A DNA stretch of 64,000 bases. It comes from Actinomycetota bacterium (lineage in GTDB: Bacteria > Actinomycetota > Actinomycetes > Actinomycetales > Microbacteriaceae). The DNA is taken from the NCBI GenBank assembly GCA_947450345.1, contig CANFVD010000001.1, positions 15,936 to 79,935 on the forward strand, read 5' to 3'. Positions 1 through 64,000 of the stretch are shown here, piece by piece. A model generated the notes under the pieces. The model was not told the DNA's origin and made no database searches. It was given only the letters and a program-made list of their open reading frames with translations. The first letter of the stretch is position 1, and every line of letters starts with the position of its first letter. The position numbers and the translations under genes are program-made.

Positions 1-1944
1 CGCGTTGAGCACCTTGATGGCGAGGCGGCGACCAATCTTGATCTGGGTGGGGTTCTGGGGGTCGAAGGCGGCATCCGTGCCGAGTCGAGACGAGGCGGCC
101 CAATAGCGCACCGCGTCGGATCCGTGCTGTTCGAGCATGTCGCTCGGGGTCACCACGTTGCCCTTGGACTTTGACATCTTCTTGCGATCAGGGTCCACGA
201 TGAAGCCCGAGATGGCGGCATTGCGCCAGGGCATCTCGCCCGACTCGAGAACGGCCCGAAGCATGGTGGAGAACAGCCAGGTTCGGATGATGTCCTGGCC
301 CTGAGGACGTAGGTCAAACGGCCACACGAGGTTCCACAGTTCGGTGTCGCGTTCCCAACCGCCGGCCAGCTGGGGCGTGAGCGAGCTGGTGGCCCACGTG
401 TCCATCACATCGACCTCGCCGATGAAGCCGTTCGCCGCACCCCGCTGCTCCTCGGTGTAGCCCTCGGGCACATCGCTCGAGGGGTCAACGGGCAATTGGC
501 CGTCGCGTGCCACGAGGGGCTGGTCAAAGACTGGGTTACCGTCGGCATCGAGCGGGTACCAGACGGGAATCGGCACACCAAAGAACCGCTGGCGCGAAAT
601 GAGCCAGTCTCCGGCGAGTCCGCCGACCCAGTTTTCGTAGCGCACGCGCATGAAGTCGGGGTGCCAGGTGAGCTCCTTGCCGAACTCCAGCAGTTGACCG
701 CGCAGTTTTTCGTCGCGGGCACCGTTGATGACGTACCACTGACGCGTGGACACAATCTCGAGTGGCTTGTCGCCCTTCTCGAAGAACTTCACGGGGTGCG
801 TGATGGGCTTGGGGTCGCCCTCCATCTCGCCAGACTCGCGCAGGAGGACCACCATGGCCTCTTTCGCCGAGAAGATGGTCTTTCCGGCAATCTCGGCAAA
901 CGCGGCTTTGCCCGCATCGCTCGTAATCACGTCGGGAGCGTCACTCAGAATGCGACCGTCGAATCCGATGATGGCGCGGTTGGGCAGGTCGAGCTCGCGC
1001 CACCAGATCACGTCGGTGACGTCACCGAACGTACAGATCATTGCGATGCCCGACCCCTTGTCGGGCTGAGCGAGGTGATGAGCCAGAATCGGCACCTCAA
1101 CGCCAAAAATGGGCGTGGTGACGTTCGACCCAAAGAGTGGCTTGTAGCGCTCGTCCTCCGGATGCGCCACGAGGGCCACGCACGCCGCGAGCAGTTCGGG
1201 ACGCGTGGTCTCGATGAAGATGTCGTCACCACCCGAGCGGTGGAAAGCCAGGCGGTGGTAGGCGCCGGGCATGTCCTTGTCTTCGAGCTCGGCCTGAGCC
1301 ACGGCCGTGCGGAAAGTCACGTCCCACAGTGTGGGCGCCATGGCCTGGTAGGCCTCGCCGCGCTCGATGTTGCGCACGAAGGCCAGCTGCGACGAGCGAA
1401 TCGAATCGCTGCCGATGGTGCGGTAGGTCTGGTTCCAGTCGACCGATAGCCCGAGAGTGCGCCAGAGCGCCTCAAACTGCTTTTCGTCTTCGACGGTCAG
1501 CTTCTCGCACAGCTCGATGAAGTTGCGCCGGCTGATGGGCACCTGATCGGCAGCCTTAGTGCTCTTGTTGTCGCCACCCTCAAACGGGGGAGTGAATCCG
1601 GCCTCGTAGGGCAGCGACGGGTCGCAGCGCACGCCGTAATAGTTCTGAACCCGTCGCTCGGTGGGCAGGCCGTTGTCGTCCCAGCCCATGGGGTAGAAGA
1701 CCTCTTTGCCACACATGCGCTGATAGCGTGCCATCACGTCGGTGTGCGTGTAGCTGAACACGTGCCCCACGTGCAGCGAACCCGAGGCCGTGGGCGGCGG
1801 GGTGTCGATGGAGAAGATACTGGCGCGGGTTTGTCCCGCGCGCTCGAACCGATAAGTGCCCGCGGAATCCCACGTGGCGGTCCACTTGTCTTCGAGGCCC
1901 TCGAGGGCGGGCTTTTCGGGAACGCCGGCAGCATTACTCGTCAT
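1..1944 (-). CDS. valS: valyl-tRNA synthetase (N-terminal 648 codons; C-terminus lies outside the window)
   Basis: Absent from the ORF track because it runs off the window edge. Hand translation of the minus strand from ATG (1942-1944) gives MTSNAAGVPEKPALEGLEDKWTATWD... It contains PPPTASGSLHVGHVFSYTHT (HIGH-type motif, about 1740-1800) and DRKKMSKSKGNVVTP (KMSKS, about 130-175). The plus-strand ORF 496..1449 is its antisense shadow. Confidence 0.9.
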   Translation of the reverse strand, partial: MTSNAAGVPEKPALEGLEDKWTATWDSAGTYRFERAGQTRASIFSIDTPPPTASGSLHVGHVFSYTHTDVMARYQRMCGKEVFYPMGWDDNGLPTERRVQNYYGVRCDPSLPYEAGFTPPFEGGDNKSTKAADQVPISRRNFIELCEKLTVEDEKQFEALWRTLGLSVDWNQTYRTIGSDSIRSSQLAFVRNIERGEAYQAMAPTLWDVTFRTAVAQAELEDKDMPGAYHRLAFHRSGGDDIFIETTRPELLAACVALVAHPEDERYKPLFGSNVTTPIFGVEVPILAHHLAQPDKGSGIAMICTFGDVTDVIWWRELDLPNRAIIGFDGRILSDAPDVITSDAGKAAFAEIAGKTIFSAKEAMVVLLRESGEMEGDPKPITHPVKFFEKGDKPLEIVSTRQWYVINGARDEKLRGQLLEFGKELTWHPDFMRVRYENWVGGLAGDWLISRQRFFGVPIPVWYPLDADGNPVFDQPLVARDGQLPVDPSSDVPEGYTEEQRGAANGFIGEVDVMDTWATSSLTPQLAGGWERDTELWNLVWPFDLRPQGQDIIRTWLFSTMLRAVLESGEMPWRNAAISGFIVDPDRKKMSKSKGNVVTPSDMLEQHGSDAVRYWAASSRLGTDAAFDPQNPTQIKIGRRLAIKVLNA

Positions 1945-2049
1945 GATGAACCTCGAATTTCTATGAGCGGCACCGCGTCGTTTACCGGCTCGGCCGGCGA
2001 GTGTGCCTCAGATGTGGGTGCCTCGAGTTTACCGCCTGACGTATTAGGC

Positions 2050-2286
2050 TGATGCATAGAGACAGTGATCCGGCAATCACCGGGGAGTCTTCGGAAGAAA
2101 TTTGCCGAGTGAACCCGTTCACATCGACGAAGAGTAGAACCGAACGGGTCTGGCCCGTTACAGCCAAAGAACAAGAGGGTCTCGCTTGCGAGATCAAGCT
2201 CAGGTGGTACCGCGCGAAAATCCCGAAATTTGGGCGAATCGCGTCCTGGCGAAGTAGATGAACCATCCTTCGTTTCAGGAGAAACC
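2050..2286 (+). promoter_or_regulatory. T-box leader RNA of ileS (Ile/AUC specifier, SD-sequestering type); 5' boundary uncertain
   Basis: Hairpin ACCCGTTC (2113-2120) / GAACGGGT (2142-2149) has a loop carrying ATC (2123-2125). The conserved T-box core GGTGGTACCGCG is at 2203-2214. TCCTGGCGAAG (2244-2254) can pair with CTTCGTTTCAGGA (2268-2280), covering the AGGAG SD (2277-2281) just before GTG 2287. Confidence 0.8.
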
Positions 2287-5200
2287 GTGACCTATCCCAA
2301 GTCGGCCAAGAATGTGGCTTCGACAGGTTCAGCCGGCGAGCCCGCGAACTCTGAAGTCGTGCCCTCGCCGTCATTTCCCGCCATCGAAGAGCAGGTGCTC
2401 GCCTTCTGGAAGGCAGATGACACGTTTCGCGCCTCCATCGCGCAGCGCGCCGAGCAGGACGCCGAAGAGTGGGTGTTCTACGACGGTCCGCCGTTTGCCA
2501 ACGGCCTGCCCCACTACGGTCACCTTCTGACGGGCTACGCCAAAGACCTCTTCCCGCGCTACCAGACCATGCGCGGCAAGCGCGTGGAGCGCCGATTCGG
2601 GTGGGACACCCACGGTCTGCCCGCCGAACTCGAAGCCGAGCGCCAACTGGGCATCACCGACAAGAGCCAGATCGAAGAGATGGGCATTGCCGCCTTTAAC
2701 AAGGTGGCCCGAGAGTCGGTGCTCAAGTACACGCAGGAGTGGCAGGAATACGTCACGCGCCAGGCGCGCTGGGTCGACTTTGATAACGACTACAAGACCC
2801 TCGATATCACCTTCATGGAGAGCGCCATCTGGGCGTTCAAGCAACTGCACGACAAGGGTCTCGCGTACGAGGGATACCGTGTGCTGCCCTACTGCTGGCG
2901 CGACCAGACGCCGTTGAGCAATCACGAACTGCGAATGGATGACGACGTCTACAAGATGCGTCAAGACCAGTCGGTCACGGTCGCATTCCCGTTGATGGGA
3001 GAACGCGCCGATGCCCTTGGGCTCGGGGGAGTGCAGGCACTCGCCTGGACCACCACGCCCTGGACACTGCCCACGAATGCGGCGCTCGCCGTGGGGCCGG
3101 CAATTTCGTATGTGGTTGTGCCCGCTGGGCCCGCATTCAGCCTCGCGGGTTTCAATACGTCGACTGCGTCGACTACTCAACCGGCATTCTTGATTGCCGA
3201 AGACTTGGCGGGTGCCTACGCCAAAGAGCTTGGCTTCGCTGACGCGGCAGAGGTGCAGGCTGCGGTGACGTCCACCGTGCTCGGCAGTGACCTGGTTGGC
3301 ATGGCTTATGAACGCCTCTGGGACTACTTTGCCGACGAGCCCGAGTATCAGACCAATGCGTGGCGCATTCTTAGCGCCGAGTTTGTGACCACCGCCGACG
3401 GAACCGGAATTGTGCACCTAGCACCCGCCTATGGCGAGGATGACCAAAAGGTGTGCGAGGAAAACGGTATCCCCGTCATGATGTCGCTGGACGACGGTGG
3501 TGTCTTCCTCTCGCGCATTACCGAGGTCGCCGGCCAGCAGGTCTTCGACGCCAACAAGCCCCTCACGGCCATGCTGCGCGACATGGGCCGACTGGTTCGC
3601 GTGGCCAGCTACGAGCACTCGTACCCGCACTGCTGGCGTTGTCGTAATCCGCTGATCTATCGGGCCGTTTCGTCGTGGTTCGTGCGCGTCACCGAGTTCC
3701 GCGACCGCATGGTCGAACTCAACCAACAGATCAACTGGGTGCCCGACAACGTCAAGGACGGTCAGTTCGGCAAGTGGCTCGAAGGTGCCCGCGACTGGTC
3801 CATCAGCCGCAATCGCTTCTGGGGTTCGCCCATTCCCGTCTGGAAGAGCGACAACCCGGAATACCCTCGCGTCGATGTCTACGGTTCGCTCGACGAGCTC
3901 GAGCGCGACTTCGGGGTTCGTCCCACCGATCTGCACCGGCCCCAGATTGACGAGCTGACGCGACCGAATCCAGACGACCCTTCCGGTCAATCCACCATGC
4001 GCCGTATCTCTGATGTGCTCGACGTGTGGTTCGACTCGGGGTCGATGCCGTTCGCTCAGGTGCACTATCCGTTCGAGAATCGCGACTGGTTTGATACGCA
4101 CAACCCGGCCGACTACATCGTGGAGTACATCGGACAAACGCGTGGCTGGTTCTATACGCTCCATGTGCTGTCCACCGCACTCTTTGACCGCCCGGCATTC
4201 AAGAACGTGATTAGCCACGGCATCGTGCTTGGTAACGACGGCCAGAAGATGTCGAAGTCGCTGCGCAACTATCCGGATGTCAATGAGGTCTTTGACCGCG
4301 ACGGCTCCGACGCCATGCGCTGGTTCTTGATGAGTTCGTCGGTGCTGCGCGGCGGCAACCTGATTGTCACCGAAGAGGGCATTCGCGAGGGCGCTCGCCA
4401 GATGCTGCTGCCCCTGTGGAGCACGTATTACTTCTTCACGCTCTACGCCAATGTTGCCGGCGACGACGGTGAGGGTTACGACGCGACGTGGCGCACGGAT
4501 AGCACCAACCTCCTTGACCGGTACCTCCTGGCCAAGACCGGGGATGTCATTCGGGCGGTGCAGGAGCACCTCGATGCGCTCGACTCGACACTTGCTGCTG
4601 CGGCTCTGCGCGACTTCGCGGACGTCCTGACCAACTGGTACGTGCGCCGATCGCGCGACCGTTTCTGGTCGGGCTCCTCAACCGCCGACGGACGCGATGC
4701 CTTTGACACGCTGTTCACGGTGCTCGAAACCCTGACCCGCGTGGCGGCACCGCTCCTGCCGCTCGTGACAGAGCGCATCTGGCAGGGTCTCACCGGTGGC
4801 CGATCGGTGCACCTCACCGACTGGCCGGATGCCGGCGCCTTCCCGCAGGCCGATGACCTGGTTGCCGACATGGATGAGGTCCGCGAGATTGTCTCCACGG
4901 CGCTCGCGCTTCGCAAGCAGACGGGCCGACGCGTGCGGTTGCCCCTCGCGGAACTCGTTGTGGTGACCGAACGCGCCCACGCGCTCGACGCCTACGCCGA
5001 CATCCTGCGTGATGAGCTCAACGTCAAGACCGTGACCAACACCGCATGGACCGAAAACAGCGCCGCCGAGTTCGGCATCACCTCGCGACTGTCGGTCAAC
5101 GCTCGCGCCGCCGGACCGCGCCTGGGCAAGGATGTTCAGCGCATCATCATCGCGGCCAAGAACGGTGACTGGTCCGAGAACAACGGCGTCGTTGTCGCCG

Positions 5201-5703
5201 GTGGCACGCCACTTGAACCCGGCGAATTCGAACTGACCCTCGAAACGGCCACGGCCGGCGCTGACGCCGAGCGGGCTCTGGCACTCATCCCCAGCGGAGG
5301 ATTCGTTCTGCTCGATGTCACGACGACACCAGAGCTCGAAGCCGAGGGGCTGCAGCGCGACCTGATTCGCGCCGTGCAAGACACGCGTAAGACGGCGGGC
5401 TTCGATGTGAGTGACCGCATCGTGCTCGATGTGGTGTGCTTCGACGTGAAGGATGCGGAGGCACTGGGGCACGCGACCGGCGCCGACATCGCCGCCGAGA
5501 CCCTGGCCACCACGTTTGCCATTCACTCTCCGGCCACCTTTGATCTGTTGCCCACGATGAGCGGGCAGCTGGCCTCCGAGTGGCTGGGCAACGTGGCGAA
5601 TGCCGACGTTGAGCATTTCGCGCGTTTTGACGCGGGCGCCTTCGCCAACATGGGCGACTTCGTGGTCGCGGTATCGCGAACGGAGCGCATCCAGAGTGTC
5701 TGA
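2287..5703 (+). CDS. ileS: isoleucyl-tRNA synthetase (type 2, actinobacterial/eukaryote-like)
   Basis: ORF 2230..5703. Motifs [17 protein letters not shown] and [11 protein letters not shown]. Start moved to GTG 2287 (VTYPKS..., AGGAG SD 5 nt upstream), matching the usual N-terminal YPK...FP..E..VL.FW pattern. Confidence 0.93.
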
Positions 5704-7057
5704 GTCTCACGAGGAATCCGAGTACGCGCGCGCTGCCGAGCTGGCCTACCAGGAGCTCCTGTCGCGCATGGGGGAGGGCGAACCCCAACCGCGCCTCGAG
5801 CCCACGCGGCGTGTGGTCGAGCTCCTCGGCGATGTACATCGGGCGTATCCGGTGATTCACGTGGCCGGCACGAACGGCAAGACCTCCACGGCTCGCATGA
5901 TCGAGACGATTCTGCGAACGTTTGGCCTGCGCACCGGCCTGTTTACGAGCCCCCACCTGATTTCACTCAACGAGCGCATTCAGATTGATGGCGAGCCCAT
6001 CAGCGATGAGAATCTCGTGGCCAATTGGGTTGACATCAAGCCCTACGTGGAGATGGTCGATGCCGAACTTGAGGCCAAGGGCGAACTGCGATTGACCTTC
6101 TTTGAGGTGCTCACCATTCTCGGATTTGCGGCCTTCGCCGACGCTCCGGTCGACGTTGCCGTCGTCGAGGCCGGAATGGGTGGCGAGTGGGACTCCACAA
6201 ACGTTGCCGACGGCGTGGTGGCCGTGTTCACGCCCATCGCGCTCGACCACACCGAGCGACTCGGGCCAGACATCACCACCATCGCACGCACGAAGTCGGG
6301 CATCATCAAGCCAGCGGCCATGGTGGTGTCGGCTCCGCAGGAGCCCGAGGCGGAGGCCGTTCTCCGCGAGGCCGCCGAGCTCACCGAGTCGATCATCAAC
6401 ATCTTGGGGTCGGGTGGCACGTCGGTAGTATCGGAGGTTGCCGTCGGCGGTCAGCTCACCTCAATCATTGGGTTGGCCGGCACCTATGACGACCTCTTTG
6501 TGGGGCTGCTGGGTGACCACCAAGCGGTCAACGCCGCCGTGGCGCTGATGGCCGTGGAGAGCTTTTTGGGTGGCGCTAACCAGTCAATCGACCGAGACCT
6601 GCTGGCCGAGGCCTTTGCCACGGTGACGTCACCCGGACGCCTTCAGCGCGTGGCGAGCAGTCCGCCCGTCATTGTGGACGCGGCTCATAACCCGCACGGC
6701 GCCCGGTCACTGGCCGAGGCGCTGTCATCGTATTTTGATTTCGACGACATCACGCTGGTTTTTGGCACACTCGCCAATAAGGACTATGCCGAATTTCTGG
6801 CAACCCTGGCACCGTTCGCCTCCCGCGTGATTCTCACGACCCCACCCAGTGACCGCGCTGTGACGGCGGCGCAGGTGGCGGCGACGGCACATCTGCCCGA
6901 CGATGTCACGGTGAGTGTGCAGCCGGATCCTTTGGTGGCTTTGGCAGAAGCCCGAGCGTATGCGGCTCAGAGCGCCAAGGGCGCCGTTGTTGTGTCAGGC
7001 TCAATATCGCTCGTGGGTCTCACCTTGGCCTGCGCAATCGAAGAGAAGTGGTCATGA
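5696..7057 (+). CDS. folC: bifunctional folylpolyglutamate synthase / dihydrofolate synthase
   Basis: ORF 5600..7057. Mur-ligase P-loop [18 protein letters not shown]. Start chosen at in-frame GTG 5696, which overlaps the ileS stop (5701-5703). Confidence 0.88.
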
Positions 7058-7482
7058 GTTCATCGCCATCCCAGCCACACCCGCGTTCAGCGTCGCCGCG
7101 ATCACCGCGCCGGCAGCGTGGCACGCGTGAAACGCTGATCTCCATCGTCTTGGGGTTTGAAGCGATTGTGGTGGGCCTCGGGGCTCTCACCATGCTGGGG
7201 CTCAAGGCGCTTGATTTCGTTCAGGCACTCGTGGGTGGCGGGCTCGTCATTCTGATTCTCGTCGCCGCCGTGGTGTGGGCCCGCTTCACCGCAGGACTCG
7301 TGCTGGGGTGGCTTGCCCAGGCCGTTATTCTGGCGAGTGGCTTTATCGCCGGCGCCATGTTTGTCGTCGGCGTGGTCTTTACCGCCATCTGGGTGTTCGC
7401 CCTCGTTCAGGGCACAAGAATTGATCGAGCCAATAATTCACACAACGAGATAAACGCCACTGGAGAGGACAACGCACGATGA
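7054..7482 (+). CDS. small multi-pass membrane protein (DUF4233-like, usual folC-ndk partner in Actinobacteria)
   Basis: ORF 7048..7482. ATG 7054 overlaps the folC TGA (ATGA). Arg/Pro-rich N-terminus followed by 3-4 hydrophobic helices. Its stop overlaps the ndk ATG (ATGA at 7479-7482). Confidence 0.7.
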   Translation: MSSSPSQPHPRSASPRSPRRQRGTRETLISIVLGFEAIVVGLGALTMLGLKALDFVQALVGGGLVILILVAAVVWARFTAGLVLGWLAQAVILASGFIAGAMFVVGVVFTAIWVFALVQGTRIDRANNSHNEINATGEDNAR

Positions 7483-7901
7483 GCGCACACACGGAAGAAA
7501 CCCTGGTCCTGGTAAAACCTGACGGAGTCGAACGCGGACTGACCGGCGAGATACTGCGCCGGATTGAATCTAAGGGTTATGAGATTGTCGACCTCCGCAT
7601 GGTGACTCCCACGCGTGACCTTCTCGCTGCCCACTACGCCGAGCACGAGGGCAAACCGTTCTTCGAGCCCCTCGTCGAATTTATGGCCAGCGGCCCGGTT
7701 GTCGCCGTCCGCGTGCGCGGTCAGCGCGTCATCGAGGGTTTTCGCTCTCTCGCGGGAACGACGGACCCCACAACGGCAGCCCCCGGCACGATTCGTGGTG
7801 ATCTCGGTCGCGATTGGGGTGCGCCGGTTCAGCGCAACCTCGTGCACGGTTCGGACGCGCCGGAGTCGGCCGCTCGCGAGCTCGGGCTCTGGTTCGCCTA
7901 A
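7479..7901 (+). CDS. ndk: nucleoside-diphosphate kinase
   Basis: 140 aa. EETLVLVKPDGVERGL..., GTIRGD and NLVHGSD motifs. Confidence 0.95.
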   Translation: MSAHTEETLVLVKPDGVERGLTGEILRRIESKGYEIVDLRMVTPTRDLLAAHYAEHEGKPFFEPLVEFMASGPVVAVRVRGQRVIEGFRSLAGTTDPTTAAPGTIRGDLGRDWGAPVQRNLVHGSDAPESAARELGLWFA

Positions 7902-7959
7902 AACCGAGGCACGCGGACGTTGCCCCGCGACGTGACGGGCTGAACTCTCAGCCCAGGCC

Positions 7960-8565
7960 TTAGAGGTTGTGAATCCAGTCCAGTCGAACCTGGGCAATCA
8001 GGGCCTCAATGAGCAAGATGCCGATGATGATTGTTGGCGACCACGACAGCGTCTTGGCGCCGACGGCCAGGATCCACGGGCGCGTGCCCCACACGCCGTT
8101 CTTGATTGTGTAGCCCTTGACCACGATGGTCAGGGTGATGGTGGCAATCCAGGTCACCATGCACCAGGGGCACAGGGTTCCGAGAACGAAGACGCTTTCG
8201 GCGAAGAGCCAGACGGTGAACAGGAAACCGATGCTGGCAACGATGTCAAAAGCGCGCCAGTACCAGTTGGCGAATCGCGCCCCAGCGAGGATGCCAACAC
8301 CCGTAGCGGCAACGACGGGCCAGCCCATCAGGCCGAGCAGCGGGTTGGGGAAGCCGAGGAGCGAGCCCTGCCACGAGGCAAGGTTCTTGCCACACTGCAC
8401 GATGACGCTGAAGTCACAACTCGCTGCTTCGCCGGGATTTGTGAGCGCATGAATCTTCTCGAGGGTCAGCGCGAACGCCGCCAAGAGCCCCAGCGCTGCA
8501 ACCAGGATGAAGAGAACGGATACGGCAATGGGTTTACGGGCCGAAACCTCTGAAGTGTCACTCAC
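7960..8565 (-). CDS. vitamin K epoxide reductase family membrane protein (DsbB-like oxidoreductase)
   Basis: ORF 7960..8697. Multi-pass membrane protein with loop cysteines ASCDFSVIVQC and an in-membrane CPWC (CXXC). Start shortened to GTG 8565 (alternative GTG 8571) just before the first TM helix. Confidence 0.72.
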   Translation of the reverse strand: MSDTSEVSARKPIAVSVLFILVAALGLLAAFALTLEKIHALTNPGEAASCDFSVIVQCGKNLASWQGSLLGFPNPLLGLMGWPVVAATGVGILAGARFANWYWRAFDIVASIGFLFTVWLFAESVFVLGTLCPWCMVTWIATITLTIVVKGYTIKNGVWGTRPWILAVGAKTLSWSPTIIIGILLIEALIAQVRLDWIHNL

Positions 8566-8821
8566 GCGCACGATTATCGCAGTTGGAGCAGGGAGATTGC
8601 TGACCCCACTTCCGGCGCGCGAAACAAATCCGTGCGATACTAGAAATGTTGCAACCCCTTGATGGGGCGCAACGCAAAGACTTTTGAGTAATCGCAAGGT
8701 TGCTCGTGGGCTGGTTTGCCACCCACATCTCGCCTAACCAACAGGGTTCTGGCGGGCACGAAGCTATTTTTGGTAGACGCGACAGCGTTGGCCACGAGGA
8801 TTAAGCACCACCCGAGGAACG

Positions 8822-11053
8822 TTGAAAAACGCTCTCGCGGTGCGGAGAGTTGCACCACTCATGGTGAAAAAGAAAAATTCTGACGTCAGCCCATTTAGCC
8901 ACGGAGAAAGCGCTGACGTGTGGCTCGAGGCCCACGCGGATCGAATTCCGGCACTTGTGTCCACCGCACCCGTTGAGGACGCGGTGACCGAGACGGCCGA
9001 ATCGATTGCCGCCGAAGTTGGCGCTGCAGCGGGTATCGACATCCCGACACTTTCGGCGAGCGAGATCACCGACCTCGTGTTTTATGCCCCTGCGCTGCCC
9101 CGCCGCGAAGAGCGTTTACGCGATCGTTGGGAACGCGATGGCGATCCGTTTGACGAGCAGAGCTCGCTGCGTCGCCGGCAACGGCGTCGCGCGGGTGACG
9201 ATCGTCCGCTCTCCGAAGACGAGGGCCGCACCGTGGTCAAAGTTCGCATTCCTCGCGAGCCCGAGCTCATCACGGAACCCCAGCGCATTCGTGGATCCAC
9301 GCGACTCGAAGCCAAGAAGCAGCGCCGTCGCGACGGACGCGACGTCGGTCGGCGTCGCACCGTGGTCACCGAGAGCGAGTTTCTCGCTCGACGTGAGTCC
9401 GTCGACCGCGTCATGGTGGTTCGTGAGCGTGAAGATCGCACGCAGATTGGCGTCCTCGAAGACACCGTCTTGGTTGAACACTACGTGGCACGGGCATCCG
9501 AGGCGAGCCTCATTGGCAACGTTTACCTCGGCAAGGTGCAGAACGTGTTGCCGTCGATGGAGGCTGCCTTCGTTGACATCGGCAAGGGCCGTAACGCCGT
9601 GCTGTACTCCGGCGAAGTTGATTGGGACGCGGTCGAAAACAAGGACCAGTCTCGCCGTATTGAGCTCGCGCTCAAGCCGGGCGACAAAGTTCTCGTTCAG
9701 GTCACGAAGGACCCCGTGGGCCACAAGGGCGCGCGTCTCACGTCCCAGGTTTCCCTGCCGGGCCGCTACCTCGTTTACGTGCCTAACAACACCATGAACG
9801 GCATCAGCCGCAAGCTGCCCGAACCCGAGCGCCTTCGCCTCAAGAAGATTCTCAAAGAGGTGCTTCCCGAGAACGTCGGCGTGATTGTTCGCACAGCAGC
9901 CGAGGGCGCCAGCGAAGAGCAGTTGCGCAGCGACGTCGACCGTCTGCGTTCGCAGTGGGCCTCCATTTCGAGCAAGGTCGAAAAGGGCCAGGCACCGGCG
10001 CTGCTGCACAGTGAGCCCGACCTGTTGGTCAAGATCATTCGTGATGTCTTCAACGAGGACTTCACCAAGGTGATCATCGACGGACCCACCGTGGGCGAGA
10101 CGATTCGCACCTACCTCGAGGGTGTGGCCCCCGAGTTGCTGGAGCGCGTCATCGACCATGCCTCGTCGATGGATTCGTTCGCCGAATTCCGAGTGACCGA
10201 GCAAATCGAAAAGGCGCTCGACCGCAAGGTGTACCTGCCCAGCGGTGGTTCGCTCGTGATCGACCGCACCGAGGCCATGACCGTGGTCGATGTGAATACG
10301 GGCAAGTTTGTGGGATCCGGTGGAAACCTCGAAGAAACCGTCACCAAGAACAACCTTGAGGCGGCCGAAGAAATTGTTCGCCAGCTCCGGTTGCGTGACA
10401 TCGGTGGCATCATTGTGGTCGACTTCATCGACATGGTGCTCGAATCAAACCGCGACCTCGTTCAGCGGCGATTGATCGAGTGCCTGAGTCGCGACCGCAC
10501 GAAGCATCAGGTGGCCGAAATCACCTCGCTCGGTCTCGTTCAGATGACCCGCAAGAAGTTGGGTCTCGGCCTGCTCGAAACGTTCAGCGAGCCCTGTGAG
10601 GTGTGTGCCGGTCGCGGCGTTGTTGTCTTTCATGAGCCCGTGACCCGTAATCGCGCGGCGGACAAGCCCGCGGAGAAGAGCCGCCGCGGTGGTTCGGGTG
10701 CCGGAGCCAGTGGTGGTTCTGGTCGCAGCCGCGGCGCCGTTGCTCCGACCGGTGAAGTTCACATCATTCCCGAGGGAGCGTCGAGCGCGTTGGCAAAGAT
10801 TGCGGCCAGCACGATCAACCACGGAGACGAGGGCGCTGAATCGTCGGCAGAGACCACTGAGGTTGTCGAAATCCTCGACATTCCGGTCACCGTCACCAAG
10901 GGACGGCGTAAAAAGACCGAAGTCGACTCGACTGCCTTAGACAGTGTGTTGGATGCTCTTCCCGAGCCCTCCGACCCCGGTCAGGGCCGCGGGCGTCGTC
11001 GTCGCGTGTCCACGGCGAGCATCACCGCCGAGGCGACCGACCCCGTTGACTGA
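8822..11053 (+). CDS. rne: ribonuclease E/G family endoribonuclease (RNase E)
   Basis: 743-aa ORF. S1 domain GNVYLGKVQNVLPSMEAAFVDIGKGRNAVLY, catalytic core ...VVDVNTGKFVG...IVVDFIDM, Arg-rich flanking tails. Start uncertain (TTG 8822, or ATG 8861 giving MVKKKNSD). Confidence 0.9.
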   Translation: MKNALAVRRVAPLMVKKKNSDVSPFSHGESADVWLEAHADRIPALVSTAPVEDAVTETAESIAAEVGAAAGIDIPTLSASEITDLVFYAPALPRREERLRDRWERDGDPFDEQSSLRRRQRRRAGDDRPLSEDEGRTVVKVRIPREPELITEPQRIRGSTRLEAKKQRRRDGRDVGRRRTVVTESEFLARRESVDRVMVVREREDRTQIGVLEDTVLVEHYVARASEASLIGNVYLGKVQNVLPSMEAAFVDIGKGRNAVLYSGEVDWDAVENKDQSRRIELALKPGDKVLVQVTKDPVGHKGARLTSQVSLPGRYLVYVPNNTMNGISRKLPEPERLRLKKILKEVLPENVGVIVRTAAEGASEEQLRSDVDRLRSQWASISSKVEKGQAPALLHSEPDLLVKIIRDVFNEDFTKVIIDGPTVGETIRTYLEGVAPELLERVIDHASSMDSFAEFRVTEQIEKALDRKVYLPSGGSLVIDRTEAMTVVDVNTGKFVGSGGNLEETVTKNNLEAAEEIVRQLRLRDIGGIIVVDFIDMVLESNRDLVQRRLIECLSRDRTKHQVAEITSLGLVQMTRKKLGLGLLETFSEPCEVCAGRGVVVFHEPVTRNRAADKPAEKSRRGGSGAGASGGSGRSRGAVAPTGEVHIIPEGASSALAKIAASTINHGDEGAESSAETTEVVEILDIPVTVTKGRRKKTEVDSTALDSVLDALPEPSDPGQGRGRRRRVSTASITAEATDPVD

Positions 11054-11179
11054 CCACCAGTTTGACCGCACACCAATTCCCGGGATATTCTTGAGTGTTG
11101 GTGTGTGTTCCCGGTAGGGGAACGATCCAAAGTTTTCTTGGCGAGACAGTCTCGTCCCCGTTTACGTGAGGTATGCACA

Positions 11180-11488
11180 GTGGTTTTCGCAGTAGTCAAG
11201 TCAGGTGGCCGCCAGGAAAAGGTTGAGGTCGGAACCATCATCACGATGGACCGCATTTCGGCCGACAAGTCGGGCATCATTACGCTTCCCGCCGTGCTCC
11301 TCGTTGACGGTACCAAGGTCACCTCCGACGCCGCGTCGCTGGCCAAGGTTGTTGTCACCGCTGAGGTGCTCGAAGACCTCCGTGGCCCCAAGATCGTCAT
11401 TCACAAGTTCAAGAACAAGACCGGATACCGCAAGCGCCAGGGCCACCGCCAGGAGCTCACGCGTGTCAAGGTCACCGGAATCAAGTAA
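11180..11488 (+). CDS. rplU: 50S ribosomal protein L21
   Basis: ORF 11105..11488. Start moved to GTG 11180 ([18 protein letters not shown]), with GTGAGG 9-14 nt upstream. Confidence 0.9.
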
Positions 11489-11510
11489 GGCCTCGAGGGA
11501 GTAACGCGAA

Positions 11511-11762
11511 ATGGCACACAAAAAGGGAGCGAGTTCCACTCGCAACGGTCGTGACTCGAACGCCCAGCGTCTGGGCGTCAAGCGCTACGGCGGCCAGAAG
11601 GTCAAAGCAGGCGAAATCTTGGTTCGCCAGCGCGGAACGCACTTTCACCCCGGCGTCAACGTCGGACGTGGCGGCGACGACACGCTGTTCGCTCTTGCCG
11701 AGGGTGCCGTTGAGTTTGGTGCGAAGGGTGGCCGCAAGGTCATCAACATCGTCACCGTCTAA
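11511..11762 (+). CDS. rpmA: 50S ribosomal protein L27
   Basis: [29 protein letters not shown]... Confidence 0.96.
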
Positions 11763-11780
11763 CCACCACTCATGCACAAA

Positions 11781-11805
11781 GGGCGAGCTTCGGCTCGCTC
11801 TTTTG
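11781..11805 (+). terminator. rho-independent terminator after rplU-rpmA
   Basis: GCGAGC (11783-11788), loop TTCG, GCTCGC (11793-11798), followed by TCTTTTG. Confidence 0.6.
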
Positions 11806-11847
11806 CGTTAGTCCCACGAGTACTAGCAATCAGACACGAGGATTCAC

Positions 11848-13362
11848 ATGACCACGTTCGTTGACGAGGTGACCCTGCACCTCCGCGCGGGTCACGGTGG
11901 GCACGGGTGCGTCTCGGTGCGTCGTGAAAAGTTCAAGCCTCTGGCTGGCCCGGATGGCGGCAACGGCGGCAGTGGCGGCGACATCGTCTTGGTGTCTGAT
12001 CCGCAAGAGACAACGCTCTTGTCGTACCACCGCCACCCGCACCAGACGTCGTCGAACGGCGAACCCGGGCAGGGAAGTAACCGGCAGGGCGCTACCGGGG
12101 CGCCGCTCGAACTCAGCGTTCCGGTGGGCACCGTGGTCAAGGAACCCTCGGGCAAGGTCATCGCCGACATGAATGTGCCCGGCATGCGTGTCGTTGTGGC
12201 GCCCGGCGGGCTGGGCGGTTTGGGCAACGCGTCGCTGTCCTCAACCAAGCGCAAGGCTCCGGGATTCGCCCTGTTGGGCACCCCCGGCTTTGAGGGCGAC
12301 GTTGTGCTCGAACTCAAGACGCTCGCGGATGTTGCCCTCGTCGGTTATCCGTCAGCAGGCAAGTCGAGCTTGGTGGCCGCGTTGTCGGCAGCCCGACCCA
12401 AAATTGCCGACTATCCGTTCACCACGCTTCACCCCAACCTGGGGGTGGTTCAGGCGGGCGAGACGCGCTACACAATCGCCGACGTACCCGGTCTCATCGA
12501 GGGCGCCAGCGAAGGCAAGGGACTCGGTCTCGAGTTCCTGCGTCACGTTGAGCGCTGTCGCGTGCTGGTGCACGTCATTGACTGTGCCACGCTCGAGCCC
12601 GGCCGCGATCCGCTGTCTGATCTCGACATCATTTTGCACGAGCTCACGGAATACCCCGTACCCGCGGGTCAGATCCCGCTGGCCGAACGCCCGCAGATCA
12701 TCGCGCTCAACAAGATCGACGTTCCCGACGCCAAAGACCTTGCGGAGATGGTCGATCCACTGTTTGTCGAGCGCGGATATCGCGTATTCCCCATCTCGAC
12801 GGCGTCGCACGAGGGACTCAAGGCGCTGTCCTTTGCTCTGGCCGAGATGGTCTCCTCACAGCGTTCAGCTGAGGCAGTTGCCGACGTGCCGCGCATTGTG
12901 ATCCGACCACAGCCCGTTGACGAGAAGGACTTCTCGATTCGCGTCGAGGGTCCCATCGATGAGCGCATGTTCCGCGTGCTGGGATCGAAGCCCGAACGCT
13001 GGGTGGCGCAGACGGATTTCTCGAACGACGAAGCCGTGGGTTACCTGGCCGATCGGCTCGCACGCCTGGGTGTGGAAGAGGCGCTGTTCGCCAAGGGTGC
13101 CGTACCCGGTTCGGCCGTGGTGATTGGCGAGCGCGGCGGCGTGGTGTTCGATTGGGAGCCCACGCTCACGTCAGCCGCTGAGCTCACTGTGGGACCCCGC
13201 GGATCCGATGACCGACTTGCCGGTCCGCCACGACGCAGCACACGCGAGCGTCGTGAAGAATATACCGAGCGCATGGATGCCAAACAGGCCGCGCGTGATG
13301 AACTTGCTAGGGAGCGTGAAGCCGGTCTCTGGACCGAGGAGGACGACAATGGCGCTGGATGA
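11848..13362 (+). CDS. obgE: GTPase Obg/CgtA
   Basis: 504 aa. Gly-rich Obg fold ([12 protein letters not shown]), G-domain [10 protein letters not shown] / [10 protein letters not shown] / NKID, C-terminal extension. Confidence 0.95.
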
Positions 13363-14143
13363 TCGACGCGACATACCCACAGCTCGTCGGGTCGTGGTTA
13401 AGGTGGGTTCGTCATCGATCAGTGGCGTGAATGCCCACCGCATTGCCCACATCGTCGACGAGCTGGCCGGTGCCTATGCGCGCGGAACTGAAATCGTGCT
13501 CGTCTCGTCTGGTGCCATCTCAACCGGTATGCCCCTGCTCGGTCTGGACGCCCGTCCGGAAGACCTCGCCACGCAGCAGGCGGTAGCCGCCGTCGGCCAG
13601 AATGCGCTGATTCACCGATACCAAGAGAACCTCGACCGCTACAACATCGTGGCCGGCCAGGTTCTGCTCACCGCGGGTGATCTCGAGCACGACGAGACCC
13701 GCGCCAATGCCGAACGCGCGCTTGACCGACTGCTCACGATGCGCACTCTGCCCATCGTCAACGAAAACGACACCGTGGCCACCTCGGAGATTCGCTTTGG
13801 CGATAACGACCGGCTGGCAGCCCTCGTCGCCGTCCTCGTGCGTGCCGACGTGCTCATCCTGCTTTCGGATGTTGATGCTCTGTACACCAAGCCTCCGCAC
13901 GAAGTGGGTGCCGAAAAAATCGACTATGTCACGTTTGGTGACGACCTTGACTCGGTTGAATTTGGCGACATCGGAGACGCGGGTGTGGGAACCGGGGGAG
14001 CCGTGACCAAGGTGGCAGCCGCACACCTCGCGAGCGCCTCGGGCACTGCCGTGCTCATCACGGCTTCAGAGCTCGTGGGCGATGCGCTGAGCGGAGCGCG
14101 CATCGGGACCTGGTTTGAGCCAAATCCCGACCGAGCGGCCTAG
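13349..14143 (+). CDS. proB: glutamate 5-kinase
   Basis: ORF 13124..14143. Start moved to ATG 13349 ([24 protein letters not shown]), overlapping the obg end. Contains [21 protein letters not shown]. Confidence 0.9.
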
Positions 14144-14207
14144 ATCTGCGCCTTCGCGAGCCCTCGGCACAGTGGGGACTCGCGAGAGCCACCGTTAGAC
14201 TTTCCTC

Positions 14208-15470
14208 ATGCCACTAGAGGAGCTCGCTGCGTTTACACACAAGCTCGAGTCGGCGCAGGCTGCGTCAATTGTCTTGGCAACGCTTAACACCGATGCGAAG
14301 AACGCTGCGCTGCACGCCATCGCCGATGCCCTTGATGAAAATAGCGCGGGCATTGTTGCCTCCAACGCCCTTGACCTCGACAACGGTCGCGCCAACGGCA
14401 CTTCCGAGGGGCTCATGGATCGCCTCGCACTCACCCCCGCCCGCATTGCTAGCCTCTCGCAAGCCGTCCGACAGGTGGCCGCACTGGCAGACCCCGTGGG
14501 TCACGTTGTTCGCGGAATGGACATGCCCAACGGAGTTCACCTCACTCAGGTGCGCGTGCCCTTTGGCGTTGTGGGCACAATCTACGAGGCCCGCCCGAAC
14601 GTCACGGTTGATATTGCCGCACTTGCCCTCAAGAGTGGCAACGCCGTCGTCCTTCGGGGCGGCTCTGCGGCGGAGAACAGCAACCGCACGCTCGTGGCCA
14701 TCATCCAAGAGGCACTCACATCGGTGGGCCTTCCCGCTGCAGCCGTTCAGACGATCGACGAGTTTGGTCGTGAGGGTGCCCGTCGCCTGATGGCAGCACG
14801 CGGCCTGGTGGACGTTCTCGTTCCGCGCGGCTCGGCCGACCTCATCAACACGGTCGTCATGGAATCGAAGGTTCCCGTGATCGAGACGGGTGCGGGCGTG
14901 GTTCACCTCGTGCTCGATGAGAGCGCCAACGTGGAATGGGCCGTCGACATCGTGCACAACTCCAAGGTGCAGCGACCGAGCGTGTGTAACGCCCTCGAAA
15001 CCCTGCTGGTCCTTGAATCAGCCGCCGAGCGACTTCTGCCACCGGTTCTGTCCAAACTGCGCGAGTCGGGCGTCACGATTCACGCCGACGAGCGGGCGCA
15101 CGCCATCTTTGCCGACTCGGTTCCCGCCACCCCCGATGACTTTGGCCGTGAGTACATGAGCCGCGATATTGCCGTCAAGGTTGTTCCTTCGCTGGATGCG
15201 GCCATTGAGCACATCCGCCGCTATTCCACGAAGCACACCGAGTCGATCATCACGAACGATGCCGCTAACGCCGAGCGTTTTCTCGCCGAGGTCGACTCCG
15301 CTGCCGTGATGGTGAACGCGTCGACGCGCTTTACCGACGGCGGCGAGTTTGGTTTCGGCGCCGAGGTGGGAATCTCCACTCAGAAGCTCCACGCGCGGGG
15401 TCCCATGGGCTTGCCCGAGCTCACCAGCACCAAGTGGTTGGTCCGCGGCCAGGGTCAGATTCGTCGCTAG
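14208..15470 (+). CDS. proA: glutamate-5-semialdehyde dehydrogenase (gamma-glutamyl phosphate reductase)
   Basis: 420 aa. Aldehyde-dehydrogenase fold, ...PSVCNALETLLV..., NASTRFTDGGEFGFGAEVGIST. Confidence 0.95.
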   Translation: MPLEELAAFTHKLESAQAASIVLATLNTDAKNAALHAIADALDENSAGIVASNALDLDNGRANGTSEGLMDRLALTPARIASLSQAVRQVAALADPVGHVVRGMDMPNGVHLTQVRVPFGVVGTIYEARPNVTVDIAALALKSGNAVVLRGGSAAENSNRTLVAIIQEALTSVGLPAAAVQTIDEFGREGARRLMAARGLVDVLVPRGSADLINTVVMESKVPVIETGAGVVHLVLDESANVEWAVDIVHNSKVQRPSVCNALETLLVLESAAERLLPPVLSKLRESGVTIHADERAHAIFADSVPATPDDFGREYMSRDIAVKVVPSLDAAIEHIRRYSTKHTESIITNDAANAERFLAEVDSAAVMVNASTRFTDGGEFGFGAEVGISTQKLHARGPMGLPELTSTKWLVRGQGQIRR

Positions 15471-15508
15471 ACTGAGCACATCACCAACAGACGTCACAGG
15501 AGTTGCGC

Positions 15509-15688
15509 ATGTCATCACTCACCGTTATTGCCGAAGCAGCGCTTCACCCGCTCTTCCTCCCGGCCTGGGTCTTTGGTCTCATTGCTGTCGCGATCTTCAC
15601 GCTTCTGGGGTTCATGACCTTCAGCTACCGCGATGTGGCAAATCGGCACGCCAACAAGACTGACAAGTCCGGCGCAGGCCACCACTAG
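15509..15688 (+). CDS. hypothetical small membrane protein (59 aa, one TM helix)
   Basis: ORF 15503..15688. ATG 15509 has GGAG 6 nt upstream. Hydrophobic core LFLPAWVFGLIAVAIFTLLGFMTF. No family recognised. Confidence 0.4.
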   Translation: MSSLTVIAEAALHPLFLPAWVFGLIAVAIFTLLGFMTFSYRDVANRHANKTDKSGAGHH

Positions 15689-15697
15689 GTAGCACGC

Positions 15698-16309
15698 GTG
15701 TCGAGAACCCGAATCGGCGTTCTCGGGGGAACGTTCGACCCTTTTCACAACGGGCACCTGAGCGTGGCTCGCTCTGTTCGAGACTCGGGTCTCGTGGATT
15801 GCGTGATTGTGGTTCCCGCAAACGATCAGTGGCAAAAGAAGGCTGTGGCCACTGCGCAACAGCGACTCGAGATGGCGCGCCGAGGCATATCCGTGGATGC
15901 CGTCGCCGGCACCGGCGACTCGATGAACGACGCCCTGTTCGTCAGTGACGTTGACATTCTGAGAGGCGGGCCCACGTACACCATCGAAACGCTTGAGGAC
16001 TTGTCCCTGCTGCATCCCGATGCCGACTTCAGGTTTATCGTGGGCGTTGATGCGGCGTCCGGATTGCCGTCCTGGTATCGAACCGACGAGCTGAGAGACC
16101 GCGCCTCCTTCATTGTGGTGACGCGACCCGGCACGTCCCCGCCTCAGCTCGATGTGCAGGGCTATGACCTAAACTTGCTACACATCCCGCCCGTTGATGT
16201 TTCGTCATCGATGTGTCGGGAAGCAATACGCAACGGTGCGGCAGTTACCGATTTAGTTCCCCTCGCAGTAGCCGCCTACATCGAGTCCGAGGGTCTCTAC
16301 AGGGAGTAA
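15698..16309 (+). CDS. nadD: nicotinate-nucleotide adenylyltransferase
   Basis: IGVLGGTFDPFHNGHL (HxGH nucleotidyltransferase motif), 203 aa, GTG start. Confidence 0.9.
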   Translation: MSRTRIGVLGGTFDPFHNGHLSVARSVRDSGLVDCVIVVPANDQWQKKAVATAQQRLEMARRGISVDAVAGTGDSMNDALFVSDVDILRGGPTYTIETLEDLSLLHPDADFRFIVGVDAASGLPSWYRTDELRDRASFIVVTRPGTSPPQLDVQGYDLNLLHIPPVDVSSSMCREAIRNGAAVTDLVPLAVAAYIESEGLYRE

Positions 16310-16311
16310 CG

Positions 16312-17862
16312 GTGGCAAAGGACAACGGCAAGAAGGGCGACGAGGTGCCACCCCGCACCTACGGCGTTCACTGGCCGTCGAATCCTGCCCCGGGGAGCGA
16401 CGCGCCGTCGCCCGACGCCGAGGCCCCCAAGACCGCGGCACCCAAATCTGCGGCGCCCAGATCTGGGGCGCCCGCGCCGGCACCTGCGCCCCAGGCCCCC
16501 GCGAAGAAGTCCGCTGCGTCTCCCGCCGGCCCGCCTCCGCCCCCGGTGATTCCTCCGCTTCCACCCACGTCGTCACCGTCACGCCAGCCCGCCCAGTCGC
16601 CCGCTCCCGCAGCAGAAATGCCCGCTGCGCCACCGCGCGAAGCAACCCCTGCGATGCCTGCGACCCCGTCTCCCGCCGCCGTTCCCGAGGTCGTTATTCC
16701 GCAGGTCGTTGCGCCTCCGGCAACGGTGGCACCCGAGGCTGTGGCACCCCCAGCCGTGACTCCCCAACCAGTGGCTCCCCAGGACGTGGCTCCTTCCATT
16801 GTCGCGCCTGAGCCCGTCTACATCCCTGTTGCCGAGGCCACCACGGCCCCTGAGCCCGTCTACGTTCCCCGGCCGGCAGACCTGCTGATTCCCGTCCCCT
16901 CGGGCAGCCCAGGGCTGCCCGTCGATCCTCTGACGTCTCCCGAGATTCCCGTCCTGCCGCCGGTGGCCACTCCGACCTCGGCGCCCCTGTCGGACACCTC
17001 GGGGCTATCCCGTCGTGAAATGCGCAAACTTCGAGAACAGGCAACGGCCCGCATTGGTGAGCCTGCGGATTCGCTGTCTCGTATCGAAGAGGCGGCGGCC
17101 ATGGCCGCGATGCCACAGGCGGTGCAATCTCCCTATGTGGCAACCGGCCAGCCCGCTTCGTTGTTGCCTGCTCAGCCCAACCAAGTTGTCCAGCCCGGTT
17201 ACGCTGCCCAACAGGTGCAGCCGACGCAATATGTCCCCGCAGTTCCCTTGTCGACAACGCTCCCGGGTATTCCAGCGGCTGCGGTTGAGATGGCGGCCAT
17301 TACGGGTCGACTCGACATCATCGAGGCCACACAAACTCCCGTCGCGCCCACTCTGTCCTCCGGCCCGACCGTGGCTCAGCTCCGCGCCATGGAGGAGGCC
17401 AGCAGGGCTGCCATGGCCCGCGACGTTGTGCTCGAGTCAACGGTCCCCGGGCTGTCGACCACGGGGGGCCTGCCCACCTCGGGTCACTCACTGATTATGT
17501 CGAATGTGCCGACCGACATTCCAAGCGCGTTGAGTGCCATGAATGAGACGGGCGAAATCATCGTCACCGGCCAGATCATCCTGCCCGCCAGTGTGGCCCA
17601 AACCGGAACAGACATGAGACGTTTCGACACCGCCGAGATTGATGTGGTGGCTGAGCGCGAGCCGCAAACGGGGAATGTCGGCAATCTCGCGCCGGTCAGC
17701 GCCACCCGCGCCGTGAGCGCTTTTTCGTCGCACACCACCTCATCACTGCCACCTCGCGTGGGGTCGCATCGCCTCCCCATGGTGCTCGCACTCATCGCGG
17801 CGGGCCTCGCGGTGGGAGTCGTTGGTCTCTTCGTGGCAAATATCTTCCTCAAATTCTTCTAG
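16312..17862 (+). CDS. Pro/Ala-rich low-complexity protein with a single C-terminal TM helix (tail-anchored), function unknown
   Basis: ORF 16213..17862, trimmed to GTG 16312 just after the nadD stop. About 300 aa of P/A/V-rich repeats (APEPVYIP / APEPVYVP, AAPKS/AAPRS). C-terminal LPMVLALIAAGLAVGVVGLFVANIFL. Confidence 0.6.
   Translation: MAKDNGKKGDEVPPRTYGVHWPSNPAPGSDAPSPDAEAPKTAAPKSAAPRSGAPAPAPAPQAPAKKSAASPAGPPPPPVIPPLPPTSSPSRQPAQSPAPAAEMPAAPPREATPAMPATPSPAAVPEVVIPQVVAPPATVAPEAVAPPAVTPQPVAPQDVAPSIVAPEPVYIPVAEATTAPEPVYVPRPADLLIPVPSGSPGLPVDPLTSPEIPVLPPVATPTSAPLSDTSGLSRREMRKLREQATARIGEPADSLSRIEEAAAMAAMPQAVQSPYVATGQPASLLPAQPNQVVQPGYAAQQVQPTQYVPAVPLSTTLPGIPAAAVEMAAITGRLDIIEATQTPVAPTLSSGPTVAQLRAMEEASRAAMARDVVLESTVPGLSTTGGLPTSGHSLIMSNVPTDIPSALSAMNETGEIIVTGQIILPASVAQTGTDMRRFDTAEIDVVAEREPQTGNVGNLAPVSATRAVSAFSSHTTSSLPPRVGSHRLPMVLALIAAGLAVGVVGLFVANIFLKFF
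16435..16479 (+). repeat. imperfect 15-nt tandem repeat (3 units) inside the Pro/Ala-rich gene
   Basis: GCGGCACCCAAATCT / GCGGCGCCCAGATCT / GGGGCGCCCGCGCCG. The first two units are identical at 13 of 15 positions. In frame (AAPKS AAPRS GAPAP). Confidence 0.5.
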
Positions 17863-17872
17863 GCTCACTTAA

Positions 17873-18265
17873 GTGACCGCTTCTCCAGAAACACTTGACG
17901 CCCTGAATGCCGCAGCTGTGGCCGCCGACGCTACCGGCGGTGACGACATGGTTGCGCTCGACGTCTCGGATCGGCTCGCCTTGGCCGACGCGTTTCTTCT
18001 GGTGACCGGTCGCAACGAGAGAAACGTCTCGGCGGTCGCCAACGAGGTTGAAGACAAGCTCTTCGAAATGGGAATTAAGCCACTTCGTCGTGAGGGGCGA
18101 GGCGAAGGTCGCTGGGTCCTCATCGATTTCGGGGGCCTCATTGTTCACGTTTTCCACGAGGAAGACCGCCTCTACTACGGCTTGGAGCGGCTCTGGGGAG
18201 ACTGCCCCGTCATCCCGCTTCCGGAGGGCATCGGTTCGAGGCCCGCTGGTGATGTAGTAACCTAA
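17873..18265 (+). CDS. rsfS: ribosome silencing factor RsfS/IojAP
   Basis: 130 aa. ...LALADAFLLVTGRNERNVSAVANEVEDKL...WVLIDFGGLIVHVF. Usual position after nadD. Confidence 0.85.
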   Translation: MTASPETLDALNAAAVAADATGGDDMVALDVSDRLALADAFLLVTGRNERNVSAVANEVEDKLFEMGIKPLRREGRGEGRWVLIDFGGLIVHVFHEEDRLYYGLERLWGDCPVIPLPEGIGSRPAGDVVT

Positions 18266-18289
18266 ACAAGGTCGTAATCACACCATTAC

Positions 18290-18362
18290 GGGTCTGTGGC
18301 GCAGCTGGTAGCGCACCTGCATGGCATGCAGGGGGTCAGGGGTTCGAGTCCCCTCAGATCCA
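18290..18362 (+). tRNA. tRNA-Ala (anticodon GGC)
   Basis: Cloverleaf by hand: acceptor GGGTCTG/CAGATCC with the G3:U70 Ala identity pair, D stem GCGC/GCGC, anticodon stem CCTGC/GCAGG with loop ATGGCAT, T arm AGGGG-TTCGAGT-CCCCT. CCA is not encoded. Confidence 0.95.
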
Positions 18363-18372
18363 CAAAATAAAC

Positions 18373-18401
18373 AACCACCCTTATGGGGTGGTTTTTATTT
18401 T
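18373..18401 (+). terminator. rho-independent terminator after tRNA-Ala
   Basis: AACCACCC (18373-18380), short loop, GGGTGGTT, followed by TTTATTTTG. Confidence 0.8.
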
Positions 18402-18456
18402 GTGTCTGTGTGCACGAGAACCCCGCGGTGGGCCCCCGCTAACACAGCCCGGGGCA

Positions 18457-19200
18457 TTACTTTCCGCGGGCAACCTTGATGATTTGGTCGACGTAGGACG
18501 ACCGAGCCATCTCAACTGTCAGGCCCTTGATGCCGCGGGTCGACATTTGCCGGGTCGCCGTGTGCTGACCCGTTGACCATGAGGCGAGTCCGTGCGTCAT
18601 CCAGGCCACGTGTCCGGAAGCCACAACTTCGGCGGGGTGCAAGAGGAGGGATGCCGAGGGAACGGAATTCTCGTCGTAGTCGAGTGAGCTCACTTTGCCC
18701 GAACGAAGATCGATAATTGTGGTGGCCAAAAGGGCCAGGTGAAAGTCAAATATGTCCTGCATGTTTTTGCCGTACTTCTCGCTGACGATCACGTGCGAAC
18801 CGGCAGATGCCAGGGGGTACTGGAGCAAGAGATACATGCCGCCCATGTGCTCGGCCCACTTGGTCTCCTCGGTAATGAACGCACGCAGGCGCTTCTCGGG
18901 GTCGGCGGGGGCGTTGCGCATCGAGTTGCGCACGTTCTGGGACCACTCGCGATAGGCCCACCAGGTGGCTTCCGCCAGAAGACCGTCGCGGTTTCCGAAG
19001 TAGTAGTTCACCATGGGGTGCTTGATGTCGATGCGGTCACACACCCGAAAAGCGTTGAAGTCTGCGGGGCCGACACGAATGATGTCTTCAATCGCGAGCA
19101 TGATCATTTTCTCGCGGGTCGAGGGCTCGGCGACGGAGCCATACTTCAGCCAGTCTTTCGCCGTGTAAGAGAGGGCGTCTGGCTCTACGGGAGTTGCCAT
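18457..19200 (-). CDS. TetR/AcrR-family transcriptional regulator
   Basis: 247 aa. N-terminal HTH region REKMIMLAIEDIIRVGPADFNAFRVCDRIDIKHPMVNYYFGNRDGLL. Divergent from the monooxygenase gene. Confidence 0.78.
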   Translation of the reverse strand: MATPVEPDALSYTAKDWLKYGSVAEPSTREKMIMLAIEDIIRVGPADFNAFRVCDRIDIKHPMVNYYFGNRDGLLAEATWWAYREWSQNVRNSMRNAPADPEKRLRAFITEETKWAEHMGGMYLLLQYPLASAGSHVIVSEKYGKNMQDIFDFHLALLATTIIDLRSGKVSSLDYDENSVPSASLLLHPAEVVASGHVAWMTHGLASWSTGQHTATRQMSTRGIKGLTVEMARSSYVDQIIKVARGK

Positions 19201-19377
19201 AATCAGACTCTACCTCCGAGACATTCGGTTGGCATGCAGGTTCCGCTCAGCGTGTGCTCACTAAAGCGCATTGCGCGATGACCGTTTTGCCCGGGGCTCG
19301 ACTTTGGTAAGACAGATTGACCCACCGCGAAACAGTAAAATTGAGAAATCGGGCATTGACGGGAATAGCGTGCGCGC

Positions 19378-19394
19378 TGTCATGAGTTATGACA
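19378..19394. promoter_or_regulatory. candidate operator palindrome in the TetR / LLM divergent spacer
   Basis: TGTCAT-GAGTT-ATGACA (6-bp arms), about 40 nt upstream of ATG 19436. TTGACG is at 19356-19361. Confidence 0.3.
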
Positions 19395-19435
19395 TGTAGA
19401 CGCATGTTTTCGCCGTCACACAAGGAGAGTTACGC

Positions 19436-20485
19436 ATGTTTGCGGAATTGGAATTTGGACTGGACACCTTTGGCGACGCCACGGTGGCTCCCGACGGAAC
19501 CCCGCTGAGCCACGCGCAAGTGATTCGCAATGTAATTGCCGAGGGTGTTCTTGCCGACGAGGTCGGCCTCAACTTCATTGGCATCGGGGAGCACCACCGC
19601 GAGGATTTTGCCGTCTCTGCGCCGGAAATTTTGATGGCCGCCATCGCAGCACGCACCTCGAACATCCACGTCGGATCGGCCGTCACCGTGCTGAGTTCTG
19701 ATGATCCCATTCGGGTGTACCAGCGATTCTCTGAACTCAACGCGCTCTCCGAAGGACGTGCCGAGGTCATCCTGGGCCGCGGTTCGTTTACGGAGTCTTT
19801 TCCTCTGTTTGGTTTTGAACTTCGCGACTACGAGACCCTCTTTGAAGAGAAGCTCGATCTCTTTGTTGAGATCGTGAAGGAACAGCCTGTCACGTGGTCT
19901 GGTTCGATTCGTCCAGCGCTCAGTGAGACGCGCATCTTCCCGCCGATCGAAGCAGGACACTTGAAGACGTGGATTGGTGTGGGCGGAAGCCCAGAGTCGG
20001 TGGTTCGTGCTGCTCGCTACGGCTTGCCCCTCATGCTGGCGATTATTGGTGGTGACCCGCTGCGCTTCCGCCCCTACGTGGATCTGTATCACCGGGCGTT
20101 GACCGAGATGGGTAAGCCCCTTCTCCCGGTGGGTCAGCACTCACCCGGTTTCGTGGCTGCTACGGATGAGCAGGCCCGAGAACTCGCTTGGCCGCACTAC
20201 CGCGACATGCACGCTCGCATCGGTGCACAGCGTGGCTGGCCGCCACTCTCCCGCGCGCAGTTTGACGCCGAAGCGGGGCCCGAAGGCGCCCTCATGCTCG
20301 GCTCTCCCGAGACGGTTGCCGCGAAGATTGCCCGGTCAATGTCGGGTCTCGGTGTGACACGCTTCGACCTCAAGTACTCGCTTGGGACGCTCTCGCATGA
20401 GAATCTCATGGAGTGTATTCGTCTCTATGGCACCGAGGTCGTTCCCCGCGTGCGCGAACTCGTCGCGACGGCGAAGGCAGCCTAA
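19436..20485 (+). CDS. LLM-class (luciferase-like) flavin-dependent oxidoreductase
   Basis: 349 aa. MFAELEFGLDTFGD..., ...IGIGEHHREDF..., typical TIM-barrel LLM pattern. AAGGAGAG RBS. Confidence 0.85.
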   Translation: MFAELEFGLDTFGDATVAPDGTPLSHAQVIRNVIAEGVLADEVGLNFIGIGEHHREDFAVSAPEILMAAIAARTSNIHVGSAVTVLSSDDPIRVYQRFSELNALSEGRAEVILGRGSFTESFPLFGFELRDYETLFEEKLDLFVEIVKEQPVTWSGSIRPALSETRIFPPIEAGHLKTWIGVGGSPESVVRAARYGLPLMLAIIGGDPLRFRPYVDLYHRALTEMGKPLLPVGQHSPGFVAATDEQARELAWPHYRDMHARIGAQRGWPPLSRAQFDAEAGPEGALMLGSPETVAAKIARSMSGLGVTRFDLKYSLGTLSHENLMECIRLYGTEVVPRVRELVATAKAA

Positions 20486-20505
20486 GCCGGGCGGTTCACC
20501 GTGTC

Positions 20506-21852
20506 GTGACCTCAGCGTGGGTCACTCATGCGCGCGAGGTCCTCGCACGTGTCGGTCGGCGCCGGGTAATTCTCTTAGGCGCGGGGATCGTGACCGCTCT
20601 TGTCGTGCTGTCGGCATCGGGCCTGGTAGCCACGGCGGTGACCTCTCCGCCAAGCCAATCCACGACTGATAATTCCGGCGGGGCAGAGGCGGAACAGAAC
20701 ACGAGCACCCTCGACCCGGTTGCACGCTGGGCACGCTTGCGACTCGCCAACATGTCAACCGCCGACAAGGTGCGCAGCCTCATCATCGGCCACGTGAGTG
20801 GCGTCAACCCCGAGGGTATGCGCGTCGCGGTGGCACCCAGTTCCAGCGGCGGATCAGGTTGGGGCGGCGTCATCCTGATGCGCGACAATGTGGTGGCGAG
20901 TGCCGAAGAGATGTCGGCCGTCACCGGGCTCGCCACGGCCGAACCGGAGTTGCCTCCCATTGTGTCGATCGACGAAGAGGGCGGCGAGGTCGTTCGATTG
21001 CCCTTCGACCCGTTTGCCGGGGCCGACGATCTGCGGAGTCAGCCGGTGAGCGCGACCACCGACGCGTTTGCCGGACGCGGCGCCCTCCTCGCTTCTGTGG
21101 GAATCTCGGTGAACTTTGGCATCGTTGCCGACAGCACGGCTGACCCCGGCTCATTTATTTACCGTCGCACGCTGGGCGACGGACCGACGGACAGCGCCGA
21201 ACGCGTAGGCGCTGCCGTGACCGCCGAGCAGACGTCGGTCGCGAGCACACTCAAGCATTTCCCGGGTCACGGACGCACGGCAGGAGATTCACACGTCGGC
21301 ATTCCCGAAGCGAACGTCAGCCTCGAGCAGTGGCGGGCCACTGACGCCGTGCCGTTCGCGGCGGGAGTGGATGCCGGCGTGACGTTCGTCATGTTTGGGC
21401 ATCTCGCCTTCCCGGCGGTGGATGCGGCTCCGGCGAGTCTGTCCGCGACGTGGCACGACGTGTTGCGTCGGGACCTAGGGTTCGACGGGATTTCGGTCAC
21501 CGATGACATGCTGATGCTTCAAGCATCGGGAGATCCCCGTTTGGCGGATCCCTATGCCAACGCCGTGGCTGCCCTGGCCGCAGGAAATGACGCGCTCCTC
21601 TATGTTTTCCCTGCGGACCCCGCCACCGTCGGCATCGACGTGACCACTCTCGTGGCGACACTCGTTGCTGCAGTGGATTCGGGAGTCATTCCGCAGGCTC
21701 GAGTCGATGAATCCGCGCTCAAGTTGCTGACTTTTCGGCGCTCTCTGGCGCCGGGCGCAGAGAAGTGGCACGCCCCCTGTGACCTCGGTTGCGTGGTGCT
21801 CAATGAACCTCGGGGAACTGTTCCGGCGACAATCGCGCTGGCAGGTCCGTGA
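20506..21852 (+). CDS. glycoside hydrolase family 3 N-terminal-domain protein (NagZ-like beta-N-acetylhexosaminidase), membrane-anchored or secreted
   Basis: ORF 20413..21852, trimmed to GTG 20506 after the LLM stop. N-terminal TM/signal RRRVILLGAGIVTALVVLSA. Motifs KHFPGHGRTAGDSH and ...GISVTDDM. Confidence 0.8.
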   Translation: MTSAWVTHAREVLARVGRRRVILLGAGIVTALVVLSASGLVATAVTSPPSQSTTDNSGGAEAEQNTSTLDPVARWARLRLANMSTADKVRSLIIGHVSGVNPEGMRVAVAPSSSGGSGWGGVILMRDNVVASAEEMSAVTGLATAEPELPPIVSIDEEGGEVVRLPFDPFAGADDLRSQPVSATTDAFAGRGALLASVGISVNFGIVADSTADPGSFIYRRTLGDGPTDSAERVGAAVTAEQTSVASTLKHFPGHGRTAGDSHVGIPEANVSLEQWRATDAVPFAAGVDAGVTFVMFGHLAFPAVDAAPASLSATWHDVLRRDLGFDGISVTDDMLMLQASGDPRLADPYANAVAALAAGNDALLYVFPADPATVGIDVTTLVATLVAAVDSGVIPQARVDESALKLLTFRRSLAPGAEKWHAPCDLGCVVLNEPRGTVPATIALAGP

Positions 21853-21969
21853 AAAATGCGCCATCTTCGGGAATAACCTGACGCGTCACGCACTTATCTG
21901 ACCCGTACGCCAATTCGGCGTGTACTCACCAGACGTCCCGAGCACTCGTGTTCGGAGAACAGGACCACC

Positions 21970-22527
21970 ATGACCATCACTGCAGAATCCATCCCCGGCT
22001 ACAAAGCAGGCAGCTGGATTGTTGACCCGTCGCACTCCGAGGTGTCGTTCTCGGTTCGCCACCTCATGATCAGCAAGGTGCGCGGAACGTTCGGCAGCTT
22101 TTCGGCCACGATTCTCACGGGCGAGAACCCCGAGGAGACCAAGATCACGGCGTCGGCTCAGGTTGCCAGCATCAACACAAACGACGAGGGCCGCGACGGT
22201 CACCTGCGCACCAACGAATTCTTCGACGCCGAGAACTACCCCACGATCGAGTTCGCCTCGACCTCGGTGACGGCGGCCGGCAGCGATTACAAGGTGGGTG
22301 GCAACCTCACGGTTCGCGGCGTCACCAAGCCGGTTGTGTTTGACCTCGAGTTCGGTGGCTTCGCGACCGATCCCTACGGCAACTACAAACTTGCCGCCAC
22401 GGTGACCGGTGAGATCAACCGTGAAGACTTCGGCCTGTCGTGGAACGCGGCACTTGAGACCGGCGGTGTTCTGGTCGGCGAGAAGGTCACCATCACCATC
22501 GAACTGCAGGCCGCCCTGCAGGTTTAG
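21970..22527 (+). CDS. YceI-family polyisoprenoid-binding protein
   Basis: 185 aa. WIVDPSHSEVSFSVRHLMISKVRGTF..., ...NLTVRGVTKPV... Confidence 0.9.
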   Translation: MTITAESIPGYKAGSWIVDPSHSEVSFSVRHLMISKVRGTFGSFSATILTGENPEETKITASAQVASINTNDEGRDGHLRTNEFFDAENYPTIEFASTSVTAAGSDYKVGGNLTVRGVTKPVVFDLEFGGFATDPYGNYKLAATVTGEINREDFGLSWNAALETGGVLVGEKVTITIELQAALQV

Positions 22528-22533
22528 TTATGT

Positions 22534-22577
22534 CATGCGAAAGGGGCTTCGAGGCGACTCGGAGCCCCTTTCGCATG
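22534..22577. terminator. long hairpin between convergent yceI-like and FUSC-like genes (possible bidirectional terminator)
   Basis: CATGCGAAAGGGGCT...AGCCCCTTTCGCATG, a stem of 14 bp or more. No clear U tract on either strand. Confidence 0.5.
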
Positions 22578-22586
22578 CTCTGGTGA

Positions 22587-23642
22587 TTAGTCCTCCGTGA
22601 GGATGCCCGTAATTTCTTCGTTGACCAATCGCAGGTTCTCCACCAGAAAACCCTCGAGCACCCAGTTCTTGGTTGAGGGTCGGCTTAGTCGGATGGGTTG
22701 CGTGAGCACGGGAAGGTCGTGTGTCTCCGGGTGAGGAACGTTTATGGCCTCGAGCCCGGTGTCGCGCACCACAATGCGTAGGTCATGTCCGGCGCTTTTG
22801 AGCTCGGCAGCGATTTCGGCGATGTTGGCATCGTTCACGAGGGACTCGTCGTAGTGGTCGCGCACGCCTCGGGAGATGCCAATCGTTCTCGTGGTGACAA
22901 CGGCGAGACGCGCCAACAGGTTTGACAGCTCATCGACCGCGGGCCGGTGCTTGTTGCGTCGAATCATGTTGAACCGCAGGCTCTCGCTGAGTGCGTTGAC
23001 CCGATCGAGGGCCGCGTTGAGTTCGGCACGGAGTCCGCGCGCACGCCAGTAGAGCGTGTTGAGTACCTCGGGGCTCGTGCGTCGAGACAGTACCGCGCCG
23101 AGGTCTTCCAGCAACTGAGCAATGTCACCACCCAGTGTGGCGACGGCGGTGCGTGCCGGAGCGAGGGCGACCGGCGGCACAATCACCGCGTTGACGATGA
23201 TGCCGATGACGGCGCCCAGGATTGTTTCGAGGATGCGCACGAGAGCGTAATCGGGCGCCGCGGCACCGATCACAATCGAGAGCATGGCGCTAATGGCGAT
23301 TTGGTTGGCGGTGGCCGGTGTGAGTTTGAACGCCCATCCCGTGATGATCGCCGCAGCGATGGCGACGAGGACCAACCACGAGGGCGATCCAAAGGCCAAG
23401 CTTGCTCCCAGGGCAATTGCCACGCCAATCACGGTGGCCGTGGACCTCTCGAGGGCTTTGCCGAGTGAGGCGTTCACGCTGGGCTGCACCACGATGATGG
23501 CGGCGATGGCCGCGAACACGGGCGTGTCGGTCTGGAATAGCGGAACGGCAATCAACCAGGCAGCTACGGCGGCGCCGATTGACTTGAGCACCTGCAGAAA
23601 GGGGATGCGTCGTTTCGCCCGTACGTTTGCTCGGATGCTCAC
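22587..23642 (-). CDS. FUSC / aromatic-acid-exporter-like integral membrane protein
   Basis: 351 aa. N-terminal half has 5-6 TM helices (LQVLKSIGAAVAAWLIAVPLF...). C-terminal half is a soluble helical domain. GTG start (23640-23642) overlaps the dnaE2 TGA (23639-23641). Confidence 0.7.
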   Translation of the reverse strand: MSIRANVRAKRRIPFLQVLKSIGAAVAAWLIAVPLFQTDTPVFAAIAAIIVVQPSVNASLGKALERSTATVIGVAIALGASLAFGSPSWLVLVAIAAAIITGWAFKLTPATANQIAISAMLSIVIGAAAPDYALVRILETILGAVIGIIVNAVIVPPVALAPARTAVATLGGDIAQLLEDLGAVLSRRTSPEVLNTLYWRARGLRAELNAALDRVNALSESLRFNMIRRNKHRPAVDELSNLLARLAVVTTRTIGISRGVRDHYDESLVNDANIAEIAAELKSAGHDLRIVVRDTGLEAINVPHPETHDLPVLTQPIRLSRPSTKNWVLEGFLVENLRLVNEEITGILTED

Positions 23643-26600
23643 GGTTTTACGGTAGTCGCGCCGCCGGAGTACTCGTGGCGGCGCGCGCAGAACTCAGCCC
23701 AGAGCTGTTTGAGATCCCACGCCTGGATGGCTTCGATTGAAATGCCTCGTTCACCGGTGCGGCGGGTGCGGCCGCGAATCACCATGAGTTTGGTGCCGAA
23801 CAACAGGGATCCCGTGGCCTGCTGCGCTTCTTCGAAGAAGGTCGCGTCGGCGCATCCGCTGCCGTCGTCGAGGCTGATAAACACGACGCGTTTGCCCGAA
23901 CGCATGGGCGGAGTTTGTGTGGCGATGCGCACGCCGGCCACTAACACCTCGGTTTTACTCCGCAGTGCCAACAGTTGGCTTGCTGGAGTGACGCCCATGT
24001 CGTCAAGCAGGGGCCGGTAGGCCTCGATGAGATGCTCCGAGGCATCCATGTCGAGTACCCCGAGCTCGACCCGAGCGCGGTCGGCGGTCGTGAACTGGGG
24101 GTTTCCGCGCGGAATCGCGTGCCGGTCGTCGATGGTGAAGTTGAGCTGATTGTCGGGGTCGCTGCGCGCGGGGCGCATGGCGGTGAGCTGGCGTACGAAA
24201 GCGATCACATCGCCGCGTGTGGGGAGTGACGTCGCTTCTGGCGAGCCGGCCAACGCGTCAAGTGCCCCCACGAGGGCCAGTCGTTGCATGAGCGCGCGCG
24301 AGGGTCGGGCGCGCTCGTACAGGTCGGTGATGCCCGTGAACGGCTGACCGGCCAGCAGTCGTGCCAGTTCGGCCTCGCTGATGCCGTGCACATCGCGCAG
24401 CGAGAGGCGAATGCCGAGGGTGCCCCCGCGCAGGCGCTCCACGCGGTACTCGTCGATACTGAGGTTGGCATCCAGCGGCAAGATGGGCACGCCCATGCGG
24501 CGCGCTTCGGCCAGCAGGAGGCGTCGGGGATACATGCCCGGATCGTGCGTGAGGATTCCCGCGAGGAACTCTGCCGGATAGTGCGTCTTGAGCCAAGCGC
24601 TCTGATACGTGGGCAGCGCGAAAGCCGCACCGTGTGCTTTGCAAAACCCGAACGAACCAAAACCCTTAAGCACCGCCCAGATGCGCTCGATGTCGGCGTC
24701 GGTGAACAGGCGTTTGCCGGTTTCGGGGTCGCGTCGCTCCGCCGTGCGTTGGCGAAACGCGCGTTCGATTGACGCGGTTGACTTCTCCATGGCGCGCCGT
24801 AGCTCGTCTGCCTCGGCCAGCGTCACGCCCATGCACTCGTGCAGGATGCGCAGAATGTGCTCGTGGTAGATGACCACGCCGTAGCTGTCACGCAGAAAAG
24901 AGCGAAAGCGTGGGTGCAGATAGTTGGGGGCGGTAAAGCCGTGTTTGGCATCGAGGAAGGGTGCCACCATGTTGCCCTTCATGGGCCCGGGGCGAAACAG
25001 CGAGATATCGGCGATGAGGTCGTTGTACTCATCGGGCTGCATCTTGCCGATCAGTTCGCGTTGCCCGGGGCTCTCAATCTGGAACATGCCGAGCGTGTGG
25101 CCGGTGCGAATGTTGGCGAACGTGGCCTCGTCGTCGTGGGGGATGGCGTCGAGCTCGATAAGCCCGTTGGGCTTGATGTACGGGGCGTCACTGGGCAGCT
25201 TGCCCACCTCGGCCGCGTGCGGGCCGTGCATGCGCTGAATCTCGCGCAGGGTGTACGAGAGCGTCGACTGCATGCGCACGCCCAGTACGTCGAGTTTGAG
25301 CAGACCCACGTCATCGATGTCGTCCTTGTCGAACTGACTCATGGGCAGTCCCATGCCGGAGGGTTGCATGGGGCTCAGGTTGTATAGCTCGTTGTTGCCG
25401 AGGATTACGCCACACGGGTGCATGGAGACGTGGCGGGGGAGTCGGTCGAGGCGTTCGGCCACGTCGACGAGCAACTCGAGGCGGGCATCCTCCTCGAGCA
25501 TGGTGACGAACTCACGCATCTCGGGCTTGGTGTCGAGTGCGCGCCGAAAGTCCCGGGCGTTGAAGCGCCAGATGTTCTTGGCGACAAAGCCAATCTGCTC
25601 GGGGGAGAGGCCCAGGGCCATGCCGGCATCGCGCGCGGCACCACGTGCGCGATAGGTGTTCTGCATCGCCATCAGGCTCACGCGGGTACTGCCGTAGCGC
25701 TCAAAGATGGCGCGGTAGACCTCGTGGCGCCTGGCCGACTCCACGTCGATGTCGATGTCGGGCAGTGTCTCGCGCTTGTTGCCCAGGAAGCGCTCAAACA
25801 GCAGGTCGTGCTCGAGGGGGTCGACGTTGCTGATGCGCAGTAGGTACGTGACGATACTGCCCGCGCCGCTGCCGCGCGCCTGGTTGCGGATGCCCATGCG
25901 CCGCATGAGCGCCGACACGTCGGCCACGGTGAGAAAGTACGAGGCAAAGCCAAAGTCATAAATGGTGTTCAGCTCGGTGTCGAGGCGTTCGGTGATGCGC
26001 CGCATCTCGGTGGCTCCCGCGTAGGGGTAGCGCTCACCGATGGCTGCTTCGGTGCTCTGGCGCAGAACTGCGGCGGGGTCACCGCTCAGGCCAATGACAT
26101 CGTTCTCGGGAATCTTGGCCTGACGCCAGCCAAGATCGGTCTCGGGGTCGAGTACGCAGCGCAGGGCGAGGCGTTCGCCGGCCGCGAGCATGCGGTGCGC
26201 GGCTCCCTGATCGAGTCGAGAGGCACGCGCCACGCGCAGGGCGATCGCGTGCATTTCGGCCGGCGTCTTGAGCCACGCCTGGCCGTTGGGTTGTGGCGTG
26301 AACTGGCCCAACGCGCGCAGCATCGCCGCGGCATCCAACACGTCGCCGGTGACGGCATCGTCGGCCTCGAGGTAGCGTGCGGCATTACTGAGCACCGCGG
26401 GTGTCTCGGTGTCGTGAGCGAGCTCGAGCATGGCCACCGCGTGGCGCAGGCTGGCGGTGGTGCCCGGTGCGGTGTCGTGGCACACCACCTCGAGGGCGAT
26501 GGCGCCGGGGAGTGTGTGGGTCCACCAGGCGAGCAGTTCACGCGCCCGTTCGGCCTCACCGCGGGCGAGCGCCTGCCCCACGTCGGAAGCGGGGCCGAGG

Positions 26601-27007
26601 AGGATAGTGACGGTGATGCCGTCGGGACCACGAAGCAGGGGCCTCAGACGCGTGCGGGCGAGCGCCGGGGGCGAACTGCGCGTGCTGCGTGCGTGGGCCG
26701 CGGTGATGGCTCGCGCCATGCTTGCCCACCCGCGCCCCTCGCAGTGCCCGTGGGCAAGTAGGGTGAGTCGACCCGCCGGCCGGCCGTCGCTCTCGCGCAA
26801 CGCGAGGTCTACCCCCACAATCGGCTGAAGTCCGCTGGCCACGCACGCGCGAATGTGCCGCACGGCACCGTAGAGTCCGTCGCGGTCGGTGATGGCCGCC
26901 GCCCACGCGCCCGCGGCCTTCTGCGCCGCCACGAGCGCCTCGGGGCGGGCGGTGCCGTAGTGCGCCGAGAACGCCGAGGCGACGTGCAGGTGGGTGAAGT
27001 CGGGCAT
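23639..27007 (-). CDS. dnaE2: error-prone DNA polymerase III alpha-like subunit DnaE2
   Basis: ORF 23639..27481, trimmed to ATG 27007 (MPDFTHLHVASAFSAHYGTARPE, PHP domain start). 1122 aa. ...FCKAHGAAFALPTYQSAWLKTHYPAEF..., OB fold near the C-terminus. The 158-codon upstream extension is Arg/Pro/Ser-rich and overlaps a better ORF. Confidence 0.9.
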   Translation of the reverse strand: MPDFTHLHVASAFSAHYGTARPEALVAAQKAAGAWAAAITDRDGLYGAVRHIRACVASGLQPIVGVDLALRESDGRPAGRLTLLAHGHCEGRGWASMARAITAAHARSTRSSPPALARTRLRPLLRGPDGITVTILLGPASDVGQALARGEAERARELLAWWTHTLPGAIALEVVCHDTAPGTTASLRHAVAMLELAHDTETPAVLSNAARYLEADDAVTGDVLDAAAMLRALGQFTPQPNGQAWLKTPAEMHAIALRVARASRLDQGAAHRMLAAGERLALRCVLDPETDLGWRQAKIPENDVIGLSGDPAAVLRQSTEAAIGERYPYAGATEMRRITERLDTELNTIYDFGFASYFLTVADVSALMRRMGIRNQARGSGAGSIVTYLLRISNVDPLEHDLLFERFLGNKRETLPDIDIDVESARRHEVYRAIFERYGSTRVSLMAMQNTYRARGAARDAGMALGLSPEQIGFVAKNIWRFNARDFRRALDTKPEMREFVTMLEEDARLELLVDVAERLDRLPRHVSMHPCGVILGNNELYNLSPMQPSGMGLPMSQFDKDDIDDVGLLKLDVLGVRMQSTLSYTLREIQRMHGPHAAEVGKLPSDAPYIKPNGLIELDAIPHDDEATFANIRTGHTLGMFQIESPGQRELIGKMQPDEYNDLIADISLFRPGPMKGNMVAPFLDAKHGFTAPNYLHPRFRSFLRDSYGVVIYHEHILRILHECMGVTLAEADELRRAMEKSTASIERAFRQRTAERRDPETGKRLFTDADIERIWAVLKGFGSFGFCKAHGAAFALPTYQSAWLKTHYPAEFLAGILTHDPGMYPRRLLLAEARRMGVPILPLDANLSIDEYRVERLRGGTLGIRLSLRDVHGISEAELARLLAGQPFTGITDLYERARPSRALMQRLALVGALDALAGSPEATSLPTRGDVIAFVRQLTAMRPARSDPDNQLNFTIDDRHAIPRGNPQFTTADRARVELGVLDMDASEHLIEAYRPLLDDMGVTPASQLLALRSKTEVLVAGVRIATQTPPMRSGKRVVFISLDDGSGCADATFFEEAQQATGSLLFGTKLMVIRGRTRRTGERGISIEAIQAWDLKQLWAEFCARRHEYSGGATTVKP

Positions 27008-27015
27008 GCGTGGCG

Positions 27016-27333
27016 CTACGCAAACAGTCTCTGGTCGAGCTCGACCGTGGAGGCCCCGACGAGACGCCAGCCGTCTCCGTGTTGGGCGAGGTCGTACACG
27101 CCGTCGTCGCGCGGGGCTCCCGACGTGAGGGCAATCGCATCCACGCGCCACGTGGGCACGTCGAGGGGAAGTGTGCGGCCCCGGGTGACGCGGTCGCTCT
27201 GCTGCCACCAGGCACGGCGGCTCAGCCACGGTTCGGGCGCGCTCACTATGGCGTAGCTGATGCCGCGCCAGCGAAATGAGAGGGGAACTCCTCCGGCCGA
27301 GAGATCCACTCCGACGGGTTCGTCGATGTACAT
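27016..27333 (-). CDS. conserved-looking hypothetical protein, 105 aa, Trp-rich, first gene of the dnaE2 transcription unit
   Basis: ATG 27333 has GAGGAG 6 nt upstream. Third codon positions are strongly G/C. 6 Trp. No TM helix or signal peptide. Stop is 8 nt before the dnaE2 ATG. Confidence 0.7.
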   Translation of the reverse strand: MYIDEPVGVDLSAGGVPLSFRWRGISYAIVSAPEPWLSRRAWWQQSDRVTRGRTLPLDVPTWRVDAIALTSGAPRDDGVYDLAQHGDGWRLVGASTVELDQRLFA

Positions 27334-27351
27334 GGAGGCTCCTCGTGAAAT

Positions 27352-27367
27352 TCGAATATATCTTCGA
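27352..27367 (-). promoter_or_regulatory. LexA (SOS) box-like palindrome
   Basis: Plus strand reads TCGAATATATCTTCGA. The mycobacterial/actinobacterial consensus is TCGAAC-N4-GTTCGA, and both half-sites differ only at the innermost base. It lies 19-34 nt upstream of ATG 27333. Confidence 0.55.
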
Positions 27368-27372
27368 ATACC

Positions 27373-27394
27373 ACGTTAGAAAAAACCACGGACA
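27373..27394 (-). promoter_or_regulatory. RecA-NDp / PafBC-type DNA-damage promoter-like motif
   Basis: Minus strand reads TGTCCGTG-GTTTTTTC-TAACGT. The motif described for mycobacteria is tTGTCRgtg-N8-TAnnnT; the single deviation is C for R. The -10-like hexamer ends 5 nt before the LexA-like box. Confidence 0.45.
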
Positions 27395-27426
27395 GCAAAG
27401 TGTGGAGGACAGGTTGAGGGTTGTTC

Positions 27427-27455
27427 GTTCGGGGAAGTTCGGAACGTCCCCGAAC
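27427..27455. repeat. 29-nt near-perfect palindrome
   Basis: GTTCGGGGAAGTTCGGAACGTCCCCGAAC. It matches its own reverse complement at 26 of 29 positions (two symmetric mismatches plus the central base). No flanking U tract. Confidence 0.7.
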
Positions 27456-27507
27456 TCATCTGCGCTGAAAATTAGGTTCAATCAAGATAATGTGAGCAGA
27501 GACGAGA

Positions 27508-27523
27508 GTGAAGAAATCTTCAC
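27508..27523. promoter_or_regulatory. 16-nt perfect palindrome upstream of the PH-SHOCT gene (candidate operator or 5'-UTR hairpin)
   Basis: GTGAAGA-AA-TCTTCAC, 20 nt upstream of ATG 27543. GATAAT (27485-27490) is a possible -10. Confidence 0.35.
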
Positions 27524-27542
27524 AAAACATAAGGGGAAAATT

Positions 27543-28061
27543 ATGGCGGGCGAGACACTGTGGGAGGGCGAACGGAATTCGCTCACGGCGGCAGCAACCG
27601 GGGGCAAGGTTGTATCGGAAAAATACCGACTTACCCCCGAATACATTTACGTCGAGCGGGGTCTGATTGGTTCTAAGGCTGATCAGTATCCGACTTGGGC
27701 AATACGAGATATCGACGTCACTTCCAGCCTCGTGCAGAAGGCCCGTAGCCTCTCCACACTTAAGGTCCATCTGCAACATGATGAATACACTGGGGCGGAT
27801 CAAGTCAACTTGGAAAACATCAGTGGTGGCAAAGAATTACGCGACACTCTCAACCGCATTGCAAATGAGGCACGACTACTTCGCCAGCAACAGTCACAGA
27901 CAGTCCACTACTCAGGTTCTGCCCCAATAGCCCAAGGGGCTCCCGCTTCACAAAGTGCTTTTGACCCAATTGAGCAACTAACAAAATTAGGGGATCTTCT
28001 ATCAAAGGGCCTTATTTCTCAGGAAGAATTTGACGCTCAAAAAGCAAAACTCCTTGGCTAG
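27543..28061 (+). CDS. bacterial PH domain (bPH_2/YdbT-like) protein with C-terminal SHOCT domain
   Basis: ORF 27276..28061, trimmed to ATG 27543 (AAGGGGA RBS). YRLTPEYIYVERGLIGSKADQYPTWAIRDIDVTSSLVQKARSLSTLKVHL resembles bPH_2. The C-terminal DPIEQLTKLGDLLSKGLISQEEFDAQKAKLLG is a typical SHOCT motif. GC is markedly lower than the flanks. Confidence 0.75.
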   Translation: MAGETLWEGERNSLTAAATGGKVVSEKYRLTPEYIYVERGLIGSKADQYPTWAIRDIDVTSSLVQKARSLSTLKVHLQHDEYTGADQVNLENISGGKELRDTLNRIANEARLLRQQQSQTVHYSGSAPIAQGAPASQSAFDPIEQLTKLGDLLSKGLISQEEFDAQKAKLLG

Positions 28062-28073
28062 GAACAGAACCTT

Positions 28074-28430
28074 CTAGTTATGATCAGCCAGGCGGGCTGC
28101 CACCATGTCGTGCAGGAGGTCGGCATCGACGTTCCAGTCGACCGGGACTTGGAACGTCCCCTTGCCGAGGGTATAGCCCGCCAGGCGACCGCGAAACGCG
28201 TCAAGAACACCGTCGCCCCAGGGGGCGAGCGTGAGGTGGTTTTTGGCGGCGCTCATGCCAAACACGTAGTCCTTGCCTCTATGAAGCTGAGGCACGTTCC
28301 ACGCGATCTTTACCGTCAGGTCCGGGAATTCACTCGTGATGGCATCGACCACGGTCCGTAGCGTCGCTGCCTTGACGGCATCGAGGCTCGCTAAGTACTC
28401 ATCCAGTGTGGTGAAACGCGGGGCAGGCAC
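28074..28430 (-). CDS. DUF1801 (YdhG-like) domain protein
   Basis: 118 aa. TLDEYLASL...LRTVVDAITSEFPDLTVKIAWNVPQL...GKGTFQVPVDW. Confidence 0.72.
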   Translation of the reverse strand: MPAPRFTTLDEYLASLDAVKAATLRTVVDAITSEFPDLTVKIAWNVPQLHRGKDYVFGMSAAKNHLTLAPWGDGVLDAFRGRLAGYTLGKGTFQVPVDWNVDADLLHDMVAARLADHN

Positions 28431-28463
28431 GCACCCAGCGTAAAGCAGTGGTGAGTGAGTCGC

Positions 28464-29561
28464 CTAGCTGTAGCGGCGGGTCGGCGCATCCCCGGGTTCG
28501 AGCACTCCGAGGTTGGTGAGTTGTTCGATCATGCCGGCACCGTCGTGCGCGTAAACCCAGGGCGCGGTGCCGCGCAGCTCCTTGGCGAGGCCCTTGCGTC
28601 GGCCACCGGCGAGCACGGCCTCGGAGGTCGAGAGCTGGCGAATGGCCACGAAGGCCACGTTGTCGGGGTGGTTCTCCTCGAACTCACCGTAGATGACCTC
28701 GTCGTGTTGGCCGTCGTCACCGACCATGATCCATTTGACGTGGGGAAAATCCTTGGCAATTTTTTCGAGCTGGCGCTTCTTGTGCTCTTGACCCGATCGA
28801 AACAGGCGATCGTGGGTGGGGCCCCAGTCGGTGAGCAGCATGGTGCCTACCGGATAAAGATTGCGGGACAGAAAACGGCGAAGCGTGGGAGCCACGTTCC
28901 ACGCACCCGTGGAGAGGTAGAACACGGGCATGCCGGATTCCAACTGCGACATGCGCGACAAGAACACCGCCATGCCGGGAGTGGGAACGCGGGCGTGCTC
29001 GGTGAGCACAAACGAGTTCCACGCGGCCAAGAACGGTCGGGGCAGTGCCGTCACCATCACGGTGTCGTCGACGTCACAGATGATCCCGCGCGTGGCCGTG
29101 GGCGATGCCACGTTGATGAGCGCATCAACGGGGAGCGAATCTTCTACGGTCAAGTGGGCAACGTGCTCGCCCTGAGGTAGCGCAAAGGCGAGGTGCACAT
29201 CGACCACGCCGCCACGGTCGGCCGTGACCGTCTCGGTGTAGCCGTCGATGCTGATGGTCACTTGGGCGCTGGCAACGGGAACACTGACGAAAGAACGCCA
29301 GCCGCGCACCGACTCGAAGCGGCGCGCAAACTTGCGTGCCCGGCGACTTCCTGGTTTCAGTACCGGTGCAAGCACGACCCGGCACAGCACGCGAATCTCG
29401 GTGGCGGTGCCGTATCCGCGGTACGGCACGATCGTGGGCAGAAGTCCGCGGCGTCGCGCGAGTCGGGCCCGAAGCTTGTGCATTCGGTCTTCAAACCGCG
29501 CGAGCGGATGAATCTTGGGCAGCTGCTGCGTTGCGTGCCGTACCCGTTGCGATGACGCCAT
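28464..29561 (-). CDS. App1-family (DUF2183) putative phosphatidate phosphatase
   Basis: 365 aa. DxDxT-type motif IICDVDDTVMVT, ...MLLTDWGPT..., ...IMVGDDGQHDEVIYGEF. Confidence 0.72.
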   Translation of the reverse strand: MASSQRVRHATQQLPKIHPLARFEDRMHKLRARLARRRGLLPTIVPYRGYGTATEIRVLCRVVLAPVLKPGSRRARKFARRFESVRGWRSFVSVPVASAQVTISIDGYTETVTADRGGVVDVHLAFALPQGEHVAHLTVEDSLPVDALINVASPTATRGIICDVDDTVMVTALPRPFLAAWNSFVLTEHARVPTPGMAVFLSRMSQLESGMPVFYLSTGAWNVAPTLRRFLSRNLYPVGTMLLTDWGPTHDRLFRSGQEHKKRQLEKIAKDFPHVKWIMVGDDGQHDEVIYGEFEENHPDNVAFVAIRQLSTSEAVLAGGRRKGLAKELRGTAPWVYAHDGAGMIEQLTNLGVLEPGDAPTRRYS

Positions 29562-29614
29562 GAGGTCAGTTTCCCACGTTTGTTCGGGCCAATTGTTCGT
29601 CGAGGTCTGCCAAC

Positions 29615-30247
29615 TCAGTTCTCACCGAGTTCCTTTCGAGACAGGCGCTTCTTGGCGAAGTGGGTGATGAGAATAAAGACGACCACGCCGCCAATGAATA
29701 CCCACCCCGCGCCCTTGAAAGTCGTGGCGAAAATTTCGAACTGCCCGGCGAGCAAGTACCCCACGGTGACGTAGAGCAGTGTCCACAGCACGCAGGCCAG
29801 AGCCGTCCATCGAATGAAGACTCGATACCGCATGGTGCTCATGCCACAAACGAGGGGAACAACCGAGTGAAGCACCGGCAGGAACCGACTGACAAAAACC
29901 GCCACGACGCCGCGTTTCGCGAGATATGCCTCGGTCAACGCCCACGTGTTTCCGATAAACCGCTTGCCCAGCTTGCTGTCGCGAATGCGGCGACCAATGG
30001 TGCGGCCTAAGAAAAACCCGAGAGTTTCCCCAGCGAGGGAACCCACCATCACCGCGCCGGCAAGCCAGAAGTATTCACTGACGTTGGAGATACCTGTGGC
30101 GGCAACAAAGACAATCGTGTCGCCCGGGATGACGAGTCCGACGAGCACCGAGGTCTCGCAAAACATTCCGAAGGCGGCAATGAGGGCCCGCAGTGTCGGA
30201 TCGACCTCAGACACCGTGGTGATGAACCACGTGACAATCTCGTTCAC
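29615..30247 (-). CDS. DedA-family (VTT domain) membrane protein
   Basis: 210 aa. ...VGLVIPGDTIVFVAA..., GRTIGRRIRDSKLGKRF, ...VFVSRFLPVLHSVVPLVCG. Confidence 0.85.
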   Translation of the reverse strand: MNEIVTWFITTVSEVDPTLRALIAAFGMFCETSVLVGLVIPGDTIVFVAATGISNVSEYFWLAGAVMVGSLAGETLGFFLGRTIGRRIRDSKLGKRFIGNTWALTEAYLAKRGVVAVFVSRFLPVLHSVVPLVCGMSTMRYRVFIRWTALACVLWTLLYVTVGYLLAGQFEIFATTFKGAGWVFIGGVVVFILITHFAKKRLSRKELGEN

Positions 30248-30248
30248 G

Positions 30249-31022
30249 TTACTGATCCTCTCCTGCGAGAGTGGCGCGACTCCAGTAGCGCTTCTGCCAG
30301 GTGTCGAGACGGTCCTCGTTGACGACGAGGGTTGGTCCGTCTCGCCACTCCGTTACTCCCCGGATACCGTGCAGGGAGTTGAGCGCCCAGAGTTCGGCTC
30401 CGGCCAGCTCGGCGGGGGTGACGGCTTCGTCGCGAATCTCGCATCCGTCCTCCTGCGCCATCTGACGCACAACCGCAACCGTCACACTGTCGATGCGGTC
30501 GACGCTTTCGGTGGGAACTTGCAGCACGTCGCCGCGCCACCAGACGAAACACGTGGTTGCGCCGTCAGCGAGGCGACCGTCGCCATCAAGGATGACCGCC
30601 TCGTCGGCATCCGACTCTCGAGCCCGCTCGCGAAGCTGGGCCAACACCGGAATGTCCGGACCCTTGATCGTCGGCTCGGTGCGGGGGTCGTCGGGTGAGG
30701 TCCAGAGCGTTACCGTGCGGCCCAGCGGCGGAGCGGGTCGCAACCAGAGTTCCAATTCGCCCCGCTCAGTGAGGTCACACCGCGGAAACCACAGGCCCGT
30801 CTCGGGGAAATCCGCATAGGCGGCGTCGAGGAAGGCGGCGGGGGAGTTCACCATGCCCTGAGTGTCGGCATCGCGCAAAAAACGAGCGCGGTGCTGCTCG
30901 AGGGCAACGACGGCTCCGTCGCGCAGGAGAAACGAATCGGCCACAAAAAGCCCGAGCGTAGAACCCTCGACGGCGCGCAGTTCACTTCCGTTCCAGCGGT
31001 ATCGGCCCTCGGTGAGTGTCAC
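30249..31022 (-). CDS. class IV aminotransferase-fold protein, probable 4-amino-4-deoxychorismate lyase
   Basis: 257 aa. ...IKGPDIPVLAQLRERARESDADEAVILDGDGRLADGATTCFVWW..., fold-type IV pattern. Divergent from the pabB-like gene. GTG start. Confidence 0.72.
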   Translation of the reverse strand: MTLTEGRYRWNGSELRAVEGSTLGLFVADSFLLRDGAVVALEQHRARFLRDADTQGMVNSPAAFLDAAYADFPETGLWFPRCDLTERGELELWLRPAPPLGRTVTLWTSPDDPRTEPTIKGPDIPVLAQLRERARESDADEAVILDGDGRLADGATTCFVWWRGDVLQVPTESVDRIDSVTVAVVRQMAQEDGCEIRDEAVTPAELAGAELWALNSLHGIRGVTEWRDGPTLVVNEDRLDTWQKRYWSRATLAGEDQ

Positions 31023-31046
31023 CGCTCTAGGCTAATACGGTGACAC
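31016..31046. repeat. 9-bp perfect inverted repeat enclosing both divergent start codons
   Basis: GTGTCACCG (31016-31024), 13 nt, CGGTGACAC (31038-31046). The minus-strand GTG is at 31020-31022 and the plus-strand GTG at 31040-31042. Confidence 0.7.
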
Positions 31047-32413
31047 AGCCGGCCGTTCGCACGTTCGCGGCGGGATGGTGCGATCCCGAGCTGGTGTTTC
31101 TTGCGCACGTGGGCAACAGTCGCGATACCCGGGCCGACGCGTGGCCCTCTGTGGTGTGGCTGGATGCCGGACCTGATGCGAACGACGGATTCACTTACGT
31201 TGGGCTCGATATCGAGGAGCCGCTCACGCGATGGAGCGACGTGCGGGCCGCCGCAACGGTGGCCAGGCGTGCCGGTGGTGAGCCGCAGGCCACGCGCGAT
31301 GGGCAGTTCGCCCTCGGCTGGGTGGGCTGGTTGCCCTACGACACCGGAGTGCGCTGGCAAGACCCTTCTCGGGCGGAGGTGGCCTCGGGCCGAGAGGCGT
31401 GTTTTTCGCGCGTGAACACCGTGATCGAATTCGACCATGCGCGTCACGAGATGACGGTGGTGACCTGTCTCGGTGACGCGGCCATCGCCCGGGCACTCGA
31501 AACGATCGCGCGTGCGAGCGCGTCCGAAATCACGACGGTCGACTACGACGAGCGAGTTGGCGAGATGACGGGCTCGTGGCGCGACACCGATGACGAGTAC
31601 CTGGCACACATTGACGCGTGCCGTGCCGAGATTGCGTCGGGCAACGCGTATCAACTTTGTCTTACCAACTCCTACCGAGTCGACGCAACCTTCGATATGC
31701 CGAGCGCGCTCGCGGTGTATCGACGCCTCCGGCGCAGTAACCCCAGCCATCACGGCGCGTTCCTGTGTCTCGACGGCACGGCCCTGCTGAGCTCCTCGCC
31801 GGAGATTTTCCTTACGGTGACGGCAGACGGGAGCGCAACCACGAAGCCCATCAAGGGAACGCGTCCGCGCGGGGCGAACGCCGAGGAAGACCGGATGCTT
31901 CGCGATGAACTTGCTCAGAATGTCAAGGAGCGGGCAGAGAACGTGATGATTGTTGACCTCATGCGCAATGACCTCGGTCGAGTCGCTCAGGAGGGCACCA
32001 CCCGCGTCGACTCACTGCTCACCGTGGAGTCCTACGCCAACGTGCACCAACTGGTGAGCACGGTGAGTGTGCAGTTGAAGCCCGACCGCACGGCTCTCGA
32101 TGCCGTGGAGGCGTGCTTCCCCGCGGGCTCGATGACGGGCGCTCCCAAAATCAGCGCGATGCGCATTCTTTCCGACCTCGAGGGCGGTGAGCGCGGCATC
32201 TACTCGGGTGCGTTTGGATACTTCGGCGATGACGGTGCCGCTCAGCTCGCAATGGTCATCCGGTCGCTCGTCATTGACCACACGGGAGTCAGCCTCGGGT
32301 CCGGTGGTGGCATCACCATAGATTCAGACCCGCAGGAGGAGCTCGCCGAAATGCACCTCAAAGCAGCCCCGTTGCTTCGTGCGCTGAACGGCGACGATAC
32401 GCCGGTAATCTAG
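31040..32413 (+). CDS. pabB: aminodeoxychorismate synthase component I (chorismate-binding enzyme family)
   Basis: 457 aa. ...SSSPEIFL..., KPIKGTRPRG, ...AENVMIVDLMRNDLGRV..., FPAGSMTGAPK, GIYSGAFGYF. Confidence 0.85.
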   Translation: MTQPAVRTFAAGWCDPELVFLAHVGNSRDTRADAWPSVVWLDAGPDANDGFTYVGLDIEEPLTRWSDVRAAATVARRAGGEPQATRDGQFALGWVGWLPYDTGVRWQDPSRAEVASGREACFSRVNTVIEFDHARHEMTVVTCLGDAAIARALETIARASASEITTVDYDERVGEMTGSWRDTDDEYLAHIDACRAEIASGNAYQLCLTNSYRVDATFDMPSALAVYRRLRRSNPSHHGAFLCLDGTALLSSSPEIFLTVTADGSATTKPIKGTRPRGANAEEDRMLRDELAQNVKERAENVMIVDLMRNDLGRVAQEGTTRVDSLLTVESYANVHQLVSTVSVQLKPDRTALDAVEACFPAGSMTGAPKISAMRILSDLEGGERGIYSGAFGYFGDDGAAQLAMVIRSLVIDHTGVSLGSGGGITIDSDPQEELAEMHLKAAPLLRALNGDDTPVI

Positions 32414-32419
32414 AGGGCG

Positions 32420-34963
32420 ATGAGTACCGAACAGGCAGGGACGCCCGAGAACGCCGGGGCTGACCCCCGCGACGCCGAAACCTTCGACTTTCGCTCCATT
32501 CAGGAGAAGTGGCTGCCCGTCTGGGATGAGCGCGAACCTTTCCGGGCCGACAGCCCCGCTGATGACCGCCCGCGCAAGTACGTGCTCGACATGTTCCCCT
32601 ACCCCTCGGGTGACCTCCACATGGGTCACGCCGAAGCGTATGCACTCGGCGATGTCATTGCCCGCTACTGGCGTCACCGCGGCTACAACGTGCTGCACCC
32701 CATCGGGTGGGACTCTTTTGGCCTTCCGGCCGAGAACGCGGCAATTAAGCGCAACCTGAATCCCGTCACGTGGACCTACGACAACATCGAGCAGCAGCGC
32801 ACATCGATGCGCCGTTATGCCGCATCCTTCGACTGGTCGCGCGTCATCCACACGTCTGATCCCGAGTATTACAAGTGGAACCAGTGGCTGTTCCTCCAGA
32901 TGTACAAGAAGGGCCTCGCCTACCGCAAGGATTCCTGGGTGAACTGGGATCCGGTCGACCAAACGGTGCTGGCTAACGAACAGGTGATGCCCGACGGCAC
33001 CTCGGAGCGTTCCGGTGCCATCGTCGTCAAGAAGAAGCTCACCCAGTGGTACTTCCGCATTACCGAGTACGCCGACCGCCTTCTCGATGACCTCGACAAG
33101 CTCGAGGGTGCCTGGCCGTCCAAGGTGCTCACCATGCAGCGCAACTGGATTGGCCGCTCGCGCGGCGCCGACGTTGCCTTCGAGATCGAAGGACGCCCTG
33201 AGCCTGTGACGGTGTTCACCACACGCCCCGATACGCTCTGGGGTGCCACATTTATGGTGGTTGCCCCCGATGCCGACCTCGCCAGCGAACTCGTGGCCGA
33301 AGCCGATGCCGACGTGCAGTTGGCCTTCACCGAGTACCTCACGGAGACGCAGAAAGCCACCGAGATCGAGCGGCAGAATGCCGATCGCCCCAAGACAGGA
33401 GTCTTCCTCGGGCGTTACGCCATCAACCCCGTGAATGGCGAGCGCATCCCCGTGTGGGCCGCCGATTACGTTCTGGCCGACTACGGTCACGGCGCCATCA
33501 TGGCGGTACCCGCACACGACCAGCGCGACCTCGACTTTGCGCGCACCTACGACCTGCCGATTCGCGTTGTCGTGGAACAGGCACCTGTCGAGCCCGGTGA
33601 GACCAACGACCCCGCCATCACGGGTAAGGCGCTCGCCGGAGACGGCAAACTCGTCAACTCCGGACCGCTCGACGGTCTGACTAAGGTTGACGCCATCGAG
33701 CGCGCCATCGCCGTGCTGGCGGAGCGTGGAACCGGCGCGGCGGCCACCAACTTCCGCCTGCGCGATTGGCTCATCTCACGCCAGCGCTATTGGGGAACAC
33801 CCATCCCTATCATTCACGCCGAGGACGGCACTGAGATCCCCGTTCCCGAAGACCAGCTTCCCGTGGTCTTGCCGCCCACCGAGGGCCTCAATCTGCAGCC
33901 CAAGGGCTCATCGCCCCTCGGCGCTGCCGAGGACTGGGTGAACGTACCGAGCCCCATCGATGGATCGCCCGCGCGTCGCGACCCCGACACCATGGACACC
34001 TTCGTCGACAGTTCGTGGTATTTCCTGCGCTTCCTGTCCCCGAACGACGACACCCAGGCCTTCGATCCAGCACAGGCCAAGCGCTGGGCGCCCGTAGATC
34101 AGTATGTCGGCGGCGTGACTCACGCCATTCTGCACTTGCTCTACGCCCGCTTCATCACCAAGGTGCTGTTCGACCTCGGGTTGGTCGACTTCGACGAGCC
34201 GTTCACCGCGCTGCTCAACCAGGGCATGGTTCTCATGGACGGTTCGGCCATGAGCAAGTCAAAGGGCAACATCGTCAAGCTGTCGGATCAGCTCGAGGAG
34301 CACGGTATTGACGCCGTGCGTCTCACCATGGCGTTCGCTGGTCCGCCCGAGGATGACATCGACTGGGCCGATGTGTCGCCCGCTGCGAGTAACAAGTTTC
34401 TTGCACGCGCCTGGCGTATGGCTGGCGACGTGACAAGCGCGCCGGGCACTGACCCGGCATCCGGTGATGCGGCCCTGCGCCGTGTGACCCACGCCCTCCT
34501 TGCGGATGCACCGGCACTCGTTGAGTCGTTCAAGTTCAATGTTCTCGTGGCCCGCCTGATGGAACTGGTCAACGTCACGCGCAAGGTGATTGACTCGGGT
34601 GCTGGTGGAGCCGATCCGGCGGTGCGCGAGGCCGCCGAGGTGACCGCCCTGATGCTTGATCTTTACGCGCCGTACACCTCCGAAGAGATGTGGTCGATGC
34701 TCGGCCATGAGCCGTGTGTGTCGCTCGTTGAGTGGCCCGTGGCCGACGCCTCGCTGCTCGTGCACGACTCGGTCACGGCAGTGGTTCAGGTTGATGGCAA
34801 AGTGCGCGATCGCCTTGAGGTGTCTCCCGATATCGCCGACGACGAGTTTGAGCGTCTGGCTCGCGACCTGCCGGGCGTCGTGCGCGCCCTCGAGGGTCGC
34901 GAGATTGTGAACGTCATTGTGCGAGCTCCCAAGCTCGTCAATATCGCGACAAAACCCGCTTAG
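32420..34963 (+). CDS. leuS: leucyl-tRNA synthetase
   Basis: 847 aa. [16 protein letters not shown] (HIGH) and MSKSKGNIV (KMSKS). ATG lies 6 nt after the pabB stop. Confidence 0.96.
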
Positions 34964-35066
34964 TCGCAAAGCGGTAACCTCTCGCCCACAGCGCGATGGC
35001 AGCGACCTGTTTCGCAACCGACCGCGCTCCAGCCTCGTTGCCGCTGCCGCTCGGTAACGTCACGCC

Positions 35067-35705
35067 GTGCGTTCTCGTCTGAGTTGGATCATCACATCCG
35101 TCGTTGGCGTTGTCGTGGTCTCGATTGCTGTTGTGACGGCACTGAACGCCGGTTCGTCATCGCGCACGATTCCCGTTGTCGTCCCGACAGCGCTGCTGAG
35201 TACAGGAGAGCCTGGCCTGTCGACGGGCCCCGCCGGTGAGGGGTCATTTTCGTCGTCGACATCGCCGGAGATTTACGTTCACGTCGTGGGCGGTGTGGTG
35301 CGCCCAGGGCTGTACCGCCTCGCGCCGGGTTCGCGCATCATCGATGCCGTCATGGCGGCCGGGGGACTGGCGCCGGATGGTTCGCAGTGTCAGGTCAACT
35401 TGGCTCGGATGGTCACTGACGGCGAGCAGGTCGTGGTGCCGCAGGCTCCGCCCGGCACGCCGTGTCGTTCAGTGCAGGCAGGCGGTGGCTCGTCGGGTGG
35501 GGTGACGGGAAGTGGCCCGGTGAGTCTGTCCACGGCCACACTTGAGCAGCTCGATGCGCTTCCCGGCATTGGTTCGGCCTTGGCGCAACGAATCATCGAT
35601 TACCGGGAAGCGAATGGGGGATTTCGCAGCGTCGATCAATTGAACGAGGTGTCGGGCATCGGATCAAAGGTTTTGGCAAACATTGCTCCGCTCGTTACGC
35701 CGTAG
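35067..35705 (+). CDS. comEA: ComEA-family DNA-binding protein (SLBB plus helix-hairpin-helix)
   Basis: 212 aa. N-terminal TM. ...VHVVGGVVRPGLYRL..GSRIIDAV..AGG... C-terminal LDALPGIGSALAQRIIDYREANGGFRSVDQLNEVSGIG. Confidence 0.82.
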   Translation: MRSRLSWIITSVVGVVVVSIAVVTALNAGSSSRTIPVVVPTALLSTGEPGLSTGPAGEGSFSSSTSPEIYVHVVGGVVRPGLYRLAPGSRIIDAVMAAGGLAPDGSQCQVNLARMVTDGEQVVVPQAPPGTPCRSVQAGGGSSGGVTGSGPVSLSTATLEQLDALPGIGSALAQRIIDYREANGGFRSVDQLNEVSGIGSKVLANIAPLVTP

Positions 35706-37632
35706 GGGTATCGACCTGCGCCTGGCCCTCGTGGCGGCCGTGGTGTGGGCACTTCAACTTGTCATCACGTTGTCGACGCGCAACGACAACACCTCCGAAC
35801 GTGCCGAATCGATGGCACCGCCCGAGTGGCAACAGTCGTTCGCCGAGGTGGTGCGCGGACTCCCCGGTGATGGCGGCGCCCTCGTGCCGGGTCTGACGCT
35901 GGGGGACACCTCGATGGTTAGCCACGGGTTGTCCAGTGCGATGCGCGTGGCCTCACTCACGCACCTCACGGCCGTCTCGGGGGCGAACTGCGCCATCGTC
36001 ACAGTGAGCGTGATGGCGTTGGCCGCCCTGCTGGGCGCACCGCGCTGGACGCGGGTGTTGGCTGGCCTCATCGCTCTCGTGGGTTTCGTCATGGTGGTGG
36101 GACTCCAACCGAGCGTCGTTCGAGCCGCGGTCATGGCAGCTGTCGTTCTCCTTTCGGTGGCTTCGGGGCGTCCGGGCGCGGGCATCCCCGTGGTGTCGTT
36201 TGCGGTGTGCGTCTTGCTGCTCATCTTTCCCGCCTGGTCTGTGTCGCCGGGGTTCACGCTGTCGGTCGCTGCGACTGTGGCCATCCTGACCCTTGCGCCC
36301 GTGTTGGCACGCCGGTTCGTGGAATGGGCTGAGGCGTTGTTCGAACGGTGGTCGGCGCAGCGCTGGTTTATGAAAACGTCGCCAACCAAGCGTCGAAACG
36401 CGGCCCTCGTCCTCGCGGTTCCCGTCTCCACACAATTGGTGTGCCAACCGCTCATCGTTCTTTTTGCCCCGGTGTGGCCCACCTACGGTGTGATCGCCAA
36501 CATGCTCGCCGAGCCGGCGGCTCCGCTCGCCACGATTATCGGAATGCTGGCTTTCGTTGTGGCGCCCGTTGCGCCGTGGCTCGCGCACGCGCTTGCGTGG
36601 GTGGGGTGGGTCCCCGCCGCGTGGATTGCCGCGGTGGCCACCACTGTGGCGCGATTACCGCTGGCGAGCCTGCCGTGGCTCGACGGACTCAGCGGTGTCG
36701 CCTGCATGGCGGCGGCGAGTGTTTTTCTGTGTCTCGTGATTTTGGCCCGCCGGAGACCATTTCGGACGGCGGGGGCGGTCGGCACAGCATTTACGCTCGG
36801 GCTGTCCCTCGTTGTGGGGCTGACACATTCCGTGGGCGTCCTCGTGACGCGCCCCGCCGACTGGCGGATCGCCATGTGCGATGTGGGTCAGGGGGATGCG
36901 TTTGTCGTGCGCGGATTCGACCAAGGTGGCGCGCCGCACCAGATTCTCGTGGACACGGGTCGACATCCCGAGTTGGTCGACGCGTGCCTGCGCGAACTGG
37001 ACATCTCCACGCTGGACGTCGTGATGTTGACCCACTTCGACATGGATCACGCGGGCGGGATTGAGGCGCTCTACGGTCACACATCGAGAGCCGTAATCTC
37101 GGCTCCCCAGCGCGCGGGCGATGTCTGGGTCGTTGGCGACATGATCTCCCACGGCATCAAGGTGTCACGTGCGACGGCGGGGCAGCATCTCTCCCTCGGC
37201 GACACGGAATGTACGATCCTGTGGCCGGCGCCCGGTCATCCCAGCATGCAGGGTGGCAACCCCGGCAGCATCGCACTCAGCGTTGTGGCACCGGGTTTCA
37301 CGGCTCTTTTTCTGGCCGACCTCGGGGAGGAAGCGCAAAACGCGCTTCTCGCAGATCATCCCGGTCTGGGACGTGTCGACATCGTCAAGGTGGCGCACCA
37401 CGGATCGGCAGATCAGTCGTCTCGGCTCATGGCGGTATTGCATCCCCGGTTGGCTTTGCTGTCCGTCGGGCGCGACAACGGCTACGGGCATCCCACACAC
37501 AAGACACTGGACCTGATTGAGAGTGTGGGGGCCCGCAGCGAACGAACCGATCTATCGGGCATGGTTTTGATCTCTGCCTCTCTCGGCGACCTGCGCGTGT
37601 GGAGAGCGAGCGGTGGGGGTGGGTCTGGCTAG
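35683..37632 (+). CDS. comEC: ComEC/Rec2 DNA internalization channel with C-terminal metallo-beta-lactamase domain
   Basis: 649 aa. Competence domain ...SLTHLTAVSGANCAIV... with many TM helices. MBL motif ...MCDVGQGDAFVV...LTHFDMDHAGG...VAHHGS. Start uncertain (TTG 35683 overlaps the comEA end). Confidence 0.85.
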   Translation: MLRSLRRRGIDLRLALVAAVVWALQLVITLSTRNDNTSERAESMAPPEWQQSFAEVVRGLPGDGGALVPGLTLGDTSMVSHGLSSAMRVASLTHLTAVSGANCAIVTVSVMALAALLGAPRWTRVLAGLIALVGFVMVVGLQPSVVRAAVMAAVVLLSVASGRPGAGIPVVSFAVCVLLLIFPAWSVSPGFTLSVAATVAILTLAPVLARRFVEWAEALFERWSAQRWFMKTSPTKRRNAALVLAVPVSTQLVCQPLIVLFAPVWPTYGVIANMLAEPAAPLATIIGMLAFVVAPVAPWLAHALAWVGWVPAAWIAAVATTVARLPLASLPWLDGLSGVACMAAASVFLCLVILARRRPFRTAGAVGTAFTLGLSLVVGLTHSVGVLVTRPADWRIAMCDVGQGDAFVVRGFDQGGAPHQILVDTGRHPELVDACLRELDISTLDVVMLTHFDMDHAGGIEALYGHTSRAVISAPQRAGDVWVVGDMISHGIKVSRATAGQHLSLGDTECTILWPAPGHPSMQGGNPGSIALSVVAPGFTALFLADLGEEAQNALLADHPGLGRVDIVKVAHHGSADQSSRLMAVLHPRLALLSVGRDNGYGHPTHKTLDLIESVGARSERTDLSGMVLISASLGDLRVWRASGGGGSG

Positions 37633-37673
37633 GCTAAACACGGCAGAGTCCACCACCGGCTAAGGAATCTTTC

Positions 37674-38702
37674 GTGGCAACCGCATCGGGTCGATCGAGC
37701 AAGGTCAAGACCTCCGTCGCCATCCCGCAACTGGGCTGGCGCGAGGCGCGACCGGCGACGGTCGTGTTGGTCACGGGACCCGAAGAGTTTCTTGCCGAAC
37801 GCGCCATCACGTCTGTCCGCCAGCAATTGCGTGCGGCAGATCCGTCGCTCGAGGTGTCCGACCTCGATGCCGCTTCGTATGCCACGGGGCAGTTGCTCAC
37901 TCTCGCGAGTCCGTCACTCTTTGGTGAGCCGCGCTTGATTCGTGTGTCGAGCGTCGAAAAGTGCACCGACGAGTTCATTGAGGATGTGGTTTCCTACCTC
38001 TCGGCTCCCGACGCCGACACCACTCTCGTGCTGCGTCACGGCGGCGGTGTGCGGGGCAAGAAGATTCTCGACACGATTCGGGTGGGCACCGGCGGTGGCA
38101 TCGAGGTGATTGTCGACGAGCTCAAGTCGGACAACGACAAGTTCGAGTTTGCCCTCGCCGAGTTCGACGCCGGTGACCGGCGCATCACGCCCGGTGCGGT
38201 GCGCGGTCTCGTGGCAGCTTTCTCCTCGAACGGCGCCGAGTTGGCTGCAGCCTGCCAACAGCTCATGGCCGATACCTCGGGCGACATCGATGAGCGAGAT
38301 GTCGACACTTACTACGGCGGCCGCGCCGAAGCCACCGCGTTTCGTGTGGCCGACATCGCCATCGCGGGTCGCCCCGGCGATGCACTCATTTCGTTGCGCA
38401 ACGCACTGGAGTCGGGCGCCGACCCGGTACCGATGGTCGCGGCCTTTGCAAGCAAGCTGCGGGTGATGGCGCGTGTCATGGGCGATCGACGGTCGTCGGG
38501 CGAGTTAGCGGGCGCCATTGGGGCGGCGCCCTGGCAGATTGACCGAGCCCGACGCGATCTGAGCGGCTGGAGCGAGGGTGGCTTGGCTGCCGCCATCGTT
38601 GCGGTGGCCGCCGCTGACGCCAACGTCAAGGGAGCCACCCGTGACCCGGTCTATGCCCTGGAGCGCATGGTCAATGTGGTGGCCAATTACGGGCTGACTT
38701 AA
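37674..38702 (+). CDS. holA: DNA polymerase III subunit delta
   Basis: 342 aa. ...VVLVTGPEEFLAERAI...LFGEPRLIRV... Conserved position after comEC. Confidence 0.8.
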   Translation: MATASGRSSKVKTSVAIPQLGWREARPATVVLVTGPEEFLAERAITSVRQQLRAADPSLEVSDLDAASYATGQLLTLASPSLFGEPRLIRVSSVEKCTDEFIEDVVSYLSAPDADTTLVLRHGGGVRGKKILDTIRVGTGGGIEVIVDELKSDNDKFEFALAEFDAGDRRITPGAVRGLVAAFSSNGAELAAACQQLMADTSGDIDERDVDTYYGGRAEATAFRVADIAIAGRPGDALISLRNALESGADPVPMVAAFASKLRVMARVMGDRRSSGELAGAIGAAPWQIDRARRDLSGWSEGGLAAAIVAVAAADANVKGATRDPVYALERMVNVVANYGLT

Positions 38703-38727
38703 AAAAACGATGCCCCGCCGAAGCGGG
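38701..38727 (-). terminator. possible terminator of rpsT
   Basis: Minus strand reads CCCGC-TTCG-GCGGG, then GCATCG, then TTTTTTT. The U tract is displaced 6 nt from the stem, so this is atypical. Confidence 0.45.
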
Positions 38728-38761
38728 ACACCGTTGAACGTGCGTTGTGCGGGCGTTCGCT

Positions 38762-39022
38762 CTAGAGCGATGCGGCCTTGGCAGCAATAGCCGACTTGCG
38801 GTTAGCGCCCTGGTTCTTGTGCAGCACACCCTTGCTGACGGCCTTGTCGATCTTGCGACCGGCAACGCGCACGGCATCTGCTGCAGCAGCCTTGTCGCCC
38901 GAAGCAATGGCCGTGCGTGCCGAGCGAATGGCGGTCTTGACCTCGCTCTTCACCGCCTTGTTGCGCTCGTGCGCCTTGGCGTTGGTGAGGTTGCGCTTGA
39001 TTTGCGACTTGATATTTGCCAC
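38762..39022 (-). CDS. rpsT: 30S ribosomal protein S20
   Basis: [33 protein letters not shown]... Confidence 0.96.
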
Positions 39023-39199
39023 TGAAATTACCTTCGTTTTGTCACGTCCCGCACAAGGGCGAGCGTGGAGTTTGACTGTCGGGGTTGTTTCGGGCGATAG
39101 AGGGGCGCCTTCTACATACCTCGCGGGTGTGGGATTCCGCGAAAGTCTGTGTTCAGGCTATCAGTTGCCGGGCATTGTGCGAAAACCGCGGGTTAAGTC

Positions 39200-41067
<1,868 letters not shown>

Positions 41068-41068
<1 letters not shown>

Positions 41069-41778
41069 TGCGGCGCCGAGCAACGTTCAGAGACGCGGCC
41101 GTGTCTTATGCGGCCGTCGGAGCAACCGCCGCGCCCGATGTTCTGGCCTATCCTCCCCGGGGATTTAGGTCCTCGGCCACGACCTGGCACATCGGGAGTG
41201 GCGAACAACGCTTCGAGTGGTGCGAAGAGAACCTTCTGTCGTGGCGAATGATTGACGCCGCTGGCTTCCGACTCGAACACGTCGAACGCTCTACGGAGGG
41301 CGGTTACGCCGGTGCGGGAGCAACGGCCTTTCACACGAATACGACCACGGGCGAGGTTGTCTACGCCGCCGACGGGAGAGGGTTCATCACTCCCGGTGAT
41401 GTGGTGACCATTCTGTGGGGACGATCGGGCAAGCGGCGCGAACGCCACTTCCGCGTGGTTGCCGTGACACGCGAGCTCAATGTTGTGTCGGTGTCGCTGG
41501 GAACGCTTGATCGAGAGCCGTTCGTTGGCGAATTCCTTATTGGCATCGAGTACCGTGACGACGACACCGTGTGGTCGCGCGTTGTCCAAGTTGTGGCACC
41601 CGGTGAAGCCCGGTGGTCGCGCCTACTCTTCCCGCTCGTCTTACTCGTTCTGTCCCGCGTTCGCGGCCGTCTCGCCCGAGGCCTGAATCCGGCCCGAGTC
41701 GCCCACGCACGCGAAACCGTGGCCGGAGAAGACGCCGAGATGCGCGACGCCACCGAGCCGGGTTCTTCGGCCGACTAG
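41068..41778 (+). CDS. DUF1990-family protein
   Basis: 236 aa. ...VSYAAVGAT......PPRGF.....IGSGEQRFEWCEENLLSWRM... GTG overlaps the lepA stop. Confidence 0.68.
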
Positions 41779-42995
41779 TGGCCGGTCCGCTCCCCGAGGG
41801 TCAACGACCCGCTCCCGACGGAAGCCTTCCCGCGGGAATCACGCCGAACGTCGCGACTCCGCTTTCTGCCTATGTGCACGTTCCCTACTGTCGCGTGCGC
41901 TGCGGCTACTGCGACTTCAACACCTATACGAGTGATGAACTGCGTGGGTCGCGTCGCGACACCTACGTTGAGGTGGTGGCGCGGGAGATCGAACTGGCAC
42001 ACCGCGTTATGGGCGAGGCAGGCGGCCTGCGTCGCTTGGACACCGTTTTCTTCGGCGGGGGAACCCCCACGCTCCTTCCGGCGCACGACCTCATAGCCAT
42101 GCGTGAAAATCTTGCGTCTCGCTTCGGGATATCGGCCCACGCCGAGATCACCACAGAGGCCAATCCCGATTCCGTTGATCTGGCCTACCTCCAGGAGCTG
42201 GCTGAGGGAGGCTTCACGCGTGTCAGCTTTGGGGTGCAGTCGGTGGTCCCGCATGTCCTCGCCACTCTCGATCGCACGCACGATCCCGAACGTGTCGGTG
42301 ATGTCATCACTGCCGCGCGTTCGGCAGGCCTCAACGTGAGTATCGATCTCATCTACGGCACGCCGGGGGAGTCACTCGACGATTGGCGCCGATCGCTCGA
42401 TGCTGTGCTCGAGTGGGGGGTGGACCACGTGTCGGCGTACGCCCTGATTGTCGAGGAGGGCACTGCTCTCGAGCGCCGCATTCGCCGGGGAGAAATTGCG
42501 GCGGTTGACGACGACCTGCACGCCGACATGTACGAGATGGCTGACGACATTTTTGCGTCGGCCGGTCTCGAGTGGTACGAAATCAGCAACTGGTCGCGCA
42601 CGGCGGAGACCCGCTCGCAACACAACCTCGCCTACTGGCGCGGTCACGACTGGTGGGGTTTTGGTCCGGGTGCCCACTCTCACGTTGCTGGGGCGCGCTG
42701 GTGGAACGTCAAACATCCAGCTGAGTATGAACGGCTCCTCACGTCTGGCATCACGCCGGCGGCGGGCTACGAGGTTCCTACCGCCGAAGAGCGTGAGCTC
42801 GAACGACTGATGTTGGGGCTGCGGGTGAGCGAGGGTGTTGCTGCGGGCGCGGTCAACATCGCCACGGTCACCGAATTGGTCGAGACCGGCCTGCTTAACG
42901 ACGAAGCCGCCCGAACCGGTCAACTGGTGTTGACGCGGAACGGACGGCTACGTGCGGATGAAGTGGTTCGTCGACTCGTCGAAACAAGCGACTGA
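41778..42995 (+). CDS. hemW: radical SAM heme chaperone HemW (HemN-like, oxygen-independent coproporphyrinogen oxidase family)
   Basis: ORF 41613..42995, trimmed to GTG 41778. YVHVPYCRVRCGYCDFNTY (CxxxCxxC), ...FFGGGTPTLL... Confidence 0.85.
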   Translation: MAGPLPEGQRPAPDGSLPAGITPNVATPLSAYVHVPYCRVRCGYCDFNTYTSDELRGSRRDTYVEVVAREIELAHRVMGEAGGLRRLDTVFFGGGTPTLLPAHDLIAMRENLASRFGISAHAEITTEANPDSVDLAYLQELAEGGFTRVSFGVQSVVPHVLATLDRTHDPERVGDVITAARSAGLNVSIDLIYGTPGESLDDWRRSLDAVLEWGVDHVSAYALIVEEGTALERRIRRGEIAAVDDDLHADMYEMADDIFASAGLEWYEISNWSRTAETRSQHNLAYWRGHDWWGFGPGAHSHVAGARWWNVKHPAEYERLLTSGITPAAGYEVPTAEERELERLMLGLRVSEGVAAGAVNIATVTELVETGLLNDEAARTGQLVLTRNGRLRADEVVRRLVETSD

Positions 42996-43021
42996 CGACT
43001 CACGCCTCCGCGACGGGCGCC

Positions 43022-43372
43022 CTACTTGATGAAGGGAATCGACATCGGGTACTTGTAGTCCTCGCCGTTGCGGGTCTTAACAAAAGCAAGGATGCAGAAG
43101 ATGAGAATGAGCACGCCGATGGCAACGTAGAGGATCGACAGGATCCCGAAGGTGACGACAGAAAGGATGCCCGCGGCAACCCACGCGACGATCATGGTCA
43201 ACTGAAAGTTGAGGGCGCTCTTCAGGTTGGTGTCAAGGAACTTGCTGCGGTCCTTGTAGATCAGCCAGAAGATGAGGGGCGAGATGAATCCAATGACGAT
43301 GCCCAGGATGTTACCGAGTGAGGTGAAGTTCTGTTCTTCGACCTTGGACAGTTTGGGTTGTGCGTTTGACAT
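43022..43372 (-). CDS. DUF4870-like small membrane protein
   Basis: 116 aa, 3 TM helices. ...LKSALNFQLTMIV..., C-terminal GEDYKYPMSIPFIK. GC lower than neighbours. Confidence 0.62.
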   Translation of the reverse strand: MSNAQPKLSKVEEQNFTSLGNILGIVIGFISPLIFWLIYKDRSKFLDTNLKSALNFQLTMIVAWVAAGILSVVTFGILSILYVAIGVLILIFCILAFVKTRNGEDYKYPMSIPFIK

Positions 43373-43471
43373 TCCATACCTTTCGAGTTGTGTGGATGTT
43401 CAGGGCACTCAAATTAGTCCTGTTTCTGGGGCAGGGCAAGCAAAGATTTCCCCAATCTCAAACCGGTAATA

Positions 43472-43498
43472 TTGGCACTCAGACGTAGTGAGTGCCAA
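43472..43498 (+). promoter_or_regulatory. CIRCE operator (HrcA binding site)
   Basis: TTGGCACTC-AGACGTAGT-GAGTGCCAA versus the consensus TTAGCACTC-N9-GAGTGCTAA. It lies 36 nt upstream of the hrcA ATG. TAATAT abuts the left arm. Confidence 0.88.
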
Positions 43499-43533
43499 TC
43501 GCACTCGCGCAACAGGAAGGCAGGTGGGTTCGC

Positions 43534-44550
43534 ATGGTTTCTCAACGTGGCCTCGATGTGTTGCGTGTCATCGTGCAGGACTACGTCTCGTCGCGTGAAC
43601 CGGTGGGGTCAAAGTCGATTGCCGATCGTCACGCGTTTGGCGTCTCTGCCGCCACGATCCGCAATGATATGTCGCTCCTTGAAGACGAGCTTCTGATTAC
43701 CGCGCCGCACACCTCGAGTGGACGCATCCCCACCGATAAGGGATATCGCGTCTTCGTTGACAACCTGACTGACGTCAAAACACTGAGCGGAGCTCAGAGG
43801 CTGGCCATCGAGCGCGTTCTCAACGAATCGGATGACGTCGACGCGCTGCTCGCCCACACCGTTCGATTGCTGGCGCAATTGACCAACCAGGTGGCCGTGG
43901 TCGAGTATCCGTCGCTGAGCGGTGCCCGTGTGAAGCACGTGGAGTTGGTCAGCATGGGTAATTCTCGTCTGATGAGCGTGCTCATCACCGACAACGGTCG
44001 CGTGGAGCAACGCATGGTGGAGACCGAACGCGACCTCACCGAAGAGGAAATCACCCAACTTCGATCGCGCATTAATTCAGCAGTGGCCGGGCGACAGCTC
44101 AGCGAGATCGCCGACGCGCTGGCCGCAGCCCCCGAGGTGGCACCAGCGCTCACCGAGGCGTCGGCGCGTGTGGGGGCGGCACTCGCCGATCAGGTGGCCG
44201 CCAACCGCCAACAGCGCCTCGTCATGGCGGGCGCCGGAAATCTCGTGCGCACCGAACACGATTTTCAGGGCAGCATCTATCCACTGCTCGATGCCATTGA
44301 GGAACAGGTCACCGTGCTCAAACTGCTGACCGAAATGGGCCAGGAGGCCAGTGAGGTCTCGGTGAGCATTGGCGCGGAGCACGAGTCACAGGATTTCCGC
44401 GAGGCCAGCCTCGTAGCCAGCGGCTATACAAGCTTGGGTGAGGTCTCACGTGTGGGCGTCATTGGCCCCACGCGCATGGACTACTCCGGCAACATGGCGG
44501 CGGTGCGCGCGGTGGCGAACTACCTGTCGCGCATTCTCGACGCCCAATGA
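43534..44550 (+). CDS. hrcA: heat-inducible transcription repressor HrcA
   Basis: ORF 43492..44550. Start at ATG 43534 ([29 protein letters not shown]). 338 aa. Confidence 0.92.
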
Positions 44551-44611
44551 CTCTGACACGTCACACCCCTTAGCTCGTCCCTCACCAACAACGACACAGA
44601 AAAGAATCTCG

Positions 44612-45712
44612 GTGGCTGATCACTACGAAGTACTGGGCGTATCGCGCGATGCCTCGAGCGACGACATCAAGAAGGCTTACCGTCGCCTTGCGCGCGAACT
44701 GCATCCCGACGTTAACCCCGACGAGGAAGCGCAGGAACGTTTCAAGCTGGTGACGCACGCCTATGAGGTGCTGAGCGACCCCGTCTCGCGCGACAACTAC
44801 GACCGCGGTGGCGACAGCGGCGGATTCGGCGGCGGTGGGGGATTCGCCGACTTTGGCGACATCTTCTCGACGTTCTTTGGTGGAGGTCAGTCGTCCCGTG
44901 GCCCCCGCTCGCGGAGTGAGCGCGGACAGGATGCCCTGCTACGCATCGAGGTCGATCTCGCCGATGTGATTGCCGGAGTGGAAAAGGAGATTGAGTTCGA
45001 CACGGCCGCGCTGTGTGAGACGTGTAACGGCACCTGCTGCCAGCCCGGCACGTCGCCCGTCACCTGTGACATCTGCGGTGGCGCGGGAATGATCAGTAGA
45101 ACCGTTCGTTCGCTGTTGGGCAACGTGATGACGCAGTCGCCCTGTGGCTCGTGTCGGGGGTTCGGAACGGTCATTGCCACGCCGTGTACGTCGTGCCAGG
45201 GCCACGGCCGCGTGCGCGCGCGTCGCACGGTCACCATCGATGTTCCGGCCGGAGTCGACAGTGGTGTGCGCCTGCACCTCGCGGGAAGCGGTGAGGCCGG
45301 GCAGGCTGGCGGCCCGCACGGTGACCTCTACATCGAGATTTCCGTTCGCCACAACGACACCTTCAGTCGACTCAAGGACGACCTGCTCTGCACCGTTGAC
45401 GTTGCCATGACCGACGCCATCCTCGGCACAACGTTCACGTTCGATGCGCTCGACGGACCCGTGGAGCTCGAGATTAAGCCGGGTGCGCAGAGCGCTGATG
45501 TGCTCGTCATCAAGGATCGCGGCATCGGACGTCTCCGCGGAAACGGCCGCGGCGATCTGCGCGTGGGGCTGCACGTGCTCACGCCCACCAAGCTGTCGGC
45601 GAAAGAGAAGGAAATGATTGCCTCTTTTGCCGCCTCGCGTAAACCACAACCACCCGTGCTGTCGACGTTCCAGCAGGGCCTCTTTGCCAAGCTTCGCGAC
45701 CGATTCCTCTAA
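44612..45712 (+). CDS. dnaJ: molecular chaperone DnaJ
   Basis: ORF 44438..45712, trimmed to GTG 44612 ([33 protein letters not shown]). Gly-rich linker. Four CxxCxG zinc motifs. Confidence 0.95.
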
Positions 45713-45729
45713 CCGGACCGAGTTCACCA

Positions 45730-46473
45730 ATGGCCCACTTTTTTATTGACGAAACAATCACCGCGCTGGCCGTGGGCGAACGTGTCGCTCTCGGCGGGTC
45801 GGAGGGACGCCATGCGGCCACCGTCTCGCGCCTGCGCGCGGGAGAACGCGTGACCCTGGGTAACGGCCGAGGGCTCACCGCCGCAGTCGTCGTGCAGGGT
45901 GTGGCGAAGGATTCCGTGGACTTCGAGATTGAAAACGTTCAGCAGGTGAGTGCCCCGGCGCACGCGTTCGTTCTGGCTCAAGCGCTGGCCAAGACCGATC
46001 GCGACGAGCGTGCCGTTGAGGCGGCCGTCGAGCTCGGCGTGGATGCCGTCGTGCCATTCGCTGCTGCCCGCAGTGTGAGTCGCTGGGACGCCGCCAAGGA
46101 GGTCAAGGGCCGCGCGCGGTGGCAGTCGATTGCTCGTGAGGCGGCCAAGCAGTCGCTTCGGGCGTGGGTTCCCGAGGTTCGCGCCTTGGCGCACACCGGC
46201 GACCTGATTGCCCGGGAGGCCACCCGACTCATCGTGCTCGATGCCGCCGGCGTCTCTCCGCACGACGTTGACTGGACGAACTCAACCAGCCCCGACGTTC
46301 GGGAGACGGTCTTCGTTGTTGGCCCCGAGGGCGGTTTTAGTGCAGAAGAGCGCGACGCCTTTGCCGCCGCCGGGGCGACTTTTGTACGTCTGGGCTCGAA
46401 CGTGTTACGGACTTCCACGGCGGGTCCGGTTGCCCTCGGCATCGCCTCGGCGCTGTCCGGCCGGTGGGCCTAG
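45730..46473 (+). CDS. rsmE: 16S rRNA (uracil1498-N3)-methyltransferase RsmE
   Basis: 247 aa. MAHFFIDE..., ...FVVGPEGGFSAEE...LGSNVLRTSTA. Usual position after dnaJ. Confidence 0.85.
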   Translation: MAHFFIDETITALAVGERVALGGSEGRHAATVSRLRAGERVTLGNGRGLTAAVVVQGVAKDSVDFEIENVQQVSAPAHAFVLAQALAKTDRDERAVEAAVELGVDAVVPFAAARSVSRWDAAKEVKGRARWQSIAREAAKQSLRAWVPEVRALAHTGDLIAREATRLIVLDAAGVSPHDVDWTNSTSPDVRETVFVVGPEGGFSAEERDAFAAAGATFVRLGSNVLRTSTAGPVALGIASALSGRWA

Positions 46474-46488
46474 ACCTACGATAGAAGA

Positions 46489-46833
46489 ATGAGCGAGCCC
46501 ACTATCTTCAGCCGGATCATCTCTGGCGAAATCCCCGCCACGGTGGTGTGGCAGAACGAACGTCTCATCGCGTTTCACGACATCGCTCCGCGTGCTGCAC
46601 TGCACCTCCTCATCGTGCCGAAAACTGAGGAGTTCGAGAACGTGACCGACTTGGCTGCCGGCGACCCGGCACTCCTGGCCGAAATGGTCGCCACGGCCGC
46701 CACGTTGGCCGCTGAACACGCCAACGGTGACTACCGTTTGTTGTTTAACTCAGGTGCGAGCGCGGGGCAGACCGTGTTTCATGTCCACGCCCACGTGCTT
46801 GCGGGTGGCCTGTCGGAGGAGTCGCTTGCCTAG
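46489..46833 (+). CDS. HIT-family (histidine triad) nucleotide hydrolase
   Basis: 114 aa. ...IFSRIISGEIPA..., GQTVFHVHAHVLAG (HxHxHxx). Confidence 0.87.
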   Translation: MSEPTIFSRIISGEIPATVVWQNERLIAFHDIAPRAALHLLIVPKTEEFENVTDLAAGDPALLAEMVATAATLAAEHANGDYRLLFNSGASAGQTVFHVHAHVLAGGLSEESLA

Positions 46834-46858
46834 TTCGGTAACGCCGCAAACCGTCACG

Positions 46859-47815
46859 GTGACGGGAATTGAGATGGTGCGTCTGCTCGGCACCCAAGAC
46901 AGACTCATGACTCGACTTCAGCGCGAGTACCCGCGCGTTTCGGTGCACGTACGTGGCAACGAAATCACTCTCACGAGCGATGCCACTCCCGAGGGCGATT
47001 CCGAGGTGACCCGAGCCCAAGATCTGATTTCCGAGCTGGTGCAGATGGTTCGCGACGGAATCGATCTCACCGAGGGCGATGTGACGCGCGGGGCGAACCG
47101 CGCCCCGGCTGACAAGGGGGGAATTGGCGAGGTCATCCTGTCGTCTCGCGGCAAGACGATCCGCGCCAAGACGCCAGGCCAGCAGCGTTACGTACAGGCC
47201 ATTCGAGAGAACACCATTGTTTTCGGCATTGGTCCGGCGGGAACCGGCAAGACATACCTCGCAATGGCTATGGCCGTGGCGGCGCTGCAACGCAAGGAAG
47301 TGAACCGCATCATTTTGACGCGGCCTGCCGTCGAGGCGGGGGAGCGACTGGGCTTCCTTCCGGGCACGCTCACCGACAAAATCGATCCCTACCTCCGCCC
47401 CTTGTTTGATGCCCTCAATGAGATGCTCGATCCGGAACTCGTGGCCAAACTCATGAGCGTGGGAACCATTGAAGTGGCACCGCTGGCCTACATGCGCGGA
47501 CGAACGCTCAACGATTCGTTCATCATCTTGGATGAGGCGCAGAACACCAGCCCCGAACAAATGAAGATGTTCCTGACGCGACTCGGTTTTTCTTCGCAGA
47601 TGGTCATCACGGGCGACATCACCCAGATTGACCTGCCCACGCCGTCGAGCGGCCTGCGCACCGTGACTCAGGTGTTGGATGAGATTGACGACATTCATTT
47701 CGCCTACCTCGGTTCCGAGGACGTCGTTCGGCACTCTCTGGTGGGCCAGATTGTGGATGCCTACACGGTCTATGAGGAGCGCGTCATGACGCGACGGGAG
47801 CGCAACAAGCGATGA
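46859..47815 (+). CDS. PhoH-like ATPase
   Basis: ORF 46727..47815, trimmed to GTG 46859 (alternative ATG 46874). Walker A GIGPAGTGKTYLAM. ...FIILDEAQNT..., GDITQIDLP. Confidence 0.9.
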   Translation: MTGIEMVRLLGTQDRLMTRLQREYPRVSVHVRGNEITLTSDATPEGDSEVTRAQDLISELVQMVRDGIDLTEGDVTRGANRAPADKGGIGEVILSSRGKTIRAKTPGQQRYVQAIRENTIVFGIGPAGTGKTYLAMAMAVAALQRKEVNRIILTRPAVEAGERLGFLPGTLTDKIDPYLRPLFDALNEMLDPELVAKLMSVGTIEVAPLAYMRGRTLNDSFIILDEAQNTSPEQMKMFLTRLGFSSQMVITGDITQIDLPTPSSGLRTVTQVLDEIDDIHFAYLGSEDVVRHSLVGQIVDAYTVYEERVMTRRERNKR

Positions 47816-48279
47816 GCATTGAGATCAACAACGAGACCTCGTTCACTGTGGACGAAACCGTGCTGCACCGCATGGCCGCGTACGCGCTGGACGCCATGCG
47901 CGTTCACCCCGACGCTGAGCTCAACATCCTGCTTTACGGGGTGGGGCCCATGGAGGAGCTGCACCTCCGGTGGTTGGATGAGCCCGGTCCCACCGACGTG
48001 CTGAGTTTTCCCATGGACCAGCTGCGCCCCGGAACGGATGATTTCGTGACACCCGCCGGACTGTTGGGCGATGTGGTCTTGTGCCCCGAGGTCGCCGAAG
48101 CTCAGGCGCAGACCGCCGGACACTCCCTGCAAGACGAGTTGAACATGCTCCTCACGCACGGCATGTTGCATCTGCTGGGTTTCGATCACGCCGAACCCGC
48201 CGAGGAAAAGGAAATGTTCGGCATTCAGCGCGACATCCTGGTCGGTTTTGCCCTAGCGGAACGGTCTCGAGAGTCGTAG
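47812..48279 (+). CDS. ybeY: rRNA maturation endoribonuclease YbeY
   Basis: 155 aa. HGMLHLLGFDH zinc motif. ATGA overlap with the phoH-like gene. Confidence 0.92.
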   Translation: MSIEINNETSFTVDETVLHRMAAYALDAMRVHPDAELNILLYGVGPMEELHLRWLDEPGPTDVLSFPMDQLRPGTDDFVTPAGLLGDVVLCPEVAEAQAQTAGHSLQDELNMLLTHGMLHLLGFDHAEPAEEKEMFGIQRDILVGFALAERSRES

Positions 48280-48280
48280 C

Positions 48281-49573
48281 GTGAACATCTTCCTCACCGT
48301 TGCGGCAAGCGTGCTCGTGATGGCTTTTGCCGGCTTGATGGCGGCTGCCGAGTCGGGCATGGGCGTGATGTCCGTCGACGACCTGCGTGATGCCGCCACA
48401 CGGCACCGCTCGCGCCGCTCCCTCGAAGCGATGGCGCGTCAACCGCGTGCTCATCGCACCGTCGCCACCTTTGCGCGCATCGTTGCCGAGACGGTGGTTG
48501 CCGTGTTGATTACCGCGGCTCTGCTGACGAGCGGCCTGCCACTCTGGGCGGGGCTCCTCATTGCGGTCGTGGTCATGGCCTCGGCGTCATTCGTTCTCGC
48601 CGGGTCGAGCCCACGAAGCGTCGGGCGAGCACACCCGGAGGGAATCGTGGCGTTTGCGGCCCCGATCGTGCACATCCTGCGCATTGTGCTCGGACCGCTC
48701 GCCGACCTTCTCGTGGCGCTCGGCGACCGGGTCACGCCCGGACGGCCGGGAACGAGTGCGTTCGCCAGTGAGGAGCAATTGCTCAGCATGGTCGACGAGG
48801 CCACCCGGCACGACGTCTTGGAAAAGGATGAGCGCGAGCTCATTCACTCCATCTTTGAGTGGGGCGACACCTACGTGCGTGAGGTGATGGTGCCCCGCAT
48901 CGACATGGTCACTGTTGAGGCAGATACGCCACTCGCTGAGGCCGGTGCTCTTTTTCTCCGCAGCGGACTGTCGCGCATCCCCGTCATTGGTGATGACACC
49001 GACGACATCGTGGGGGTGCTCTACCTGCGTGACGTGGCTCGCATCGCCCTCGACAAGAAGTCCGCCCCGCGGGGGGCTTCGGTTCGGTCACTCGCCCACG
49101 AACCGGTGTTTCTGCCCGAACTCAAGAAGGCCGACGACGCGCTGCGCGACATGCAGGCCAGCTCGACGCACCTAGCCTTTGTCGTTGATGAGCACGGTGG
49201 CATCGCCGGATTGGTGACCTTGGAAGACCTGCTCGAAGAATTGGTCGGCGAGATTCGCGATGAGTTTGATCGGGGAGCACCCGAAGCTGTAGAACTTCCC
49301 GACGGACGCTATCGCGTGTCGGCGCGCCTGCACATCGAGGATTTGGGTGAGCTCTTTGGGCTCGACCTCACGGACGACGAGGTCGACTCGGTCGGTGGCT
49401 TGCTCGCCAAAGAACTCGAACGCGTGCCCGAAGTGGGCGACCACGTCGTGGTCAGCGGACTCCACCTCGAAGCCGATCGCGTCGAAGCGCGACGCGGCCG
49501 TGTCATCAATGTTCTCGTCTGGCCCGATCAAGATTTGCTCGATGCCCGACGTGCGTTTGGAAGCGAAGAATGA
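48281..49573 (+). CDS. CNNM/TlyC-family membrane protein (DUF21, CBS pair, CorC_HlyC)
   Basis: 430 aa. N-terminal TM region, CBS pair (...VREVMVPRIDMVTV...), C-terminal transporter-associated domain. Confidence 0.85.
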   Translation: MNIFLTVAASVLVMAFAGLMAAAESGMGVMSVDDLRDAATRHRSRRSLEAMARQPRAHRTVATFARIVAETVVAVLITAALLTSGLPLWAGLLIAVVVMASASFVLAGSSPRSVGRAHPEGIVAFAAPIVHILRIVLGPLADLLVALGDRVTPGRPGTSAFASEEQLLSMVDEATRHDVLEKDERELIHSIFEWGDTYVREVMVPRIDMVTVEADTPLAEAGALFLRSGLSRIPVIGDDTDDIVGVLYLRDVARIALDKKSAPRGASVRSLAHEPVFLPELKKADDALRDMQASSTHLAFVVDEHGGIAGLVTLEDLLEELVGEIRDEFDRGAPEAVELPDGRYRVSARLHIEDLGELFGLDLTDDEVDSVGGLLAKELERVPEVGDHVVVSGLHLEADRVEARRGRVINVLVWPDQDLLDARRAFGSEE

Positions 49574-50496
49574 GACCGTCCAAGAGTGCCAAGCGCGATG
49601 CGGAGCGCCCCATTTTCAGAAGTGGCTTCGTCTCCTTTATCGGTCGACCGAACGTGGGCAAGTCCACTCTGATGAACGCGCTCGTGGGGGAGAAGGTGGC
49701 CATCACATCGGCTAGGCCTCAAACCACGCGCCACACCATTCGCGGCATGGTGAATCACAACAATGGCCAGCTCATCATTGTCGACACCCCGGGCATACAC
49801 CGCCCGCGCACGCTCTTGGGGGAACGACTCAATGCGCTGGCCAAATCGACCCTCGGCGATGTTGACGTCATCGGCATGTGTTTCCCCGCCGACGAACCGG
49901 TGGGCAAGGGTGATCGCTTTATCTCGGAGCAACTCGAGATGTATCCGCGAGCAATCAAGGTGGCCATCGTGACGAAGACGGATGTCGCATCGCGCGAGAA
50001 GACCGCGGCGCGTCTGCTCGAGGTGTCCGAACTTCGGGACTGGACGGCCATCATTCCCGTCTCGGCACTGACCGATGGGAACATCGGCGAGTTTGCGTCA
50101 ACGCTGATTGCCCTCCTGCCGGAGGGACTCGCCCTCTACGACGTCGAGACCACCACCGACGATGACACCGAGAAGCGCATTTCCGAGCTCATTCGTGAAT
50201 CACTCCTGGAGACCGTGCAGGACGAACTTCCGCACTCGCTCGCGGTCACCGTCGACGAGATGGTGGAGCGCGAAGACAAGGATTTGCTCGAGATTTACGC
50301 GAACATTTTCGTGGAGCGCGATAGCCAGAAAGCCATCATTATTGGGCACGGAGGATCGCGACTGAAAGACACGGGTGCCATTTCACGCAGAGCCATAGAG
50401 GCACTCCTCGGTCGCCATGTTTTCTTGAGCATCCGGGTCAAAGTCGCCAAAGATTGGCAGCGTGACCCCAAGAAACTCGAACGCCTCGGGTTCTAG
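49570..50496 (+). CDS. era: GTPase Era
   Basis: GFVSFIGRPNVGKSTLMNALVG, DTPGIH, TKTD, C-terminal KH domain. Confidence 0.95.
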   Translation: MRPSKSAKRDAERPIFRSGFVSFIGRPNVGKSTLMNALVGEKVAITSARPQTTRHTIRGMVNHNNGQLIIVDTPGIHRPRTLLGERLNALAKSTLGDVDVIGMCFPADEPVGKGDRFISEQLEMYPRAIKVAIVTKTDVASREKTAARLLEVSELRDWTAIIPVSALTDGNIGEFASTLIALLPEGLALYDVETTTDDDTEKRISELIRESLLETVQDELPHSLAVTVDEMVEREDKDLLEIYANIFVERDSQKAIIIGHGGSRLKDTGAISRRAIEALLGRHVFLSIRVKVAKDWQRDPKKLERLGF

Positions 50497-50580
50497 GGGT
50501 TCCGGTCTCTCGACCTGAGATTTCCGCCGGCGAGCATGACGCACTGTGCCACGGCACGAAAGCGGTGTTAGCCTAGGAAC

Positions 50581-50631
50581 ATGCGTTTTGGTCTCCTTCT
50601 TCTTAGTCGCCGCGACGAGGCATCTCAGTAG
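50581..50631 (+). CDS. putative Leu-run leader peptide of leuA (MRFGLLLLSRRDEASQ)
   Basis: ATG 50581, four consecutive Leu codons CTC CTT CTT CTT (50593-50604), TAG at 50629-50631. It lies in the 190-nt era-leuA spacer. Below the ORF-track size cut-off. Confidence 0.55.
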   Translation: MRFGLLLLSRRDEASQ

Positions 50632-50646
50632 CCTCCCTCGTCGCGG
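50610..50646 (+). promoter_or_regulatory. 11-bp perfect stem-loop overlapping the leader-peptide 3' end (attenuator element candidate)
   Basis: CCGCGACGAGG (50610-50620) pairs with CCTCGTCGCGG (50636-50646). The 15-nt loop contains the leader stop codon. No U tract follows. Confidence 0.5.
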
Positions 50647-50672
50647 AGTTCGCGCTAGGCGACCACCTTTGA

Positions 50673-52905
<2,233 letters not shown>

Positions 52906-52999
52906 GTCTTCAGGCTAGCCCTGCCTCGGGGGGCATAAAAGAGCGCCTCATCCACGATTTGTCCCAGATTTCAGGACCCGGACAACCGATAATGAAGAC

Positions 53000-53719
53000 A
53001 TGCCTCTTTACCGCGATGAGGGTGTGATCCTTCGCACTCATAAGTTGGGCGAGGCAGATCGCATTCTCACGGTCCTGACGCGCAATCACGGCAAGGTGCG
53101 CGCTGTCGCGAAAGGTGTTCGCCGGACGGCGTCAAAGTTCGGCGCCCGACTCGAGCCGTTCATGGTTGCTGACCTTCAGTTTTACGAGGGCCGGTCGCTC
53201 GATACCGTCAGCCAGGCAGAGACGATTGCGTCTTACGGCGTCACGATTGCCGCCGATCTCGACCTGTATCGCGTTGCCTCGGTGATGGTCGAAACCGCTG
53301 ATCGCATCACCGACTCAGAGCCGGCACCCCAACAGTTTCTTCTCCTGCACGGCGCGCTGCGTTCCCTGGCCCGCAGTGAGCATCCTCACCTCCTCACGAT
53401 GGATTCGTATCTCCTGCGTGCATTGTCGCTCGCCGGTTGGGCGCCTTCCTTTGACGCCTGCGCGCGGTGTGGCGAATCCGGTCCGCATCACGCGTTCGTG
53501 CTGCCCATGGGTGGCCTCGTCTGCGATGCGTGCGCACCCACCGGTGCGGCGCGACTCGACGACGGCGTAGTGAATCTGCTCGCGGCGCTTCTGGCCGGGG
53601 AGTGGGAGATTGTCGAGACGGCAACCCCCGACGCACGGGCCTCGGCCTCGGGTGTCGTTGCCGCGTACACCCAATTCCATCTGGAGCGCGGGCTGCGTTC
53701 CCTCGAGCACGTTATCTAG
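53000..53719 (+). CDS. recO: DNA repair protein RecO
   Basis: [42 protein letters not shown]..., zinc-finger-like CARCG...CDAC. Confidence 0.92.
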
Positions 53720-53728
53720 GCTGTCACT

Positions 53729-54529
53729 GTGGCCAAGCCCTATACCCACCCGGATGCGGTCGAATATCGTCCGCTCGATTGGACCGGAGAGTATCCGCCC
53801 GCATTTCCTGCCGGTTCTGTTCCCCGTCACGTGGCCATTGTCATGGACGGAAACGGACGATGGGCGAACGGCCGTGGACTCACCCGCGTTGAGGGTCATC
53901 GCGCGGGCGAAGCGGCCCTTCTCGACGTGGTCGCGGGAGCAATTCAGGCGGGCGTCACGCACCTGAGCGTCTACGCCTTTTCCACCGAGAACTGGAAGCG
54001 TTCGCCCGACGAGGTCCGGTTCTTGATGGGGTTCAACCGTGACGTGTTGCATCGCCGTCGCGACCAGCTCAACGAGTGGGGTGTGCGCGTGCGCTGGGCG
54101 GGTCGACGCCCGCGGCTCTGGCCGTCGGTGATTGAGGAGCTGCTCTTCGCCGAGAAACTAACGCGCAAGAACTCGACGCTCACCCTGACGATGTGCGTCA
54201 ACTATGGCGGACGCACCGAGATTGCCGATGCCGCCAAGGCCCTGGCCGAGGCGGTTGCCTCGGGCACGGTGAATCCGTCACGGGTGAGCGAAAAGACGCT
54301 CGCCAAGTTTCTGTACCAACCCGACATGCCCGATGTTGATCTGTTCGTGAGATCGAGCGGGGAACAGCGCACGTCCAACTTTCTGCTCTGGCAATCCGCC
54401 TACGCCGAAATGGTTTTTCTCGACACGCTGTGGCCCGACTTCCGTCGCACCGACCTCTGGCGCGCCATCGCTTCGTACGTCGATCGCGATCGTCGATTCG
54501 GCGGAGCGATCGACGCACCCTCGGCGTAG
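53729..54529 (+). CDS. uppS: isoprenyl (cis-prenyl) transferase, undecaprenyl/decaprenyl diphosphate synthase family
   Basis: [15 protein letters not shown], ...[10 protein letters not shown]..., ...[14 protein letters not shown]. Confidence 0.92.
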
Positions 54530-54552
54530 GCGGTTTCTGGGAGACTAGAAGC

Positions 54553-55725
54553 ATGACCGCATCAACCACTCCGGCGAAGCCGTTGAGCATTGGTGCCCTC
54601 ACGCTCGACGTGCCCGTGGTGCTCGCACCCATGGCGGGTATCACCAACACGGCGTATCGCCGCCTGTGTCGCGAATACGGCGGCGGGCTGTACGTCTCAG
54701 AGATGATTACTTCGCGTGCTCTGGTGGAACGCACGCCCGGTTCGATGCGCCTGATCGGCCACCACGAGTCCGAAAGCACGCGGTCGATCCAGCTGTACGG
54801 CGTCGATCCCACCACGGTGGCGCGCGCCGTGAGCATGCTCGTTGATGAAGACCGGGCCGACCACATCGACCTGAACTTTGGATGCCCCGTGCCCAAGGTG
54901 ACGCGCAAGGGCGGGGGAGCGGCGCTGCCCTGGAAGACGGACCTGTTCCGCGACATCGTTGAGGGTGCGGTGGCGTCGGCCGGCGCCATTCCCGTCACGG
55001 TTAAAATGCGCAAGGGCATTGATGCCGACCACCTCACCTTCCTTGAGGCCGCGCGCATTGCCGCCGGCGCCGGGGTGTCATCCATTGCTCTGCACGGTCG
55101 CACGGCGAGCGAGTTCTACAGCGGCAAGGCCGACTGGGATTCGATTGCCGAGCTCAAGGCCACTATTTCCGACGTGCCCGTCTTGGGCAACGGCGATATT
55201 TGGTCGGGTGACGACGCCGTCCGCATGATGGACCAAACCGGCTGCGACGGCGTCGTGGTGGGCCGCGGATGCCTCGGCCGCCCCTGGCTCTTTGCTGATC
55301 TCGAGGTGGCCATGCGCCGGCGCGCCGGTGAACAGATCGAGGCGACGACGGTCATGCCCACGCTGGGTTACGTGGGCCACGCGCTGCGGCGTCACACCGA
55401 ACTCCTCACCGAATTCTTGGAGAGCGAAGAACACGCCTGCCGAGACATTCGCAAGCATGTCGCCTGGTACTTCAAGGGTTATCCGGTGGGCGGTGAGTGG
55501 CGCGCGCGCATGGCGCTGGTCACGAGCATCCAAGAAATGGATGACCTCCTCGGCGAGCTCGATGCCGACAGCCCGTACCCGGGTCTCGAGGCCGAAGGCC
55601 CCCGTGGTCGTGCGGGCACGCCCAAACGACCGCTGCTGCCCGACCGCTGGCTCGAGTCACGAACACTGGCACGCGGTGAGCGGGAGACGGTGGCTGCTGC
55701 CGAAGTGGATGCCAGCGGTGGATAG
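54553..55725 (+). CDS. tRNA-dihydrouridine synthase
   Basis: ORF 54430..55725, trimmed to ATG 54553 (MTASTTPAKPLSIGALTLDVPVVLAPMAGITN). ...DLNFGCPVPKV..., ...ALHGRT... Confidence 0.85.
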   Translation: MTASTTPAKPLSIGALTLDVPVVLAPMAGITNTAYRRLCREYGGGLYVSEMITSRALVERTPGSMRLIGHHESESTRSIQLYGVDPTTVARAVSMLVDEDRADHIDLNFGCPVPKVTRKGGGAALPWKTDLFRDIVEGAVASAGAIPVTVKMRKGIDADHLTFLEAARIAAGAGVSSIALHGRTASEFYSGKADWDSIAELKATISDVPVLGNGDIWSGDDAVRMMDQTGCDGVVVGRGCLGRPWLFADLEVAMRRRAGEQIEATTVMPTLGYVGHALRRHTELLTEFLESEEHACRDIRKHVAWYFKGYPVGGEWRARMALVTSIQEMDDLLGELDADSPYPGLEAEGPRGRAGTPKRPLLPDRWLESRTLARGERETVAAAEVDASGG

Positions 55726-56989
55726 GCGCCTCGAGCAAGCACCCCTCACGGAGGGCTACACCGAGCACGACGTCGAGCGCATGTGCCCGGAGGAGCACCC
55801 GTCGCGCCGCGGTGACTTTGCGCGCGATCGTGCCCGACTGCTCCACGCCAGCGCACTGCGTCGGTTGGCTGCGAAGACGCAGGTGCTCAGCCCCACTGCA
55901 GGCCTGGATTTCGCACGCAATCGCCTCACGCACTCCCTCGAAGTGGCACAGGTTGGCCGCGAGCTCGCGGGTCGCCTGGGCCTTGATCCTGATGTTGTCG
56001 ACACAGCGTGCCTCGCGCACGACATTGGGCACCCACCCTTTGGGCACAACGGAGAACGCGCGCTGGCTGAGTGGGCCGTTGATATCGGCGGCTTCGAGGG
56101 CAACGCGCAGACTCTTCGCGTGCTCACGCGACTCGAAGCAAAGGTCTTTGACTCCCACGGCGTCTCTCGCGGACTCAACCTGACACGCGCGAGCCTCGAC
56201 GCCAGCACCAAGTACCCGTGGCCTTTTGCACAGGCGGTGGCCGATCCGAGCGGTCGCGCAAAGTTTGGTTTCTATGCCGATGACGTCGATGTCTTTGACT
56301 GGATGCGCAACGGCGCGCCCGTGGGCGTGCGCTGCATCGAAGCCCAGGTGATGGACCTCTCCGACGATATTGCCTACTCAGTACATGATTTTGAGGACGC
56401 CATCGTCAACGGATACATCGACGTGCGCGAGCTCAGCGCCCGAACCAACCACGACGCCCTGGTGGATGCCATGTTCGAGTGGGTGGGCGGTGAGTTCAGT
56501 AACGACGAACTTCTTGCAGCGTTCGATCGCATTGACAACCTCGATGCCTGGATTGAGAGCTGGGACGGCTCGCGCCGTGACCTCGCCCAGCTCAAGAACC
56601 TCACCAGCCAACTCATCGGCCGTTTCGCACACTCCGCCATTCACGCCACTCGAGAGACTCATCCTCAGGCATCCCTGGTGCGATTTGGGGCCGATGTCGT
56701 TGTTCCCGCCGAGCAACGCGCCGAGATTGCCGTGCTCAAGGGAATTGTCGCGGCGTTTGTCATGGTCAAAAACTCGCGACAGCCCATCTACACGCAACAG
56801 CGCGAAGTGCTGTCGGCGTTGGCCGATCGCATTTACGCCGATGGCCCTACCCACTTCGAGCCCGCGTTTGTGGCGGACTGGAATGAGTCCGCTGACGACA
56901 CGGCCCGGCGTCGCGTGGTGGTGGATCAGGTAGCCAGCCTCACCGACCAGTCGGCGCTGGCCTGGTTTGAGCGATTGGTCGTCTCCTGA
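55709..56989 (+). CDS. dgt: dGTP triphosphohydrolase-like HD-domain protein
   Basis: ORF 55292..56989, trimmed to ATG 55709. ...RDRARLLHASALRRLAAKTQV..., HSLEVAQVGR, AHDIGHPPFGH. Usual partner upstream of dnaG. Confidence 0.85.
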   Translation: MPAVDRRLEQAPLTEGYTEHDVERMCPEEHPSRRGDFARDRARLLHASALRRLAAKTQVLSPTAGLDFARNRLTHSLEVAQVGRELAGRLGLDPDVVDTACLAHDIGHPPFGHNGERALAEWAVDIGGFEGNAQTLRVLTRLEAKVFDSHGVSRGLNLTRASLDASTKYPWPFAQAVADPSGRAKFGFYADDVDVFDWMRNGAPVGVRCIEAQVMDLSDDIAYSVHDFEDAIVNGYIDVRELSARTNHDALVDAMFEWVGGEFSNDELLAAFDRIDNLDAWIESWDGSRRDLAQLKNLTSQLIGRFAHSAIHATRETHPQASLVRFGADVVVPAEQRAEIAVLKGIVAAFVMVKNSRQPIYTQQREVLSALADRIYADGPTHFEPAFVADWNESADDTARRRVVVDQVASLTDQSALAWFERLVVS

Positions 56990-58914
56990 TGGCCGGCCGC
57001 ATTCGCCAGTCGGATGTCGAAGAGGTCAAGGCGCGCACCAACATCGCCGACATCGTGGGCGAGTACGTCTCACTTAAGAACGCGGGCGTGGGGTCGGTCA
57101 AGGGCCTCTGCCCGTTTCACGACGAGCGCAGCCCCTCGTTCCACGTTCGTCCGCAGGCCGGTTTCTATCACTGCTTCGGTTGCGGAGAGAGCGGTGACGT
57201 TTACTCGTTCCTGCAAAAAATGGAGCACTTGAGTTTCACCGAATCCATCGAAAAGCTGGCCGAGCGCATTCGTTTCGAACTGCACTACGAAGACGGCGGT
57301 GGCAACAAGACCGAGACGGGTTCGCGCACGCGCATCCTGGCGGCCAACGCGGCCGCCGCGGAATTCTTCGTGGCGCAACTCGCCACACCCGGTGCGGCTA
57401 TTGGACGCACGTTTCTGGGACAGCGCGGTTTTGACCGCGAGGCGGCCGACCAGTTCGGCATTGGTTTCGCGCCCAAGGGGTGGAACGGTCTGCGTGACCA
57501 CCTCAAACAGCGCGGCTTCACCGACGAAGAGATGCTCACGGCCGGCCTGTTGTCGCAGGGAGAGAAGGGCGTTTACGACCGTTTCCGCGAACGCTTGGTC
57601 TGGCCCATCCGCGATGTGACCGGGCAAACGATTGGGTTTGGTGCCCGCAAGCTCAGTGACGACGACCCCGGCCCCAAGTACCTCAACACTCCGGAGACCC
57701 CGGTCTATCACAAGGCCCAAGTGCTCTACGGTCTCGATCTCGCCAAGCGCGACATCGGTAAGACGCGGCAGGTCGTTGTTGTCGAAGGGTACACGGACGT
57801 CATGGCCGCTCACGTGTCGGGCGTCACGACGGCCGTAGCGACGTGTGGCACGTCCTTCGGAGTCGACCACATTCGCCTCATCCGACGGGTCATGGGTGAT
57901 GACTCGGGTCTGGGTGAAGTGGTGTTCACGTTCGACCCGGATGCGGCCGGACAGAAGGCCGCCGTGCGCGCCTTTGCCGAACAGCAGCGTTTTCAGGCCC
58001 AGACGTATGTTGCCGTTGCCCCCGACGGACTCGATCCGTGTGACCTCAGGCTGGCGAAGGGCGAGGCTGCCGTACGCGCCCTCCTCGACAACAAGATTCC
58101 GATGTTTGAGTTTGTGATCAAACAGGTATTGACCAACTATTCCCTCGACTCGGTTGAGGGCCGAGCGGCAGCTCTGCGTGAGTCGGCTCCGATTGTCGCC
58201 GAGATTCGCGATCCGGCACTGCGCCCGGGATATGCGCGCGAGTTGGCCAACATGGTGGGCGTAGACATCGCCGAAGCTCAGGCGGCCATTACGCGCGCGG
58301 CCAAGCAACTGAGCGCGGCCGGTTCGGGGTCGACCGCACTCAAGCCAACGCCCGTATCGACCGCGACTGCTGCGGCCGCGTCCGGTGGCGGAGATTCGGG
58401 TGCGACCACATCCGACCAGGGCGCGCCACATGAGCGCACCGTCATTGACCTCAATTCGTCGCCGCAAACACGACTCGAGCGCGATGTGTTGATGGCGCTG
58501 ATCCAGCATCCCGAGGCCATCGACGCACACCTGGCGGCCGAAGCTGTCGGGGCGGCTTTCTCTGAGCCCAACCTCGCCGTCATCCGAGACGCGGTGGGGG
58601 CGAGCATGACCGAATACGGCGGTGAGGGATGGGCCGAGCGGATTTTGGCGCACACCCCAGACGACCTCAAGCCCGTCGTCACACTATTGGCGGTTGCCCC
58701 GATTCCCGAGCGCGACGAAAACGCCGTGCTCACCTACTGTTCTCGGGTCGTCACGAGTCTGGTTGAGCGTGAGTTGCTGCGACTCAAGTCGGAGCTCGTA
58801 TCTCGACTGCAGCGCACGGGGGAGAGCGATCCAGAGCTGAGCCGCGCCATCTCTGAGGAGGTTGTGGAGCTCGAGAAGCGTCGCCGCTCACTCAAAGAGA
58901 GTCCACTCTCGTGA
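56989..58914 (+). CDS. dnaG: DNA primase
   Basis: Zinc finger CPFHDERSPSFHV...YHCFGCGESGD. TOPRIM ...VVVVEGYTDVMA. 641 aa. Confidence 0.96.
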   Translation: MAGRIRQSDVEEVKARTNIADIVGEYVSLKNAGVGSVKGLCPFHDERSPSFHVRPQAGFYHCFGCGESGDVYSFLQKMEHLSFTESIEKLAERIRFELHYEDGGGNKTETGSRTRILAANAAAAEFFVAQLATPGAAIGRTFLGQRGFDREAADQFGIGFAPKGWNGLRDHLKQRGFTDEEMLTAGLLSQGEKGVYDRFRERLVWPIRDVTGQTIGFGARKLSDDDPGPKYLNTPETPVYHKAQVLYGLDLAKRDIGKTRQVVVVEGYTDVMAAHVSGVTTAVATCGTSFGVDHIRLIRRVMGDDSGLGEVVFTFDPDAAGQKAAVRAFAEQQRFQAQTYVAVAPDGLDPCDLRLAKGEAAVRALLDNKIPMFEFVIKQVLTNYSLDSVEGRAAALRESAPIVAEIRDPALRPGYARELANMVGVDIAEAQAAITRAAKQLSAAGSGSTALKPTPVSTATAAAASGGGDSGATTSDQGAPHERTVIDLNSSPQTRLERDVLMALIQHPEAIDAHLAAEAVGAAFSEPNLAVIRDAVGASMTEYGGEGWAERILAHTPDDLKPVVTLLAVAPIPERDENAVLTYCSRVVTSLVERELLRLKSELVSRLQRTGESDPELSRAISEEVVELEKRRRSLKESPLS

Positions 58915-59912
58915 CCAGTCCCGCTCAACACCGCGAGGTCCTGGGCGACGAGTTCGCCGCAGCGAAGGCGCCTCGATTAGCGTCAGGTCCTATCGCCGTC
59001 TTCCCCGCCGATTCTGATGCCGGGCTTTTTCGAGACGCCGTCACGCGAGCCGGGGGCAACGTTGAACCGCTGAGTGCCGACACTCGTGGCCTGCTGTGGC
59101 TGAGCTACGCGCACGCCGATCAACTGGCCACCGTCCTTGAGGAGAACCCCCAGATCACGTGGGTGCAACTGCCGTGGGCCGGCGTGGACGCCTATTCGCA
59201 GATCCTCGTCGCGCACGGAGGGCCTGACCGGGTGTTTACGAGTGCCAAGGGCGCGTTCGCGCAACCGGTCGCCGAGCACGCACTGGCCATGGTGCTGGCG
59301 CTTCTGCGCGCCTTTCCTCGCCGTGCTCGCCTCACCGCGTGGGATGAGCGCGTTCTCGGCACGTCCCTCTACGGGCGTAACGTCACCATCGTCGGCGCCG
59401 GGGGTATCGCCCGAGAGCTGATGCGGCTCATGGAGCCATTCGACGTGTCGGTGACCATTGTGCGTCGCTCGGATCATCCTGTGGCCGGAGCTGCCCGCAC
59501 ACTCACGTCAGACCGCCTGGCCGAGGCGCTTCCCGACTGCGATGCGCTCGTGATTGCGGCCGCCCTCACGCCGCAGACCACTCATCTCATGTCGACGCGC
59601 GAGTTTTCACTCCTCAAGCCCGGGGCGGTCGTGGTGAACGTTGCCCGTGGTCCCCTCATTGATTCTCAGGCTCTCGCAGCCGCCTTGCACAACGAGACGA
59701 TTGCGGGTGCGGCACTGGACGTGACCGATCCCGAGCCGCTTCCTGCGGGCCACGCTCTCTGGAGGGCCCCCAACATTCTGATCACTCCGCATCAGGCCGA
59801 CACACCCGATATGACGGCACCCCTGTTGGCTGTGCGCATTGAACACAACGTCCGCGCCTTCTTGGGTAACGCGCCTTTTGTGGGTGTGGTGGACACATCC
59901 GCGGGTTACTGA
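58911..59912 (+). CDS. D-isomer-specific 2-hydroxyacid dehydrogenase family protein
   Basis: 333 aa. NAD-binding VTIVGAGGIARE..., ...VVNVARGPLID... GTGA overlap with the dnaG stop. Confidence 0.8.
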   Translation: MTSPAQHREVLGDEFAAAKAPRLASGPIAVFPADSDAGLFRDAVTRAGGNVEPLSADTRGLLWLSYAHADQLATVLEENPQITWVQLPWAGVDAYSQILVAHGGPDRVFTSAKGAFAQPVAEHALAMVLALLRAFPRRARLTAWDERVLGTSLYGRNVTIVGAGGIARELMRLMEPFDVSVTIVRRSDHPVAGAARTLTSDRLAEALPDCDALVIAAALTPQTTHLMSTREFSLLKPGAVVVNVARGPLIDSQALAAALHNETIAGAALDVTDPEPLPAGHALWRAPNILITPHQADTPDMTAPLLAVRIEHNVRAFLGNAPFVGVVDTSAGY

Positions 59913-59965
59913 TTTTCATTCGACAGGCACCACACTGATAAAGTGGTCTTGCCCGTAAGGTGCAT

Positions 59966-60038
59966 TCCTCGATAGCTCAATTGGCAGAGCAGCCGGCTGT
60001 TAACCGGCAGGTTGTTGGTTCGAGTCCAACTCGGGGAG
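59966..60038 (+). tRNA. tRNA-Asn (anticodon GTT)
   Basis: Acceptor TCCTCGA/TCGGGGA, D arm GCTC-AATTGGCA-GAGC, anticodon stem GCCGG/CCGGC with loop CTGTTAA, T arm GTTGG-TTCGAGT-CCAAC. Confidence 0.95.
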
Positions 60039-60044
60039 CGAACA

Positions 60045-60073
60045 GGTCCTCTCACTCGTGAGGGGACCTTTTG
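60045..60073 (+). terminator. rho-independent terminator after tRNA-Asn
   Basis: GGTCCTCTCAC..GTGAGGGGACC followed by TTTTG. Confidence 0.65.
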
Positions 60074-60075
60074 CG

Positions 60076-60639
60076 TTAGTCCTCGAGGTGGTCGACGCCG
60101 GGCATCCAGGTGTTTCCGGGGACGCCCCAGCCGCGCTTCTTCTCGACCTTGGCCGCGTGGTACGCCTGATCGACATCGAGGCGATCGACGTACATGATGC
60201 CGTTGAGGTGGTCGAACTCGTGCTGCAGGATGCGGGCAAACCAGCCGTCGCATTCAAGCGAGAGGGGAGCGCCCGTTTCGTCCACGGCCCGAAGAATCGC
60301 CCGCTCCGCGCGAACGAGCCCATAGCGCTCGCCCGGGAAGGACAGGCATCCTTCATCGTCGGCCTCGGTGGGCTCGCGTACCTCGGTGGGCGACACAAAG
60401 AGTTCGGGGTTGATGACGACACCTCGGCGGGGAGTTCCGTCATCGTGGGGGTAGTCGTAAACAAAAACGCGCAGTCCCACCCCAATCTGTGGCGCGGCGA
60501 GCCCCACTCCCGGGGCCGCCTCCATGGTGTCGAACATGTCCGCTACCAAATCACGGAGCTGGTCATCGAAGGCTGTGACGAGCGCCGCCGGTTCGTGAAG
60601 TACGGCTTCGCCGCGAATCAGAATGGGTCGAATCGCCAT
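60076..60639 (-). CDS. def: peptide deformylase
   Basis: ORF 60076..60945, trimmed to ATG 60639 (MAIRPILIRGEAVLHEP). Motifs GVGLAAPQIG, EGCLSFPG, QHEFDHLNG. Confidence 0.92.
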   Translation of the reverse strand: MAIRPILIRGEAVLHEPAALVTAFDDQLRDLVADMFDTMEAAPGVGLAAPQIGVGLRVFVYDYPHDDGTPRRGVVINPELFVSPTEVREPTEADDEGCLSFPGERYGLVRAERAILRAVDETGAPLSLECDGWFARILQHEFDHLNGIMYVDRLDVDQAYHAAKVEKKRGWGVPGNTWMPGVDHLED

Positions 60640-60679
60640 GCCTTCAGCGTATCGGGGCGTCGCGCGGTATCGTCGAGGT

Positions 60680-61624
60680 ATGGCCGAAGTCGACATGAAC
60701 GCGTTGCAGAACCTGTTGCCGTACGACCCGACACAGTTGTGGGGAATCCCTTTCGCCCTCGCCGGAGCCGTCTTCATGTCGGTCGGCGCGCAGATGCAAC
60801 ACGCCGGTGTCGGTCGCGTCGGTCGCGACAGTGAGGGCATCGAAAAGTCCGGCCTCAACGTCAAGCAGCTGCTCGGGCTCGTGCGACGCCCCTCGTGGCT
60901 CATCGGCACCATCATGCTGGGGCTAGCGGTGTTGCTGCAGCTCACCAGCCTGGCATTTTCGCCTCTGATTTTGGTTCAGCCCATCGGCGCCGTTGCGCTC
61001 GTCATCACGACGTTCCTTAATGCGCGCGTAAGTAAAGTTCGCCTCAATCGTGCCTCCGTATGGGCTGTGGTCATGTGCGTGGGTGGAATCGGTCTGTTTG
61101 TGACGATTGCCTCGATGAGCGCGCGCAATACCCCCGTGACCACTGACGACCTCATCCAGATCCTCATCATTCTTGGCGTGGTCATGCTGGCGCTCAGCAT
61201 CCTCTACGCCGTCTTCCGCAAGCACGCATCTGCCATCTACTACATCATCGGGACAGGCGTGCTCTACGGATTCGTGGCGACACTGGCCAAGGTGGTGCTG
61301 ACCCGCATCATGCAGCAGGACATGGATGTTCTCACGTGGATCTGTCTCGTGGCTCTCATCGGTGCCGCGATTGTTGGCGGATTCTTTGTGCAGAACGCGT
61401 ATTCCTCGGGCCCACCTGACCTCGTCATTGCGGGTCTCACGGTGATTGATCCACTGGTGGCGGTCTCCATCGGTATTCTCGTGCTCGACGAGGCGGCCCA
61501 GTCTCAGTGGTTCGATATGGCGGCCTACGGTCTGGCGGGTTTCATTGCCATCATCGGCGTCTTCCTGCTGGCGCGCTTTCACCCACAAACGCACGCCGAG
61601 ATCGACCGGGCGATTCGCGACTAG
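60680..61624 (+). CDS. DMT-superfamily-like multi-pass membrane protein (NIPA-like?)
   Basis: ORF 60623..61624. Start chosen at ATG 60680 to avoid overlapping the def start. 9-10 predicted TM helices. Family assignment is tentative. Confidence 0.6.
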   Translation: MAEVDMNALQNLLPYDPTQLWGIPFALAGAVFMSVGAQMQHAGVGRVGRDSEGIEKSGLNVKQLLGLVRRPSWLIGTIMLGLAVLLQLTSLAFSPLILVQPIGAVALVITTFLNARVSKVRLNRASVWAVVMCVGGIGLFVTIASMSARNTPVTTDDLIQILIILGVVMLALSILYAVFRKHASAIYYIIGTGVLYGFVATLAKVVLTRIMQQDMDVLTWICLVALIGAAIVGGFFVQNAYSSGPPDLVIAGLTVIDPLVAVSIGILVLDEAAQSQWFDMAAYGLAGFIAIIGVFLLARFHPQTHAEIDRAIRD

Positions 61625-61721
61625 TCCTCACCCCCGGCGGCTCGAGCCACGAATAGACTGTATCCAGGCATTAGGCCACCTCGCCTGGGTGTGACGCCAG
61701 CGAGGGGAAAAGGACTTTTTC

Positions 61722-62942
61722 GTGTCAGCACGACGTGCACCTCAGGGTGCTCACGCACCACTCACGATTGTGATTGGTTGCGACACGTTTGGCCCCAACG
61801 TCAACGGTGCCGCCAAGTTCGCTGAACGCCTCGCGGCGGGTCTTGTGGGCCGGGGGCACAACGTGCACGTCGTCGCTCCGGCATTCGTTGGTGGTCGCGG
61901 CACCACAGCACAGGAAACGCACGAGGGCGCGACCATGACGGTTCACCGTCTTCGGTCCTGGCGCTGGTATCCGCACGACTGGCTGCGGTTTGCGCTTCCC
62001 TGGCGTATCAACCGCAACAGCGAACGAATCATCGATCAGGTCAAACCGGATGTCGTGCACTTCCAATCGCACATCATCGTCGGGCGGGGTCTCTCTATTG
62101 CCGCTGCCAAGCGCGGAATCCGCATCATCGGCACCAACCACTTCATGCCCGAAAACCTGCTCGACTTCACGCTGTTACCCAAGACCTTTCAGAAGTGGGC
62201 CATTTCGCTCGCGTGGGGCGCAGCAGCCAGAACCTTTGGTCGTGCCGAAGCAGTGACGACCCCCACACGTCGGGCAGCCAATTTCCTCGAGGAATACACG
62301 CACCTCACGGATGTCCACGCGATTTCGTGCGGCATTGATGCGCACCACTACGACCCTGACTTCGCACAAGAGGGCAATCACATTGTTTTCGTCGGACGCG
62401 TGACGGGTGAGAAGAAGATTGACGTCTTGCTTCGCGCTTTCGCTGCTCTGCCGGCCGACTTGGATGCCACACTCGAGATTGTGGGCGGGGGAGACCTTTT
62501 TCAGCAGTTGAAAACACTTTCACACACCCTGGGTCTTGACGGTCGCGTCACCTTCACGGGATACGTCACTGACGATGAGCTCAAGGCCAGCCTGCGACGC
62601 GCGCGCGTATTCGCCATGCCGTCGATTGCCGAGCTGCAGTCGATTGCCACAATGGAGGCCATGGCCACCGGCCTGCCCATTGTGGCTGCCAACGCCATGG
62701 CGCTTCCGCACCTCGTCCACGACGGCGAGAACGGATTTCTCTTCGAGCCAAACAACGTTGACGACCTGCGCGACAAGCTCGAGCGCGTGTTGCGCATGAA
62801 ACCCGCTGATCTCGAGGCCATGAAGCGCCAGAGTCTGCGGTTCATTCGCGGTCACGACATCACCCGCACGCTCGACACGTTCGAGTCACTGTATCGCGGC
62901 GAACAGGTGGTCGACCCGGACCCCGAGCTCACCGACGACTAA
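61722..62942 (+). CDS. glycosyltransferase family 4 (GT-B fold)
   Basis: 406 aa. N-terminal ...GPNVNGAAKFAERLA..., C-terminal ...FAMPSIAELQSIATMEAMATGLPIVAANAMALPHLV.DGENGFLF. Confidence 0.85.
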   Translation: MSARRAPQGAHAPLTIVIGCDTFGPNVNGAAKFAERLAAGLVGRGHNVHVVAPAFVGGRGTTAQETHEGATMTVHRLRSWRWYPHDWLRFALPWRINRNSERIIDQVKPDVVHFQSHIIVGRGLSIAAAKRGIRIIGTNHFMPENLLDFTLLPKTFQKWAISLAWGAAARTFGRAEAVTTPTRRAANFLEEYTHLTDVHAISCGIDAHHYDPDFAQEGNHIVFVGRVTGEKKIDVLLRAFAALPADLDATLEIVGGGDLFQQLKTLSHTLGLDGRVTFTGYVTDDELKASLRRARVFAMPSIAELQSIATMEAMATGLPIVAANAMALPHLVHDGENGFLFEPNNVDDLRDKLERVLRMKPADLEAMKRQSLRFIRGHDITRTLDTFESLYRGEQVVDPDPELTDD

Positions 62943-62982
62943 GCCCCACGTCGCGCTTGCGCCCCCTTCCCAAGGAGAAACC

Positions 62983-63459
62983 ATGAAACGGTCACGTGTC
63001 GCCTCGGTCGTGGCGCTGACCCTTGTCGCGGGCCTCAGCTTGTCACTGGCCGGTTGCACCGGTACACCCGCCCCGGAGCCCACCCCGACACCTCTTTCCA
63101 CTATTTCGGCCGAGGCTCTCCTCAAGGCAGCCGAGACCACAATCCTCGACCAGACCATCGCGTATCCTTCTGCGGTTCCGGCTCAGGTGAGCTCGACAAT
63201 CTTGACGGTTCCACCGGGCGTTGCCACCGGCTGGCACTTCCATTCCACCCCCATGTACGCCTACATCCTTGAGGGAACGCTGACGGTGACCTACGACGTC
63301 GATGGCGTCAGCCAAGAAAAGGTCTACCGTGCCGGGGATGCCCTCGTCGAGGCCGTCGGCACGCACCACAACGGCGTCAACAACACTGACTCGCCCGTTC
63401 GCGTTCTCGTGGTCAATATGGGTGCAGCCGGCGTGGCAAACACGACGCTGGTGCCCTGA
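62983..63459 (+). CDS. cupin-domain lipoprotein
   Basis: Lipobox LSLAGC after a basic N-terminus. Cupin_2 core GWHFHSTPMYAYILEGTLTV...AGDALVEAVGTHHNGVN. Confidence 0.7.
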   Translation: MKRSRVASVVALTLVAGLSLSLAGCTGTPAPEPTPTPLSTISAEALLKAAETTILDQTIAYPSAVPAQVSSTILTVPPGVATGWHFHSTPMYAYILEGTLTVTYDVDGVSQEKVYRAGDALVEAVGTHHNGVNNTDSPVRVLVVNMGAAGVANTTLVP

Positions 63460-63540
63460 CTCTTCTTCAGGAAGTTTTGTTAGACTCACGCCAGACAATT
63501 CGATTTTCGCGGTGGTTCGACACCGAGTAAGGATGATCTC

Positions 63541-64000
63541 ATGAGGCGACGCGCCCTCGCCGTGCTTACCGCTCTCGCGCTAGTGGTTGTGCCTCTCAGC
63601 GCCTGCAGTGCCAGCCCTGATCGGGAGGCGGCAATTCCGGGGGACATCGTCGTGCAGGGTACGAAGGGTGCGGCGACCAAGGTCGCTCCCTGTGGCGACT
63701 ACTCAGAGCAACTGTCGTGCGTCGTTGACGCAGCACAGACTCACGCCACGGTTCTGAACGGAAGCTCCGTCCTTTTTGCCGCGGCAGATCACAAGCCGGC
63801 GTCGAAGGTGACAATCACCAAGGTGTGCTGGTCACCGGCGGGCGAAGTAGAGCCCAGTGAGTGCGACACCGATGGCAAGCCCATGACACCCGGCCTGGTG
63901 ACGCAGACCACCATCTCGGGATTCCCGGCCATTTCTCTTGCCGCGACAAAGATCCCCGACCCGAGCCCCGACGCTCCCGAAGACGGCGTTTATCCGCTCC
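63541..64000 (+). CDS. putative lipoprotein (5' part; continues beyond the window)
   Basis: Hand translation gives MRRRALAVLTALALVVVPLSACSASPDREAAIPGDIVVQGTKG... (lipobox LSAC). Open to the window end. Absent from the ORF track because it runs off the edge. Confidence 0.5.
   Translation, partial: MRRRALAVLTALALVVVPLSACSASPDREAAIPGDIVVQGTKGAATKVAPCGDYSEQLSCVVDAAQTHATVLNGSSVLFAAADHKPASKVTITKVCWSPAGEVEPSECDTDGKPMTPGLVTQTTISGFPAISLAATKIPDPSPDAPEDGVYPL

Follow-up and report, generated by a model that had tools for sequence, protein, structure and literature searches.

Gene content and boundaries of the locus

Three genes, all on the minus strand, lie end to end within the 64-kb stretch of DNA analyzed here (the window). 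The first, imuB-C (27016..27333), called ORF105 in the preliminary description, starts with ATG and encodes a 105-aa protein of the Pfam family DUF6504. It is followed by dnaE2 (23639..27007, including the stop codon), which encodes a 1122-aa C-family polymerase of the DnaE2B group, and by a gene with a GTG start for a 351-aa FUSC_2/ArAE_1 membrane protein (22587..23642). The preliminary description had proposed a compact cassette of the damage-response type, made up of three same-strand genes with two tight junctions; this was borne out, and every coordinate given for it was verified. The ORF105 stop codon precedes the dnaE2 ATG by 8 nt, with no Shine-Dalgarno sequence in the gap, and the dnaE2 TGA overlaps the GTG of the FUSC-like gene as GTGA. 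ORF105 itself has a Shine-Dalgarno sequence, GAGGAG, at 27339-27344, 5 nt before its ATG. The dnaE2 start (ATG, 27005-27007; stop codon at 23639-23641) is backed by the N-termini of about 20 homologs; a mechanically called ORF of 1280 aa from TTG 27481 was discarded as an out-of-frame upstream read-through artefact.

The hairpin described downstream of the cassette (22534-22577) is also real. Its stem of 15+4 bp lies between the convergent FUSC-like and YceI genes and has a folding energy of -35.2 kcal/mol (z = -7.66; 0 of 200 shuffled sequences were as stable). It was missed by a consensus terminator scan because it has no U-run; it is likely a bidirectional terminator that ends the unit. The flanking genes encode SHOCT/bPH, APP1, VTT, aminotransferase, YceI, and GH3 proteins. 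As had been reported, imuA and imuB are not adjacent: the flanks hold no Y-family, RecA-fold, or ImuA homolog. Extending the search to LexA and SRAP (SOS-response-associated peptidase) homologs and to the whole 64-kb window returned none of the five, and tblastn located neither imuA nor imuB in the window.

The small upstream protein and the polymerase

The preliminary description had left ORF105 unassigned. Judged by its sequence, ORF105 is a free-standing C-terminal domain of ImuB (ImuB-C, DUF6504); the ImuB that seemed to be absent is represented here by its DnaE2-binding part. It scored 28.7 bits against Pfam DUF6504 (PF20114; gathering score 24.2, E=1.6e-6), and BLASTP matched it to proteins labelled ImuB-C in the literature from Cryobacterium (ANP72398, E=5e-14) and Arthrobacter alpinus (ALV45565, E=3e-11). 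An hhalign comparison of 68 DUF6504 proteins with the C-termini of six ImuB proteins, taken from plasmid imuA-imuB-dnaE2 cassettes, gave E=3.5e-5 at a probability of only 72%; the 78 co-linear columns cover the whole domain, including the WW motif and the C-terminal Trp. Support for homology between DUF6504 and the C-terminal domain of bona fide ImuB is moderate. The same comparison with a single ImuB C-terminus gave no match and succeeded after six had been collected, and none of the six ImuB proteins scored above threshold with Pfam DUF6504 (best E=0.055). Word-indexed protein searches, with ORF105 alone or with the 68-sequence profile, returned close DUF6504 proteins only and no full-length ImuB. 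An exhaustive search with DUF6504 yielded 102 matches, 100 of them about 60-180 aa in length and mostly about 85-130 aa; the two long matches (P0145 and P0195) are low-complexity/repeat proteins and were rejected as false positives. Scanning the genome collection with the single ORF105 protein recovered close relatives and one false positive, a Rubripirellula match (L007) inside unrelated long ORFs. Two plasmid matches, H8 and H18, were weak and carried no annotation.

An AF2 model of ORF105 (pLDDT 89) has seven strands and a C-terminal helix. Foldseek found no match to this model in the PDB with E below 0.5, nor did searches of solved structures return a match when the DUF6504 profile or an ImuB served as query. 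The protein is a small all-beta domain without a catalytic motif, in which Trp and basic residues are conserved; it has six Trp in its 105 residues, a small correction to the preliminary description, and W21, W41, W42, W61, and W88 are invariant or near-invariant in the family. The C-terminal helix is lineage-specific, with the end [DE]-x-[RQ]-L-F-A, and may serve as a degenerate peptide for clamp binding or polymerase docking. An Abditibacteriota plasmid has a lexA operon in which a DUF6504 protein is encoded between an inactive-looking Y-family gene and dnaE2, a placement which points to a split ImuB.

The tight linkage of ORF105 to dnaE2 extends across genomes. A DUF6504 gene lies directly upstream of dnaE2 in 12 of 15 related loci (Microbacteriaceae, Micrococcaceae, Propionibacteriaceae, and two plasmids), at a distance of -4 to +39 nt. 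In the remaining three it lies 4-6.4 kb upstream, the distance in Clavibacter being 6 kb. On the Arthrobacter and Agreia plasmids, where the pair sits beside SRAP genes, it is a mobile two-gene unit.

On sequence grounds the polymerase is a DnaE2B-type enzyme. It has the Pfam domains PHP, palm/NTPase (DNA_pol3_alpha), finger, HhH (HHH_6), and OB. Its NCBIfam scores were below cut-off both for the DnaE1 model (596; cut-off 1002) and for canonical DnaE2 (NF004225; 583.9 bits, cut-off 939), and marginally higher for the former. The polymerase is 42% identical to Streptomyces DnaE2B as against 29-30% to the DnaE2A of imuA-imuB cassettes, and over the N-terminal 400 aa it shares 45-48% identity with the DnaE2B proteins given in PMC12926913 for A. 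alpinus and Cryobacterium; the class assignment is drawn from these pairwise identities. The palm motif PDIDID (residues 416-421; 25745..25762, minus strand), which carries two catalytic aspartates, is invariant across the clade and common to DnaE2A, DnaE2B, and DnaE2X. We take the third catalytic Asp to be that in LKLDVLG, by analogy to E. coli D555. The HxH motif of the PHP domain is kept, and the enzyme is presumably active. A further motif, QLNFTI (residues 954-959; 24131..24148, minus strand), is a candidate internal beta-clamp-binding motif: throughout the clade and in Streptomyces DnaE2B, this position holds a conserved motif of the Q-L-x-L/F type, whereas the two DnaE2A sequences compared show either a gap or no such motif, and phmmer alignments place QLNFTI in the loop where Pol III alpha of E. 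coli and T. aquaticus has its internal clamp-binding motif. The C-terminal 253 aa alone gave no PDB match; a longer segment was needed.

Regulatory elements and the downstream membrane protein gene

The SOS-type motif reported upstream of the cassette is real and corresponds to a LexA box at 27352..27367 (TCGAAGATATATTCGA, = TCGAAG-ATAT-ATTCGA). It is the sole exact match to TCGAA-N6-TTCGA in the window, lies 5 nt downstream of a -10-like hexamer and 34 nt before the ORF105 ATG, and departs from the actinobacterial consensus TCGAAC-N4-GTTCGA at two symmetric positions. In 212 kb of related loci, all 13 exact matches immediately preceded either DUF6504 or a separated dnaE2, and the box is identical in six aligned loci despite diverged flanks; L011 and L026 lack an exact box. 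In Frondihabitans and Clavibacter, whose two genes are split, each has its own box; in Frigoribacterium, for which the sequence covers only the dnaE2 side, the box is at the separated dnaE2. A palindrome at 27427-27455, considered as a second operator, was not conserved even in the closest relatives.

Just upstream of the LexA box is a RecA-NDp-type promoter element (27373..27394, minus strand; TGTCCGTG-N8-TAACGT), of which TAACGT would serve as the -10 element. The RecA-NDp consensus reportedly goes back to Gamulin et al. in 2004. The pattern TGTCRGTG-N8-TAnnnT occurs once in the window, against 0.02 matches expected, and the window element has a C at the R position of TGTCRGTG. The element is conserved in the alignment while its flanks diverge. 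Among the loci compared, the pattern occurred in two settings only: it preceded the DUF6504 gene in 11 related loci and lexA on a Streptomyces plasmid. By pattern, the element matches the PafBC-dependent promoter type (for the link between PafBC and RecA-NDp, see PMC6789036 and PMC8223512); we found no paper combining PafBC, RecA-NDp, and dnaE2. A sigma-70 consensus scan, uninformative for an actinobacterial promoter of this type, found no promoter.

The 351-aa membrane protein scored above cut-off for FUSC_2 (60.1 bits, 3e-16), FUSC (47.3, 2e-12), and ArAE_1 (46.4, 6e-12). Its gene, put forward earlier as a partner of the polymerase, did not hold up as a general one: it follows dnaE2 in one Microbacteriaceae subclade only, comprising the window and five related loci (L003, L005, L022, L008, and L009/L025, one of these loci being a fragment; orthologs 42-89% identical), and none of the other 10 loci examined, plasmid-borne copies among them, has an ortholog next to dnaE2. 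The FUSC-like gene is probably co-transcribed with dnaE2, but is a lineage-specific neighbour and not a core part of the module.

Two other explanations of the locus deserve weighing. The three genes could act together as one functional unit, with the membrane protein in an accessory role to the polymerase, for instance by exporting a genotoxic aromatic compound while the SOS response is on or by anchoring the complex at the membrane. With the GTGA overlap there is no space for a terminator between the two genes, and the strong hairpin lies past the FUSC-like gene; the same-strand adjacency to dnaE2 is kept as far as Clavibacter, despite a FUSC identity of only 42% and a DUF6504 gene that has moved 6 kb away there. 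The lexA-dinF pair of E. coli is a precedent for an SOS-linked transporter. We nevertheless consider an accessory role quite unlikely, given that the ortholog is not beside dnaE2 in Gulosibacter, Agrococcus, Frondihabitans, or Frigoribacterium (the last has only a 24%-identical paralog in divergent orientation) and is absent from all Micrococcaceae and Propionibacteriaceae loci examined and from both plasmids. Conservation in the same subclade extends to YceI and other unrelated neighbours, as plain synteny predicts, and where a gap of 38-72 nt exists before the FUSC-like gene, it contains no SOS box.

The other explanation would make the polymerase a DnaE1 paralog, a second DnaE of the replicative type, and the small ORF before it unrelated or spurious; we regard this as extremely improbable. 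The DnaE1 model does give the best NCBIfam score, most homologs are named 'DNA polymerase III subunit alpha' at NCBI, and the HxH motif and the clamp-motif candidate are kept as in DnaE1; but the DnaE1 and DnaE2 scores are both far under the curated cut-offs, a conserved LexA box precedes the gene, plasmids carry it beside SOS-response-associated peptidase genes, and a published phylogeny puts orthologs in DnaE2B. Against a spurious ORF105 stand its conservation in three families, its confident fold, and its own Shine-Dalgarno sequence.

A probable two-subunit polymerase module and its known relatives

We are confident that the locus is instead a chromosomal, DNA-damage-inducible, two-subunit translesion/mutagenic polymerase module of the DnaE2B-ImuB-C type. 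The gene structure, homologies, conserved linkage, and conserved operator and promoter motifs were computed here; from them we infer damage induction, complex formation, clamp binding, and mutagenic activity of the module. A single promoter would drive imuB-C, dnaE2B and, in the window lineage, the FUSC-like gene, up to the hairpin at 22534-22577. This promoter would carry the PafBC-type (RecA-NDp-like) activating element, and the LexA box comes directly after its -10 element, so that LexA would block transcription. RecA-stimulated self-cleavage of LexA would lift the block, after which PafBC would raise expression. Translational coupling of dnaE2 to imuB-C is suggested by the 8-nt gap, which has no Shine-Dalgarno sequence, and would yield matched amounts of ImuB-C and DnaE2B.

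The 105-aa all-beta ImuB-C would bind the PHP domain of DnaE2B. Within full-length ImuB, the ImuB-C domain has been modelled as binding the DnaE2 PHP domain, and the complex in the window is predicted from published AlphaFold-Multimer models of orthologous pairs. DnaE2B, with its catalytic aspartates kept, would reach the clamp through its own internal motif; the motif and the aspartates together would explain why neither a Y-family ImuB scaffold nor ImuA is needed. A Y-family partner with a RecA-binding motif may be encoded elsewhere in the genome, outside the window. Certain finer readings go further. The Microbacteriaceae branch may gain access to the clamp by way of two elements, QLNFTI and the C-terminal helix of ImuB-C, both lacking in canonical DnaE2A; the module may answer to both actinobacterial damage regulators, activated by PafBC and repressed by LexA; and the overlapping FUSC-like exporter may be a true SOS-induced operon member. 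Taken jointly, these readings are speculative and we would put their probability rather low; in the portions of the literature on these systems consulted, we did not find the clamp-helix, dual-wiring, or FUSC-operon readings described.

The preliminary description had suggested an undescribed configuration of the mutagenic polymerase, a proposal that our results do not support. Since ORF105 is a free-standing ImuB-C, the two-gene, damage-inducible polymerase module is one already catalogued in Actinobacteria. A solo ImuB-C with DnaE2 was noted in 2013, and a 2026 source (PMC12926913) catalogued an Actinobacteria-only "DnaE2B-ImuB-C dimer". That source (sections 20 and 23, supplementary file 5) describes a DnaE2B group 'linked only to ImuB-C', confined to Actinobacteria and found in genomes without imuA/imuB; gives examples from Arthrobacter alpinus (ALV45564/ALV45565), Cryobacterium arcticum (ANP72397/ANP72398), and Pseudarthrobacter psychrotolerans; and includes a Microbacteriaceae member among the modelled dimers. 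PMC3765255 and PMC6511836 lend further support to the module. Of the predicted forms of the bacterial DnaE2 mutasome, the DnaE2B-ImuB-C pair is the smallest, and it is useful for asking what ImuB-C does without a Y-family scaffold and ImuA. The window instance is no new kind of system; the comparative data sharpen testable points, namely the LexA box at the pairs, the PafBC-type element beside the box, the candidate clamp motif of the polymerase, and the plasmid-borne unit.

The window locus shares with the DnaE2B-[ImuB-C] module of PMC12926913 the identical two genes in identical order, with no ImuA, ImuB, or PolY gene nearby; the examples also share the order Micrococcales with the window and, in the case of Cryobacterium, the family. 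It differs in coming from an uncultured freshwater Microbacteriaceae lineage, in the C-terminal helical tail of its ImuB-C, which ends in LFA and is lacking in the A. alpinus and Cryobacterium proteins, and in the FUSC-like gene at the 3' end of the unit. No description of the promoter/operator architecture was found in the parts of PMC12926913 consulted.

Like the canonical ImuA-ImuB-DnaE2 (ImuA'-ImuB-DnaE2) mutasome of Proteobacteria and mycobacteria, the module combines a LexA-controlled error-prone C-family polymerase with the ImuB-C beta-barrel domain, which touches the DnaE2 PHP domain in published models of the canonical complex. Unlike it, the module has no RecA-like ImuA and no Y-family body, RecA-NT motif, or ImuB clamp-binding motif, and its polymerase is a DnaE2B, 29-30% identical to the canonical DnaE2A, that seems to have a clamp motif of its own. 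For the mycobacterial mutasome genes, LexA is usually named as the main regulator.

Split-ImuB systems (iPolY + ImuB-C + DnaE2X; PolY + ImuB-C + DnaE2B + RecA), of which the types come from Kyrpidia, Tessaracoccus, and Janibacter (PMC6511836 and PMC12926913), likewise have a standalone ImuB-C directly upstream of dnaE2, often under LexA control; the Abditibacteriota plasmid, with lexA-...-iPolY-DUF6504-dnaE2, is an instance. These operons carry a Y-family gene, whereas the window has none in the operon or within 64 kb. Finally, as in mycobacterial genes under dual LexA/PafBC control (e.g. recA; PMC8223512), a RecA-NDp-type element and an SOS box share one upstream region, the dual control of the window locus being predicted from these motifs.

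Layout and chromosomal setting of the cassette

Three consecutive genes occupy the minus strand: ORF105, a 105-codon gene from 27333 to 27016 with an ATG start and GAGGAG 5 nt upstream; a gene for a DnaE-like protein of 1122 aa, from an ATG at 27007 to a stop at 23639-23641; and a gene for a FUSC-like membrane protein of 351 aa, from a GTG at 23642 to 22587. The structural observations of the preliminary description were correct. ORF105 ends 8 nt before the dnaE ATG, with no Shine-Dalgarno sequence in the gap; the dnaE stop overlaps the membrane-protein GTG as GTGA; and the downstream hairpin (22534-22577), flanked by the membrane-protein gene and by YceI in convergent orientation, is real and very stable (-35.2 kcal/mol, z = -7.7). 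Mechanical listing of open reading frames gave the polymerase an earlier start, a TTG at 27481 (1280 aa); this start was rejected, as the extension overlaps ORF105 in another frame and about 20 homologs all have an N-terminus that corresponds to ATG 27007. Automatic gene calling in this stretch (23639-27481, minus strand) could make dnaE2 too long and overlook ORF105, and several public dnaE2 homologs carry slightly extended N-termini in their annotation (1137-1198 aa).

In base composition the module region agrees with the remaining window, a stretch of chromosome with housekeeping genes for IleS, FolC, RNase E/G, Obg, LeuS, ComEC, LepA, LeuA, a dGTPase-like HD protein and DnaG. The close relatives are uncultured freshwater Microbacteriaceae and Aurantimicrobium MAGs. 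The divergent neighbour encodes a protein with bPH_2 and SHOCT domains (27276-28061, plus strand; probable start near 27548), and the next gene an APP1-type phosphatidate phosphatase (28464-29561, minus strand); APP1 likewise precedes the module in Alpinimonas, the related locus L022, Gulosibacter and Clavibacter. Both leuS and comEC lie near the module in the window (32420-37632) and in Nesterenkonia (L010, 10342-15380), as does leuS in L022 (1-2365); this suggests that the module has long held its place in Micrococcales chromosomes by vertical inheritance. Genes for tRNA-Ala(GGC) (18290-18363) and tRNA-Asn(GTT) (59966-60039) were the sole Rfam and ARAGORN matches in the window, where Rfam detected no riboswitch or sRNA families.

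Identity of ORF105 and of the polymerase

ORF105 had been described as an unassigned small protein, a status it no longer holds: its match to Pfam DUF6504 exceeds the curated cut-off. HMMER, run exhaustively against 1.8 billion representatives, returned 102 relatives, all but two of about 60-180 aa and mostly of about 85-130 aa; the two long matches were repeat proteins and were discarded. In the family consensus a proline and a tryptophan are invariant and four more tryptophans nearly so. Two of its homologs, from Cryobacterium arcticum (ANP72398, E = 5e-14) and Arthrobacter alpinus (ALV45565, E = 3e-11), are listed as ImuB-C in "DnaE2B-ImuBC dimers" in a 2026 survey (PMC12926913). A confident AlphaFold2 model built on the family alignment (pLDDT 89, pTM 0.79) has seven strands and a short C-terminal helix, with no significant structural neighbour in the PDB. 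This is consistent with the survey's description of ImuB-C as a beta-barrel without PDB relatives (PMC12926913).

For comparison with ImuB itself, the last 110 residues of six Y-family "ImuB" proteins from plasmid imuA-imuB-dnaE2 cassettes (Cupriavidus, Streptomyces, Roseomonas, Granulicella, Ralstonia and Manganitrophus) were aligned, and the resulting profile was compared with that of DUF6504 using hhalign. The two were co-linear over 78 columns across the whole domain (E = 3.5e-5, probability 72%), and Granulicella ImuB by itself gave a DUF6504 match at the right place, below threshold. A plasmid lexA operon of Abditibacteriota, in which a DUF6504 protein is encoded between an IMS-domain (Y-family) gene and dnaE2, is a split ImuB. 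From the Pfam match, the homology to listed ImuB-C proteins, the profile link and this split ImuB, we conclude that ORF105 is a free-standing ImuB-C domain.

The DnaE-like protein has a complete C-family architecture and scores far under the curated cut-offs of the DnaE1 and canonical DnaE2 models. It is 42% identical to a Streptomyces plasmid DnaE2 of the DinB2-associated type and 29-30% identical to the DnaE2 of imuA-imuB cassettes (DnaE2A). Over the N-terminal 400 residues, identity to DnaE2B from A. alpinus and Cryobacterium (sequences from PMC12926913) is 45-48%; in that survey, DnaE2B is the DnaE2 group of genomes without imuA/imuB. The PDIDID catalytic motif is invariant across the polymerases compared. 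A candidate clamp-binding motif, QLNFTI (24131-24148, minus strand; residues 954-959), aligns within the loop where Pol III alpha of E. coli and T. aquaticus has its internal clamp-binding motif. At this position a Q-L-x-L/F-type motif is kept throughout the clade and in Streptomyces DnaE2B, and is missing from two DnaE2A sequences compared. Access to the clamp would be by way of QLNFTI, and complex formation by way of the PHP domain.

A helical tail at the C-terminus, with the ending [DE]-x-[RQ]-L-F-A, is common to the chromosomal Microbacteriaceae ImuB-C proteins; in ORF105 it reads DQRLFA (27016-27042, minus strand; residues about 96-105), and it is also present in loci L003, L022, L008, L012, L014 and L023. 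Homologs from Micrococcaceae, Propionibacteriaceae, plasmids and Cryobacterium lack the LFA tail, which could serve as a degenerate peptide for clamp binding or docking.

Promoter region and probable shared control

The SOS-type motif reported upstream of the cassette is real: TCGAAGATATATTCGA (27352-27367) is the sole exact TCGAA-N6-TTCGA match in the window and is shaped like the LexA box of actinobacteria, TCGAAC-N4-GTTCGA. Related loci totalling 212 kb yielded 13 exact matches, every one of them 16-79 nt upstream of the start of a DUF6504 gene or of a dnaE2 that lies apart from it. Among the split loci, Frondihabitans (L014, 1542 and 5969) and Clavibacter (L025, 3546 and 9939) have one box for each gene, the two Clavibacter boxes being identical (TCGAACATCCGTTCGA); in Frigoribacterium (L023, 5922), where the check covered the dnaE2 side, the sequence upstream of DUF6504 being about 30 nt long, a box precedes the separated dnaE2. 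Since separated genes keep boxes of their own and all 13 matches lie at these promoters, the distribution is strong comparative evidence that ORF105 and dnaE2 would be co-regulated.

In a promoter alignment of six loci the LexA box is invariant and its flanks diverge. A second conserved element visible in this alignment, TGTCCGTG-N8-TAACGT (27373-27394, minus strand), lies 5 nt upstream of the box and matches the RecA-NDp promoter pattern used by PafBC in mycobacteria (TGTCRGTG-N8-TAnnnT, with C at the R position in the window). The RecA-NDp consensus reportedly goes back to Gamulin and colleagues in 2004. PafBC acts at such promoters and is present in Arthrobacter and Kocuria, and genes with both a RecA-NDp element and a LexA box exist (PMC6789036, PMC8223512). 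The window contains one match to the pattern, where 0.02 would be expected; in the related loci its matches are confined to the upstream regions of DUF6504 genes and of lexA on a Streptomyces plasmid (L021, near 8445). The LexA box begins 5 nt past a -10-like hexamer, a position suited to repression. The arrangement suggests dual control, in which PafBC would act as activator and LexA as repressor. A palindrome at 27427-27455 (GTTCGGGGAAGTTC / GAACGTCCCCGAAC, 14-nt arms, 93% complementary) was considered as a second operator and rejected; it lies in the divergent intergenic region and is not kept even in the 88-99%-identical loci L001-L003, and is therefore probably outside the conserved control region.

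Neighbourhood conservation and the published module

Fifteen related loci were compared, not counting the window. The expected linkage of ORF105 to dnaE2 was borne out: a DUF6504 gene lies directly upstream of dnaE2 in 12 of the 15 (gap -4 to +39 nt), and 4-6.4 kb upstream on the same strand, beyond inserted genes, in the other three (Frondihabitans, Frigoribacterium and Clavibacter). The Clavibacter position was predicted from the Frigoribacterium layout and then confirmed. The direct arrangement, that of the window itself, is seen in Aurantimicrobium, a 75%-identical MAG, Alpinimonas, Gulosibacter, Agrococcus, Nesterenkonia, Glutamicibacter, Kocuria and a Propionibacteriaceae MAG, and on one plasmid each of Arthrobacter and Agreia. 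The FUSC-like gene downstream was confined to one subclade. Orthologs (42-89% identity) follow dnaE2 only in Aurantimicrobium, locus L005, the 75%-identical MAG, Alpinimonas and Clavibacter; Frigoribacterium has only a 24%-identical paralog in divergent orientation, and no FUSC gene adjoins dnaE2 in any other locus compared, both plasmids included. The unrelated neighbours YceI, APP1-type phosphatase and GH3 are also conserved in this subclade, so ordinary synteny accounts for the position of the FUSC gene no less well than a functional link would.

On the plasmids the DUF6504-dnaE pair forms a compact unit (Arthrobacter pYA7-1a, L015, 5992-10281; Agreia pCOWG, L017, 5173-9584) flanked by a gene for an SOS-response-associated peptidase (SRAP); on the chromosomes of Gulosibacter, Agrococcus, Clavibacter and Kocuria, too, SRAP lies near the pair. 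At a permissive E of up to 10, 46 plasmid records matched ORF105, of which three regions were inspected; 38 of the records belong to Arthrobacter-group genera and 24 are predicted conjugative.

ImuB-C was named by Aravind and co-workers in 2013, and ImuA-less variants with a standalone ImuB-C were described by Timinskas and Venclovas in 2019 (PMC6511836). The 2026 survey (PMC12926913) describes a DnaE2B subgroup "linked only to ImuB-C", states that DnaE2-[ImuB-C] occurs in Actinobacteria only, and gives good AlphaFold-Multimer dimers for three species, one of them a member of the Microbacteriaceae. The window cassette is an ortholog of this module, so the proposal of an undescribed accessory configuration of the mutagenic polymerase is unsupported. 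We hold the identity of the module and its regulatory logic, taken together, to be very probable. The cassette belongs, as an ordinary case, to a module catalogued only recently, and the comparison adds small points to the published accounts: the promoter architecture, the boxes that split pairs have separately, the LFA tail at the C-terminus of Microbacteriaceae ImuB-C, copies on plasmids beside SRAP genes, and the lineage-specific FUSC passenger.

Follow-up and report, generated by a model that had tools for sequence, protein, structure and literature searches.

The DUF6504-dnaE2 unit studied here is probably controlled by a single composite promoter with dual input, at which activation by PafBC and effective gating by LexA would both act on one operon, possibly with a FUSC-like gene at its end. 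Sequence comparison gives good support to both sites, to the recurrence of their variants before hallmark damage genes, to the encoding of both regulators by the genome, and to the conservation of the layout; where transcription starts, whether either protein occupies its site, and the AND logic are what we infer. The dual control by activation and repression proposed in a preliminary description of this DNA draws its support from the same comparison. Error-prone DnaE2 is the driver of mutagenesis after DNA damage, which in mycobacteria extends to drug resistance, so the timing of DnaE2 expression sets the mutation supply.

The window is the whole 64-kb stretch of DNA that was analysed, positions 15936-79935 of contig C1 in a 1.68-Mb assembly (96 contigs, 82.6% complete). 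The host is a MAG of an uncultured freshwater Microbacteriaceae. The nearest public records to the window are MAGs of uncultured freshwater Microbacteriaceae and one Aurantimicrobium MAG. The features of the promoter and its unit, in the direction of transcription, are as follows.

27412 to 27422, minus strand: upstream edge of the conserved promoter block, AACCCTCAACC, at a predicted position of about -46 to -56
27387 to 27394, minus strand: putative PafBC -26 element TGTCCGTG, with GTC at predicted -27 to -25
27373 to 27378, minus strand: -10 hexamer TAACGT, 8 nt downstream of the -26 element
27364 to 27366, minus strand: predicted transcription start, placed from the -10 geometry 7-9 nt after the hexamer
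27352 to 27367, minus strand: predicted LexA operator (SOS box) TCGAAGATATATTCGA, exact TCGAA-N6-TTCGA
27339 to 27344, minus strand: ribosome-binding site GAGGAG, 5 nt before the ATG
27016 to 27333, minus strand: ORF105, DUF6504 protein of 105 aa and first gene of the unit (Pfam PF20114, E = 1.6e-6)
23639 to 27007, minus strand: dnaE2, 1122 aa, with PHP, Pol III alpha, finger, HHH, and OB domains
22587 to 23642, minus strand: FUSC/ArAE-like membrane protein, whose GTG start overlaps the dnaE2 stop

Read 5' to 3' on the minus strand, TGTCCGTG (27394-27387) is followed by the spacer GTTTTTTC (27386-27379), TAACGT (27378-27373), GGTAT, and TCGAAGATATATTCGA (27367-27352). A further 18 nt, including GAGGAG (27344-27339), lead to the ATG at 27333-27331. 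The sequence and coordinates first reported for this stacked promoter agree with the minus strand letter for letter. The intergenic region before ORF105 covers 27334-27542; beyond it, from 27543, runs a divergent plus-strand gene whose product has bPH_2 and SHOCT domains.

The upstream element has the features of a PafBC promoter. Such promoters are hybrids that combine a canonical -10 hexamer with a -26 element and have no -35 element, and cryo-EM places the helix-turn-helix domain of PafB on the -26 element (-23 to -28), where it reads GTC (PMC8635444). By that definition (PMC8635444), the dnaE2-unit promoter has the sequence features of a PafBC hybrid, with a GTC-containing -26 element, an N8 spacer, a canonical TAnnnT -10, and no -35. 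When TAACGT is set at -12 to -7, GTC falls at -27 to -25, inside the -23 to -28 element of PMC8635444. A promoter scan of 27250-27650 found no -35/-10 consensus pair on either strand, and visual inspection of the bases 16-20 nt before TAACGT showed no likeness to TTGACA. This lack of a -35 element fits the expectation for a PafBC hybrid promoter. The preliminary description compared the element with the RecA-NDp motif tTGTCRgtg-N8-TAnnnT and reported one departure, C at the R position. That departure stands, but the count does not, as the weakly conserved base preceding TGTC is also off the motif (C, not T).

On the inferred start, the LexA box would extend from about -1 to +15, in agreement with the earlier proposal that it lies at or just downstream of +1. 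An SOS box likewise surrounds the start mapped for imuA' (Rv3395c) in Mycobacterium tuberculosis (PMC3381160). The box differs from TCGAAC-N4-GTTCGA at two positions, the innermost base of each half-site. These two mismatches are the ones first described, while the palindrome described with them is narrower than the 16-mer, which is palindromic in its 5-nt arms only.

Both motifs are rare in the window and recur at damage genes of the host. GTCNGTG-N8-TANNNT and TCGAA-N6-TTCGA each match once in the 64-kb window, in both cases at the dnaE2-unit promoter, against 0.18 and 0.08 matches expected from shuffled sequence. In the 1.68-Mb assembly, TCGAA-N6-TTCGA has four exact copies (0.87 +/- 0.85 in shuffles). 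Three of these precede the dnaE2 unit, recA (TCGAACAAATATTCGA), and lexA (TCGAATACCCTTTCGA), and the fourth falls within a transporter ORF. The lexA/LysM intergenic region also holds TCGAAGATATATTCGG, which is nearly a copy of the dnaE2 box. The innermost half-site base, off consensus in the dnaE2 box, varies at recA and lexA as well. PafBC-type elements precede recA, where CGTCCGTGGTTGCTCGTACGGT lies 152 nt before the ATG and reads as CGTCCGTG-GTTGCTCG-TACGGT, and radA, where TGTCGGTG-N8-TAAAGT lies 8 nt before the ATG. Both the recA element and that of the dnaE2 unit are of the GTCCGTGGTT variant, in which the R position is C. A weaker PafBC-type candidate, with the -10 sequence CACACT, is found before recN. 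The preliminary description had staked its reading on the host's SOS genes carrying the same variants, and they do, in the LexA-type boxes of recA and lexA and in the PafBC-type elements of recA and radA. A chance juxtaposition, or a pair of sites belonging to other regulators, might be suspected from two motifs that are both short and degenerate. We regard it as extremely improbable, given that each motif is unique in the window, that the same variants stand at recA, lexA, and radA, and that the layout is kept across families with positional specificity (see below).

Genome-wide, the two motifs behave differently in number. The PafBC-type pattern occurs six times in the assembly, compared to 8.2 +/- 3.2 in shuffles, and this count is not above chance. 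Five of the six copies are placed outside coding sequence, which makes up ~13% of the assembly (binomial P = 2e-4). Coding and non-coding placement was judged from flank GC and third-position GC content. A test based on open frames was dropped because, in a GC-rich genome, nearly everything falls in some long open frame. Support for the PafBC element is thus a matter of position and conservation, not of genome-wide count. Relaxed scans for a wider PafBC regulon returned candidates before holB-, clpX-, orn-, nrd-, ftsK-, and recN-like genes, none of them firm.

For LexA, a scan allowing up to three mismatches gave 1,283 matches and was too noisy, and the exact core and a family-derived weight matrix were used instead. 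With this matrix, the dnaE2 box scores 26.7 and the recA box 26.8 (best in the genome); the weight matrices include the dnaE2 site and those of recA, lexA, and radA, so the scores of these sites are circular and only the ranks of other matches are informative. The fourth-best LexA matrix match is GCGAACATACGTTCGA (contig C4:24910-24925), located 25 nt before the gene for a CoA-transferase subunit and flanked by more TTCGTA/ACGAAC repeats. Either LexA or some other regulator could use this site as its operator. The lexA/LysM intergenic region (contig C26:19234-19470) contains several TCGAA-type boxes, and a TTGACA-N17-TATATC promoter overlaps one of them.

Both regulators are encoded in the genome. 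The lexA gene is on contig C26, divergent from the LysM gene, and its product matches the LexA DNA-binding domain (E = 2.5e-20). An Ala-Gly (AAG) cleavage region and the Ser (GESM) and Lys (VKT) motifs are present, so by its predicted protein lexA is intact and its product cleavable. The pafB and pafC genes are a pair of neighbouring WYL genes on contig C7; PafB matches the PafBC structures 6sj9, 7p5x, and 9fnd with E-values from 3e-24 to 5e-23. In Mycobacterium smegmatis, PafB Arg46 and Arg50 read the guanines of GTC (PMC8635444). Host PafB (contig C7, L005:1009-2004) keeps Arg50 and has Lys at the Arg46 position. Among five genomes, Arg50 is invariant and position 46 is Lys in the host and G038 and Arg in G053, G009, and G011. 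Residue 46 has no clear pattern with the base after GTC (TGTCC vs. TGTCG) in these five genomes. With pafB and pafC encoded and the same element at recA and radA, the reading of the first element as PafBC-type (RecA-NDp) holds up. The second element is likewise supported as an actinobacterial LexA box, with lexA encoded, the same core at recA and lexA, and conservation before orthologs.

Conservation of the stacked layout was assessed before orthologs of ORF105. Among 81 Microbacteriaceae genomes, 16 (host included) have a DUF6504 homolog, and 15 of the loci have usable upstream sequence; in this set the promoter elements of locus L014 were assigned by eye. A LexA box lies a few tens of nucleotides before the start codon at all 15 loci, and TAnnnT lies 0-12 nt upstream of the box at all 15. 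TGTC at the exact N8 spacing is found in 13 of the 15 genera. The identical 16-mer TCGAAGATATATTCGA precedes the ortholog in two other genera, in which protein identity is only 44-48%. Four close relatives (88-99% protein identity) have an almost invariant block from 27422 to the ATG, and the DNA upstream of it is unalignable. At the Aurantimicrobium locus L025 the block is identical.

The upstream edge of this block, AACCCTCAACC, has four copies in the genome, and in three other genera a similar AACCTTCAACC precedes the -26 element by 15-34 nt. AACC(C/T)TCAACC was rejected as a regulon motif, since there are only four genome copies and they have no common theme. A 29-nt GAAC/GTTC palindrome lies at 27427-27455, just beyond the promoter block. 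In one relative (L028), an APP1-like gene adjoins the promoter block directly; in the window, a DUF1801 gene, the bPH_2-SHOCT gene, and the 29-nt palindrome intervene between the two. The segment 27423-28430 resembles an insertion that ends precisely where the promoter block begins.

Class-wide sampling of Actinomycetes gave a DUF6504 homolog in 89 of 151 genomes. At 29 of the best 30 class-wide loci there is a LexA box carrying 0-1 mismatches, preceded by a -10 hexamer at a distance of 6-10 nt. The stacked layout is present in ~40% of the other actinobacterial families sampled. Many orthologous promoters in other families also have TTGACG 19-20 nt upstream of the -10, and PafBC dependence may therefore not be absolute everywhere. 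When orthologous DUF6504 promoters with a LexA box and a -10 hexamer were pooled across Actinomycetes, 25 of 37 had GTC at precisely the PafBC offset, compared to 0-1 at each of 16 shifted offsets, in related genomes that are non-independent samples. On a diverged background, such positional specificity is hard to explain without selection.

These comparisons bear on whether the TGTC element is a PafBC site at all. An ordinary LexA-repressed promoter would account for the box and -10 that occur without TGTC at two of the 15 family loci (L020 and L021) and about half of the loci from other families, and the chance-level count of the PafBC pattern in the genome agrees with it. It is nevertheless very unlikely, because it leaves unexplained the preference of GTC for one offset, the same variant at recA, and the element at radA, and because there is no -35 here to support unaided initiation. 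Two overlapping promoters working as an OR gate are another arrangement to consider, one PafBC-dependent and the other a LexA-repressed sigma-A promoter with TATATT, in the box spacer, as its -10. The spacer GATATATT is -10-like and has a weak TTTTCT 17 nt upstream, and mycobacterial recA and imuA' each use two separate promoters. Most orthologous box spacers, however, are not -10-like (ACACAC, ACACCC, ACAGGT); the conserved element is instead the TAnnnT upstream of the box, and the promoter scan gave no -35/-10 pair. We give this arrangement a slim chance.

The preferred reading is the single composite promoter. Under this model, RNA polymerase with the housekeeping sigma factor (SigA) would be unable to use the promoter alone for want of a -35 element. 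PafBC activated by ssDNA would bind TGTCCGTG through PafB and adapt sigma to TAACGT, by the mechanism published as “sigma adaptation” (PMC8635444). A LexA dimer on TCGAAGATATATTCGA would cover about -1 to +15 and block initiation until its RecA-stimulated self-cleavage. The operon would then be expressed only when LexA is cleaved and PafBC is active, so that both damage sensors would be needed.

LexA might also bind and gate poorly, with PafBC dominant, the box only trimming basal or late expression, and no AND logic. There is a precedent in M. tuberculosis ruvC, where the SOS box is inside the RecA-NDp promoter and most induction is RecA-independent (PMC3381160); stacking alone is thus no proof that LexA gates PafBC. 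Against weak gating at the dnaE2 unit, the box scores level with that of recA, the best in the genome, is identical letter for letter in two other genera, and lies over the predicted start rather than beside it. Mycobacterial dnaE2 is moreover mainly SOS-dependent after UV (PMC8682763). We consider weak gating unlikely here, and effective gating at the composite promoter remains the probable reading.

The operon under this promoter differs from the canonical mutasome cassette in gene content. The dnaE2 gene starts 8 nt after the ORF105 stop, and the FUSC-like gene is probably co-transcribed because its GTG start overlaps the dnaE2 stop. ImuB was not found in the host genome (82.6% complete), where the sole IMS-domain match is DinB-like (contig C40, E = 1.3e-53). 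Three relatives with DUF6504-dnaE2 and 98-99% complete genomes (G009, G011, and G038) have no IMS match even at E <= 0.1. A canonical imuA'-imuB-dnaE2 cassette was not assigned, as no ImuB accompanies DnaE2 in the host or these three relatives. The possibility that DUF6504 is an ImuB fragment was raised by a match of the family model in the Caulobacter control genome, and it was rejected because almost all of the 102 DUF6504 homologs are free-standing proteins with lengths of 85-150 aa.

In the literature available for full-text search, no paper mentioned DUF6504. By its predicted boxes and gene order, conservation marks DUF6504 as a consistent SOS-regulon member adjoining dnaE2. In other actinobacterial families (L030, L057, and others in L033-L054), the operon consists of DUF6504, a SAV_6107-like HEPN protein, and dnaE2, and is LexA-controlled by predicted box. 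The C-terminus of ORF105 is DQRLFA; its subfamily has the tail [D/E]-x-x-L-F-A, which is absent from more distant DUF6504 proteins and resembles a beta-clamp-binding motif. More speculatively, the stacked promoter could be an ancient class-wide AND gate guarding a minimal mutasome, with DUF6504 replacing ImuA'/ImuB as the DnaE2 partner where ImuB is lacking. We offer this broader proposal tentatively and think it more doubtful than not.

Mycobacteria are already known to place mutasome genes under both SOS and PafBC, and their recA, imuA'B, and dnaE2 respond to the two pathways (PMC8682763). What is added here, by sequence comparison, is the arrangement in Microbacteriaceae, the tight stacking on a promoter without a -35, and its conservation before DUF6504-dnaE2 units in many families. 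Mycobacterial recA has P1 and P2, a PafBC-dependent RecA-NDp promoter and a LexA-repressed promoter (PMC8682763). It uses the same two regulators and the same two motif types, and host recA shares its layout, with the LexA box distal, the PafBC-type promoter proximal, and ~70 nt between them. In that two-promoter layout either pathway can induce, whereas at the dnaE2 unit the -10 hexamer and the LexA box of one promoter are 5 nt apart.

The mycobacterial imuA'-imuB/dnaE2 system is likewise an error-prone polymerase system under LexA and PafBC. Its imuA' has a putative PafBC site 166 nt upstream of the LexA site that gives a separate, ciprofloxacin-specific transcript (PMC8682763). In contrast to this distant site, the host has one stacked promoter, its first gene is DUF6504 rather than imuA', and imuB was not found in the host genome. 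M. tuberculosis ruvC and Rv2719c, as described in PMC3381160, also have both motif types at one promoter region, but the RecA-independent route is reported to be dominant there (PMC3381160), unlike in the model proposed for the host. The divergence of host lexA from the LysM gene also resembles that of M. tuberculosis lexA and Rv2719c.

A further parallel in promoter elements is with the PafBC promoters studied by cryo-EM, which have the same GTC -26 element, 8-nt spacer, and canonical -10 and no -35 (PMC8635444). The host differs from these in having C for G/A after GTC, Lys at the Arg46 position of PafB, and a LexA operator abutting the -10. Mycobacteria keep the SOS and PafBC inputs to their mutasome genes on separate promoters, with induction varying by type of damage. 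The stacked layout predicts a stricter rule than the mycobacterial one, in which both signals would be required at a single promoter. Its conservation in many actinobacterial families makes it a simple and testable model for how the SOS and PafBC pathways are integrated.
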